Positions 1 to 64,000 of a stretch of DNA of 64,000 nt are shown here, piece after piece. Under the pieces are notes generated by a model. That model was not told where the DNA came from. It saw nothing but the letters and a program-made list of their open reading frames with translations, and did not search any database. The stretch lies in assembly GCA_010093605.1 (NCBI GenBank), contig MU004190.1, positions 1,178,001 to 1,242,000 on the forward strand, in the 5' to 3' direction. The position numbers and the translations under genes are program-made. This stretch comes from Lophium mytilinum. Its lineage: Eukaryota. Every line of letters begins with the position of its first letter. Position 1 is the first letter of the stretch.

Positions 1-3000
1 CACTGCTACCCGCACGGCAAGGTCGGCCACTCCGACTCGTGGCCAACCTACAAACCTCAGTCTTGCCGGTTTCGGGAAGATTGCGCTCCGGTTTTCGCTC
101 GACTTCGAGAAAACTCTCGGCATAAACGCCACCACTGTGCAAGGTAGCATGGTCTGGAAGCACTATATGCTCCACGCTGAGCCGTCCATGCATCGAGTCA
201 GCTTTCTCACTCTCGCCCGAGGGCTGCCTGAAGCTCGGGACGGCATGCCCAAGCACGTTGATCTTCTCGTCCCGCATGCACGCGGGGGAGAGTGAATTGA
301 GAAATGTTCCGCTGATTCTTGCCAATTAACTCCCATACACTCCTCAGCTCACCGCAACTAAGCCCTCCAATCTCCCAGGGGACGGAGAATTTGGCAGCCT
401 GGTCCTACAACTCCGTTTGGGGCGCCCAGCCAACACAATGGGTGCTGGTGACATGATACGATCTCGGAAATCTTCAACCAACACTTCCGCACTAACGCGG
501 CATGCCAGCAGCTGGACCTCTATCGGTCCTATTGAAGTGCATCATTTGTCACCGCTCTTATGCTATTGCGGCCCATTGCTGGCGGGCCAGTCTCTACGAG
601 GCCCACGGCTGGTCTTGTGCCACCGTAGACGAAATCCAGACACTCACTCTAGACACTGAGCCACTTCACGCTCTGCGAGCCTCCTCTGCAAGCACTATCA
701 TTAGGCGTTCAAGGATGGTCTGGAGGGCTCTAGCCTCCATCCGGTCCGGTGGCCGGAGGAAACATGGTGCTCGCATTGTGGGGATTATCAGCCAAGTGAA
801 GCTCGTGTCGATGAAGACGTCCTTCACCCGGGCGAAGTGCTGGACTGTCTCCCTACTGGCCCTCCGGCTAGCAATCACGCACCTCAGACTGAAAGAGGAA
901 AGTCCAGTGGACGTGAAGGCAGTCCTACCGTGGCCGTGACGAAGAAGCTCCCGAGATTTGCGTCATCCGGCGCCCATTTCGCCAGAGAGTCCACGAGTAT
1001 CAAGGACGGAGGAGAGCCCCATCGCCGAACGACCAGGGCTACTGAAGTGTGCATAGCACTACCGCACGCAGGCCCTGAAGTGGAGGTACTCAACCTCGCG
1101 CACACACACACAGCCTCCCGGCGCCCCGTTCCCATGCCTACCTACCCGCTGTCCGGGGCAGCCGCCGTGCCACACGTTCTACACGAAGTGCAACACAGAC
1201 ACGGCATGCAACGCTCCTCCATCAGGAGAAAAAGCACTCTTCCTCGCACGCAAAGAGTCTCGAATAGGGCTCCACCTCTTCCGGCCAGGACCCAAGCAGC
1301 CAGCGCACCAATCCCCGCCCTAAGACCGCAAACCTTGCATATGCACCCACGGCCTAGGTGCAGCAACTCTCCCTACTCGCGCCAGCCCAAATCCTGCACG
1401 CTGAGCGCGCCTCTCTCGCCCGCCCTTCGCCCTCCCCACCGGGGGCCACAGTGCCCAATGGCACCGCCAGCACTGCTGCCCTCACCCACCCGCCGTCGGC
1501 CAGTACGTGACGCACCGCGACCCACCCGGCCACCTCATTCGCCGCCCACAAGCGGCCGGCCGCGCTCGCACACAGCTCTGATCTCGGGACTCCCATCTTG
1601 CGCGCGTCAGGCCGCTGGCAGTCTGGTTACCTCGCTCGCTGCATTCTCCCCAGCATCCGCGACTCCTCACATGACGGCCGCGACCACCAGCAGTCGAGCG
1701 CACCTGCATGTAGTAAAAATCAACGTCGGCCCATGGGCTGGCACGGCCTTGGACGCTCGTCCGCACGCCGCACGCATTGCACAATCGAGGCAAAGACTGT
1801 CAGGAGCAAAGCACGGAAGGGGTTTGGCATTTTGGTTAACTGGCTGAGATTCTAATCGCTGTTTTGGGGCTGCGCTTTGTTTACTTTGTTCATGCTTGCT
1901 GCGCCGAGGGCCGTGCTTTGACTGCCCTAGTGGTTGGTGCAATGCAAAACACGCGAGGCTTGGAAAAGGAGGCAAGCGAACGACAACAGAATGTCCTCTT
2001 GCATAACGGAGGTGCCTACCCAACCTCGCTTTCGTCCTTTGAGTCTGCCACAAGGCAGATGCTGCCCGTCAGGAGATGATAGGTTAGTTGCAATCTATCG
2101 GTGAGCGAGCATTGGCTCGGCGGTGCGGTGTTTGCCTTCCTGATGCCAGGCAGAAAGCGTCAGCGTGACGGCCGGAGTCCTGTTCCAGTCATCTCGCCAC
2201 CGCACCGTCAAAGCGCTCACTCCATGCTTCTGCTCCGTCCATACATAATCGTGAATGCGGCGGGGTAACCGGTGAGAGAGCGTCTGATCTTGCCGTGGAT
2301 ACGCAAGCTTGTGACGCCTTTCTGCGGGCTGGGGGCAGGTAACCCCAGCCCGGACTGCAGTAACAGTGAGGCGAACCGGCGCTGGGTGTTTTGTCCGGCC
2401 CATTATTGATTGAAAGGAGGATACCCTGGAAGCGTGGTCTCCCCATAGATCAACCAAACGGTGTCCGCCACGTCAGAGGATCTCCGATGGGGCATGCTCC
2501 GGTCGAATCTAGCGTGGTTCTGCATCTCGAATGATTGCCTCGATATGCGATGGCGGACTAGGTGCCGCATGAACTTTGCACCAGCCCGTTATCTAAGAGC
2601 AATGCTTGTCAGCCTGCATGTGAAGCTAGACCTTTCAACAATAGGCGGGACGCGGGTGAACCATGCCGTTGCGCGAGAATTTGATCAGCTGAATGATCAG
2701 AGAACCGACCGCTCAATGCATCATGCATGTGTGTACTCAGGCTAGTAGCCCATGCAGACGGTGCGTGGCATGACCGGACACCACCTCCTCGAGCGGTTGC
2801 AGCGCCAGCAGATAAGGTGACTGGGCAGCGATGCCTCCGGCCAGTGGGGAAGGGTCGAGAATGTTTGTGTCAGCCAAGAAACGCGAGGACCCGTGTCGAG
2901 GAAGGCAAAGGGTGATCGAATGCAGTGGTATCCGTGGAGCTCGAGCCTACGATTGATTAGCTGGGATGACAAGGGAGATTGACACAGACTCAGCACCGGC

Positions 3001-4141
3001 AAAGGCTGCTGGATTGCGCCACTTGAACGGCAAGGGAGGAATTGCAAGTGAAGCAGCAACAAGAAACCAAACAACTCCAGCCGAGAGGCACGACAAATGT
3101 CTCCGGGCGCTGTTGACCAATGCTTCGAAGCGAAAGGGCAGACTCCATGATCGGTGGGCGTGCGGGAACCGTCATGTAGAGCACCCGCTTTTCAGTCCTC
3201 CCGTGTTCCAAATTGATGAGGATAACGTGTGAGGCGTTATTGTCCAATCGCTTGCCAGGGACGGCCAACGAATGGAGAGGCGGTTGGACGTTCGGCATTG
3301 GTTTGGAAGCACGTGACCAGATCTCGGTTCAACAACTTCAACATCCACCAGGGATGGAAAGCCCAAAAACACCAGAACAAAGCCCCCAAGACGCCCGGAG
3401 TGCTTCGGCTGAAACGATCGGACAAGGACCATGAGGGATTTTCTCCTCGCGAGGAGCAATTACGCGTACGAGGAAGCCACGATGTCGGTGATCCCTAGCA
3501 GATGTGATATCTCTTTGCATAGCTGGAACGCCAGTCGCGGCCTAGGGTATCATTGCAGCCGGCCTCCATGGATCCTTTAGCGTCCTTCGAGAGGGATCCG
3601 TTGATCGTGGCGATATCGTTGGACGCCAGTGGGTGGGGTAGCACCATGCCGACTCATGGACGGACGACGGCTACGTCCCTTGGTCCGTCGACGGCAACGA
3701 GCGGGAGCCAGACGTTGATGAGCTTGTGATGGTCTCCCCGAGTCTCTGAGGCATAAATAGCGGCGTCGGTGCCCTCAGGAGTCTCCTCCATCATCCCATC
3801 AGCTCCTGACTTTCTCAAAGCTCCACCAGATATCCAGCATCTTCGACCGTTGTCCTTCTTCTCTGACACCAGAGCTCTTCCTGTCCAAGCTCTTCCTCAT
3901 ACCACGCTTCAGTAGACATCGAGTGTCTCCCACCCAACCGCAGTGTAGGTCATGATGAGGTTCCTCCTCTTGAAGTGACCCCTGAGGCTGATCTTTGCGA
4001 GCAGTGAAGTCCCTTGTCCAATCATTTCGAACCACAAGCCCACTCAAGCAACACGAGGTACGTTGACAAGACCTGTCAACCAAACGATTGTCCCATAAGG
4101 CTGACACAGACATCGCGCTAGAATCGCCCAGCCCTTGAAAC

Positions 4142-4486
4142 ATGTGCTTCTTTGATCAACACCGGTTCGTGTGTGGCGACTGGAAGTGGGGCCACTTCCG
4201 CCAGCACTGCAATCGGGAGTATCGCATCGGTGAAACGTGTGGCATGAAGCTCATCATGCAGACGGTGCCGGTGGGCCAGAAGTGCAAGCTGTGCGAGAAG
4301 ATCGACACCAAGATGCGTCGCCGGGCCGCCGAGGTCGAGCGCATCAATCGATGGCAGCGCGAGGGGAACAAGTTCCGAGCCTCCATTGACAAGTCGATGG
4401 AGATGATTCGTGGTCTTGACGCCGAGATCTATGAGCTTGGGTGCGAGCGGAATAGGAGACTCCAAGGCATCGGCAGCCATGGCTAG
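4142..4486 (+). CDS. Conserved small Cys-rich fungal hypothetical protein (114 aa)
   Basis: Clean ORF MCFFDQHRFVCGDWKWGHFRQHCNREYRIGETCGMKL...CKLCEKI followed by a helical tail; a motif type recalled from Pezizomycotina hypothetical proteins. Probable 5'UTR intron 4058-4121 (GTACGT...GCTGAC...TAG). In-frame TGA two codons before the ATG fixes the start. Confidence 0.85.
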   Translation: MCFFDQHRFVCGDWKWGHFRQHCNREYRIGETCGMKLIMQTVPVGQKCKLCEKIDTKMRRRAAEVERINRWQREGNKFRASIDKSMEMIRGLDAEIYELGCERNRRLQGIGSHG

Positions 4487-6329
4487 GTGGGAGTGCGGGA
4501 ACGGGCGTCGGGGTATTTTTGTTTCATGTACAACGTTTCGTTCTTCTGCAGTGACTTGGAGTCCACTCATTCTGGGACAGGGGATTTTGGATGATACAGA
4601 AAATTGATATTGGAAGGTGGAGGAGGAGCAAGGAAAGGGAGAGCGGTACCTCTTACAGTCGCTTGTTTCTCAAGTAGCTACTCTGTCGGGTCTAATGATG
4701 TAACGATTTCAACTACCTCTATGATTGGCCGTGTTGTGAGCGCTGGGGACGTAGCCGCTGAGCCGGTGATCGGGGGCTGAAGCTGTCCAATCCGTGACGG
4801 TCGCGTAGCCAAAATAGCAGTCCGCAGTTGATCGCGCACGGCCCCCACAGGAGGCGGCGAGGCGCCCGCTCCGGTGCGCAAAGAGCCTGGCAGAGGGTTG
4901 GAGCGTAGTGCGCCATGATCTGGGGGTGTGCAGCACTGTTCGCTGTTATCGCTGAGGGTCGGAGGATGTTTGTTGTGGGGAGAAGTGCGGCGGGCGAGGT
5001 GAGGAGAAGTCTTTCGGTTAAAGTTCCGGTCACATGATGGCGCTAAGCTCCGTTTGGGATTCTGCCGAACTGTCCCCGATAGGCCTTGACGCTCATCGCT
5101 TCATCTCCGGAGAACTTCCTCATCCTGAACGGCGTCCCTCTTGTCCTCTCTCCTCAATGCTGAAGATAGTATCCAAGGCTGTGTGTAGACCATCTGTAGC
5201 TAGACAAGCTGCGTGGCCACAGTGCCACTGTGCCGTCCCCCCTTCTGTGCCGCGCCAGCAAGTATGTCTTCGTCGTTCTCTGCCAGTATGCTCCATCAAG
5301 ATCGAGCTATATGGATCGTGGGTATGGTATCGAGTGTCTTTCGTTCTTCCTAGAGTTGGTTCTTTCGTTTGGGCAATATCCGCCTTCGTTTTCGAGTCCT
5401 GCCGTGCGAGTCCCGATGTCGTGCTGCGTTCATGAAGGCTGGGTGGCTGGGTAGGTTCGCTTCCAAGTCTTCATCTCTTCCCCCTCTCAAAAGAAAGCGC
5501 AAGACGCCAAAGGATGGGAGCTCCTCTTAGACGACTCAAAGGAGCAATATCAACCCACAGGGCCAGCAAACTCATTCAACGCACTCTCTCCTACGTGGCG
5601 CTCTCTGACTGGTCTGCCTACCCCGTAGATCGCTCCGGTGTCCTCTCCGTCAAACTGGCGCGGCCCTACGTCTGTCGTTAGGATGCGAATCCCTCCGCGA
5701 TCTTGCTTTTTGTCGATGATCGTGATCTCATGTTGAATCTTGTCTTACCATTTTCCTTTTTCTCTCCACCTGCTTGGTGTCTGGCCGCGAGCAGCGGCCC
5801 TACGTTTCTTTTAAAAGTCTCAGCAACCCCAGCAGCCTGGCCCAACACACCACATCTCATCTTCTGCAGTCCTCGGCGCTAACTTTGGCCATTGCATTTG
5901 ACACCTCTGTACGACTGACTGCTGCCGAATCTATGACGTGTACAGGGAATTGCCAGGTTCAGCGCCGGCGTGCAACCAATAACCAGCGCGCAGCACCTCT
6001 CCTCTCCTCCACCCTCTGCAGCGTTAATACGGGCGACCATCATGCCAGGCGAATACACTTCCTTCACGTGTGTTGTGGTGAGACTACAACCCTCTCAAAC
6101 CCTGCCGAGGGCTGTCGGTGCCAATAGGATTCATTTGATACCCTTGTATTATTACACTCTGGGCCACATGCAGGAGACTTTAGCTCCACCATGCGTATGA
6201 AATGGGTGTACAGTTCTCTCCCATTACGAATCTCTCTCCTTCTCACATGCGCGACGCGTTTCAGACTTTACGAAGACTCATTTCCCTAGCCAACCAATCA
6301 GAGCGAAGAAGCGAGCAATTGGCCTTGTG

Positions 6330-7231
6330 TGGACTGCCCGCCTACCGCCAACGACCCATATCTTCCAATGCCCTCCCAACTGGATCACAAGCGCTCGCTT
6401 CGCATACAGAACATCCCAGCGGGTCTCGAATTCAATAATACGCATTGGGTTCCCCACAAACTTGAAGCCTAACGCGAACCACATCGCTCTCCACTACCTA
6501 CTACAAAACGAACCCAGGCGCCAACACTGCATACAGAACATCCAGCGTATCTCGGCACGAGTCAGGTTGATCAAGGCAAGGATGTATCAAATCGATGGTC
6601 TATGGATTACGAGCCTACAGCGGACGAGCGAAACCTAAGCGCTTGCTACCTACCAAGCCCAAGCGCGTCGATGAAGAGCTCAGAAAAGTTGAAAAGCGAG
6701 CACGCGAAGTCTCTTTTACAGTCTACAAGGTAATCGTCTGAAATTCAGCGAACGACAACGATCTCTACCAGCCTCGCCGCTACAGGTCCTGGCTGACTTC
6801 TACCGATGACTACCAAATAAAACCCTGGCGTCCTTCAGAAAAGGCCAGAGCCATGAGAGCGAAGATGCACGCCATTATTCTATGGTGGGCTGCAAGCCTA
6901 CCCCACGAATACCCAGCTTCCAACGCGCAACCGTAGGCACCCAAGCGCCCGCAACCAATGCATCACACTCAGCACGGCCTAAATAAGGCAGGAGCCAACC
7001 CATGAGATCAAGAAGCACACCAGCTATTCCATTATGCTACCGCCGCCCCACAACTCTCCAACACTCCTTGTCCCACAAGAACCCCCAGGCGCCAGCACCG
7101 ACACACAGCATACCCAGCGCGTCGAGAAACAGCGCGAAAACCTCATCGAATCCAGGCTAATGATGCTGTATAGAAAAGACGAAAGGAAAAGTACCCCCGC
7201 AGAATGGTCAGCCACCAACTCCCATCCCTGA
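6330..7231 (+). pseudogene. Possible decayed gene with degenerate internal repeats
   Basis: Related segments (gaacccaggcgccaacac..., cagaacatcccagcg) recur near 6400, 6510 and 7080; short ORF fragments are broken by stops. No family recognised. Confidence 0.25.
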
Positions 7232-7309
7232 TCTCGCTCCCCACTCACCCCCACGCTTTACCTCTATCCATCCCATCCGCCTCCTTTTTCGATTTCCATG
7301 TGCTCATCC

Positions 7310-7356
7310 GTTCGTTCGTTCGTTCGTTCGAGCGCTCACCGGCTCGGCTCGGCTCG
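7310..7356. repeat. Microsatellites (TTCG)n and (GGCTC)n just past the stop of the mucin-like gene
   Basis: ttcgttcgttcgttcgttcg followed by ggctcggctcggctcg. Confidence 0.8.
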
Positions 7357-7401
7357 TCCCGTCACGTCCCCCTCCCGCCTCTATTCCCCATCTCTCAGCC
7401 T

Positions 7402-10400
7402 TCAAACCGCAAACAACCCCACCCCATCCACCTCCACCGCCACCCTCCCATCCGCATCCAACGCCCCGTTACACGCCACCGTGAAATGAAACTCCACACT
7501 CCCCGCCTCCGCCCCACTCCCCGCCTTGAAAACCGCCCGACTCGTCTCCCAACTCACCCCGGGCTCAACACCCAGAAGCACCTCGCTCCCAGATTTAAAC
7601 GTCACCGTACACCCCCCATCCACCGGCGCCTGCCGATAGCTCACGACGAGGTTGTACGTCGTATCCGGGCACAGCGTCACCGGCTGATACACATCCAGCG
7701 TCGCGTTTACCACCGAGCTAGCCACACGCGCGACGTACGAGCCGTTCGACCCCGGCGAGCTGCCGCGGAAGGAGGTGAGATACGTGTCGGGCCCCTTAGG
7801 AACGGAGTCCCAGCCGAGGGGGAGGAAGCGGGCGTCGGGCTGCTCGAAGTCGCCGTTGAAGACGGCGTTGCTACTTTTCGAGTCGCACGCTTGCTGGATT
7901 TGCGCCGCGGTGGCGGTTTGGCCGAGGGCGCGGCGGAGGGCTAGGGCCGCGGTGGCGGAGGGGAGGGAGGCGAGATAGGCGGTTGTGTATTGGGCGGGTG
8001 CTGTGGGGGCGGAGAAGAGCGGGGTGGATGCGCAGGAGGCGCTGGCGGTGTGGGTGATGTAGGTTATGATGGTTTGGGTTTCGACCCAGGGGAAAGCGGA
8101 GGGGCAGACGTTAGCGGAGGTGCCGGTGCCGGTGGGGAAGAAGGTTGTGGCGTTTGAAGAAAGGGTGGGGAGGGAGGAGGAGGGGAGAGAGGGTGCTAGG
8201 AGAGACGCTGATGTGCCGGTTCCGAGAGGAGCGGTTGAGTTGTCAGATTCGGTTTGGACGCTGAGTGATGCCGATACAGTCGTCAAGACCGTGCCAGTGC
8301 CGACAAAGCTGGTTGAGTTTGCATATTCCGTAGGTGCTGCGAGCGAGGCTGATGCTGGGGCTGTCCCGGTACCAATGAGGATGGTTGAGTTTGCAGATTC
8401 TGTAGGTACCTCAAGAGACGCTGTCGATACGGCGGTTCTTGTGCCGAGCGGGATTGAAGAATTTACAGACTCAGTAGGGGCTAGAAGAGAAGCAGACGTA
8501 ACCGCGGAGCCAGTCCCTAGAGGAAGTGTTGCGTTAAGCGAAGGGGAGTAGGTGGGGAAACCTTCAGACGGTATCAGAGAACTCGTTCCAGTCCCCAGAA
8601 CTAATGTCGAATTGAGTGATTCTATTGGCACTGACGGAGAAGGAGCGGGAGCGGTCCCTGTGATCAAAGTGAAGTTCAGTGATTCAGAGGACCCGGCAGA
8701 CGGGACAGATCCAGTGCTCAACACGAGAGTGGTGGTGATTAGCTCTGTCAACACAGAGGTCACGGTTCCCAAGAGTGTCGAGTTTGTCGTAGCTGAAGGC
8801 ACGACTCCCGTGGATCCAGTTCCTTGCCTTGGTCCTTCTGAATTGCTAAATTCAAAATCGGTAGAAGGGGACGCTGTTGGCGCTGGGAATGTTGCATTCG
8901 AGGAAGCTGGAGCAGGTGTCACCGATATTGCCTCAGATATGGTAGAGTTGGCTGATACGGGTGACAGCCCAGTAGAGACTCCAGTTCCACCCAGGGTGGT
9001 TGACCTGCTCCTCGATTGGTGACCATTCCTGCCCCCCTCGTCGTTGCTGAAGTCGAAGGTATCTGTGGTATCCGTAGAAATGAACGCACCGACGCTGGCT
9101 GATGGCACGGGTCTTGGTGGAGCGGTGGTGAGTGGGATGCTTGATTGTGGAGTACCGCCGTATGAGGGAAACACTGGTGAGAGCACAGTCTGTACTGAGG
9201 TGACAGTCTCCACTACAGTCTGGTTGACGACCGTAGTGGTTCCGTTTGAAAAAATTGGGAATGGTGCTGTCGTCGGTGGGATGATGCCGCTCGCTCCAGT
9301 CTCGTTTGCGACAGTCGTGGCCCCAGATACAATAGATGTGAAGCCTGCGGACACGACGGTACTTGACACAAATGACTCGTTGGTGGAGGGCAAGCTCCCA
9401 GTACCCGAAATTACGCTCGAGGCAGAAGGAATCTGGGTCGAAAACACTATGGACTCGTTAATGGTTGGTGAAACTCCACTGGATAGACTGCTAGTGGACG
9501 GGGAACCAGTCGGTGGGAGGATTCCTTCTCCTCCAGTAGAATTCGCAGTGAAGTATGAGCCTGAACTAGCAACTGAGAAGCCGCCACTGACTGTTGCTAC
9601 CACACTAGAATCATTCAAAGATGCTGTCGGTCCACTGGATGGACTACTAATGGACGGGGAACCTGTCGGTGGAATGATACCCTCACCTCCCGTTGAGTTA
9701 GCTGTGAATAGCGAGCCTGACGAGGCGAGAGAAACCCCGCCGGTCAACGTCGCGACTATTGTTGAGTCATTCAAAGACTGTGTTGCTCCACTTGACGGAC
9801 TGCTGACTGACGGAGAGCTAGTTGGAGCGATGATACCCTCTCCGCCCGTTGAGTTTGCGGTGAAAAAGGATTCCGAAGTCGCCGTCGAGAAACCCGCACT
9901 AATTACTAAACTTTCGGTAGGTGTGATGATGCCCTCTCCTCCAGTAGAATTCGCAGTGAAGTATGAGCCTGAAGTACCAACCGAGAAGCCGCCACTCGCG
10001 ACAGATGTCGCAGCACCAGTCGGAGGAATCACGCCTTCGCCTCCTGTCGAGTTCGCAGTGACAAACGACCTCGACTCAGCGCTGGAGAACCCACCGCTCA
10101 CGGTTGATGACAACACGATCTCACTGATGACAGTCGACACCGCAGGGGCTGTTCCAGTGGGGCTCAACACCGTGTCGTTTGAAAAGATCAAGGAAACGAT
10201 TGAGCCAGTGGCCGAGAGCACAGTACTAGGAGCACCTGTTGGAGAAATGACACCTTCGTCGCCTGAGGAGTTTGCCGTGAATGATGCACCAGATGTAGCG
10301 GCAGAAATTCCCCCACTCACGGCTGAGGAAACAATGATCTCAGAGGTAGCGTTTGGCAGACCACTTAGAGTGAGCGAGGGACTCGGAGTCTCAATCCCGC

Positions 10401-12552
10401 CTCCGCCAGTAGAAAAGATTATCTCCGTATGGCCTGAGATGACATTTGTGATCGTGACAACTTGCAGACTGGTGAAGACGGTTTCCAAAGTTTGATTGAA
10501 TGGTCCCGGGATGGATGCACTTGGGCTCTCTATGCCAGCCCCGCCGGTAGAAGTGGCCGTTGCAAAAGCACCAGAAGTAGCTGCACTGTCGCTACCAACA
10601 ATTACTACTGTGCTAAAGACGAGGGACGTTGAGTTCCCAATGCCAACGCTAGCACCGCCAGTCTCACTGGGTGCTGCAGTGGGAGTAGCCGAAGATATGG
10701 CTGGAGTCCCACCTTGAGAAGCAGCAGTCGCGGTGGCAGCAGCACCAGAAGTAGAAACTATTGTGCCACTAGTAATCCTAGGTAATAGAGTCGACCCGCC
10801 ACTTCCATCACGGCCGATAATGATGGTAGTAGATCCTCCGGAGATGATAGTTGTAGTGAAACCATCGATAATTGTAGTAGCGCCAACAACGAGTGACGTT
10901 ATGTTTAATTCCACAACGCTGGTACTCACAGAAGGATTGATTATGGTCTGCGTCTGGACATATGTGCAGGAATAATCGGTGGCATACTCCATATACCAGT
11001 CGCTCGTAGCGTTGTAGTATTCTTCCCAATGCCAGTGGACGAAGCCCGCCGTATCCGTCGAACGAGCAGATGTGTAGAAGGAGGTCGCGGCTGCGTGGCC
11101 CGTAGAAAATACGAGAGGAGGCAGTGTGATGGAGGGCGGGTTATTGACAAGTACAGACTTGAGTGAGGCAAGATCAATAGAGCTAACTGCGCTTCCCGGG
11201 GTTTCAATAGCGCAAGTTGTGCCGTTCCCGGTACCGAGCACGTTGAGAAGAACTCCAGTGATAGCCCCATCCCTTGTATCATAAGTCTTCCCACTTCCGT
11301 AAAGGAGACAGTTGTCGCCAGAGGTGGGGGTAGAAAGGAACGTGAATCCTGCACATGGCTGCATCCCTGGAAAGTTGGCATCCACGTACGAGCATTCGGC
11401 CGCGCAATCGTCCTGATCGGAAGTAGTGAGAGTAATGAATGGGGTTGCCCCGATCAACTCGGTGTTGCACATGAGTAGGTATTCCAGCATCTTGCCTCCA
11501 ATGAAGTTGGCGATTTTCTTGTTGTCATCTCCAGGACAAGCAAACGAAACGGCGGTTGCGATAGGCGAGACGGGAGTTCCTGGGCTCGCTATCGAGGATG
11601 TAAGGCCTGATAGGGTGCTGTATAATGTCGTCACAGACAAGGGTGCACTAGATGATATGGTAGCATTAGCGGTCGGTACGAAGGAGGCGGTGGGCACCGA
11701 AGCATTTGAAGGCGAGGAAAATCCCATTGGCGACGGCACTGTCGTTAACGCCGATACGGTCGAGGTGGTAGTCACTGTCTCGGTTTTCGTGGATGTTGAG
11801 GTGACTACTTCGCGGTCATAGGCATACAAGGTTGTCGTCTGCGAAAGTTAGAATTAAGCAGATAGTCTTCTCGTTGCACTTACAGAAGTCGGGGCTGTGT
11901 AGGTACTAGTCTCAGTCGCCGTCGGATCAACATTTAGACAAGTGCAGGCAGTGCTCAGAGCTATGTCCATGGATGACTTTTGGCTATTGGTTGGTGATGG
12001 GGCAGGGGTGCCAGCTACGACAGCCGAAACAGTAGAGTCGAGCTCGGCTTTTGCTTCAGCCCGAAGTGCATTTCTCTCTCGCTTCCTTGCCGGAAAGATT
12101 GTTGACCAGGCAGTCTCGGTAACGGTCTGGGTCGTTGTCGTTCGAGTCGTAGTGGGTATGGTGTTCCACTGGCTTCCTGTCACTGCTGTTACGGTTCTGG
12201 AAGAGGTCAGTTCGGATGATGATACAAATGGAAGAGAGCAGTACACTAGTGGCGTGGTCTCAGCGGTCACGGTGGTAGGGCTCAATCCAAGCCATATGTT
12301 ACAGAATTTCTGGGCCGTATCCTTATTTATCGATTTATCGAGGTATGTAAATTCATCATCCAGGACGCAAAGCAGTTGTCGTTTGCCGAACAGATGATCT
12401 TGAGCTCGGTCGACCAGGCGATTCCCTCTCGACAATTTTCGAACCTCGATTAGTTCTGCAGCGCCCTCCCGTGGGCTGGTAACCCGCGCGTGGGCCGAAT
12501 AAAAGGAAAGTGCAAAGGCCGAAGCCAAAAACGAAGGACGAGTAAAGTACAT
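7402..12552 (-). CDS. Large secreted Ser/Thr-rich mucin/adhesin-like glycoprotein (~1,690 aa) with a PAN/Apple-like Cys domain, internal repeats and a C-terminal carbohydrate-binding (CBM4/9-like) domain
   Basis: Signal peptide MYFTRPSFLASAFALSFYSAHA. Introns at about 12197-12244 (48 nt, in frame) and 11839-11883 (GTAAGT...CTAAC...CAG) join ORFs 11854-12552 and 7402-11829. Cys pattern CPGDD...CNTE...CAAECS...CAGFTF...CLLY; C-terminal NAVFNGDFE...GW; many NxS/T sequons. Confidence 0.85.
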
Positions 12553-13710
12553 GGCTGAGCAATTGCGATAAGGAGGGCTGCTCCAGCCAAATGAGAAAAA
12601 CGAGCGGTGATGTCCAAAGAGGCAGGGACAGGAATTTGAAGCAGCGCATGATTTTATAAAGGGACATTGATTGAAACCTCACAATATGCCGGGTTAGGAG
12701 GCCGGGTACCAGCAACGACCAGAACGGTCCTCCAATGTGCCTTGCAGAGACATAGGCAGCCCGAGACTGACAGCTGTGCCACAAGACCGGGAACATCGTC
12801 GCGTGTCAAAGGGTCCTTAGGCAAGAATGACCTTACGTGAAACCAGCCCCGAGATTTTCATGAAGCTCAGGTCCAGGTGGTAGTTCATGAACTTGGCAGA
12901 CAATGCTGGTGGTTGACCATACTAGTCTCGGAACTAAGGAGGCATGCACTGGGCCCTGAGCTGCTAGACACGCCCCTTACCTCGCACTTTGCCAGCACAT
13001 GGCAATCGCCTTGCATTCTAGAGCACCACGTCCATATTTCAAGGCCAGAAAGGGTTATCTTATTGGATCAGCCGTCGCGTCAGCCAGACGCGATGCGCGA
13101 TGCGGGCAATGGAGGTGCACCTCGGCAGAACGTGGAGAGACGTGGAGATACAACATGATGGCGCAACACGAAGAAGCAGGGAAAGAGGGTGTAGAGTGTG
13201 GTATCATGGTGAGTGTGAATATCGATATATTGTTCTGAAGCAGTGAAAACAGAATGAGATGATGATTCGCAGTAGAACGAACCAGTCCTGAGACGCAAGC
13301 AACCACGACTCGGATAGCATCAACCGCGGCTGGCAGCTGTCCAACCGACGACTCACAGAAGAATGGAATGGTTTCATATTACTGAAGCTGCAGTGAGTCG
13401 ATAGCAGATGGGGTGCCGGATGGAGTGAAGTGTAAGGTTGAAGTCCCCAGAGCAGATCCTGGCGGGAGAGAAACGGGCTTGCATGCAAGCGAAGCCCGCC
13501 ACCGCCGGGAGAGCTCCACAACACCAACCTCCCGTCAATTCATCCAAGCACCACCCCAAAGACTCCGCCCAACCGCAATCCGCACTCCAAGGCTGACATA
13601 CCATTCTCTACGCATTCTCTACAGCTGCCGCCCGCGCATGCAAGCAGTTCCACATCCGGCGCCCGCTGTCTCGCTCGCCGCCGCGCCAAAGCTGAGCTTC
13701 CCGTCTGGCA

Positions 13711-14346
13711 ATGGGCATCTGCTCGTCCTGCATCGGACGACGGGCCTCGCAGTCTGATGTACGTCCTGCTCGCTCTCGTATTCTCCCCTCTGTACCGCCT
13801 AGCTCTCCAGTGTGCTGACACTCTCCCTTGCCGCAGCGGTCTGACAGCTCTCACCTCCTCATCGACCCGTACCAGCCTCACTATGGCAGCATGCACACAT
13901 CGGGACCGCATGGCGGGCCCCAGCCGGATCCGGAAGAGATACGGCGCCAGCGCGACACGTTAGAACGGATATGCGCCCAGACCTCCGAGTGCGTCTCCTC
14001 CCTCTGCTCGCTCGCCCTAGTCACTAATCTCCTATCCCTTGACAGCAAGCTGATCGACGTCTCACAATCGGCGTACACGGAGGAAGGGTCCAAGATGACT
14101 TCGGAGTACCCCCGCTTGTTCATGGAGCGCTTTCCCCCGCCAAAGGCTGCCGTCGATAGCAGACCCTCGTCCTCCGGCACCGGCGGCGCAGAGCAGGACG
14201 AAACAACCTGGCTGATGAATACAATTGGTGGCGGCGACGGTGAAGAACCTAGCTGGGACCGCGTCGAGCCCATCGATGGTGGTACCCTCACAGTGCAGTT
14301 CGACGAAGCACTTGGACTTGACAGGAGACAGGGAGGAAGATCATGA
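13711..14346 (+). CDS. LAMTOR1/Ego1(Meh1)-like vacuolar TORC1/EGO anchor protein
   Basis: Exon 1 13711-13758 MGICSSCIGRRASQSD (myristoylation plus palmitoylation signature). Introns 13759-13836 and 13989-14045. Followed by SDSSHLL and DPEEIRRQRDTLERICAQTSDKLIDV, matching the LAMTOR pattern. Confidence 0.75.
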
Positions 14347-14971
14347 TGGCCGACTGCTACGGTGTCGCTGGATACCTGTTGCGTTGTGATAATCACCTGA
14401 GTGCCAGCCGCCTTCATCATTACACTTTCTTTTTGATACCCCTAGGTCACACTACTTAATCTTTCTTTTAATTGCGATCATTCTGAGCCATCATTTCAGG
14501 CGTCCAGGTTTCTTTTGTCAGCACTAGGCATTTCCCGGCGTCCTGCGTTGTTATGTCTCTGCAGGATGATTTCATTTACTCATTAGCCAATGGCATGCAT
14601 CTGGCCATACAATCTCATAAATCATTCCATACAAATGACACCATTCAGCGGAAATGTCACAAGTCTTCAAAGATATTGCATTCGTGCTACTTTGTCACTC
14701 GTACCTGAATCATGACTTAGACATGAGGCTCCCGCATCCGGCCTCTTGTCAGTACGCCACAGGTACGATGTCTGAGATTGGTCTGTGTTCCCTTACTAAC
14801 CTACTTAATAAAGCAATTCGCCACTCAATGAGACGTTTCAACAGAGCATCTGGCGTGATGTCGAGCGTGGTACCAACTGAGTCAATTCCTCCATCATCGG
14901 TAACAGTCCCAAGACATCAACACCCGGTAGCAGAATTCAAATCAAGATACCAGTAAGCTAAATATAACTCC

Positions 14972-15622
14972 TGTTTACCACTGCTTGGGGTACCCCCATA
15001 CATTTCGAAAAGTGTGGGCGCGATGTCAAGTTTCGAGCAATGAAAATCAGACTATTCCTTGGCTCATTGGCTAGTGACTAGCTGGGCCACTCCTCGCAGT
15101 GGTGTCCAGAGAGCAAATTGGAGCCAAGCAGTCACAGATCCGCGTGTTCCAGAATTTCGAAGATCTCAAGCACACACGTTTACCACTGCTTGGGGTACCC
15201 CAATACGTTTCGCAAGTCCGAGCGCAATGTCAAGTTTCAAGCAATGCAAATCAGACTATTCTTTGACTCATTGGCTACAGACTAGCTGGGCTACTCCTCA
15301 CAGTGGTGTCTAGAGAGCAATATTGAAGCCAACAGTCGCGGATCTGCGTGCTGCAGAACTTCGAAGATCTCAGGCGATGTCAATTTTCCAAGCAATGCAG
15401 ATCGGACTACTTTTTAACTTATTGGCTACTGAATAGCCGGGCTACTCCTCACAGTGGTATCCGGAGAGCAAGATCGGAGCCAAGCAGTCACAGATCCGTG
15501 TGTCACACGGTTTCGAAGCTCTAAGGCCATGTCGATTTTTAGGCAGTAGAAATTAGACTCCCTATTGTCTAGTTGGCTTCTCGGCAGCCGGGCTACCCCC
15601 TACAGTGGTGTCGAGTGAGCAG
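14972..15622 (+). repeat. Tandem array of four diverged MITE internal cores lacking TIRs
   Basis: Anchor CAGTGGT at 15097, 15301, 15452 and 15603 (spacing 204, 151, 151). Shares CCACTGCTTGGGGTACCCC, GATGTCAAGTTTCAAGCA and GAGCCAAGCAGTCAC with the dispersed MITE copies. Confidence 0.9.
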
Positions 15623-15680
15623 CAACACTCCACAGCATCGCCAATTTGCCCTCTACCGAACACATCCTAGCCCTTCCCTC

Positions 15681-16973
15681 TCAGTTCAGAACCCATGGAT
15701 TTGTAGCTGAGGTCCCAGTCTTCATACCCTCCTGAAGTCTCCGCTTCCTAAGCTTCAGCTCAGCAACCCTAGCTCTAGCTTCCGCCTCTTCGATCTCCAA
15801 GTCCAAGAGACCTTCGTTCCTCGACAGCAGAGAATGAATCGAGGGCTTCACATCTGCTTCCGCCTTAACGACAGCCTCGGATGGGACACTGTTCTCCAAC
15901 TGGGCGGGGATATCTGGTCCATGCCGAAGGCCAGTCTGATGAAGAAAGTGGCTGGCCGGGGGGATTTCAGACAGTAGCCGTGGGGGGGCATGAGTCGCTC
16001 CAGTAACTAAGCCCTCAAATTGGTTCACATGTTCGAGCCGGGTATCCGCAGCACTGGTCTGACTTCTCACTATGTTGGTGTGTGTAGTAGTAGGAGTGAA
16101 GCGGTTCCGCATCGGAGGGTGAGCTTGAGTGTTATCGGTACCTCTCACTATCTCGGTGTGTGCGGCAGTGGGGGTGAAGCGGTTAGACATTAAAGGGCGG
16201 GCTTGAGTGTCGGTAATACCTCTCACTGTCTCAGTGTATGCGGTAGTAAGAGTGAAGCCGTTCGGCCCTAAAGTAAAGCCGTTCGGCCCAAAAGTAAAGC
16301 CGTTCGGCATCAAAGGGCGGGCTTGAGTAATGTTGTCGATAGTAGTATTGCGGCGTTAGATGAGGCTTGCTCCGAGCGGCCCGAAGGTAGTCGTCTGCAT
16401 TCCCAGAGTTCTAGCATTCTTAGAACGTGGATCGGCCTCCTCCACTCCCCCAGCGGCTTTTCTCTTGAGCGGCTGGGCGCCCATCCCATTTATGAGTCGG
16501 TTTCGCTTATCCTCCAGATCCTCGATATCCAGGTTTTCCTCCTCATCTTCGTCGAGCGCATGCTGGCTAACCACTTCACCTTTACAAAGCTGTATAACAC
16601 GCTCCACATCGCTGGGTAGAATGTAATTTTTACGGGACTTAACCGTAACATGCTTAACTACTTTGCCAGCTCGCCTATCTAAGACGGCTGTCTTTAGGAG
16701 ATCCTAAGCTTTCTTCAAGTTCCCTTTTGTGAGCTGCGAAAGCTTAGAGAGCTCTCGGAGGGTTACTAAGGACCATAAACGCGGATTATCCTGCGGGACA
16801 GCTCCTTGGAGGCCGGCACCGCCCTCTTTCACCAGCGGTCTGAGACTCCTCGGGATCGCGTCGGCCAGATTCAAGACGTTCTAATTGGTCTTCATGGTGT
16901 CGGTCAACCTGGTAAGCTCTCGCTAATAAGCTGGAGATAGCTCCTCGTAAGGCTACTGCCGTCTTGGAGCCAT
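15681..16973 (-). pseudogene. RIP-like inactivated gene (431 codons, five in-frame stops, no frameshift), family unknown
   Basis: One frame from ATG 16973 (MAPRRQ*PYEELSPAY*REL...) through ORFs 16356-16607 and 15681-16313. The stops are four TAG and one TAA. Contains GPNGFTL repeats, three ~25-aa repeats and a C-terminal coiled coil. Confidence 0.8.
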
Positions 16974-17399
16974 CTGGATATTATTAGTCGGCGAGGAGCT
17001 TAGGATTTCCAGTAGTGGGAAACAAACCTTTAAAGAATTACACAATGCTTTAGGTTAAGTGGTGTGTAAGCGGTTCTGGAGGATATAGAGGTCTTACATC
17101 TATACTTGTATAAGAAGGTGAGGAATCGGAATTTGCGAAGTGAGAGTATGTAGTAAACAAGTGAGCCGATCGGGAATAAGCTTATCCGCTCCCGGACTAG
17201 CGCGGGTGCACATCCCTCACTTGTCGACATGAGCGTGGCAAGATAGTCAAATATTTCACTTGCTATACATCACCACCATTTGCTTTTACTGATCTCTAGG
17301 CGGCTAAAGGATCGAGAGGGTAGAGCTAAGAGACGAGGACAATCTCTAGGAAACGCAGCAGAAAATAGAGGTTGCGACAATGTTCTCATTTGTTTCTTA

Positions 17400-17632
17400 C
17401 AGCAATAGGCCATACCCAAGTCAGTCCGAGCATACTGGTCTGCCACTGCTTAGGGTACCCCGCAGAATTTCCAAGATCGAGCGGCGATGTTAATGTTCCA
17501 GCCGAACAGATTAGACTATCTGTTGACTGATTAGCTGTTCGGCAGCCAGGGCACCTCCGACAGTGGTGTCGAGTAAGCAAATTGGACTTAAGTAGAGAAG
17601 AGTCTACGTGCTATACTTGTGGCTTAGGACTG
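17400..17632 (+). mobile_element. Tc1/mariner-type MITE, full-length copy
   Basis: TA|CAGCAATAGGCCATA...CGTGCTATACTTGTGGCTTAGGACTG|TA; shared internal core CCACTGCTTAGGGTACCCC...CAGTGGTGTC. Confidence 0.85.
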
Positions 17633-17974
17633 TATAAAAAAGAATTGCGTAAGTTTCTCGGGCGCGGGAACATGAGCAAAAAGTCAAAGCATAAGACATG
17701 TACTTCACGCTCATGATTGAGAGACCCTTTAGTCAGGCGGTGCTCTCAACCGCTTACGTGGCGCAGGTGGCCTTGACAAGCATCTGAAACGCTGCGCATC
17801 ACGTGCCGCAGGCAGCAACATTTTGCCATAAGATTCAGGATTTTCCAACGTTGACCTCGTGAATCATCACAGTTCACTCTATAGGCGCAAAGAAACCTCC
17901 AACGTCGTAGTTACTTTGCCAGCGTCGCTACTACCGTTATCAATCCGAACCCATTCTCCTACCCAATCGGAGAA

Positions 17975-19353
17975 ATGACTCGGTTTAGCGACCTCAATGA
18001 CGACGTTCTACACGAAATAATCGGATGGCTTCAACTCATGAAAGAGATGGACCCTTCCGCTGCTATCTCACTTCCTCAACTTGCTCTCGTATGCTCAAGA
18101 TTTGGATTTTTGGTGCCACGCCATCTTGTGAAAGCTGTGAACATCCGGATTACAGTTCCCGGTGAACAAAAGTTCTTGTTACTCAGGCGCACACTGAAAG
18201 AGAAGCCAGGTCTTAGAGCACTGGTGCGAAATATGCAGCTCACGCTTGGGTATGGAGAGCAAATAATGTCTTGGGCAAACGAGTTGCTTCAACAACTCCC
18301 CAACCTCGTGTACCTTGAGATCCAGCGCCCAATAGGGGTCACTGAGATGTGGCCGAGGTTTTTCGAGTTCTCGCCCGAATTCTTCCGAATCAACAAACTG
18401 GAAAAGCTCCGCCGAGTTAACTACGAACGCGGCACGGTAGACTTTGGGATGCTCTTGAAGTGCATGTCGCTTTCTAGTATTGAACGAATTGACTGCTCCA
18501 TTGAAAATGAATGGACTACCAGGAGCCCTCCGCTAGCTTCAGATGCAACCTCATTCATACAACAGCCCTTTCGAGTCAGAACGCTAAACCTCAACGATTC
18601 AACTATCTCAGTCAATTATCTATTCCGAGATTTGCTTGAGCAGTGTCGGTACCTTCAACATTGTACCGGCGCTATGCCCGTTGTGCACCACCCTCTCATT
18701 CCCCGATTCGTTTTATTCTCCGCTGCAAACCTAGAGCTAGCCTTGACTCCGACAACAGATACTCTGGTGTCCCTCGATTTACTCAACTTGCAAAGTCAAA
18801 CACGGTGGGAGAATACCAGGTTCGATGGGACTCAGCTGAACTTGAACATGTTTTCATCCTTGGAAAGCATCAAGCTTCCAGCTTACTGCTTCTTTGACAG
18901 CCTGGTCCCACACGACTCTCGTAACGGGACATATGCGCGATTCCCTTTTTCCATGACAGACCTTAATGTGAGTCCACTCCTGTCTTTCTCCCAGGCTCAG
19001 AAACGTCAATGTAAAGCCCTGATATCTGATGGCTGGCTCGTTAACTTACTAACTGCATCACGACTCAGCTGTATTTTGGACAAGATAGGAGTATACTTCA
19101 CGCCAACGACCAGGAACGTTCCAAGCTGCGAAGCGGAGATGCCGCGTTTGAGCCATGGACTTACGCATGGATCATGGAGTTCGCGTACCACAAGGCCACA
19201 TGCTTCCCAAAGCTACACAGCTTGACTCTGGAAGAAGAATTGACAAAACCGGACATGAGCTTAGCACGATGGACGAATGAAGACGCCGTGAAGGTATGGA
19301 GCTCTGTGGGTACCAATTGCAACGTCCTATTCAGGCAAGAATACATGCCGTAG
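17975..19353 (+). CDS. F-box-like / leucine-rich-repeat-like hypothetical protein
   Basis: N-terminal FSDLNDDVLHEII...LALVCSRF, LRR-like segments (LPNLVYLEI, FSSLESIKLP). Intron 18968-19068 (GTGAGT...CTAAC...CAG) gives an in-frame last exon ending RQEYMP*. Confidence 0.7.
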
Positions 19354-19398
19354 TGATAGAGTTGGAAGACAGCCCCGAACCGCGACGGTAGCCATGCG

Positions 19399-20114
19399 TC
19401 AAGTCTGAAGCGGCACGCTCAGCTGTGGTTTCCTCAACGTCACCGTGTACTCATGCCTCCACTTCTCCGTCGGAAAATCCACCTCTTCTACAATCTCAAA
19501 CCCGTATCGTTGATACAGCGGGAGCCCCATCGGCGAGGATTCCACCCAGATCGGAATGAACAACCTATCCGCAATCTCCAGCCCATACTTGATGATCATG
19601 CTCGCACAGCCTCTCCTCGCATAGTCGGGATCGGTATTTAGATCATGTAGAACTGCAATCAAAATCAGCGTTGCATTTCTCAACCCGAGCCACTCGTTTC
19701 CTAAAACTCACCCATGTGTGCATGCCCATCCGTATACCTCTCCCTCCGCGCCACGAAATCTTCCAAAATCGTCTCCGCACACTTCCGCTCCACACTACCC
19801 TCCGGATAATATGGTGCAGTAGCCCAATGCTTTGGTCCTTGCGGCGCATCTACCCAATTCACAACAATACCCCAAACGCCCACCGCTACTATTTTTCCAG
19901 TGTCGGTGTCGGTCACTTTCAGCTGCAAGATCGTGGGATTAGCGGTCCGGCTTTTGAGCACGCGCTCTTCGGCCGCTTTGCGCAGCTCGGGCGTGTTGCA
20001 GGGGCCGAAGAGAGCGGCGTGGGCGGCGTAGCCTGAGGCGCGGAAGGCTTTGAGCTCGACGCCGATCATTTCGGGGATGTCGGTTAGCGGGGCGCGGGAG
20101 AGAACTAGAGGCAT
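19399..20114 (-). CDS. GNAT-family N-acetyltransferase
   Basis: Two exons, intron 19653-19711; motif A TDPDYARRGCASMII and motif B ESSPMGLPLYQRYGF. Confidence 0.9.
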
Positions 20115-20533
20115 TTTGATTATTCGGTCTTGATTTAATGTATGAAATGAGTAATATAAATTGGTAAAGTCGGAGGAACTCTAGGAGGGGAAGTGGTGAG
20201 ATCGGAGGTAGCTTATGTTTAAGTAACAACGCGAAGTTGAATTAGGCAAACACCATGTTTATAAATACGGATATGCAGTGGTAGCGCCTCAACCGCCGTT
20301 AATATGTAGGAGATGCTGTATATCACGCATGAACATGCGGGGCAGATGATACCGTTTGCCGGTTTTCGTTTAGCGTGTTAGCAACTTTAGCGGGGCAGAG
20401 AGGGAATCGAATTCGGATTTCGACTATTAATAGGCGAAACAGATAAGCAACAGAAAGCTGGAGGATCGCTTTTCGCTATACAAGCCTGATCTGGGTGTTC
20501 GCCCCTACCATGCCCCAATCGGGACGGCCAAGC

Positions 20534-23492
20534 CTAGGGCACATCCTTCTTTGTAGCTACGTCGAGCCAACAGCCCCCTCTCTTTAGTCCTTTGGGACCT
20601 TCCTTCAAGTCGCAAGGATCGCTTTGCGAACACCAGGAATCATTGCGCCAGATACCGACCATCCACGTCCCTTCAGCCAGCATTTTCTCTATGACGCGCC
20701 GATCCATCCAGAAGGCTGCCTCTTTGGCCTTGTTCTTGACCACTTTGGTGAACTGGAACACGCTGACGACAACGATTCCTTCCTCTCGAAACCTCTTGAC
20801 GGCTGGGGTCTGTATGCTGTTATCGTCGTCAAGCAGGGCCTGTCTTAGATTCATGGTTTCGCCATCGGGCCAGATGCTGTCGTTAAAGAGCACTAGAATG
20901 AAATGTGGCACGTCAGGCCAAAAGGGCGTGGCGCCCTTCACAGGCACCTTGTGACGGTAGATGTCACCCAGGTTGGGAAGATCTGGGACGGAGAATCCAA
21001 ACGGCATCAGAGGTAACCAAATGGCGGTTTGGGTTCGCATATCTGCGACGAATGGTGCTACTGTAGTAGTCCTGATAGGGCGGTTGACTTTTGTCTCTGC
21101 AATATTTAGGGGACACGAGCGAGGCGGACGTGCTCTAGTCGTTATCTTGCCACTCAGAATGTTTGACAGTATTGCCGCGAGCCAGTGCGCAGGGTAACCT
21201 ATCTCGGAGAGATGGATGAGCAATTTGAACATAATTGATACGTTGTGCGGCGAGTAAATTAAGGATCGGTTATTGGACTCTGTGAGCGCTCGTGGATATG
21301 GGATCGTGATCTTCATGAAGATCGAGTAGACCCATTTCTCGAGGCTTGGGCGCTCCATGAGATCGGCGAACTTCATCCTTTTCTGGTCCGGGCGCTTCCA
21401 GCATGCGTAGCGGGAAAGGTCAAATTTCACTTTGTCATCCCTTGGCTCCAAAATGTTTCTAGTCTTCTCCACTTTCATCGTCTTGAGCAGATCCTTAGAG
21501 TCGTACAAACACAGATTCTCGTTAAAAAACGTATCGAAGTTCTTTGTATCCCCATAAGCAGGGTTGTTGCGAAGGACATTTGACGTGATATACGGGTCCC
21601 TATCAGGATCGTTGACTGGAATCGAATAGAGGAACGTCGTGAGGGGTCCTCCGACATAGTCTCTGCACAGCCGGTCCGTCAGCGCATCGGATGTAGGCGA
21701 AGTAAAATAAGACGGGGATGACGGTGCTTACGGGATATTGCTGAGATGGATCCTGTCGTATCGCCAAGGGTAGGAGGCAGGATTTACCAAGTCTATGGTT
21801 TTTGACCTACGATGCGGAAGAGTTTTGTATTTAAGATGCTCCAAAATCTGGGTAGCTTCCCCGGTGATAAGTTCAATGACGATCCGATCTCTGAGGGAAG
21901 ATATGGCTTGGGAAAGCTCGACGAAAAAGCCCTTCCAATAGTCAAATAACTGATGGAGCTCTTTCGGTGGAACATGCCACAGCTGCGCTCCCAATACACG
22001 AAATGGATTATACATGAGATCCATCTCAAAAGGTGGAGAAATGGCATCAATGTCTACTAGAGTGACATTCGGTTTCCAATTTTGTGCAAGATATTCAGAG
22101 AAGGTGACAAGAGCAGTGTCGGACTCCTCTGAGTCATTGACGCTGTGCTTCAATGCGTCGACGAATGAACGTTCACGGTCAGTGAGTAGGGTGGGTGGGG
22201 GTAGAAGCATCGCGCTTGAGCCATAGTAGCGGTGCTCCAACTCGCAACCATCGGGAACCGGATCATCAAACGATTCGAAGCCCTTCGCTGCAATCGTAGC
22301 CATTTTTGCAGTTGTACAAGCTGCGGCTGTGTTCAGTTGCCAGGATTTGAGGGCGTCGACCAGAGCCGGCCTGTCGAGTTCGTATATAGTGATCCATTTA
22401 GGTGGGGTTCGACGACCCTCCAAAATATCGATTGCCAATGTGATGGTCTTTTGTAGCTGTTGATGCGCATAAACTGGCATTATAGGTGCCACGAAAACGT
22501 AGAACGCTGTGGAATTGATTTGCTGTGCAGTGTCGGAACTCCTATTTGCAGGTAATCGGTTTATCAGAAGCAGCATGATGAGCAACCTAGCCATAGTGGG
22601 AGCTTTCAAATCAACGCAAGTGAAATGATATTTCGGTGTGCGCATGTTTTTCTTCATTTGTTCTTCCCACAAAGTTACGGCTGCAATAGTTGTGTAGAGG
22701 TGTCTTGCGTCCCCGATACCACCAAACATGGCCGTAAGCGTCTCCTTGAATGGCGGATCCATCATGATGGCAGGATCCAACAAGGGTGAGCAGTCATCGT
22801 GGCCGACATTATAATATTCCGGTCGGGATAGCCTAGATGTGTAAGTGGAAGAAGATGCTGAAGATCCGCCCAGCCCAAACGTAAACATCAAGCATAGACT
22901 CGTGCTTGTCTAGGAAAGCATGTGCTACTCACATCGAGGGCATGTAGCGTGGTAAGATCTGGGTGACATTTGATGCGTAAGTGAACATCCCTTGCGGCGC
23001 TCTCGTCTCGATGTCTTTCTCAACTCGAATGGCGTGTTCCAGGGCAGACTTCAGCCCGTCATCATCCGTGACCGCAAGTTCTCGACTTGCTTTCTCCGCT
23101 TCCTTCCATCTATCGGCATGCATGTGAGCCTTGGATATTCTTGTCCAGAGCCTGGCTCGCAAAGGGTCATCCGGTGATTTCAGAAGCTGGAGAGCAGCCT
23201 CCGCTGACTTGATTGAATTGTCATATTCGCCAGTTTCAAAGTAGCTGGCACTCAAGTTGGAAAGAGGTCGGGCATCTTCGGGACTTGCACTACAGGCTCT
23301 CTTGTACGCGTCGATCGCTGAAGACAGTCTATAAGAAAGGAGGCTACGAGGGTAAGAAACACAAAGACGGTCTTGGGTACCTTGTATGAGTTTACCACCC
23401 TTGTAAAGCGCATTTCCCCGTTCGCGATGGTCAGTCAAATCGGTCACCTGCTTGGACCTGTTTGGTAGAGAAGGACTTCGGGCGTCACCCAT
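20534..23492 (-). CDS. TPR-repeat plus DUF4470-like domain protein
   Basis: TPR motifs RERGNALYKGG and PLSNLSASYFETGEY; EYYNVGHD, FGGIGDARHLYTT and YDRIHLSNIPDYVGG. Three GT-AG introns join the ORFs in frame. Confidence 0.85.
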
Positions 23493-23987
23493 GATGCAAA
23501 AGAGATAGTAGGCGGAAGTTTTAACCTAGAAATGAGTCTAAGAGGACAGGAACATACTCCTCGCGTACAACAACGTATCGGGAAAGGGTACTCCGGCGAT
23601 GATGAGGATGGGGTGGAAATAAGGTTGGGAGCGGCGGTGAGATAGTGGGCTAGATTTGCTAGCCTCTTGTAGCGCACGCTAATTCCAACGCGTGTTCCCG
23701 TGATCTACGCCCCTTTTTAAAGCTCAGATTAGATCTCCAGTCTATCCTTTGTCACTCCCTTTCACGGCATCTGTACTCGTTCTTTCCATTGGCGTCGTAT
23801 TTGCCAAATTTCGTTCATGTAATACCATAGAATCCATGCTTCCATTCACCCGTATGTACCCCCCCCACCAAACATCAATCGACGAAAATCATCAATAATC
23901 GCCAATCGATTATTGGGGGGTCGCACATATGCTCCTTCCTCTGCACTCTTGCATATACCGGTATCACAAATCGCGTCCCAAAGTTGA

Positions 23988-24842
23988 TCACTTCCTGCCC
24001 GTCGAAACAACGAAGACACCCTTCAACTTCTTCGGGCTCTTTGGATGCCGCTCAATCGCGAGCCTAATCCACTCCTCCTCGAACCGATCAAGCTCCTCCT
24101 CCGTATAGCCTCCAATGTAGAGATTAGCAGCCGGATTCTTCGCCCTCACAAACCCATTGAAGTACGGAGCCGGGTCATCAATAGCCATGAATGCCTCCTG
24201 GATCTCAAACGTGCTGTCCTTGAACCCAGCCTGCTCGAACATCTTCTTGATGCCCTCCATGCTCAACCACGATTCCGGAAACAACGAAGCGGGCGCCGTA
24301 TTCCCTTTCGTGTTCTCGGCAGCTAACTTCATGAGATCCATCCACTCGAGATTTGTCCAGGTGCTCATGCAAACCACGCCGCCGGGCTTGAGCACGCGAT
24401 ACGCCGCTTGTAGAGCCTTTTGGCTATCGGGAATGAGGTTGTAGACCAGACTACCCATGACATGGCTGATTGAAGAGTCGTCAATGCCGGCTAGGTCTTC
24501 TGCGTTCGATACCAGCGGTTCGATCCGGTTCCAGAGCGGATCTGTTGCTGTTTTCTTCCGTTCTTCGAGCTGCTCGATCATGCCGGTGCTAAAGTCCGAC
24601 GCTATGAGACGCGCATCCGGGGGGATCTGGGAGCCGAGTTGTCGTATCAGCATGCCAATGGTCGTTCCTGGGCCGCAGCCGACGTCTAGAATGACAGTCG
24701 CTTCGGATATTGAGAGCGCGTCGTTGAGGGTCTTGACAAGCACCACGCTCGGACGAGTAATCGGAGACTCGTCATCCTGAGGAAGAGCGTTGTAGTGTTT
24801 GGCGTTCGCGCTCCAGTCGTCGCCTTTCTGTTCGAAGGCCAT
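23988..24842 (-). CDS. Class I SAM-dependent methyltransferase (284 aa)
   Basis: ILDVGCGPG motif I, ASDFSTGMI, YRVLKPGG; intronless ORF. Confidence 0.92.
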   Translation of the reverse strand: MAFEQKGDDWSANAKHYNALPQDDESPITRPSVVLVKTLNDALSISEATVILDVGCGPGTTIGMLIRQLGSQIPPDARLIASDFSTGMIEQLEERKKTATDPLWNRIEPLVSNAEDLAGIDDSSISHVMGSLVYNLIPDSQKALQAAYRVLKPGGVVCMSTWTNLEWMDLMKLAAENTKGNTAPASLFPESWLSMEGIKKMFEQAGFKDSTFEIQEAFMAIDDPAPYFNGFVRAKNPAANLYIGGYTEEELDRFEEEWIRLAIERHPKSPKKLKGVFVVSTGRK

Positions 24843-25539
24843 GGCGACAGTGAATGACGGTGAGTATAAGAGTTGCTGGTGGATTGAAGTTGAGCCAAAC
24901 GAAGTAGAAATTGGTTTAGATACCGAGAGGTTACAGCAGCCGCCTTTTTATAGTATGGAGAACGGAGACATCCGGAGCTTTTGCGGAGAGATTTATGATC
25001 CCTGTGATCAATTAGCTCAGATCCGCCAAAAGAGGTAGGCGATGCGATGGTACTAACAGGTTGGAAGCTTTTGCCTGTTAGTTGTAGACGTGTAGAAGGA
25101 AGTTGCTGTGTAGGTCTTGAGGTGGTCGTCGGTGCTACGCCGCTCGTCGCCGCAATTGCTCCGCTATTTTCTAACCAACGACAAAATCCGCCCTCGAGCT
25201 AGGTAGCTAGACAATAAAAGAGTCCTCATGACCGATAACATATCTCTATATTTCCAAACAAGTTATTAGAATGAAGTCGGTTATTCAAAGAGTGTCATAG
25301 TCACGTGATCTCATTCCGTTCCCCGCCTTCCTTACTATCACCTTCTATTCCCAAAAAGGAATTCGAAGACCAGCAGTAAGGACATTTGATCCGTCAACCT
25401 ACCCAGCGGTACAGAAGAGTCAATGTTTCGGACGTCATTCCCTCGCCCCCGGACGGGCTTGAACGGCGCTAACTCGACCACTGGGCAGGCCTAAAGACCA
25501 ACTGAACGTTGTACCAGAGCCCGAGAATTCGAGGTTGCT

Positions 25540-25920
25540 AAGCAATATAACTATTATATATCCTTTAAATCCCCGTTTCACTACCTATACCCCCTTGCTT
25601 CAGCCCAACAACTCAAACTTCCAGCTAGCGAACAAAGTCCATCTGAACACCGTTGTGCGCTGGGAGAAATAGTGAAAATTTAGCAAGTAGAGTGCCGAGC
25701 ATCTAGTATCTTTCTATTTAGATCTTTATATACTAGTTTACCTTAATATACACTTCTACACTCTATTAGAAATACCTTTCTAACTCTACACGTATAATAA
25801 TTTTAACTCACGTGTTAGTACCTGGCATTCACGTGCTACCTTTTAGTGCCCTACTATTTAAAGATTTTCTAGAATTTCTTTCCTCTCCTAAGAAAATGGT
25901 AAAGGTGCTACCTTAAGAAG
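25540..25920. other. AT-rich, TpA-rich tract, probable RIP-degenerated repeat relic
   Basis: Abrupt GC drop with dense TA/TAG/TAA (e.g. tttctatttagatctttatatactagttta); no ORF. Confidence 0.5.
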
Positions 25921-26533
25921 AAGCACTGCTGCTGTATCTAGTTCATGGTGAGAGATCCTTTGAACTAGATTCTAGTGGCATTCATATGGCTGCAGAGTGG
26001 TTATCATGGGGCTAGTTGAGCCACGTAGTGTTTTGTGGTAATGGTTCCATTGGGGATAATTAGTGATTAGCACGTTTGTATAGAAGCGGTGGTGATTGTC
26101 AGTGATGGAAAGTGCGGGCTTCTTCCATCGGCCATGCAGGAGTCAGATCTCCAATTTTATTCGCTATACCCTACATTCCTGCATATGAACCGTCAATCGA
26201 GAACGTATCATCTTCACACTCAGACTTGATTCCTGCACCTAATATCTGGGCTCAAGACGTCCTACGAAGTACTTAGAGATTCCACCCATCCCCCAACCCC
26301 CATCCTGCTCGCCCGACGCCGCTGTGAGGAGGACCCCCGGGAGCTAGTACTGGCCTCGTCAAAGTGTAGCCCAATTCCCACTCTATTGACCTTTCCATCG
26401 TATTCCAAGTTCCAAAAGCCTATCAAGCCACCCCATACAGTTGCAAGGAGCCTACATCATGCGTCACCGGATCTCCCTTCTCACTCTCACATGCTACACC
26501 GAATCCCAATCTTTCCTTTATCCCTTCGTCCTC

Positions 26534-27838
26534 CTAAAGCTCCCCCTGCACAACCAACCCCTCCCCAACCGGCCCCAAATCCAAATCCAACCACTCAAAC
26601 ATCGCCGGCCCCTCACTCACCTCCCCACCCCTCACGCCCCCCTTCGCCGTGCCAAACCACTTCCCCAACCCCATCCCCATCGGCACTCTTGGGCTACTCG
26701 TCTTACTCGTCACATTCAACTCAAACACACCATGCTCGCCCGCATCAATCGTGATGACAGCGCCTAGCGGGTTCGGATAGTAGCCCTTGGGCGGGTACTC
26801 TGCGCCGTTGCCCCAGGGGCGGATGCGCACAGCAGAGGGGGAGAGCGTCTCGACGAGGGTAGTACCGTTGTAGTCGAGCCACGTTTGGCCGAAAGTGGTG
26901 GGGGAGTTGGTGTTGGGGGAGGGGGTTTGGAGCAAGGCTTCGATGGCGGTGAAGGTGTAGAGGCCGAAGCGGCCGTGGATGGCGTACCAGTTGTGGAAGT
27001 CGGCGAGGCCGATGCCCCAGTTCTGTATAGAGGATGTTAGTTGAGATAGAGAAGGAATGGGGGAGAGGGAGAGAATGGAGAGTGAGCTTACGTGGTCGTG
27101 GTATCCGCTGCCCTCGTCGAAGGAGATAGTCTTCTCGCCGACCTGGACGTAGGCGGTGGCATCGCCGCTTGGGACCGCGAGAGCCCAGCCTAGGGCGCCG
27201 ATATTACGCATATCTTCGTCGAGGTCGGTGGCTGGGCGTTTGGCACTACGAGATGGTACTGTCTTGGGTTGGCAATTAGCACTATTCTCGATATCTCAGT
27301 GACACAAACATACCCTCGTAATCTGAACCTCCCCCTTAATCCCCTCGTCCCGAATATCAAAGCTCATAGAATAATCGCTCATATCCGGTGTCCCACTCCA
27401 ACTGGACCCGGCACCGGTATACAAACCCGAACTCCCATCCCCGGTAGTCTTGATAATCACCTCATCCGCTGGAATGAATGTATCATACGATGTCCCATCC
27501 TTGAATCTAGAGTGGAAGATGAACCAATTGGAGCTTGTGAAGTTGAGGCCGATCGCGGCAGGGTTGGATGTCATCCACCACACGGCAATGGCTTGGTCGC
27601 CTTCCATGGAAGAGGCATCGAAGTACCACCATTCGATGGCGGTGGAGTTGATGAGGTCGGTATGAGGGCCATCGAAAGGGCCGTCACGATGGGTATCTAT
27701 AAAGCTCGTTTCGCCATCGACTGGGTGGGGTGGGATAACTCTTGTCGTAGGCTTAAAGTAGAGGGGTGGAGAGGGGCCTATGAAGGCGCTGGCTGATGAG
27801 AGACCGAGGACGATATTGAGGAGCTGAGAGGTCCTCAT
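26534..27838 (-). CDS. Secreted CrtC (hydroxyneurosporene synthase)-like / lipocalin-fold Diels-Alderase-like protein
   Basis: Signal peptide, NSTAIEWWYFDASS, LGWALAVP, and GSGYHDH|NWG across an intron. Introns 27263-27313 and 27023-27091. Confidence 0.8.
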
Positions 27839-28275
27839 GACGGAAGATCAAGGAGTTCAATTTGATAATGCTGAGGAAACAAGGAGCTGATTGATGAGCA
27901 TTTGCAAACTCGGAGATATAACGGCAGCCTAAATATCGCATCTTATACTTTACCTCAATGATTCCAAGCTTCATTAATGCGGAGTGAAAACAAAGATGGT
28001 CTCCGGCATCCGAAGGTACTCGTACATGATATGGCTCAGGGTAGGTTCCAGGTCCACGGTCTATGCGGCGTCATGCGGGGCGAGATCGAATGTAGTAATA
28101 ATCCGAATCAGATTCGAAGCTGTCACCGTTCCACGAAACATGATGGGGTCCTTCATTGGAAGCGAAGGATCGACGCCTGGGATACGCAGGCGCAGTATGC
28201 GGGGTCCGGGGAAGTCTGGGGTTATCGGTTCCGAACGCACAAGGCTCTGGCCTAACGGCGAATCGTTCCACGGTA

Positions 28276-28460
28276 AAGCGACAGATCATAAGTCTTTGCA
28301 CACCAGTTTGCCACTGCCTGGGATATTCACACAGTATTTCGAACCTGTAGAAGCAATGGCAAGTTTCAAGCAGTGCAAGTTAGACTGCCTTTTGACTGGT
28401 GACCAAAATTCGAGCGAAGAAATGAGGGATTCGTATACCCAGGCTCAGGACATACTACTG
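28276..28460 (+). mobile_element. MITE copy with an internal deletion
   Basis: TA|AAGCGACAGATCATAAGTCTTTGCAC...AAGTTTCAAGCAGTGCAAGTTAGACT...CCCAGGCTCAGGACATACTACTG; lacks the CAGTGGTG segment. Confidence 0.75.
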
Positions 28461-28905
28461 CATAGCTAGCTTTCGGACCTAATGCCTCCAGAGGACTAAG
28501 ATTCGAGGTAGGAAGAGATGAGTGCTGAGCATCTTTGAGTGTTCTTAGCTCGCATGGTTTGGAGCGACCCTGCAAGCTTGCAAGGCAGACTTGGACGAAG
28601 TTGTTCGAGAAGAGGTAACCAGTGTAGAAAGGAAACGAGAACGCGATATGAATACGAGAAATGCGAGGAACGATAGGAAAGAAAATAGACGTGAATCCGA
28701 TGCTCGAACAAGGTCCAATACTGCTGAATTGACTAATATAGTATGAGAATTTGACATATATATCTCAGGGCGACCATATGAGATGAAGCAGAGTATGTGA
28801 TCATGCCATGTCTAGCCCATTACTCCGGGTATCAAAAAGGGATATAAATCATAAGAGCCTCCACATAGTCCTTAAACCATTTTACATCATTCCAGCCACC
28901 ATACT

Positions 28906-30119
28906 TCAAGCCGCAGTGTAAACCTTCCAGCTATTCCATTCCCAAAACGCCGTCTCAAACGCCGTTGCATTCGTCGTCACAAAATCCGTGCACGTCCCGG
29001 GACAACCGCCTTGGGTAGAATATACCTCCGTGCTTCCCGCCCAATCACCACAGAGATCAATATTCGCAATGATGCTCTGATTTCTAAAGTGGCTCGAGAT
29101 ACTGCAATCTGTGTTCGGGAAATCCGCCAGTGCCGTGCCCCACGAAGAAGGGTCCGGGGATGAGCCGATAGTGAGATCCGAGGGAATTTTCGAGCGCGAG
29201 AAAAACCACACGCGGATACCCGCCGAGCGCCACTCCATTGCGTACACGCCGCCGCCATTCGTGTTGAAGGCCTGTCCGAAGGTATCGTCGGCGCCTTGCA
29301 CGCCGCAGCCTGCGTTGCTATTGGTGCCGTTATAGCAGTCTTTATGGAGGACTTTTCCGGTTTCTTTGCGCTTGCGGTCCATTTCGCAGCCTTTAGTCGT
29401 ATGCAGGGTAACCTGGTTCCCGCTCGTAGCGCCATTGACCGCTTCAACCACATCAATTTCGCCATTAGTGGGCCAATTAGAGGCATCGGAGAGCCAGAGG
29501 GCGGGCCACGTGCTGCAGCCGTAGGGGGTGTTGACGATGTCGAAGACGAAGAGGCCGGACGAGTACTGCTTCTTTGAGGTAATGCGGACGGATTTGCGGC
29601 CGGTGCTGGCATCGGTGTCGGAAGTGTCGACGCGAAGGACGGCGCTAGAGGAGGAGGCATAGGTGAGGTTAAGCGATTCGGAGCCCGCGGAATCGACGTA
29701 ACTAACGACAGTCTGTTAGCTACAAGTGCACTGGCAACATGTGGCTGTTTTCTAATACGTACTGAACGAATCCACTTGAAGGATCATAGCCAGTAAAGTA
29801 GTCAAAGTTGTCGAAGAAACCAGTTCCCGAGTCTGTGTTGCTTTAGTAAAAACGAAACGCCAGACAAGAGGAGGTACAAACAGTCGTCTGATAATGAGTA
29901 GGTCAATTTGCTATAATTTGGGTACGCATTGGCACGAACACCAAGCACAGCTCCGACGATAACTGCGACAATGATAACAACAGCACCAACAGCGACGCCA
30001 ATCCATACTTTTCGACCCCAGTACTTCGGGTTGACTTTGGAGGGAGAACTCGCAGATTTGATGTCTTCATACGGCGGAGGGGCTTCGGTCAGATGTATAT
30101 TGGAGCTGTTTTCATGCAT
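28906..30119 (-). CDS. GH16 endo-1,3(4)-beta-glucanase with an N-terminal membrane anchor
   Basis: Hydrophobic helix VWIGVAVGAVVIIVAVIVGAVLGV; GCSTWPALW and catalytic WPTNGEIDVVE (ExDxxE); NIDLCGDWAG. Two introns near 29703-29762 and 29833-29881. Confidence 0.93.
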
Positions 30120-30928
30120 GTTGACGATAGCTATAAAAGCGAGAATAACCTGATACTCAACTTATTGGGGAAAAACGATGAGAATGTTCAACGATAGAGA
30201 TTTGCGGCGTGATAAAAGCCGAATGAAGAGCAAAGGGAGATGGGCAAGTCAAGGATTAAGAGTTGCGTGTTTTGATGTATATACAGGATATATGGAGGAA
30301 TGTCATCGTAATCGCCAGGGGAAGAGGCTTCCTAGCGGGCGCATTGCACATGCGCATACGCGGCTTATTCGATGGCCTCATGGCCAGCAAGGCAGAGTCG
30401 GAGGGGTAGCGACGTTCCGGAACAGATGCGACGCGTCAGTCGTGAGAGGGCTCGCGCAATAGTGGGTACGTCTGGCAGGGTGATGGGCGAGGTGACGAAT
30501 CACTAGTTTTGCGCTTATCACCGTGCAGATGGCGGGCAGTAGACCGGAAGCGGTTACATCCACCGGCTGCTTGCGAAGATATACCGCCCGAGTGAACAGC
30601 CAAGCCGAGACTGTGAACGTAGCAGCGTGTTACATTCGAGCATCGCCCAGTTCGAGGCGCGCAGATGAATACGAAGGAGTTCGTTTTTTGGAGTCACAAG
30701 CGAAAACCCCTCAGTGGCTTTGACAGCTGACAACACCTACAACAAGTCCAATTAACACAATCAAAATAGTGCGATTTCTTAATCGTGTAAAAATGTGCCG
30801 TTCTGGCAAGACCAGAAACAATTTCGAGTTGTGGTGGACTTGCGCGGAGGTGTCAAAGTTGTCGATGTTCGTTGCGTGGTGACTCAAAAAATACGAACTC
30901 CTTCGTACTACAGACGCATGCCACACGC

Positions 30929-31758
30929 CTATTTCAATAGCTTCCTGACGCTTGTCTCCATCCAGAGCTTACTATACTCCTTGTGCGCCCAGATGAAATT
31001 ATCCGGCAATGGTTGTGCGTCCTTGCCGGCGGCTGAAGTATTTACGAATATGCTCTTGAGATGGAAAGTCGCAGTTTCGTTCGCCTCATCCTTTGTGACC
31101 TCGATCGTGAACAAGCCGTCGCTAGGCCTAGGTTCCCTTATGAGCGGTGAATCTCCACATCGCACTGTGACCTATACACATGACTCTATTAGTTTGATTG
31201 TTCCCCGGAAGCCCAAAGGCACAGTCGAAGCAGGATGTTGAATTGAGAAAGTACCTTGTTCGGCGTCCTGTCCACCACCTCAAAGTGATCCACTAGAATC
31301 GTCCCCACAGGATACTCTGAAATCTTGAGCTCATCCTTCTCCCACAGATGCTTTTCCCGTCCGCTCAAGGCTTTGTACTTCCTCGCGAGATATATCCGTT
31401 GTAGTGCGAACCCAGGCCCCGCCCAAATATTTCGGCAAAAGTCGGTTGTGAGATCTTTCTCGTCGGTCGTGCGCAATTGGGAGAGCGGCACAGTTCGTAC
31501 AGCGTGATCGATGCAGACAGGCGGGTTCGAGAAGGGATTGAGCTTTTTCGCGATCGGGGAGGTGAAGTCGGCTGAGGAGGACGTGAAGGGGACGAATTTT
31601 CTGTATCCAATCAATTTCGAATACCCAGATGGGGACTGAAGACTTAATTATACATACGTATCTTTGGTATAGTACTTCCAGCCGAGGGCGATGAGAGCGG
31701 CTTCTGCAGCGGTGCCGCCTATGAAGCCGGCCGTGAACTTGACGATTCGAGGAACCAT
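30929..31758 (-). CDS. Conserved fungal hypothetical protein with an N-terminal hydrophobic helix
   Basis: MVPRIVKFTAGFIGG...; two GT-AG introns join ORFs 31189-31614 and 30929-31165 in frame (DHFEVVDRTPNK|VTVRCGDSP). Confidence 0.8.
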
Positions 31759-33089
31759 GATGGGTGGTTGTTTGTGGAGGGGTCTGGCGGTTGTTGATCA
31801 ACAGCTGAAGCGCTTCGAAGACCCTGCAGTGGAGAGCTCTCTCCGCTTGCCCTTATCTCCGGCTTTCTCTCCGATCAGTACCCGCGTGACACACCATCCA
31901 TTCTCCATTCGTCTTCCGGCCTCCTGTAAGAACAGGAGAGACTTCGAAAATAACGTGATGAGAAACTTTGGAACTAGATTACTCGACATATTTTCGTGCA
32001 AACTTGAGAGTCACGTGTTGCGAAATTTAGCTAGGATTCGATGCTCTCCGAGATCTGAGGTCAACATCTCCATCAAATATCTTCGATATATCAATATCAT
32101 CATCAAGCACCTCAACTCTCAAACACCTTGTTGTTTCTTCATCTGTACGGTACTCCTAGACACTGTCTCTACCCGCAGCCTCGGTGAAGGTCTGCGAACG
32201 CGGCGCCCTTATCTGCAGGCTTGGGTATATTACATCCCACGCCCTCAAATTGTGTGCGCAAATGATACATCTTCAGAGCTCGGACTTCAATGCCTTTGGG
32301 GCGGTGTTGATGCATTATCAGGTCGTTCAAAGGCAGCGCTGTCGCCGTTTCGATTCACACGCACCGATATCAGACAACCTATACGTCACATATCAGAACA
32401 GGCCTGATCTGAAGTTCTGCGGATGTCACGTCTGTCGCACTTGGGCTATGTTGCCTTCAGGATGGCTTCACGGATCATGAGCCCGCGAAGAAGAATTTCA
32501 AGGTCAAGTCAATTCAAGCGAACTTGACTTCAGATAGAAGGCACGTTTCATTTTTACGCAGTCTTGGCTTGATGGCTGGCGAACGTACGTCTTCATTGCA
32601 CTAATGGAGACTCGAATGATACACCTCTACAACACAAAACCTTCATATCTATGAATAAGGCCGCACGCGTTTCGAACAATGCCTACGACATTCAAACTTC
32701 AACCTTGTAACTAGCAGAATAGAAAGGGTAAATACTTCCTAACCACTAAAGTCTTTGGTTCTTGATTTTCCGAGTCGCGAACGTTCGAGGGTGCTGTGCC
32801 GCACGCAGGAGCAAGCGTCAAATGTTACAAGTATCAACGCCCCAGCTTTACACCCCTGGCCGCTATTCCTACTTTGGTAATTCAACACTTGTAAACTTTT
32901 GAAGAAGTGGTGAGCGCGTAAGTCAGATTTCCGACTACAGCTGAGAGTTCCTTTTAGCCGCTCCCTCCAACTGCCCGTGGGCAAGACAGGCTTTATACAT
33001 ACTTCAAGAGCGCGCATCCAAGAAACATAACGGCAAAACCAGCATTCTCGGAGCAAATACATTCCATTTCCAGGCCTTCGTAACCAAAC

Positions 33090-35152
33090 ATGTCTGCTTT
33101 GATCTCCCGCAAGCCCTCGGCCACGCCGTTCAACTACAACTATTGCGAGTCCTCATCCAAGCCGTCTCGTCAACTTCACTGTAGCAAGATCGAATTCAGT
33201 TCGTCATTTAATTGCTGTCCTCCATATCCGTTCACTTTGGCTCAGAGAACGCCTTCACGCCGTGCCCGGCCTCAGCCACGAGCGGCAAAGATTCGCCATC
33301 TCCTTCCAGTAGCTCGAGTGGCGGTCTCTTCTCTAGCCTTGAACGCAATTCCGTGGTTTCAACCCTGGCCGTCTACACCGGCGGAACTAGCCCTGAATGT
33401 TCGTCTCCAACCCTAGGACGACCTCGATGGGAGCCGGAAGCCACACTGAAAATCATCCATCCCGACGAGAAGCGTGTTACTTGCATGGCAACCTCTACGG
33501 ACGGTGATTCTTGCCGGTGTGAACAAAAGATAGGTGGAGTTGATCTCCAAGCCGTAAACAACTGTTTGTCGGAGATGGGAAAGCTCAGTCCGCTAGTTGC
33601 GTTGACCTCGTTTTGGCTCGGAATTCTTCCAAACTACATGCTTTGTACCAAGCATTACTCCGATGAAGATGAAGTCAAGGAGTGTCTTCTCGATGAGTGG
33701 AAGAACGATATTCAACGACTGATTGACAGACAAGAGGTTCCAAATGAGGAAGGGTCTACGAAAGAGCAACCCTCAACGGAAGATGATTGGTGGACGGAGG
33801 AGGAAGATGAAGGCGAAGCAGTCGCGAAAGAAGAGAAAGGAGCCAAAGACCTACCGCGACTTCACAAACAAGCAGGCACGGGAACAGATGAGCTGTCTCA
33901 ACTATCAGTCAAATTGATTGAGACGCAACTTCTGCTTGAGGGTCTGAAAATGAAGGAGCTGCGACGCACAGAGAAAGAATGGGAGGCTAGTGAGAAAAAT
34001 GGGGAACTGAGAAGACAAGCTGGGAGGCCAAGGAGACGGAATGGAACATTAAGGAGACTGAATGGGAAGGTCAAAAGCTCATCTGGGTGACAAAGGAGGC
34101 GGAGTGGGCACGGGAAATCGTTGCCTGGGAAACTAAGGAGCTGGAATGGTGGGTAACCAAGGAAGTTGATTATTTGACTCACCGGGAAGGCTGTTCACAG
34201 CTTGCGGAAAAGCAGGTGGCCGTGGAAAAGACTCGTTTGCAAACATCGTTTCGGGAGGAGCAAGCCAAGATCGATGAGGGACGCCGAGAGCAAGAGGAAA
34301 CCCGGAAAAGAGAGGAAGAGGAACGACTCGTCGAAGAAACCAAAGAACGAAACGAAATATTTCGTCAAGAAGCGGAGAATGCGAAGGAAGCGATCGACCG
34401 ACTAGAGAAGAGGAACGAGGAGCTACTCAAGAATAACGAAGAGCTGCATAAAGGCAACGAAGAGCTAGTAAAAGGAAAAGAAAAGTTGTGTAAGGAAAAT
34501 AAACGGTTAGTTGTGGAGGAGAGAAGGACGTCGGAAAAAGCACTCCAATTCGCCAAGAGTAACGAGCAGTTGACGATGCACAAAGAACCGATAGGGAGGC
34601 AGTTTGCAAGTTCTCAGGAACGATTGAAGCGGTTGGTCAAAGGAAAGGAGATTTGGGGGCAAAAAATAAAAAGTTTGGTTAGGGAGAAAGAATGACTGAT
34701 TAAGGAGAAGGCAGAGGTAGAAAAGAGGTTGACGAGTGAGGTCTGGTCTCGCTATGTGAAACTATGGAAAGACATCAAGGAGAACCAAATCAGAACCGCT
34801 ATGGTACGTTACTCTACCCATTTCCCACGATACGATTCAATCTCATTTATCATAGAAAGAGCCTTATCGAACTATCGAACTGCGTCGGACGATACCATGG
34901 CCAGTTTTCTTAGGCGATGTCGAGGACGTAAACGAAAAGAACGTTGAGCATTTCTTCCGCAAGGCGACTCCTGACTCGGATAAAGTTAGTCAGATGTACA
35001 ACCTAATGGCGCAGGAATTTAGGATTTCGCACCTTGATAAGACACCACCCTGGTACATCGCCATTACAGATGAAAGTATTGCAGACGGTTTCGGTACCGT
35101 TGCTTGCACAGCAATCAGGTTGAGATCTGAGGCACATAAGAAAAGAGGGTGA
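33090..35152 (+). pseudogene. Disrupted tandem paralog of the 36028-37465 gene (Cys/His domain, coiled coil, IPWPV C-terminal domain)
   Basis: Frameshift at the A5 run 33995-33999, premature TGA 34693-34695, possible further frameshift near 33210 (start uncertain). Intron at the equivalent position; last exon IPWPVFLGDVEDVNEKNVEHFFRKATP matches the neighbour. Confidence 0.8.
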
Positions 35153-36027
35153 TAAGAGACACCGAGAGAGAATGCCGGTGGTTCTGATGTCATTTTTGCT
35201 TGATATTATCGCCTTTCACTTTTCGCTTCGGACCTCCATTCCTCACATCCTCAGCGGTGTTCAACGCTTCATCTTCTGTCGTCTTGCTTTCTCACTTAGC
35301 ATTCATGTGATAGTCATATCTTGAACAGTTCTTGATTTAAGTTTCATGCGTCATCAAGCTTTCAATGAAGGCTTTCTCTTTCGTAATATCATTGAAGTCT
35401 TACTCTATGCCTCAAACGTCTCTGCATTTGATTCGCATTCCCACATGCCTCATACCGGCAGTGCAGGAACCCGCGCCGAGCCGCCTCAGCCTTCAGGGCT
35501 CAACAAAAGTCGGCACACCCGCCTACCTCCCATGCCACCTTCCAAACAACTGTGGCTTAGACCCCCCCAGCCGCTAATACGAAACCAGAACCTCATACGT
35601 ATTCCCGAACCAGCGGGTCCAGAGTTTGTGGGGGTGGAGGGGTTGAAGTGATGTGCCGCACGCGATAAGCGCCGGCCGTTGGGCAAGCCTCATGCGTTTC
35701 GGGCTGCGGCAACTCCGGCTCCCCTTCTCCTCATGCAAGTCTTGCGCTAGGTACTATGAAGCCCTTGTAGGAGCCTGTCGTGTGGCTGCAGAGAAGATGC
35801 TGTGAGGTGGCTGTGAGACTGGCGGCTGTAGGTTCATGCAGTCTCTCACGCGGGCGTAGGTAGGGTTTATATGAGGGGTCTTCCGCTGGTCAGGTACGGG
35901 CTCAAGTAGTGCTTTGACTGTCATTCATTTACAACAGTTCGTTTCCTAGTCGTATCTATACTCAGTCTTAGATTCAGGTGTTTCCTCGTTCTTCAGAATA
36001 GTCGCACCCTCTTATCCTTGCACCAAA

Positions 36028-37465
36028 ATGGGGTACCACTCTACCCCTCACCCAACCTACTCCGCCCCAAATTGGGATCCCGAAATCACCTTAAACATCA
36101 AGAATTACTCTTACGGCGGCTCCGTGACCTGTGTCGGTTACGCACCCAGCAAACGCCGCCGCTGCCAAAACCCCATCAACGCCGCCAACCGCGCCTTCGC
36201 AAACAACATCATCGAAGACCTCAGATGCCTAAACCCGCACAGCCCTTCGATATACCCCCAGCTGTGTAGGCTCGCAGGATATACGCTATGCCTCCGTAAC
36301 CACCAAAGCCAGGTCGATGAGGTGGTCGAGGGATGGATGCGCGATATCGCTAAACTACCAAAATATGGCACATCTAGTATCCATGCTAGAAGAGAGCCTG
36401 AGGACCTCAATATGGATGAGAAGTGGGACGAGATACTGGACTTGAGAGAACTCCTTTATGATTGTGAGACCAGGGCGCTGCATCGGCGCTTGGTACAGGT
36501 GGCACGATCGCTGGAGAGAGCAGCGGTGAAAGGGGTAGAAACTATGGCACTGAAAGCTGAAATGGTTCATCTGTTGCTCCAGTTGAAGAGGTTAGGGGTG
36601 GAGGCACAGGACCTCAAGCAGGAAGGTGATGGATATAACTGGGAGCAGGAGCATGCGGACGAGAGGTGGAGGGAGAAAAAACGCAGGGAAGAGAAGGTGC
36701 TGCGTGAGAAGGCGCGGCAGCAAGCGGAGCAGTCGAGGCAGCAGAAGCTTGAGAGGGAGCGACGTGAAACGGAACGCAGAGAAGAGGTAGAAAGGCTTAG
36801 GAAGGCGGAGGAAAAGCGCACAGAGGAGGCACGCCAACAGAGAGAGCGACTGAGGAAAGAGAAATTTGAGAGGGAGCGACAAGAAAGAGAACGCCAAAGA
36901 CGCGAACAAGAAGAAAAGTTGCGCAAAGAGGCAGAGGAAAAGCGAAAGAGAGAGACCGAGGAGCGGAATGAGCGCGTCCGCAAGCGAGCTGAGAGTATGA
37001 GGTTGGAGAAAGAGCGCTTGGCCAAGGCGAAGGCTGATGCGGAGAAGAAGGCGTTGGAGGAAGCGTGGTTGCGATACGCTGTGGAATGGGATACCCTCAA
37101 GAAGAACCCTACTAAAGGCTCACCAGTATGTTTACATATCGTCTCTAAGTATGCACGGCATAGGCTAATCTTCTGTATAGATAGAGCTTCGTCAAATGAT
37201 ACCGTGGCCAGTGGTTTCAGGCAAAGTCGAGGACGTTAACGAGAAGAACGTTGAGGCCTTCTACCGAAAGGCCACCCCTTATCAAGATGATACCGGCAAA
37301 ATGTTCCAACTCTTGAAAATGGAATGTCTGAATTGGCACACCGACAGGATACCATCTCGGTTCGGCGACGGTGCCATCGATGCCACGATTGCGGACCTCT
37401 TCAATACGGTTATGCGCGTAGTGATCAAATTGAGATCGGAAGTGCAAGAGAAACGAGCCGCATGA
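36028..37465 (+). CDS. Hypothetical protein: Cys/His (putative zinc-binding) domain, E/R/K-rich coiled coil, C-terminal IPWPV...WHTDR domain
   Basis: TCVGYAPSKRRRCQNPI...LCLRNHQ; intron 37126-37180 (GTATGT...CTAAT...TAG) joins to IELRQMIPWPV. Confidence 0.85.
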
Positions 37466-38255
37466 GATTTCTTATCCCTTCAACCTTTGGCCCAGTGTGG
37501 CGCAACGCTCGGACTTCGTTGAACACACTGTGTAAAGGGACAGTCTGGCACCGTTTGAGGTGGCCCGCAAGGCTGTTAGTCGTGTCAAAACTATCCTACT
37601 CCGCTCTCTTATAATGTATTACAGGACCCCAGGCGGTGGTAGACTAGTGTATGAAAGGCTAGAGGGCATGTGTTTTGCTCAAGTATTTCGCGGCAGCTCT
37701 CATTACTGGAAGCTTCCTATTGGTTGTATTTTTATCGATATCGTACGGCCAAATACGACGGGCCTAGGGATACTTCGTTTCCGATTTTCGTTTCATTCAT
37801 CTCTCAAAAACTTTATACCATTGATAATATTCGCTAGTATCAGAAATCAGAGCAACGTTCTCCAGTATCTCGAATGAGCTTACGTTCCACGCGTTAACAT
37901 GACTTAGTAAACGATCATTTCTGTGCTTTCTTACGCTCTCAACAATAGTGACTGGATGTAAACCTTCTAGACCCCTACATAATGTTCAACTATCATTCAT
38001 CTGCATATTCTGATATGGCGATGCATGGTGACCTCTGAAATTTTGCTCACATCAGGTAGACTCCCATACCCTCCAATCATCATGAAGTCTGCTTATGGAT
38101 CTCTATGCTGATTGCTGCTCTCCTTTCAGAAGATTTCTCGCTATTTCCTGAGTACCTCCATCTCCGTGCTGAAGACCTCTGAGATCAACATTTTCACCAC
38201 CTATCAAATTTCTCTGCATTGTAATGTTTCCCTCAGCTGCCTGCAGCTCCTTGAC

Positions 38256-38912
38256 TCAAAAGACTTCGCTTGGAGCAATTTCCGGAGTCAGATTCCGCAG
38301 GGGTATGGCAGCTCGCGCCTCAGAAAGTCCCGTCCGTGTATTCTCCGACCTTGAATTATGAAAGTTATTTCCCATATTGATATCAGCGATCACCGTGAGA
38401 GCTGCCGGGCTTGGTGAGCGTGTCGGTCGGGCGACTGGTTTTGACTCCCGCCCTTGACCGCGAGCGTTCTGTCCGTGTGGACGGAATTCATTGGGCACTG
38501 GAATGCGTCCTTTTGATGGTTTCGGAGGTCTTTGAGCTGGCCTGGCATTCCCAAGCTCTCCGGGTCGAGGTTGCCACGAAGGAACACCTCCTGTAGGACC
38601 TGCGTCTTTAGACTTATTAGGGTTTCGCGATCCACTAGGCCGCGCTTGCCCTGCTGGGTGACTATGGCGTCTCTTTCCGCCTCTTTCTCTTTGTGAGTGG
38701 CTATGGTGGCCGGAGCCCGATGCTCTGCGACTCTTGTGTCTCTGAGAGCTCGGTGGGGCCGAGGAAGAAGACCTATCGCAATAGCACATATCAGAGATAT
38801 TGACACATGGAATATATATGGAGCAGTTCTGGGTATGCGGGTAAGCGATGGAACTAGAACCCGACGATATGAATGATGGGTAGAGCGTGCTCGCTGATGA
38901 AAGCTGAAACAT
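38256..38912 (-). CDS. Low-complexity basic hypothetical ORF, possibly truncated
   Basis: 218-aa S/R/P-rich ORF; the frame stays open for about 50 codons past the TGA; no family recognised. Confidence 0.3.
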   Translation of the reverse strand: MFQLSSASTLYPSFISSGSSSIAYPHTQNCSIYIPCVNISDMCYCDRSSSSAPPSSQRHKSRRASGSGHHSHSQRERGGKRRHSHPAGQARPSGSRNPNKSKDAGPTGGVPSWQPRPGELGNARPAQRPPKPSKGRIPVPNEFRPHGQNARGQGRESKPVARPTRSPSPAALTVIADINMGNNFHNSRSENTRTGLSEARAAIPLRNLTPEIAPSEVF

Positions 38913-39500
38913 CTACAAGAACACTGTATTCACATTCTTTAACAAAGGGAGTGCGTCCTGCTGCTACTTCCTCTGAAAAGGGTCACTAAGTGCTAGGGAG
39001 TGTGAGATTGACGTGACTGCTGTCCTCGCAAGGTGAAGTCGTCCCCCCCTCCACGCATTACCAGCACATCAATAGCAGAAGGCTTGTGTTGATATCCGCG
39101 AGTTACTACCGATAACTCCGGCGTCCGGTGCGAAGTCTACCTTTGAGATTGAAGTGAGGCGCCCACGTGATCGGATTTCATCGGCGTAGGGGAGGGTCGC
39201 TACACCGTAACTTCAGACAGGAACGGAACGTAAGTCTATACTCACCCAGTGAGGGCAAGTCACCTTTTTCCTATTATCAAAGTTCCCTATTGTCATCCAG
39301 GGTCACGCTTTCGGCGCTATTGACTCATGGTATTGTCCTCTTCCACAATAACCCGCCCCTTTTGTCATTATAAGTTTGCGAAACGGGCACGCGAGCAAGC
39401 ACGAGCAGCCTCCACACACTGACAATACCTATACCTCGACAGACTATACACCGGCTATTGCAACCCGTAGTCTCATCAGCTCAACAACTCATCATCCGTC

Positions 39501-40736
39501 ATGGCCGATCTCGAAAGCCCGCAGAGTGATCAGTCTCACGCCGAGTTTGACGTAACATCGATTGGTCAGCCAGATCCTTCGAACGACAACGATATGGAGG
39601 AGAAGCTATCTCTTACCGCCCTCCCGACCGAGATCGTGGAGAAGATTGCCGAACACCTCCCACTCCGAAGCATGAAGCAGTTGCGACTGACCTGCAAGCA
39701 ACTCGAGACCCAAACCCTTCATTACTTCACCAAGGAGTACTGCAAGCGCAAGCGCGTCGTAATTTGCATGACCGAGCTCCACTCTCTTGTCGAACAAGCC
39801 CGTAATACGAAGTTTGGAGGCAAGCTCAAGGAGCTCATCTTCGAGACTTGGATTAGCGCTCACCAGGACCCGCTGCAAAAGCGCAGCCTCGAGTACGACA
39901 TCAAGAGTTCTCTCATCAGCAAGGCCAGCCACTGCCTCTTGACAGCCTTCAACCATCTCCCTGCTTTGTCTAAGGTCACCATGGTTTCTGAGCCCATGCC
40001 CGGAGGAAAGCCTCACACCTGCCATGCCGCCATGATCATACTTGCTCTTCAGCACAGGAGCAACAGCTATCATCTAAAGACTTTGGAGCTTCCAAGCAAC
40101 GGCAGTTCCGTTTGCTGGGATCTCTTCATGACACTCAATCATTGGCATATGAAGGGCCTGGCGGACCCTCTAACGCCGCTCAGCACTATCACCTCTCTGA
40201 AGCTGGCTCTAAACGGCCGCTTCGACGGATTCAAGCCCGACCACTACTCCAAGGACCGCGCAGAGAAATCAGTTAAATCTTTTTTCTCCGGTCTCTTCGC
40301 CCTAGAGTCCCTCGGCCTCCACCTCGGGGAAATTGAGACAGCAACAGAGGCGGTAAACATAGGTAGTATCTCCAAGATGATCCTCAACATGACCTGGCCA
40401 AAGCTACAACACATCCGCTTCCGAGGCATGGCGCTCGTGGATGGTTCCTTCAGACGCTTCTTCCGCAGCCACGATATTCGTACTCTGAATTTGCATGAAG
40501 TCGTCTTCGGCCCTGAATGCTTTGCGAAGGCCTGTGCCATGATTCTCAACGAGTCAACCTTGGAGCATCTAGAGTTCCGCGATATGTACGAGGTCGGTCC
40601 GCCTGGGCCCATGATCACGACGGCGTCGCTGATATGGTTCCCTGAAGGTGAGACCGAAACGACTATCTTGGTTGCGGAGAAGTGGGAACTCGAGGAGAAG
40701 TTGCAAGGTTATCATTTTTGGGGAATGTTAGCTTAG
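39501..40736 (+). CDS. F-box domain protein (411 aa)
   Basis: SLTALPTEIVEKIAEHLPLRSMKQLRLTCKQL F-box motif followed by LRR-like segments; intronless. Confidence 0.88.
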   Translation: MADLESPQSDQSHAEFDVTSIGQPDPSNDNDMEEKLSLTALPTEIVEKIAEHLPLRSMKQLRLTCKQLETQTLHYFTKEYCKRKRVVICMTELHSLVEQARNTKFGGKLKELIFETWISAHQDPLQKRSLEYDIKSSLISKASHCLLTAFNHLPALSKVTMVSEPMPGGKPHTCHAAMIILALQHRSNSYHLKTLELPSNGSSVCWDLFMTLNHWHMKGLADPLTPLSTITSLKLALNGRFDGFKPDHYSKDRAEKSVKSFFSGLFALESLGLHLGEIETATEAVNIGSISKMILNMTWPKLQHIRFRGMALVDGSFRRFFRSHDIRTLNLHEVVFGPECFAKACAMILNESTLEHLEFRDMYEVGPPGPMITTASLIWFPEGETETTILVAEKWELEEKLQGYHFWGMLA

Positions 40737-41119
40737 TCGAGTTATGGCATGATCGCTGAGAAGCATGGAATGCTTCCATTCAGCAGGGCTCTTCCCATAT
40801 TGGTCTTCCTGGCGTTGGTTAACTAAAAGCGTGCTTCTCAGTCATCCCCAACAAAACCCACACTTTCCCAATATCTATTCCTTATGCTTTGGTTTTGCGT
40901 CCTGCATCACGGACGGGCGTTCTGGATAAGAACTTGCTTGGTTTTCTCTATCAGCTGAATCGGGCCATCCTCCGGTGGTTGATTTGCGTCACCTACCTCC
41001 GAGGGCCTCTTCATCATAGCCAATTATGTAAATTAGATTTAGCCAAATCCCCAATCGATGCTATCAAAATCAAGTTCCATGGTGCAGCGCGACGAGGGAC
41101 TGCTGAGATAAGAGGTCTT

Positions 41120-41236
41120 GTACAAATGCTGACATAGTTTGGACTGCTCAGCACATTTTCAAGATAGGACCATGAAGTTCCGATGAGGGGCCCCAAGCAG
41201 TGGCAATAAAGTATACGGATCTGGTAACGAGGTCTG
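41120..41236 (-). mobile_element. Degenerate MITE fragment in the 3' flank of the GH3 gene
   Basis: Minus strand reads TA|CAG...GCCACTGCTTGGGGCCCC with TIR-to-core spacing like the full copies; far end not recognisable. Confidence 0.5.
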
Positions 41237-41276
41237 TAGTGGCCGAAAGCATGATCAACCTTTCACCACCTGAAGA

Positions 41277-44200
41277 TCACACACCCCGCCACACAAAATC
41301 TTCCTTTACAGAAAACTGTACCTCTTCAACGATCTCCACCGAGCTCTTCGCCACGAGCGCGTGGTACGTACCGGCTTCCGCCACCCACGTATCTCTATCC
41401 TCATCCCAGAAACTGACAGCATACTTGTCCAGCTCAACCGTCACTTTCCCAGTCTCCTCTGGCCTCACCTCAACCTTCGCAAACCCCTTCAGCTCCTTGA
41501 TCGGCCTCTTCCCTCGCCCAACTTGATGCGCCGGGGGTGCGACATAAACCTGCACGATCTCCTTCCCAACAACCTTACCAACGTTCTTCACGCTCACCAC
41601 CAACCTCAGCTTATCCCCCACCGCCTTGATCTCCGCCTCCCCTTTCCACCCAATCTCAGTATACTCAAAGCTCGTATAGCTCAGCCCATACCCAAACGCC
41701 CACCTCGCACTAGCATTCCCCTCACGGTCGTAGTGCCTATACCCCACATCTCTGCCCTCCTCATACCTCAACACCCCATCCTCCGGACACGGAAAGTGCC
41801 CAAAAGACGGATTATCCTCGATCCGCACCGGCCAACTACTCGCCAGCTTCCCGCACGGCGTAATCACCCCGGTAACAACCGCCGCGATGGAGTTTCCGGC
41901 CTCCTGCCCGGGGTAGAAACACTGCAGCACCCCTTTGACCCCCTCCAACTCCGCGAACGGCATTGCGATCGGGGAGCCGGAGAAATTGATCACCACGGTA
42001 TTTGGGTTCGAGGCTGCGACGGCGTTGATGAGGGAGACTTGGTCGCAGGGCAGATCCATGGATGCCTGGTCGTAACCCTCGCTCTCGAATTCATCGGTTT
42101 TGCCGACGAAGACAAGGGCGATGTCGGAGGTGGCAGCGAGGGCGGCGGCGTCGGAGAGACGGGTAGGGATGGAGTAGGCTTCGTAGAAACGGATGGAGGA
42201 GCCTTGGAGGAGGGTCATGGAGCCGAGTTGGGAGGAGCGGAGGCGGGCGAGGGCGGCGTCGGAGGCGCCTCTGGTGGTGAGAGTGATTTTGTAGGGGTGG
42301 TTGGCGCGCATGGGGTAGGTTATGTGGCGGGTGAGGGTGTTTTTGTGGAAGACGTCTGCATGGGATCAGTATATTGTTTAGAGGAAGATTTACAGTGACA
42401 GATCATAAGCCTGTGCACGTTCGTTCGCCACTGCTTGGGGTGCCCCGACAAGATCTTAAAAGTCCAGCGCTGATGTTAAAGTTCAAGCAGTGTAGCTTAG
42501 ACCACTTCTGGGCAGGCTGGTCACTAAGCAGCCAGGTTACCACTCACAGTGGTGATGAATGAGCGAGGTTCGAGCCAAGCAGTGACGAATTCGCATGCCC
42601 AGATTCATGATAGTACTGTATCAGTAAGCTGGGTAACTTACAGCTCTCGAAGATCAAATCCATCTCCTGATCTCGGTGGTACACGTGCTCGTCGTCGACC
42701 CAGATGTCAGCTTCACCGGTCGTCGTGACTCCGAGGATGTGGTCTCCGGTCGTTTTGGGAATGATGATAAATTGCATTCTGGAGCAATAGTCAATCTCAT
42801 TTAAATCTTGCGGCCACGCCTCCTTTATCATGTATTCCGGCCTTTTCAGATGGTCGGTTCGAACAGGTTTCCCATCCGGAGAGGTTGCGTTGAACCACTC
42901 GCAAAGGACGGGAATTTCGGGGGATGGTGACGCTTCCACCGGACCAACCACGTCGAGACCCGGCAATGGAATTGCGTTATAGACTGGCACTCCTGGTGAG
43001 TACTCGTAGTTGATTCCAGCATTGGTAAAACCTTCTAGAGGAGTGACGCCCTTGAGCGGGAATAGCTTAGCGGACCCTCCTCCAGACATATTCGTTGCGG
43101 CCGCATGATGCCCAATGACTGCAACGCGGGCTCCTGGTGAGATGGGCAGTACGGAATTGTTGTTCTTCAAAAGCACAAATCCTTCGGCGGCGGCCCGGCA
43201 GATTAAGTCATCTCTTACTTTGCTGGCCGCCTCGAATTCGGGCTTCTCCACTGGGGTTTTCCACTTGTCGGCTCTTTTGATAAGCTCCAATACTCGGCAA
43301 GCCTCTTCGTCGATGGTGTCTGTTGATACCTCGCCGTTGGATATTGCATCTAAGAGCTTCTTACCGCGATGTTTGGTTGGGCCAGGCTGTAATAAAAGTC
43401 AGGTAAGAAGCAAAATGCGGACGTCCAGGAGTCCTCACCATCTCCAGATCCATACCGGCATTTACGGGCTCGTTGCAGGAGTACGTGCCAGCCCAGTCTG
43501 ACATCACGAGGCCTTTGAAGCCCCACTCTACTCGTAGAACATCGGTAATGAGACGCTTGCTATCGCCAACGAACTCTCCTTGGACTCGATTGTAACTGCA
43601 TGCCCATGATTAACACTGACCTCGGGAGTATTTACGATACTAGGCCATGAGTCTGGGCACGCTTATCGTCACTGCTGGGCTCGAATCTTTTTCACTTGCC
43701 ACGGTAGGAGGTAGCCTGGCTGCTCAAAGGCCAGTCAGTCAAGAAGCAGTCTAGTCTGCGCAGCTTGAAAACTGACATCGGCATTGAGTTTGGAAACCTT
43801 ATAGTGGACTTCAAGCAGTGGCGAACAGGGCACAGACTTATGAACTGTCACTGTATGTAGAGAGAGTACTAACCTCGTCATGAAGCACCAAGGGTCGCAT
43901 TCTTTCATAACGATCTGAAATGGATACAAATACACTTCCCTCAGTGTACTCTCACTCAATCGGACATCTAGGGTCCTTCTTTTGTTTTCCGCTTCATTTG
44001 CCACGTAATGCTTGGGCGTAGCACCAACACCTCGAGACTGAATGCCTTTGAAGATCTATCAGAACACCACAGTTGGAAAGAGGGCTCTTCATACCATTAA
44101 CGCATGCTGCTCCTAGCTTCCCTAGGAGAAAGGGGTCTTCGCCATACGTCTCGTAGTTGCGGCCACCTAAAGGGGAGCGGACTACATTGATGGTTGGAGC

Positions 44201-44590
44201 AAGGAGCACATCGGCCGATTTGGACTTTGTTTCTTCGGCGAGCTCTTGACCGATGCGGAATAATAGCTCTGTATCGAAGGTACTGCCTAGGTTTGAGGAA
44301 GAGGGGAAACAGGCGGCTCGAACGCCGGAAACGTAACTCTCGCCGCGAGCTCCATTAGGCCCATCGCTAGTCTGAATGGAAGCAAATACGAGTCGTTAGC
44401 TGAACCCGTATTCAACGAAGCTTACGAAAGACGGAAGAAATCATACCTTCACTTGTGGTACAAAGACACCTTCCCTTTCGATCCGAACAGTACGCCACCA
44501 GTCTGCGCCAGCGAGCAGACTGACCTTTTCCTCAAGCGTCAAGCGACGAAGGAGGTCTCGTATATCTGGAGTCGGCTGGGTGGTGGCCAT
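41277..44590 (-). CDS. Intracellular GH3 beta-glucosidase (PA14-like insert, FnIII C-terminus)
   Basis: [44 protein letters not shown], nucleophile [23 protein letters not shown]. No signal peptide. Five introns, including 43596-43873, 43387-43438 and 42357-42641; checked junctions are in frame. Confidence 0.95.
42393..42618 (+). mobile_element. MITE, full-length, inside GH3 intron 42357-42641 (antisense to the gene)
   Basis: TA|CAGTGACAGATCATAAGCCTGTGCACG...CATGCCCAGATTCATGATAGTACTG|TA; removing it plus one TA leaves a 57-nt intron. Confidence 0.9.
43635..43853 (-). mobile_element. MITE, full-length, inside GH3 intron 43596-43873 (sense to the gene)
   Basis: Minus strand TA|CAGTGACAGTTCATAAGTCTGTGCCC...CGTGCCCAGACTCATGGCCTAGTATCG|TA; removing it plus one TA leaves a 57-nt intron. 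Confidence 0.88.
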
Positions 44591-45715
44591 AGCTGTAGCC
44601 GGGGTCTAAGTGGGTGGGAGAAGAAGGAGGCGTGAATTGGCGAGCCAAGTCTGGGGAATATGTACACCAAACCATCGACGGCACCGGCATCCAATTTAAC
44701 CGCCATATGGAGTTTTTCCTCGACGTTGGGATAAAGTCGCAGACCGGTAGAAGAAGAGGGGCCTGGCAATCTTGACGGAGCTCCTAACCGGGCACGCGGC
44801 CCTCGATTCCGTGACCCACAGGGAAGCTGGACGCATCCATTCGCTGGCCGCCTCACCACTCCCATCACGGGCCACCACAGTCCACCACTATTCGTCCACT
44901 TTCAACTTTTCTGTGGTTCGTGTGAGACATCTTGGGGTCTCAGTAAGCTTTGGCGGGGCCCCGCTGCCTCAATGGAGATTTTCTGTCCGTCTCCGCCTTC
45001 TTGGCATGACCACGTGATTCGGTATTCAGCTTCATCAATTCAAATTGCGGCCAAGTCTGGGAAAGCGAAGAAGGGCGGGGTCAGCATGAACTTGGCTCGG
45101 TGAAAAAGCTGATGCCACTCGGGGTTCCGGCAGAGTTCCGTTGAATGAAAAGTGGCAAACCACGATCTTTAGAATAATGGTATTCTAAACTTTCTGAGAA
45201 ATTAGATACCAACTAACTCTGGGACTCTGTAGACTTGCCTGGCACCGTTTGGGGTCCTTTGGTACGTTCTCGTGAATTAGAAAAGTATTTCTGACATGCC
45301 TGATAACTCTTTGGGGCAGCGAATCCCGACTGTCCAAGAGTCTACTATGTGTGATCATATCTGGAATTTCCGGTAACTTATGTATAAAACTACTCTGGGG
45401 TTATGTACACTCGCCTGGCACTGCTGATATCCGCTGGTATGGTATTGCGAATTGGAAAAGGGCGATTCTGACATGCCGGATAGGTCTATGGGGACCTTAG
45501 ACGGAGTCAAAATTGACTACCACTTATTGTTCAGCGAGCCGCGCCAGGACCGCATGATTACTTGCGACCCTGACCACTACCACCAGGCTACCGGCCATAA
45601 AGGTAGGGTATGCCCTCCGCTGTGCTCTCGAGCTAACTTCTTGCTTTAATTTCGGTCCTGCACGTGGACTTTCACGCTCACCTTAGGGTCTGGTACTTGA
45701 AATCAGATCGTAGCC
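44591..45715. promoter_or_regulatory. Bidirectional promoter region between GH3 and the sugar permease
   Basis: Head-to-head starts. Several SYGGRG (CreA/Cre1-type) hexamers, e.g. ctgggg ~44651, gcgggg ~44953 and ~45075, plus CGG triplets. The motifs are short and unverified. Confidence 0.55.
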
Positions 45716-47551
45716 ATGGCTCCAGGAACAGTGCATGTCGTTGGAGCCGCAGACCCCATTCTCACGCGAGTCGTCGCAGAGGACAAAGTATCTTGGTATA
45801 AGAAACCTAACCTTCGAATTTTGTACCTCTTACTGCTTCCGACATGCATCGGTATCGAGATGACTTCGGGCTTTGACTCCCAGATGATCAACACTGTACA
45901 GATAGTACCTTCATGGCAAGAGTGTTAGTACTAGAACAGCCTTGAAGGGGATTTATACTCACGGAAAGACTAGACTTCAACCACCCCAAGGGCTCACTAA
46001 AAGGCATCATTGCTGCCATTTACTCCCTTGGAGCTATCTGTGCTCTCCCATTCGTCCCTTTGGTCAACGATCGCTTTGGACGACGATGGGCCATCTTCTT
46101 CGGATCGTTCATGATGGTGTTTGGTTCCATTCTCCAAGGATTCGCAAACGGATGTAAGCTCGTCCTCTCCGCTTAGCTAAGTATCTGTATTGATGATAGC
46201 AGCGGCAATGTATATCATTGCTCGATGGTTCCTAGGCTTTGGTATCCCATTTTGCATCGTAGCCGGATCAGCTCTCATCGGCGAGCTCTCATATCCGAAA
46301 GAACGCCCTATCCTCACATCGCTTTTCAACGCATTGTACTTCGTCGGTGCCTTGGTGGCTGCTGGGATATCCTTCGGTACCCAAGACATCAAGAGTGATT
46401 GGGCCTGGAGAATTCCGTCCTTGCTTCAAGCCGTGCCTTCGGCCCTCCAAATCGCATTCGTGTTCTTCAGTCCGGAGTCCCCGCGATTTCTTATAAGCAA
46501 AGACAAGCGTGAAGAGGCGTTTGCGATTTTGGTCAAGTACCACGCCGAAGGGGATGCCAATTCGGAAATAGTCAAAGCGGAAATGGCCCAAATTGAGAGT
46601 ACGATCAAGATCGAGCTGGAGCACAGCAAGAGATCTTGGTGGGAAATGGTCCGGCCTCCCGGGATGCGCCGACGCGTCATAATCGCTTCTTTCTTGGGGC
46701 TGTTCACGCAATGGAGTGGAAACACGTTGATCAGTGTAAGCTTTGCCGCAGCTTCCCCATGCCTCGTCAAACACTGTTGCATGGAAATGAACATAGGAAG
46801 AAATATGAATGCTGACTGAGGGACTAGTACTACCTCAACGATCTGCTTGTGCTGATCGGTTACACGGATCCGAAGTTCAAGGGCAAGCTCAACGTTGGCC
46901 TTAACAGCTGGCAGTTGGTCAACGGCGTTACTGCCGCGCTCTTAGTTCGCCGCTTTCCCCGTCGAGTCATGTACATGACTTGCACCATCTCGCTGCTTTG
47001 CGTCTATATTGGCTGGACCATTTCCATGGAACAGTTTTTGACCAAGCATGGGGAAGCCGCGGCAAAGCTTACGATATTCTTCATCTTTCTGTACTCACCG
47101 GCGTACAACATAGGCTATAATGCCTTGACTTACACATATCTAGTCGAATTGTTCCCCTTCGCTCAACGAGCAAGAGGGATCACCATATTCCAATTCTGGG
47201 GCAGAGGCGCGGGCTTCTTCACGACCTTCGTGAACCCGATTGGGCTTGAGAACATCAAGTGGCGGTGGCTGATAACGTACTGCTGCTGGATCGCTTTTGA
47301 GATCGTTTTCGTATGGTTCATGTTTCCGGAGACTGGCGGTCGAACTTTGGAGGAACTCGCCTTCTGTAAGTTGCTACAACGCCTTATTGCCGCTACGTGC
47401 CTGGCTGACAAGGTTCTTCCCAGTGTTCGAGGATAAGGCGCTGGCCGACGAGGCTACAATGGCGGTCGAAAAGCAGATCCATCACGAGGAAAACCCCTTG
47501 GAAGAAATCACGTCCAAAGCTGCGCCTACGCAGACCAAGGAGGTCGTGTAG
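45716..47551 (+). CDS. MFS sugar porter (lactose/cellodextrin permease-like)
   Basis: GFDSQMIN, NDRFGRR, ELSYPKERP, PESPRFL, QWSGN, ELFPFAQRARG, PETGGRTLEE; four GT-AG introns. Confidence 0.95.
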
Positions 47552-48015
47552 TTGCTGGAATTGAACGTGATATGAATGCAAGTGTCGCACTTAACGAGGG
47601 CATTTGTGTGGCTGGCGTTCGGGAGTGATAATATGACCGGGAAGGAGAAATGACTAAACGCGACGAGCTTATTATTCTATGTAACCTGCGAATGAAGATT
47701 GATCCTACCATGTGACTGACATTGTCTACGTTATATTACAAGCAATCATATTGAATATCTTAAATCATCTTGAGAATGGCCGTGCGCGGTCGCAATGATT
47801 GAAGCTTATCGTGTTCTGAACGCGTGATTTCCAGCAGAAAGTGAATGATAGGGTGACTTCTGTGCTTCCTGTGTAGACCGCTGATATTTGATGGAGGGCG
47901 ACGGCGACCCACAGCGATGGAGAAAAGAAGAGCCTGAATTAGAGTGTGGTCCGTGCGGCATCCACTAAACTTTTCCACGACTTCACGTCTTCCTCGTCGG
48001 CAAGCACCTCGCAAC

Positions 48016-49303
48016 ATGGCGAAACGAACGCACGCAGAATTCCTGGAATCTGGGCCCCCAGATCGCTCTGTTCCCAACGATGAACGCGCTGTGCAGACAG
48101 GCCTATGTGCGCACAGGATCAATCTTGGAAAGACGGTCGTCCGCCGCGCCATGAAACTTGCTGCGGGCTTCGAGCGCCAGAAATCTGGAAGACGAAGGAA
48201 GACAGCGAAGCAAAAGAAGGATGATGCTGCTCTTGCGCGTTTTGACTTGGAAGCTCAAGCTCTGAAAGTCCGTAAGCTTTATATACTCGGCGTGCGACAC
48301 GGTACTAATAGTTTCGCAGTCACTCGACCTCGAACGCGCCGCAGAAGACCACATACACAAAAGCCTCCTTAAAATAAAATCCATAGCATCCTCCGAAGCC
48401 CTTCCTCCTTCCGTCAAGCCTCCATCTCGTGCTGTCGTGGATACCGCCTCTCTAAACGTTCTCGCTCGCCTATATAACTCCAATCCCGTTCAGACCGCAA
48501 TGAAGACTCTGATTACCGATATTCAGGGAATATTAGGGCTGGAAGACCGGAACGTAAAATCAAGGAAGGGTGAAGACGGCAGAGCTATATCTGTGGCAGA
48601 ACAAAAATCCAAAGCAAAGCGACGGGCCGATACAAGCGATGATGATGATTACCCTGCATATGAGGCTCGCATTGCAGGTTCTTCAGACGAAGACGATAGT
48701 GAGGCGTCTGGAAGCGAGGCTGAAGACGGGGTGGTCCAGGTGAGAAGCAAAGTCTCCCCAACAATCGACTTCTCCGTTTCTCCACCGCCATCATCCGAGG
48801 AGTCGTCCTTCGAGGGGTTCTCAGAACCCGATTTTAAAACTCGATCTTCTGAGCCGTCTCAAGTCCCTATTGCGTCTACTTTTGTTCCTTCCCTTACGAC
48901 CGGCGGCTATTGGTCTGGCTCGGAATCTGAACCAGAAGACGACGTGGAAGTTCAGCCAAGGAAGAACCGAAGAGGCCAGCAAGCAAGGCGCTTGCTTGCG
49001 GAGAAGAAGTTTGGTGAAGAAGCAAAACACCTCAAGGAAGGGAAGACCAGTGACCGAGACAAAGGCTGGGATCTAAAGAGAGGCGCGCAGGACGGCTCCC
49101 GGGGACGAAATGGCAAGTATCGGTCTAGGGATTTCCGTCCAGCTAGAACTTTCGCTTCGGATGCCAATACAGTGGAGCTTAATCCACCAAAACCTAAAAA
49201 GGACGATACCGGCCCCTTGCATCCTTCGTGGCAGGCTGCAAAGTTGGCGAAAGAGAAAAATCAGACAGCGAGCTTCCAGGGCAAAAAGGTGGTTTTTGAT
49301 TGA
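48016..49303 (+). CDS. BUD22: Bud22-domain ribosome biogenesis protein
   Basis: RKNRRGQQARRLLAEKKFG and C-terminal LHPSWQAAKLAKEK...FQGKKVVFD; intron 48268-48319. Confidence 0.9.
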
Positions 49304-49467
49304 GCTTTGCATCTAGAATCACGGTTTCCCAGAACAAAGTACTGGGGTAGACTCTTCAAAGGGCGCCCAGGAGGTATTCACTATAGCCTGGCATACTACG
49401 TTGGTTGCCGAAGCCCACAGCGTGCATACAGCCGTCGTAGGCTCTATGATAGATCAGCTAGTAGGTA

Positions 49468-49615
49468 GCACTGCTTGGGGCGGCCCCATGGGCTTTCAAT
49501 ATGTCTTGAAACGATGCAAAAGTTCACGGGTTGGAATCTGGGCGACCTTTTGACAGGTCAGCTGCCGGCCAGTGGGACAACTCCTAACAGTGGTGTCTAG
49601 CAGCCAAGAGTGACA
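49468..49615 (+). mobile_element. Degenerate MITE core
   Basis: GCACTGCTTGGGGCGGCCCC...CTCCTAACAGTGGTGTCTAG...GCCAAGAGTGAC; TIRs not recognisable. Confidence 0.65.
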
Positions 49616-50413
49616 GGGAAATGGTGAGGTATCCATCGGCCTAATCTTAGAACCTAGTGAATTTTTGCTGTAGGTCTCGTTTCAAGAGTATGTTTCAACT
49701 CCTGCACGTATTTGGTGACTTTGTGACATTTCCACTTCAAATGACGGCTTTCTGACTCAATGTTGGACCATTAACGGATATGTACCTGTGTGAGCACAGC
49801 AAGAGAAGGACTATCACGTCACCAGGTGAGCAGTTGTTCTCCCACTGTTGACTGTCGTTCCTTTTCGGAGATTGTCTCCGATGGATTGCCACAGAGCGGC
49901 CCTATTCGGAGGCACAGTGCGCATTCAAGGTAGCGGTGAAGGCTATGAAACGCTCTCTGGAGAATGTACGATATGCTCACGCTTCTTCCCAAGTATTTTA
50001 GTAGCCGCATCTCGAAGTATTCCTTCGTCTTCATACATTTGTGTCCTTTGAGCACGTCCGGGAGAGGAACGCTCATTGCGTTGTGCGCATTGTATGGCGC
50101 AAGAAGGGTCTTATTTACACCTGATGATGTTGGCCATCGTCATTCTCAGCGCACGGTTTCCGTCTGAAGTCACCAAAGCGGGTGCCGTTGCCATGGAGCT
50201 GAAGTTGTTGTTGCTGTCGTGAGTCTTGGCGAGAACCTCAAAAAAGAGGTTGGGGCTGGCCGCCCTTCTCTCCTCACCATCTTTCCACAGATCGTAAGAA
50301 CACCCATCCTTTTGCTATCATACCTGCTAATGAGAGTTCCAAAGGTCTTTCTGATGCAGACTGCTGTACAGAATTATCACAAAGCGCACTTTTACCAGCC
50401 CATAAAGCTCGAA

Positions 50414-52339
50414 ATGCCTTTTACACGCTCCGCCATCCCAACCCTATCGAAGGCCCTGCCCTCGATGGGTGCAAAGCCCATGGCTAGACCTGCTCGGCAG
50501 GCTCCCCTTCGACAAGAGACCAGAGAGCGTCTCATGGAACGAGCCGCCGCGCGAAACTCTCGAGCTCGTCCATGGGCGCAACGCCCGGTCAACACCTGCC
50601 CTCCCCCTCCGCCTAGCCGAATTATTCCCGCCGTCAAGACCCTTCTTGCTGAGAAGCAAGCCCAGGCTGGTAATCGAGCTAAGTTCCTCCCCCCTCGTGC
50701 CCCCAAGACTGTTGAGCAGGTACCTTTGACGGTGAAGACAGTAGCTGTGAGGCCACCTCGCGCGATCATGCGAACCACTCAGGTTTCGACAACCCCCAAT
50801 CGTGCGCCGGCCCCAGCGAGTCCCATCGTCACATTATGTAAGTAACCTTCTCACGTTCTCCATCCGTGCTATAAATCGAAACATCTCCATCACAAAGCTG
50901 CGGGGGCTCATGACCCATTGAGCCTCCCCTGGTTTCAGACCAGAATTCCCACTCCAACGTCTTATCCATGACCCCGCAGTTCAATACACCCCCATCACAA
51001 GTCTGAACGGGTTGATAAACTTTTGAACCCCCCTGACCGCTTGAAAATCCTCCGATCTCAATGTCACATTCACTAGCCCCCAAACTAGAGTCATGCATCA
51101 AGAACACAGATTGCTAACTCTTCTGTCGCAGCACCACGCTACTCCCTCGGTGCTTACTGCGCAGCACTACAGCGAGAACGCGACTCTCGGCCCATTTTCT
51201 CAGGACCGGAGTGGGACAATATCGGGCGACGGAGTATCGGGCGAGGGCCTTCATCCTTCTCTGAGTTTAGCGATGCCCTCAGGAGACTGGGAGCCGACTT
51301 GGAGAGACTGGAGAGACGGGAGGAACCCGAGATCGTTGAAGAAAGCACCTTCGTGTGCGTAGGAGATGCGCCGGCCGATAGCCGAGAGTTGTCTTCACGC
51401 GGTTCAATAGCCCAAGAGCAGGAGCAGGAGGCCGACTCTGTCAGCGAATCGACTTCACCATACCATCGACGAGATTCGTCTCCGTTTGTGGTAGATGTGG
51501 AAGAACAGAGTCGCCGAGAGTCCTCTCCGTTCATTGTGGCGGTCGAAGAGGAGCACGACGCGGAAACGGAGGATAGTGTATGGGAGGATGATCCCCTCTG
51601 CGATTGCAGCCTCATCTCCTACAGCAAGCACGTTGTCGATATCCCTGAGGACAGTGTCTGGGAGGATGATTCCCTCTGCGATGGCAGCATCATCTCCTAC
51701 AGCATTCGTGTTGTCGAGATCCCTGAGGATACCGTTACCAAGTTCACCGTTCCCACGCGCCCGGTCAATCCAGCGAAACCTTGCCCTCGGAATTTGGCAA
51801 TGTCTCGTAGCCTTGAGTGGCGAAAAGGCATACTGAAGGCAGCTGTAACAAGCTCCGCCAACAGTCTCCCGCAGGGGAGGGTCAGATGGGCCGACGAGGT
51901 CTCGCAACCGCTTTGCCAAGTTCGGGAGTTCGACTTTACAGAAGACGACCGGCAGCAGCGCATGGTCCGGATGGAGCACCTATACGGCACTCTCGTATCA
52001 TGGCGCCGCATTGACAACGATGACTTTGAACGCCGCCTGTTCAGTTGCCCGGAGACAGCCGGCTTTGTCACCTGCGGTAGATTCGACGACGACGACGTGC
52101 TCAGAGTGGAGTACTACCCAAGCCGAGGTTTTCTTCACCGCTATGCGCAAGTCCAGCTCTATTACCGGAACAATCGCCTGGCCTACGGCGATTGGCAAGA
52201 GTATTACGGTAACAAGAGCCGAACGACTACGTTGTTTGGAGTGGGCAGATCTCCCGATGAGATGTTCACGCACAACATCGGAAAGTCCGGCAAGAGACAG
52301 ATCACGCACAAGCAAAAACAGTACTACGCTGCGAGCTAG
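50414..52339 (+). CDS. Hypothetical, largely disordered protein with PP1-docking-like motifs
   Basis: Exon 50414-50837, intron 50838-51131 (GTAAGT...CTAAC...CAG), in frame with ORF 51299-52339. Internal duplications (EDSVWEDD x2, RRxSSPF x2). Confidence 0.65.
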
Positions 52340-52384
52340 GAGGCACTGAGCGATGGGTTTTCTGGAGACCGACGATTGGAGAAT

Positions 52385-52690
52385 GAGCCTGACGGGGATG
52401 CCGAATGATTCCCCCACCGCGCGCTCACGACCGAACGACGACACGACTGGGACTGCTGACGACTGTTACGACGACGGAGCCTGACGGGGATGCCGACCGA
52501 TTCCCCCACCGCGCGCTCGCGACCGAACGAGGAGACGACGGATTGACGACGGAGCCTGACGGGGATGCCTATGGATTCCCCCACCGCGTGCTTATGACCG
52601 AACGAGGAGACGATCGACTCGACGACCGAGCCTGACTAGGATGCCGACTGATTCCTACACCGCGCGCTCGCGACCGAACCGACGACGAGA
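52385..52690. repeat. Minisatellite, four diverged units of about 75-92 bp
   Basis: Core gagcctgacggggatgcc...attcccccaccgcgcgctc.cgaccgaacga repeated four times. Confidence 0.9.
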
Positions 52691-52919
52691 GGATATGAGA
52701 GGAGATGGAGTGGACATATGGATAAGGATATGGACACCGGAGACCTGGATGGTGATGAGGCCAGGCTCTTTCGACAAGGATCAGCAAGAAAGAGCGCCTG
52801 TGGATTGTGATGATGCCACGACTCTACCGCGATCTCAGAAAACCAAAAACCAAAAAAAACGTAAAAACAAAAAAGATCTGATGAAAGGGCAGACGGCCTG
52901 GGTGGATTTCCTTTGTTAG

Positions 52920-53047
52920 TTTTGCTTTTGGATGATGGAACCTCCGAGCCGTGAGGAGAGTGGACCCAGGTGATTCCCAGCGTTGCTTTTTTTGCTTTTG
53001 GATGATGGAACCTCCGAGCCGTGAGGAGAGTTGACCCAGGCGATTCC
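52920..53047. repeat. Direct duplication, 70-bp period
   Basis: ttttgcttttggatgatggaacctccgagccgtgaggagagt(g/t)gacccagg present twice. Confidence 0.9.
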
Positions 53048-53884
53048 TTGTACCTTGCGCTGCTTTTACTTACCCTAATTTGTAATTTTTAATTCTTAAT
53101 TGGAGGGCTGGGGGGAGAGTCCACTGGGACGGATGGGCCGGGAGATACCTTATTGGGGACTCTCCTAGGTCACAAGAGGTGGCATTTGCAATACTAGCCT
53201 TGAGCTGGATGCAGAAGTCGCCTGATGGAGTAGATAGATAAGTGTAGCATTGGGTTTTAGCGCAGCCGTAAGTCTTCAAGTAGTCGATTTCACGGTTTAG
53301 CTGTAGCTTCAAATCCCTGCCTTGATTCAAGCGACTTGCACTTCTGGTGGATGGCAGCTGTCGATGCAGCGGCATTGGGCTGCATTGCTCGAAGACTTTT
53401 TCTTGGAGGAGGCGGTGAGAAAATAAGCCAAAAGGTAAGTTGAGGGAACATAGTCTGCAAAGAAACTGCGTGGCTCGGGGTAATCTTAAGGTCTTAAGGT
53501 CTCGCTTTCTTTAGGCATCGTCAATTTCAATCAATATCTACTCTTTACACTCGACTCATGTATCGCCCCTCACTGCCGAACGATGACTTGACCATCTCTC
53601 AACTGGGAAGTGCCTGCTAGTTGCCCGATCTATCATGAGCAGGACCTCCGGATATGGCGAGCACGACTACATAACCCACATCTCAGCAATTACCTCCTCA
53701 CAAGTCACACGCGGTTCATTCTTCCCAAAGCTTTCTCATTATTTCTCCATCGCTTGGTTAGCTCAAAATATCTTCGTCGACCCGTTCATCAGAGTCATTG
53801 AGCTAGGAGGGTAGCTACAGAACCAACTATAAGACGTCGGCATCTCTACTCTCTCCCTATAGAGCATTCTAACACTTCTTCCAG

Positions 53885-54667
53885 ATGGCTTCGTCCCCGA
53901 GCAGCCGCACCCAGTCAACCTGGCTCACCAAAGCCAAAGCTTTCGAGGCTCCTTCTTCGGACGATTTCCCCGAGGATCTCTTCCTTCACGACAAAAACGA
54001 TATAGAACTCGAGCACTCCACGGAGAGATTCATACGATTTTCCGACGACGACGAGTACGACGGCCAGTCCGGCCGTGAGTATCACAGCCAGATACTCATC
54101 TACGCCGAGGGTGCTCTCTCGCATAAAACTGAAACCTCCACGGGCGGTTGCGCATTTGTATTCGTACCTTCTCCCTGGGGCAGAAGCATAACAGACAGAA
54201 GCCGCAGCTTCCGCCTGGAGCAGCATGGCCCCGATGGCCGCCCATACGCACAGACGAACTACCGCGCTGAGATTAGAGCTGCCCTCGGAGCTTTGGAATT
54301 CCGCGACTGGTGGACAGAGCCTTGGAAGAGTATCGTCATTGCCACCCACTCCCAACAACTCGTCCAAGGCATCACTGTCCACGTCGAGCGGTCGGCTCGG
54401 CAAAATTGGGTCACAGATGAGGACGTTCCGATCGCGAACCGTGATCTTTGGATTGCTCTTCTCGCCCGAATCAACGAACTTGCGCAGCATGGCGTTGAGG
54501 TTTCTTTCTGGTGGATTGGGTGGGTTCTCGACCGCGAGGCCAACCAGCTGGCTAAAGATGTGGCTGAGCACGGCGATGATGTCGAGCACTATGAGAAAGT
54601 CCCACGCCCCGGCAAAACAGGACAACCCAACGGTGTAATAAGAGTATACAACGGTATACCGTACTGA
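53885..54667 (+). CDS. RNase H1-like domain protein, probably catalytically inactive
   Basis: ILIYAEGA, SFRLE..GP.G, QTNYRAEIRA, VIATHS, NRDLW, ANQLAK follow the RNase HI motif order. Confidence 0.88.
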   Translation: MASSPSSRTQSTWLTKAKAFEAPSSDDFPEDLFLHDKNDIELEHSTERFIRFSDDDEYDGQSGREYHSQILIYAEGALSHKTETSTGGCAFVFVPSPWGRSITDRSRSFRLEQHGPDGRPYAQTNYRAEIRAALGALEFRDWWTEPWKSIVIATHSQQLVQGITVHVERSARQNWVTDEDVPIANRDLWIALLARINELAQHGVEVSFWWIGWVLDREANQLAKDVAEHGDDVEHYEKVPRPGKTGQPNGVIRVYNGIPY

Positions 54668-55274
54668 TGCAAGGAATTGAGGATGTACAACGTTTTCTCT
54701 TTCTCTTCATAGCATTACAGTAGCTTGCAGGCTTCACGTTCTTGACTTTCGTGTCGTCTCATTAGATCCTCCCTGAATTAACGCCTTGAAAAACCCACAG
54801 ATGCCCCCAGCACACCCAGACCCTACTTGCGGTTCCTCTTCTCCAGCTTCACGATAGCAACATTCCCGCGCGGAACATCCAGCCCACTTAGAACTCCTCC
54901 GCCGCCGCGACGCCGCCCTCCCCCGCCCCGGCCGCCCTTCTTCTTGTCCTTCTGCGGGCAGTTCTGGCGTTTATGGCGCTTTTTCTTGCAAGTGAAGCCT
55001 AGTTAATCTTGTCAGCAAATTCAGGGATCAAGGACATTATACTAGGGATGCTCGACAGAAGGCATACGAAGAATAGTAAATAAAAATACATAGATTTACT
55101 ATCAGACAACTCCAATAAAGCAACACGCACATGCTAGACAGGAAAAAGGTGCCATACCTAGCTAACAGTCAGGCCTTTATACACCTGTCTGCCGCTGTTT
55201 GTAGTGCTTCAATATTTCTTTAGACCTAGAAACAAGGTAGAACCGCTTAGCTTTGGGCTACGTGGATGCCTGTT

Positions 55275-55320
55275 GAGGCACTCCAAGCAGTGGCAGACAA
55301 GTGCACCTACTTAAGTACTT
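55275..55320 (-). mobile_element. Short MITE fragment
   Basis: Minus strand aagtaggtgcacttgtctgccactgcttggagtgcc resembles the TIR end plus core start. Confidence 0.45.
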
Positions 55321-55449
55321 GATGAGACAGCGTGTGACTGGGAACTAACTTTACATACCGGGTTAAAGATCAAAAGCCTTAGAAAGGAGGTGCCCACAAA
55401 CCCTATAATTGTAAGGTGCTGAGGAATCGGCAGACCTCGGGCTGGTTGT

Positions 55450-56130
55450 TCATTCCTGGACTGTGTCCACTTTACCAGCCTCCCTCCAGTTATGAAGGTT
55501 GATGAAGGCGTCCACCTGACACTCTTCCACGTTTGCGACAGCTTTACCCTCAAAACTCTCCATGAGAACAATCGCTTTTTCGTTCATGTCCCTACACAGC
55601 CGCAGTCTGTTCTCATCGTCTGGGACGAAATTATCACTATGCGGGTCGTAGCCGTAAAGGGTCGTATCGAAAACCGACACCACAAGTCCACCGTTGCTCG
55701 GCCAAGCCACTCTCAACCACAATCTCTCTTTAGGCTCCGGTTCCGGCTCCCCACCTTCTTCAAGGGGCGTATCAAGCCTGAGGATGCAGTCCTCATCGTC
55801 CAGCTCGGCGCCTTTCAGCAGCGAGAATCGCGCGCTCGAGCTCCACCACTTCGCGCCAAGGAGAAGCATCTTTTCACAGAAAGCGTCTTCGTCGTCTGGG
55901 TCTTGATGGCGTTCTATGATGGGATGCAGGCGATCGAGACCGAGATAGTCAAAGTCTGGTGTAGTGGCGTTGTCGATGATTATCACGCCACCTTTGGATG
56001 GCCAGCCGCAGATGGTGATGTCTTGAGTGCTGAAACAGACTCGCTCGGTAAAGTCGCGGTCGGAATTATAGGATAGGCCGAGTCCCTGACGGGGACCGTC
56101 TGAAGCTCCGCTTTGAGCTAATGGCGTCAT
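55450..56130 (-). CDS. Hypothetical protein (226 aa)
   Basis: Intronless ORF with globular composition (GWPSKGG, DEDAFCEKMLLLGAKWW, VAWPSNGG). Confidence 0.75.
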   Translation of the reverse strand: MTPLAQSGASDGPRQGLGLSYNSDRDFTERVCFSTQDITICGWPSKGGVIIIDNATTPDFDYLGLDRLHPIIERHQDPDDEDAFCEKMLLLGAKWWSSSARFSLLKGAELDDEDCILRLDTPLEEGGEPEPEPKERLWLRVAWPSNGGLVVSVFDTTLYGYDPHSDNFVPDDENRLRLCRDMNEKAIVLMESFEGKAVANVEECQVDAFINLHNWREAGKVDTVQE

Positions 56131-56910
56131 GGTTATGGCGGTAAGTTTGCCGAAGGCTTTTTCAATCGGGTCAACAGGTTATTTAGAGTAGTGTCGTATT
56201 TCGAATCGGCGGTCGAGATAGATGCCGCATGAGACTCTAAAGGGTTCAGTGAGCTTTAACAGGCAGGAAAACAGTTTCTCTAATGGACAACACTGACATA
56301 AGACGTGCGAGAACGATGGTGGTGCTGATATGTCGTGCTTCACTAACCTAGTCTACCTGCGGCGGATTGTCGGTGGCGAGAATGGGGTAATGGTGTAGGC
56401 TAGGTGATTGTCAGAACTGACAGGTTGACAAGCAGGAATGAATCTGCTTCGCCATATTATTCTGAGGCGCAGCGACCATTTAAGGAACAGCGTGTTATCT
56501 GACTAGATCCTGAGCGAGAATCGCAATACAGCGAAACCCATCCTACCTTCTATGATCACTAACAAAGCCTAATAAATGAGAATCCATCCCATACTGTATG
56601 AATCGAGGTATACAGGTTTTTTAGAATGTAGAGTATTCAGCCTCATGTTATGTTTACCACTCTACTACACACCGTAATAATACATCGTCCTCCACTATCG
56701 TGGCATGAGATTCGCTACGCCGTTACCGTTTGCCCGGTAACCCTACGGACCGCTAAAATAGAGGAATAACGCAATTGAGCTAAGGCTCATACCACCTGCC
56801 ACCATCCCTCCCACGCCCCAACTCCGAAATCCATATAATTACAGCCATGCCCCACCCTTTTCTTATCCCTCTATCCCCCATCCCATCTTCCAATAACTCC
56901 ATTTTCGAAA

Positions 56911-59900
56911 TCACTTTCCCCCCGTATTCGCCGCAAGCATCCGCTTATTCCGCTTCACCAGCGCATTCAGCTTCTTCTCCAACTGCTCCGCCTCCTTCCG
57001 ACTCTGCAACATCGCCTGCTCCGCCTCCTCAACACTCAACACCGCTCCCGAACTCACTCCCGCTCCACCAACATGCCCCGCCGAGCCCACCTTCCCATAC
57101 GCACTCGCGCCATAACTCGGCACGCCCATCAAGCCCGCACCAACCAGCGACTCAAGCCCTTGCACAACATACCCGCCCAGGACTTCAGCAGCGAAGACGC
57201 CCAAGTTCTCCAGATCCGGGATCGGAATCGTATTAACATCGCCGCCGCCCGCCGCCACGATCTTCGCGGCTGCAGCTAGACTCGGTGGGATAGGGGCCGG
57301 CCCACCGACAGAAGCCTGCTCACTACGAGGTTGGTTAGTCGGACTATCATTTGGCAAAACCCATTGGTTCAGATACCCCAACGCCTCGTCGAACGACATG
57401 GCCGGCTTTGGAGGCAATTTCGTGTTAGAAGTGGGCGACGCCGCAGTCTGTGACTGCTTGCCCAGCTTCGCGCCCGCTTCTTTGAGCGCGGTAGCGATGG
57501 CTGGGAGGACGCCGTTGTGGATGTCGCTATACGCGTTGCGCTCGGGCCCGTCGCCGTTCTGGCGTCTGGAGGTTTTCCTAGTGTCGTGCCAGCGGGCGAT
57601 GCCTTTGACTTCCTCGACGCGCTGTTCGAGCTCCAGGACGCGCTCTTCTAGTTCTTTGCTCAGGCCCCAGAGGAATTTGCCCTGTGGGGTGATGAGAGTG
57701 CGAGAGTTGGGTTTTCCGTCTTCGCCGCCGAGGTGCACGGGCAATTTCTTAGCGAGCGCATCCAGGTCAGCTTCGGAGAAGTGGATTTTGAGGTCTGGCG
57801 GCGATGGATGAGCGCTGGGGTTGATAGGCGAGGTCAAAGGAGAGGCGTTACGGGTGTGTGCAAGTGAAGCCGAGAGTGGCTTGAAGAACTCCAAGGTAGA
57901 AGCGAGGAGATCGCCGGTACGTTGAAGGTCGGTGAGAATAGAGGCGGCAGTTGGCTCCCCTCGACCTTTCGCGGAGTGGGGTGCTTCTTCAACTGGGCTC
58001 TGAATGTCGACGGGGTTCGTCGTGGGAGACCTTCTCGCTTCTGCTGAAGAAACCGCCCCGGAGCTTGAAGCTTCTGCGAGATCATGACTATCCTCCGCCT
58101 TCGTGTGCTTCGTCGGCTTGGGAGAAGCTGGTTGACTCATGGCTGGAGCAGCAGAAGTAGTATTGCTACTAGTGACTGGCTTCTTCGCCTTCTTCTTCCG
58201 TCCAATGATGGGAGCTTGTACGGGTTCCGGATCAGAAGACTTCACCGACTCTTCCATAGCAGTAAATCGTTCCTCGGCAATCTGCTTCGCACGCTCTTGT
58301 CTGTCCTTCTTCGCCTGAGCTTTAGACTTCTTCCTTATTGGTGCCGTGCCGACTTTGCTTCCAGGAGGGGGTGAGTTGGCTCGTGAAAGTGAGGCGGAGG
58401 TGATGGAGGCGTTATCTGAGATCAGATCGCTGGCCGGGGTTCCAGGCTGATTAAGCGAAGCCACGCTGGCCTGCCTGGAGCGAAGCTTGCCGACTGTGGG
58501 CAGTTGTGGTATCGTCGATGCTGCCGACGAGGCTGATAGCGGCGGTGCATTCTCCGACTTCGGCGTGGGCACAACGCGAAGAGTTCTCGGGCCTGATCGC
58601 TTTACTGGCGACCCAACCGACTGTACTGCTGGACTTGCCGGATGTGAGCCTGTCGATGCAAGGGAGACTGCACGAGGGTTTCTAGCCTGCGTGTCGGGCT
58701 TGCTAGCAGCAGATGTAGTTGCAGAGTCGGCCAAATCGCTTTCAGATAGCTTCGTAGCTGCAGAGATGTCAAGCTTTCCAGGAGGCTGGCGCTTCGACGG
58801 AGTTGATACTACTCGGGTATTGCTCTTGGATTCCTTCTGAGGGCTCACATTGGCTTGGCGAGCTGGCGAGGGAGCAATAGATGAAGAAGCATCGGAAATC
58901 GCTCTCTTCCCCTTTCCGACCTTTTTCGAGGGCGACTCGGAAACTGTGTTTTCTTTCGTAGTGAAGCTGTCACCTATCGATTTGATATTCTTGCGGCTAT
59001 CGGGCGTCTTCTCTAGTACCTTTGACGTAGCAGACGCTGCTTCCTTGGCTCTGACTGGAGTGACTTGCGAATGCGCGTTCGCGCGGGGTACCTCTGGGGT
59101 GCCTACTGGATTTCGGCCAGCAGACTTCTCCTGTCTCACGCTCAAGATCACTGGAGTTACAGCTCTCAAGGGTGTTGCAGGTCGTACGGGCGTCGCTGGT
59201 ATGACTGGGACAGCTGGGGTTATTGCGGCAACGCCAGCTCTGGAATGCGGACGAAGCGGGACGTCGGATGGGAACTTCGGCGTACTTGGAGCAGAGAAGC
59301 CAGGCGGAATCGTAGGGGTAGCACGACGGGGTTGTTCGAGGACATGACTACCGACTACGGGATGGCTCTTACTGCTGTCTTCAAAGTCGACACCAGCGTC
59401 GGCATATGAGTCAGCATCGTTTACTAGGGCATCTACACTCAGCGACGCCTGCTCGGATGGTGCGAATTCTGGTTCATCTAAGTGAGGTGTCAGCCGCCGT
59501 GAGAACAAGAGACAATTTTCCAAAGTGTAGTGTAAGTGTGGGGAGTGATTGGGAGACCGCTGTGCAACGGGCAGCTCCGCGTACAAGATCGTTCAAGGGC
59601 AGCTGACAGTATCACCACAACCTCTCTCGGTCGTCTTCGTCACATGAATAGATAGAGCAGAAAAAAATGAATGAAGAAGCCATCTTTTCTAATTAAATCG
59701 TGAGCCTTTGCCGTCTCTGCGAGATCGGCCGGAAGGGATTTTACGTACAAGTGATGGCCATGACGAAGACGACGAGAGAGGGTGGCGTACGGACCTCGCA
59801 GAGGCAGCAAAGCTTGAGGCCCGTAAGTTGAACAAAAAAAACAGGAGAAGGTATGTAAGACCCGCAATTACCCATGCCCAGCCTTATAAGCCAGAAATCC

Positions 59901-62674
59901 GCATGAGAATGACAGCCATTTGAAAACGCCATAGGCAGCCCCAGAAGCCAATCTGCTTGGTATGTGCCGATGCTTCGCTGTGCCCAATCCCAAGAACGCC
60001 ATGCAGTCCTCGTCAAAATGATACCAAGTGCAAAATCAGACAAGACAAGAAGAGAAAGTTCAACTGTTTAGGCGGTCTTCACCACCTTCCGCCCACTCCA
60101 AAGTTGTTGTTGGTGTACATGGAGGGAAACCCACCTTGACCTTGGCCGCCGTAGAGCCCCTGGCCGCCCATAGCTCCACCTTGATGCAACCTCGCCTGCA
60201 GGATACTTGGGTCGGCAACATCAACTACACCACCTCCCCCAGAAGAGGAAGTGTTAGCATGTCTGTGCTTCTTTCCCTTTTTCTTCTGCTTCTGGGGACC
60301 AGAATCCTGATATGCACCAGGCGAGGCACCGTAAGGGAAGCTTAGAAGGCCAGGGGCAGGGGCTGGCGTAGAGGTCGTTGGGTGTTGTTGATGAAGAAAA
60401 GAAGGAAACATTGACTCACGCTTTCCAGCATCAGGCCCCCTAGCGCCGGCGCCTCGCTCACGAAGCAGATCTTGATAGGATTCGTTGGGTCGTCCCATAG
60501 CATTCGCACCGTAGCCCACTCCGCCAGTAGTAAAACCATGACCTTGACCAAACATTCCCCCGCCGCTCACTGGGGGAGTTCCGGTCGCCTTGAGACCGGG
60601 TGGTGGACCTTGCATTCCGCTCGTGTAGAATTGGTTTCCAAGGGCTTGGTGCTGACCAAGTTGGTTGAAGTGGTTGGTGTTCTTCGGCATCATGGAGGAT
60701 TGCTGATTCATGAGTTTCGCGTTGGCGACTGGCTGAACTGCAGCTGAAGCAGTTGCGCTGTCGTTTGCGAAACTAAATCTCGAGGTATGCCTTGCGTGTC
60801 CAGGTGCGTTTCCGGGCTGCTGTTGGCCCAAGGCTTGCTGCTGCTGACCATGAACCTGGAAATTGCTCATCAGACCAGCCGATTGAGATGCCGTAGATTT
60901 GAGTAACATGAGGTGCTGTTGTTGCTGTGCAGACAGACCACGACCGTTCAACGCCAAGCTACTAAAGTCGTCGCTTAAGCCTTGCCCAAAGCCCAACCCC
61001 GTAGTTTGTTGTGAAGGCGGTGCAATAACGTGCTGCTGTCCACGGCCTGGCGCAGTCTCGTGGTGCTCCTCAGGCTCTCCTCCCAACTGCAGACTACCGC
61101 CTTCGGGATTGTCCTCCGGCTCAATATTGGGGGCGATCGATACGGGGGCTTGTTCGGTAGCTTGATCTTGCTTGTCCTTCATTGCGCGGCGTTTCGCACC
61201 ACCATTTGGGTCCAAAAGTTGGGGGAAATGAGATATGACATCGAATTCTTCCGGGGTCAATGATGCTGCAGAGAATACAAATTTAAAATCAGGGCTAACG
61301 ATAGCTTTTAGAATGTGGTCGAAGTCGGGGAGACCGCGTCGATCACGGCCGGTTAACGGTGGTTGGGGCGTAGACGATTTTGAGGGTTGCGCTGACTTCT
61401 GCGACTCGGCTTTGATACCTTCTTTGCCTTTCTTCTTCGAGGGCTCAGAATCGGTGTTCGCTTGCGGCAGTGTTGCTGGTACAGCGTTCGTGGTCATTGG
61501 ACTTGACGTAGAGGCATTTGTAGACCGGCTAGCCCGTCGGCCTTGGGAAGATTTGTTCCCCCAATTCGCCGTCGACGGCAAAGCTGCCCCGCCACCACTA
61601 TTTGTCGGGCTTGCCGGAGCATCGTTACTCTCTTGTCGATTCATCGGTGGCGCTGCTGCGGCGATGCCTTGGGGAGCTCGCTGTGGAGGAGGCTGAGGTT
61701 GTAGCGGGTTCGCGTCGGAATGAGGCGAAAGGGATTGAGCCGGTTGCTGTGTTGAGATGACGTTCATAGACGACAGGTCTTGACGAGTGAAACTGTCGTT
61801 GTCTTCTCCCGCTTCATGTAGGAACATGCAATTCCGGTTATTACACGTCTCATTGCGGAGATATGCCGAGCAGTACTTCGTAGTCCCAAATTGTGCTCTG
61901 GACTATGTCAGCGCGTTTTCAAGCAAGGAGGTCGTGAGCCATCACCTTAATGTCCGAGAGGCATTCTGCGACCCATCAACAGCCGTTATGCACGCCGTAG
62001 CATCTTCCTTGCGGGCAAAAGTGACATAGACTCCCACGGAGTTGGAGTGAGCAGTGTCCTTTGCCTTGCTGACCACAATTTTGATGATCTTCCCGTATTG
62101 GCCAAAATACTCGTCGCCGCGAAGCATCTCATGGAGGCGGTCGTCTTGTATTGTCGGTGTCAGGCCTGTTACGTAAACGAGGTTCTTCTGCACCACGCGC
62201 AGTCCGGCCAAATGTTTTCGGCTCAAGTTGTCGGCTTCGACCTTTTGCTTTTCCTTCTGGCGCAAGGCGGCATTCTTCTTCGCTTTCTGGGCTATCTCGG
62301 CCTTGTGCATCGCCAGTCTATTATCATGTTAACAGGTCATGATGCAGGCCGGGCATCGTTGGGGGCTCACTCTTCGGCCGTGACGTTTTTGAATTCGATG
62401 CTCTTCTCGTCGTAGGGTCGCCGGCACGCAGGACATAGGCCGTTCATGGTGGTCTTGATATTGTTGTAGCAGAACTGACATATCTAGGGCACCAGGTGAT
62501 TAGTGATGGGGCCTAGCTGGGCAGGCCTGATGCCGCAAAAGCGAGGTTGCATACCTGGTAGCCACAAGGACATGGACGGAAGTTCTTGTCGGACAGGTCG
62601 AACTCCTCCACGCAGAGCGGGCACACCTCCTCCTCGTCATCATCGACGAACTGGTCCTGTAGTTGTCGCGACAT
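56911..62674 (-). CDS. NOT4: CCR4-NOT E3 ubiquitin ligase Not4 (RING, RRM, C3H1), long isoform; the short isoform stops at 60079
   Basis: CPLCVEEFDLSDKNFRPCPCGYQ|ICQFC...CPACRR, LRVVQKNLVYV, YFGQYGKIIKI, GTTKYCSAYLRNETCNNRNCMFLHE. Three short introns plus an optional intron 59478-60419. Confidence 0.93.
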
Positions 62675-63064
62675 AGCCGTGGTGTGTGATGGGTATGCGG
62701 TGTGAGTTGTTCAAGCGTAGTCGCCGGGTGGCGCACGAAAGGAGAGATGACCACGGAGAGAGGGCAGATGGGGAGGAGAGTGTGGTCTCTGCCGGACGAG
62801 AGTGAAGAAGCAAGAGGAGTAGATAGAAGTTTGCCTTGAGGCATAGAAAGAGGTGAGGGAGGGAGGGCGTCGAGGAAGAAAGCGTGAAGGTTCGCGCAGA
62901 ACGCTGTTGCCATCCATGGCGCTGCCAAGCCGCTAACTGGTCGAGTCCCGTGACTTTTGCCGACCTCATCAACTCTAGATGATGCGAGAGACGTTCATTT
63001 GCACTGCTCACGATCCTCGCGCGGCCTCACCTCTGCCGCCCTCACACCCATCTCCGCTCCATCG

Positions 63065-64000
63065 ATGGCTCTCCGCCTGTCAGCAAGTCGGCCATTGGCC
63101 GTGGCCGCCCGCTGCGCCGCGAGCTCCAGCGCCTTCGCCCCTCGAGCTTTCACGACCACAATCCTACGAGCAAAAGAAGTGACGGGAGCCTCCGACGCGC
63201 CGAACATGCGGGTACGCGCTCAATTGATCTATTGCGAGCTCGGAGACAGTTCTAATGGATGTAGTTTGCCCCGAGGGACGCACCCGGCAAGCTCAAGGCC
63301 CCGATCGTCAACCCGGCCGACAAGTACGCAGAGAAGGGCGAGGCGCTACACAAATATGGCCAATACGTCATGTCATGTCTGCCGAAATATGTCCAGCAGT
63401 AAGGCGTTCGAAGAGTGCTACATCGCAACGGGAATAACACCTTGACTAGATTCTCTGTGTGGAAGGACGAATTGACTATCTACATCCCTCCATCCGGCGT
63501 CATTCCCGTCTTCACGTTCTTGAAGTACCACACCGCTGCCGAATACACCCAAGTCACCGACATCACAGCTGTTGACTACCCGACGAAGGACCAGCGTTTT
63601 GAGGTCGTTTACAACATGCTCAGCATCCGGCACAACTCGCGCATACGGGTCAAGACATACGCGGACGAAGCAACCCCAGTTCCAAGTATCTGCGATCTGT
63701 ACGACGGAGCCAATTGGTACGAGAGGGAGGTCTACGACCTTTTCGGCGTCTTCTTCGTCGGACACCCGGATTTGAGGCGAATCATGACGGATTACGGCTT
63801 CGACGGACATCCACTACGGAAGGACTTCCCCATGACTGGATATACTGAGATCCGATATGATGAGGAGAAAAAGAGGATTGTTGTAGAGCCTCTGGAAATG
63901 ACTCAGGCATACCGGAACTTCCGCGGCGGTTCCGCCGCGTGGGAACCAGTCGGTCCTGGAGAAGACAGGAAGCCAGATCAGGTACGTGCTAGTTTTCTAG
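63065..64000 (+). CDS. NDUFS3: Mitochondrial complex I 30-kDa subunit (NDUFS3/Nad9 homolog), truncated by the window end
   Basis: Mitochondrial presequence [69 protein letters not shown]. Divergent from NOT4 across 390 bp. Confidence 0.96.

What the first reader, a model, noticed from the sequence alone, without database searches (positions are those of the whole stretch)
42357..43873. Two oppositely oriented MITEs in two introns of the same GH3 gene bracket the catalytic-nucleophile exon
Seen: the two unusually long introns (285 and 278 nt) each shrink to 57 nt when the MITE and one TA are removed. The copies are inverted relative to each other and enclose exons 43439-43595 (encoding the SDW nucleophile motif) and 42642-43386, 902 nt in total, not a multiple of 3. 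Splice sites and frame are intact. Known: inverted intronic repeats such as Alu pairs promote back-splicing and exon skipping in animals. Inference: the pre-mRNA could form a long-range duplex giving a circRNA, frameshifting exon skipping or dsRNA/siRNA, i.e. TE-derived control of a beta-glucosidase. The copies are visibly diverged (roughly 70% by eye), which weakens pairing.
Basis: partly seen in the sequence, partly recalled or inferred. Interest (0 to 1): 0.7.

Follow-up and report, generated by a model that had tools for sequence, protein, structure and literature searches.

The report
Two inverted MITEs in beta-glucosidase introns
Two old copies of a small mobile DNA element sit head-to-head in two introns of a fungal beta-glucosidase gene and are spliced out normally, so they look like tolerated passengers, although on paper they could pair and loop out the catalytic exons.

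Summary
A six-exon GH3 beta-glucosidase gene lies on the minus strand (41277-44590). Its 857-aa product is identical to a deposited Lophium mytilinum protein. Introns 3 (278 nt) and 5 (286 nt, not 285) each hold one TA-flanked copy of the same MITE family (214 and 221 nt, about 74% identical, inverted). Without the element and one TA the introns would be 62 and 63 nt, not 57. The family is abundant, with 12 loci in this 64-kb window. These include intergenic copies, a tandem array and a fragment in this gene's 3' UTR. The two copies are predicted to pair strongly in the pre-mRNA: -231.8 kcal/mol against -101 for shuffles, and 170 A-B pairs in the MFE fold of the 1578-nt precursor. Contigs of the one RNA-like public run join exactly across all five introns, so linear splicing is the assembled form. 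One further contig keeps intron 3 unspliced. No back-splice or exon-skip contig was seen, but contigs cannot show absence. Best reading: two independent insertions into pre-existing short introns, mostly neutral. The circRNA/skipping idea stays an untested possibility. This is an ordinary kind of event and a modest candidate test case.

The parts
41277..44590 (-). GH3 beta-glucosidase gene (CDS, 6 exons, 857 aa; cytosolic KmBglI-like type)
   Evidence: Gene model. It is identical to P0001, named 'glycoside hydrolase [Lophium mytilinum]'. Pfam finds GH3 N, GH3 C and Fn3-like domains per exon. Best solved relative is 3ABZ, E 4.5e-160.
43596..43873 (-). Intron 3 ('A'), 278 nt, GTTAGT...CAG, phase 2
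   Evidence: An X3 contig joins 43595 to 43874. X3 record 18 (336 nt, 43568-43903) keeps the intron unspliced. Self-fold z-score -0.90.
43640..43853 (-). MITE copy A, 214 nt, flanked by TA at 43638-43639 and 43854-43855
43439..43595 (-). Exon 4, 157 nt, encodes residues 198-250 including the SDW motif (S230 D231 W232)
43387..43438 (-). Intron 4, 52 nt, no repeat
   Evidence: X3 joins 43386 to 43439.
42642..43386 (-). Exon 5, 745 nt (start of the GH3 C domain plus most of the PA14-like insertion)
42356..42641 (-). Intron 5 ('B'), 286 nt, GTAAGT...CAG, phase 1
   Evidence: X3 record 17 joins 42355 to 42642. Self-fold -94.5 kcal/mol, z -4.35, a closed hairpin.
42393..42613 (+). MITE copy B, 221 nt, inverted relative to A, flanked by TA at 42391-42392 and 42614-42615
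41135..41213 (-). Partial third family copy in the 3' UTR of the same gene (same orientation as A)
   Evidence: nhmmer iteration 3, E 3.1e-07. It contains the conserved core GCCACTGCTTGGGG. X3 record 17 starts at 41133.

Best explanation
Two old, diverged members of an abundant TA-targeting, Tc1/mariner-like MITE family inserted independently into two pre-existing short introns (about 62 and 63 nt) of a cytosolic GH3 beta-glucosidase gene of Lophium mytilinum. They happen to lie in opposite orientation. Because they sit wholly inside introns, they are removed with them and the enzyme is made normally, so they are tolerated passengers. Inferred: copy B folds on itself into a closed hairpin that brings its ends together, so the spliceosome still sees a short intron. 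Copy A has decayed terminal repeats, folds no better than random sequence and sits behind a weaker donor (GTTAGT). That may be why an unspliced intron-3 form, which stops 51 codons into the intron, is abundant enough to be assembled. The A-B pairing potential is real on paper but is not known to be used.
For: Shown. Element ends are sharp and TA-flanked in 3 of 3 copies that share these termini: A, B and the copy near 28274-28463. Splice sites lie 20/28 nt and 44/37 nt outside the elements, TA included, in flanks that are unrelated between A and B. Empty-site lengths of 62 and 63 nt match the gene's other introns of 75, 49 and 52 nt. Protein alignments have no gap at either intron site in 9 of 9 sequences, so the intron flanks are not former coding sequence. 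The family has 12 loci in 64 kb, including sites outside long ORFs, a tandem array at 14973-15621 and a 3' UTR fragment. Further contigs of DNA runs X1 and X2 match parts of the element below 95% likeness. X3 contigs, with 0 mismatches, join across all five introns at the predicted GT-AG sites. The deposited 857-aa protein equals this model. Intron B self-fold has z -4.35 (0 of 200 shuffles as good) and intron A has z -0.90 (37 of 200). X3 record 18 covers intron 3 unspliced with unique flanks. Its mean word depth is 9.49, against 52.3 for the contig that joins across; this is a rough figure, not a level. From papers: intra-intron stems that shorten the 5'ss-branchpoint distance aid yeast splicing (PMC2536676 and PMC12350175; search listing and abstract starts only).
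Against: Thermodynamically the A-B duplex beats the two separate hairpins: -231.8 against -64.0 + -80.8 kcal/mol. It also dominates the MFE of the whole precursor, so an effect on splicing cannot be excluded. The assembled intron-3-retaining contig shows that at least one MITE-bearing intron is not perfectly neutral. The link between hairpin quality and retention rests on two introns only. The age and independence of the insertions were not tested, because no orthologous intron from a close relative could be fetched.
Confidence: 0.72

Rival explanations
1. The inverted pair acts as a reverse-complementary match. In transcripts where intron 3 is still present when intron 5 is made, A pairs with B and brings the exon-5 donor next to the exon-4 acceptor. 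This gives a 902-nt exon 4-5 circRNA and/or a frameshifting exon 3-to-6 skip, and so lowers the output of active enzyme.
For: Predicted duplex of 167-170 pairs, about 130 kcal/mol better than shuffles and 77.5 kcal/mol better than the best fold without long-range pairs. An unspliced intron-3 form exists, so intron 3 can persist. RCMs as short as 13 nt drive both back-splicing and skipping in C. elegans zip-2 (PMC8330042, abstract). The G. lucidum circRNA paper cites 30-40 nt inverted repeats as sufficient and finds circRNA-flanking introns longer than control introns (PMC6848116, passages).
Against: No direct evidence of either product. Copy B's own hairpin (z -4.35) forms first during transcription and competes with A-B pairing. 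In fungi and plants few circRNAs have flanking inverted repeats: 2 pairs among 731 exonic circRNAs in G. lucidum, and 6 circRNAs with MITEs on both sides in cucumber (PMC6486992, passages). The longest uninterrupted A-B helix is 16 bp.
Confidence: 0.13
2. The intronic hairpins, above all copy B, or an A-B duplex, are diced into small RNAs that act on the many other family copies or on this gene.
For: Intron B folds into a long imperfect hairpin of -94.5 kcal/mol, with a 15-bp perfect stem read from the printed structure. The family is multicopy, and parts of it lie in other X3 contigs (loose ends at 42411-42509).
Against: No small-RNA data were available. The stems are short and mismatched. 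Nothing here shows that RNAi acts on this family.
Confidence: 0.08
3. The two long introns are introner-like elements, meaning the repeat created the introns when it inserted.
For: The host is a Dothideomycete, the class where ILEs were described (PMC4457414, Introduction read). A 53%-identical metagenomic homologue (L001) has no intron over residues 12-470.
Against: Splice sites lie outside the TA-flanked element in unrelated flanks. The two copies have opposite orientations. Other copies lie outside long ORFs or in a UTR. Copies are only 65-75% alike rather than near-identical. L001 may be from a distant lineage or from RNA, so it says nothing about the age of these introns.
Confidence: 0.03

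Closest known systems
Reverse-complementary-match (Alu-pair type) exon circularisation and skipping in animals, e.g. C. elegans zip-2 (PMC8330042, abstract)
   Same: Inverted, mutually complementary repeats sit in the two introns that flank internal exons. The predicted long-range duplex would juxtapose a downstream donor and an upstream acceptor.
   Different: No back-splice or skipped product has been observed here. The host is a short-intron filamentous fungus. The copies are only about 74% identical, and each is also self-complementary, which competes with cross-pairing.
TA-targeting Tc1/mariner-derived MITEs (Stowaway-like elements of plants, mimp of Fusarium; these names are recalled, not from a call)
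   Same: About 215 nt and non-coding, with TA at both ends, terminal and subterminal inverted repeats, many dispersed copies, and locations in introns, UTRs and gene flanks.
   Different: No autonomous partner was identified. The terminal repeats are decayed, especially in copy A. No insertion polymorphism or empty site has been shown.
Introner-like elements of Dothideomycetes (PMC4457414)
   Same: Same fungal class, and unusually long introns that share sequence between different introns.
   Different: ILEs are whole introns present as near-identical copies. Here the repeat is internal to the intron, occurs in both orientations and outside genes, and is old.
Intron 'zipper' stems that shorten the 5'ss-branchpoint distance in S. 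cerevisiae (PMC2536676, PMC12350175; listing and abstract starts)
   Same: Self-pairing inside a long intron that could restore a short effective length, as predicted for copy B.
   Different: Here the stem comes from a transposon's inverted repeats. The effect on splicing is inferred, not measured.
Kluyveromyces marxianus beta-glucosidase I, PDB 3ABZ/3AC0 (host gene)
   Same: Full-length match over query residues 9-857, E 4.5e-160, with the MSDW motif aligned.
   Different: A different organism. Enzyme activity of the Lophium protein has not been tested.

Membership tests
MITE, TA-targeting (Tc1/mariner-like) | Short (well under 800 bp) and non-coding | tested here: met
   The elements are 214 and 221 nt. 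Frames through them are short stop-to-stop stretches in the three-frame read.
MITE, TA-targeting (Tc1/mariner-like) | Terminal inverted repeats | tested here: inconclusive
   Copy B has 37-nt arms that are 73% complementary (I2) and forms a closed hairpin with z -4.35. In copy A only subterminal arms pair, z -0.90. The outermost 9 nt (CAGTGACAG) have no clear mate at the other end.
MITE, TA-targeting (Tc1/mariner-like) | TA target-site duplication | tested here: met
   TA lies at both ends of 3 of 3 copies that share these termini: A, B and the copy near 28274-28463. TA is a common dinucleotide, so this support is modest.
MITE, TA-targeting (Tc1/mariner-like) | Many dispersed copies | tested here: met
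   12 loci in the window by nhmmer. Other contigs of X1 and X2 match element parts: 26 and 24 records laid, of which 17 and 18 are under 90% alike.
MITE, TA-targeting (Tc1/mariner-like) | Related autonomous transposase, or evidence of mobility (empty sites) | not testable with these tools
   No genome is held. No transposase domain was found among the 53 window ORFs scanned: 12 and 41 of the 74 ORFs of at least 150 aa.
Introner-like element | The element is the whole intron and brings its own splice sites | tested here: not met
   Donor and acceptor lie 20/28 and 44/37 nt outside the element in unrelated flanks.
Introner-like element | Near-identical copies, in introns of unrelated genes | tested here: not met
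   Copies are 65-75% alike in BLASTN. They also lie outside long ORFs, in a tandem array and in a 3' UTR.
RCM-driven circRNA locus | Inverted complementary sequences in both flanking introns, able to pair | tested here: met
   (in silico only).
RCM-driven circRNA locus | A back-splice junction in RNA | tested here: inconclusive
   Only assembled contigs of one run were available, and these cannot show rare forms.
RCM-driven circRNA locus | RNase R resistance; loss on deleting one repeat | not testable with these tools
   Needs bench work.
GH3 beta-glucosidase (KmBglI-like) | GH3 N and C domains plus an Fn3-like domain | tested here: met
   PF00933, PF01915 and PF14310 hit the single exons.
GH3 beta-glucosidase (KmBglI-like) | SDW nucleophile motif (its catalytic role is established knowledge and was not tested here) | tested here: met
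   S230 D231 W232 are invariant in 9 of 9 sequences and align to MSDW of 3ABZ.
GH3 beta-glucosidase (KmBglI-like) | PA14 domain inserted in the C domain | tested here: inconclusive
   PF01915 is split between profile positions 57 and 58 by about 170 residues, and the protein aligns full-length to 3ABZ. PF07691 did not hit the exon translations at E <= 0.001 and is not among P0001's precomputed domains.

The most novel reading that the evidence does not exclude
In Lophium mytilinum the two diverged MITE copies work as a natural reverse-complementary match. They loop out the exons that carry the catalytic nucleophile, giving a 902-nt circRNA and/or a frameshifting exon 3-to-6 skip that tunes the output of a cellobiose-utilisation enzyme. 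That would be a rare transposon-made, Alu-pair-like circRNA locus in a short-intron filamentous fungus.
Probability: 0.1. Interest if true: 0.55.

Novelty: new member of a known kind. Interest (0 to 1): 0.3.

Why it matters
Fungal introns are short and circRNAs with flanking complementary repeats are rare in fungi, so a natural pair of inverted repeats around internal exons is a convenient test case. It could show whether the animal-type pairing mechanism works in a filamentous ascomycete. It could also show how about 215-nt insertions are tolerated in about 60-nt introns: the self-hairpin 'looping out' idea predicts the observed contrast between introns 5 and 3. If nothing beyond normal splicing happens, the locus is simply one more example of MITEs surviving where they do least harm.

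Tried and rejected
1. No whole genome is held for the window. Genome-wide copy number, an autonomous element and paralogue DNA could therefore not be examined.

2. The look-up of sequencing runs: 'no RNA holder listed'. X3 is only guessed to be RNA. I treat it as RNA-like because its contigs skip exactly the five introns.

3. X3 contigs show no joint that goes back (42642 to 43595) and no 43874-to-42355 joint. No listed piece covers intron 5 unspliced, and 60 further pieces were not shown. Contigs drop rare variants, so none of this counts for or against circRNA, skipping or retention.

4. The search of earlier findings by place and by sequence returned nothing.

5. Rfam, both strands of 42300-43950 at E <= 1: 0 matches, so there is no known snoRNA or other RNA family in the long introns.

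6. The metagenome scan gave one homologue (L001, 53% identity) with no intron over residues 12-470. It is too distant, and possibly RNA-derived, to date the introns.

7. Chimera idea for the GC3 jump: the same three proteins (P0002-P0004) are the best hits for every exon block, so there is no protein-level sign of a mosaic.

8. RIP: TpA/ApT is 0.51-1.23 and (CpA+TpG)/(ApC+GpT) is 1.02-1.48 across the gene parts and the MITEs, so no RIP signature. A-B differences are 34 transitions and 20 transversions.

9. DNA-level inversion by recombination between the copies: the longest fully complementary stretch is 15 nt (I7). I judged it unlikely and did not test it.

It was replaced by single-exon window references and later by the stored protein P0001.

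12. Literature searches listed no paper on MITE pairs driving circRNAs in fungi or on MITEs of L. mytilinum. Only the listed titles and abstract starts were screened, so this is not proof of absence.

Full report
**What is there**

The region lies in a minus-strand gene with six exons: 44590-44447, 44371-44095, 44045-43874, 43595-43439, 43386-42642 and 42355-41277. The introns are 75, 49, 278, 52 and 286 nt. The 857-aa translation is identical to a deposited protein named 'glycoside hydrolase [Lophium mytilinum]' (P0001), so the window is from that Dothideomycete or a near-identical strain. Single-exon translations hit GH3 N (PF00933), GH3 C (PF01915, split between profile positions 57 and 58) and Fn3-like (PF14310). 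The best solved relative is Kluyveromyces marxianus beta-glucosidase I, 3ABZ, full length, E 4.5e-160. S230-D231-W232 in exon 4 is invariant in 9 of 9 aligned homologues.

**Check of the observation**

- Introns 3 (43596-43873) and 5 (42356-42641) each contain one copy of the same repeat, in opposite orientation.
  - BLASTN gives 157/219 = 72% identity, E 1e-26.
  - A global alignment gives 158 matches, 34 transitions, 20 transversions and 11 gap columns.
- Homology between the copies stops sharply at a TA on both sides.
  - Copy A is 43640-43853 (214 nt) and copy B is 42393-42613 (221 nt).
  - A third copy with the same termini, near 28274-28463, is also TA-flanked.
The acceptor CAG ends at 42356, and only that keeps the frame.

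**RNA evidence**

One public run of guessed kind (X3, 'RNA?') holds 84% of the sampled words of the gene. Laid on 40500-45500, its contigs have 0 mismatches. They join 42355>42642, 43386>43439, 43595>43874, 44044>44094 (cut +1) and 44371>44447, which are exactly the five predicted introns. So both MITE-bearing introns are spliced at the predicted sites.

A separate 336-nt X3 contig (record 18, 43568-43903) runs through intron 3 unspliced, with unique exon flanks. Its mean word depth is 9.49, against 52.3 for the contig that joins across. This is a rough figure only, since contig depths are not levels. X3 has no cover at 40500-41000, so DNA carry-over is an unlikely source. Read through, intron 3 gives a stop after 51 codons, before the nucleophile.

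**The repeat family**

An iterated nhmmer profile finds 12 loci in the 64-kb window:
- A and B;
- a tandem array at 14973-15621 (periods 204 and 151);
- 17421-17622, 26302-26446, 28286-28450, 49469-49610 and 55253-55315;
- a partial copy at 41135-41213 inside this gene's 3' UTR.

The copies share a conserved core, GCCACTGCTTGGGG...CACAGTGGTG...CCAAGCAGTGAC. They are only 65-75% alike in BLASTN. Several lie outside long ORFs. DNA runs X1 and X2 hold further contigs that match parts of the element below 95% likeness. Rfam finds nothing in the introns. No transposase domain was seen among the 53 ORFs scanned.

The family therefore fits an old, abundant TA-targeting MITE. At one locus per about 5 kb locally, two or three copies in one 3.3-kb gene is not surprising. 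Their survival in introns and the UTR is what selection would leave.

**Were the introns there first?**

- The splice sites lie 20/28 nt and 44/37 nt outside the elements, in flanks that are unrelated between A and B.
- The empty-site sizes match the gene's other introns.
- The protein alignment has no gap at either intron position, so the flanks are not intronised coding sequence.
- These points argue against an introner-like origin. ILEs are whole introns present as near-identical copies (PMC4457414, Introduction).
- A 53%-identical metagenomic homologue has no introns over residues 12-470, but it is too distant to date these introns.
- Orthologous introns of close relatives could not be fetched.

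**Can the copies pair?**

Yes, on paper.
- RNAduplex of A with B gives -231.8 kcal/mol, with 167 pairs (16 G-U) and a longest helix of 16 bp.
- The comparison values are -101.3 +/- 6.7 for 100 dinucleotide shuffles (minimum -119.3) and -122.5 if the copies were direct.
- The separate self-folds are -64.0 and -80.8 kcal/mol.
- The MFE fold of the 1578-nt precursor (43903-42326) contains 170 A-B pairs at -577.3 kcal/mol. With base-pair span limited to 700 nt it is -499.8 kcal/mol.

Kinetics point the other way. Intron 5 alone folds into a closed hairpin (-94.5 kcal/mol, z -4.35, 0 of 200 shuffles as good). That hairpin would form as soon as the intron is transcribed. Intron 3 folds no better than shuffles (z -0.90, 37 of 200).

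**Most likely mechanism**

The best reading is two independent insertions into pre-existing short introns, removed with them, with no designed function (confidence about 0.7). I infer, but have not shown, that copy B's self-hairpin loops the insertion out and restores a short effective intron. This is analogous to the stems that shorten the 5'ss-branchpoint distance in yeast (PMC2536676, PMC12350175; listing and abstract starts). By the same inference, copy A's decayed ends and the weaker GTTAGT donor explain why only intron 3 has an assembled unspliced form.

The rival is RCM-type back-splicing or skipping, as shown for C. elegans zip-2 (PMC8330042, abstract). It is physically plausible but unsupported. 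In the papers I read, few circRNAs of fungi and plants have flanking inverted repeats: 2 pairs among 731 in Ganoderma lucidum (PMC6848116) and 6 circRNAs with MITEs on both sides in cucumber (PMC6486992).

**Verdict**

This is a real, correctly spotted structure with minor coordinate errors. It is an ordinary kind of event, a MITE in an intron, in an arrangement that makes a tidy but unproven candidate for pairing-driven back-splicing in a fungus. Interest 0.3.

Noticed in passing
window 41277-44590, change point near 42753: The third-position GC of the GH3 coding sequence jumps from 0.54 (codons 1-461) to 0.745 (codons 462-857). The LLR is 19.6 against a maximum of 8.2 in 300 permutations. 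The change point lies about 110 nt upstream of intron 5, inside exon 5, not at the MITE. Neighbouring ORFs have GC3 of 0.49-0.73. There is no RIP signature, and the same best homologues hit both halves. Unexplained.
   Followed up: partly
window 14973-15621: Members of the same MITE family form a tandem array: period 204 x 2.0 at 86% matches, then period 151 x 2.6 at 74%. It lies downstream of a LAMTOR-domain ORF.
   Followed up: partly
window 41135-41213: A partial third copy of the family lies in the GH3 3' UTR, in the same orientation as copy A and therefore complementary to copy B. It stays in the mature mRNA, since the X3 contig starts at 41133.
   Followed up: partly
window 45185-45238 (minus strand): An X3 contig skips 54 nt with ends CT..GC on the plus strand. 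On the minus strand that is a GC-AG intron (GCAAGT...TTTAG) upstream of the GH3 start codon, suggesting a spliced 5' UTR. The same 3737-nt contig runs on beyond 45500 into the neighbouring gene.
   Followed up: partly
window 45717-47433 (plus strand): A sugar transporter gene (PF00083 in two ORF pieces) is transcribed divergently from the GH3 gene. This looks like a cellobiose uptake/hydrolysis pair sharing an intergenic region of about 1.1 kb, which contains a direct repeat (45289-45316 and 45466-45493, spacing 177).
   Followed up: no
window 26537-27847 (minus strand): ORF pieces here carry AsqO-like C-terminal and Diels-Alderase N-terminal domains, with a methyltransferase ORF at 23991-24947. 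This may be part of a secondary-metabolite cluster. One MITE copy (28286-28450) sits just upstream.
   Followed up: no
P0002-P0004: The closest homologues of this GH3 are patchily distributed: Malbranchea cinnamomea (Eurotiomycetes) at 64%, then Patellaria atrata at 60% and Lineolata rhizophorae at 56% over exon 6. Identity then drops to 45% or less, including a Lophium paralogue (P0006, 43%).
   Followed up: no
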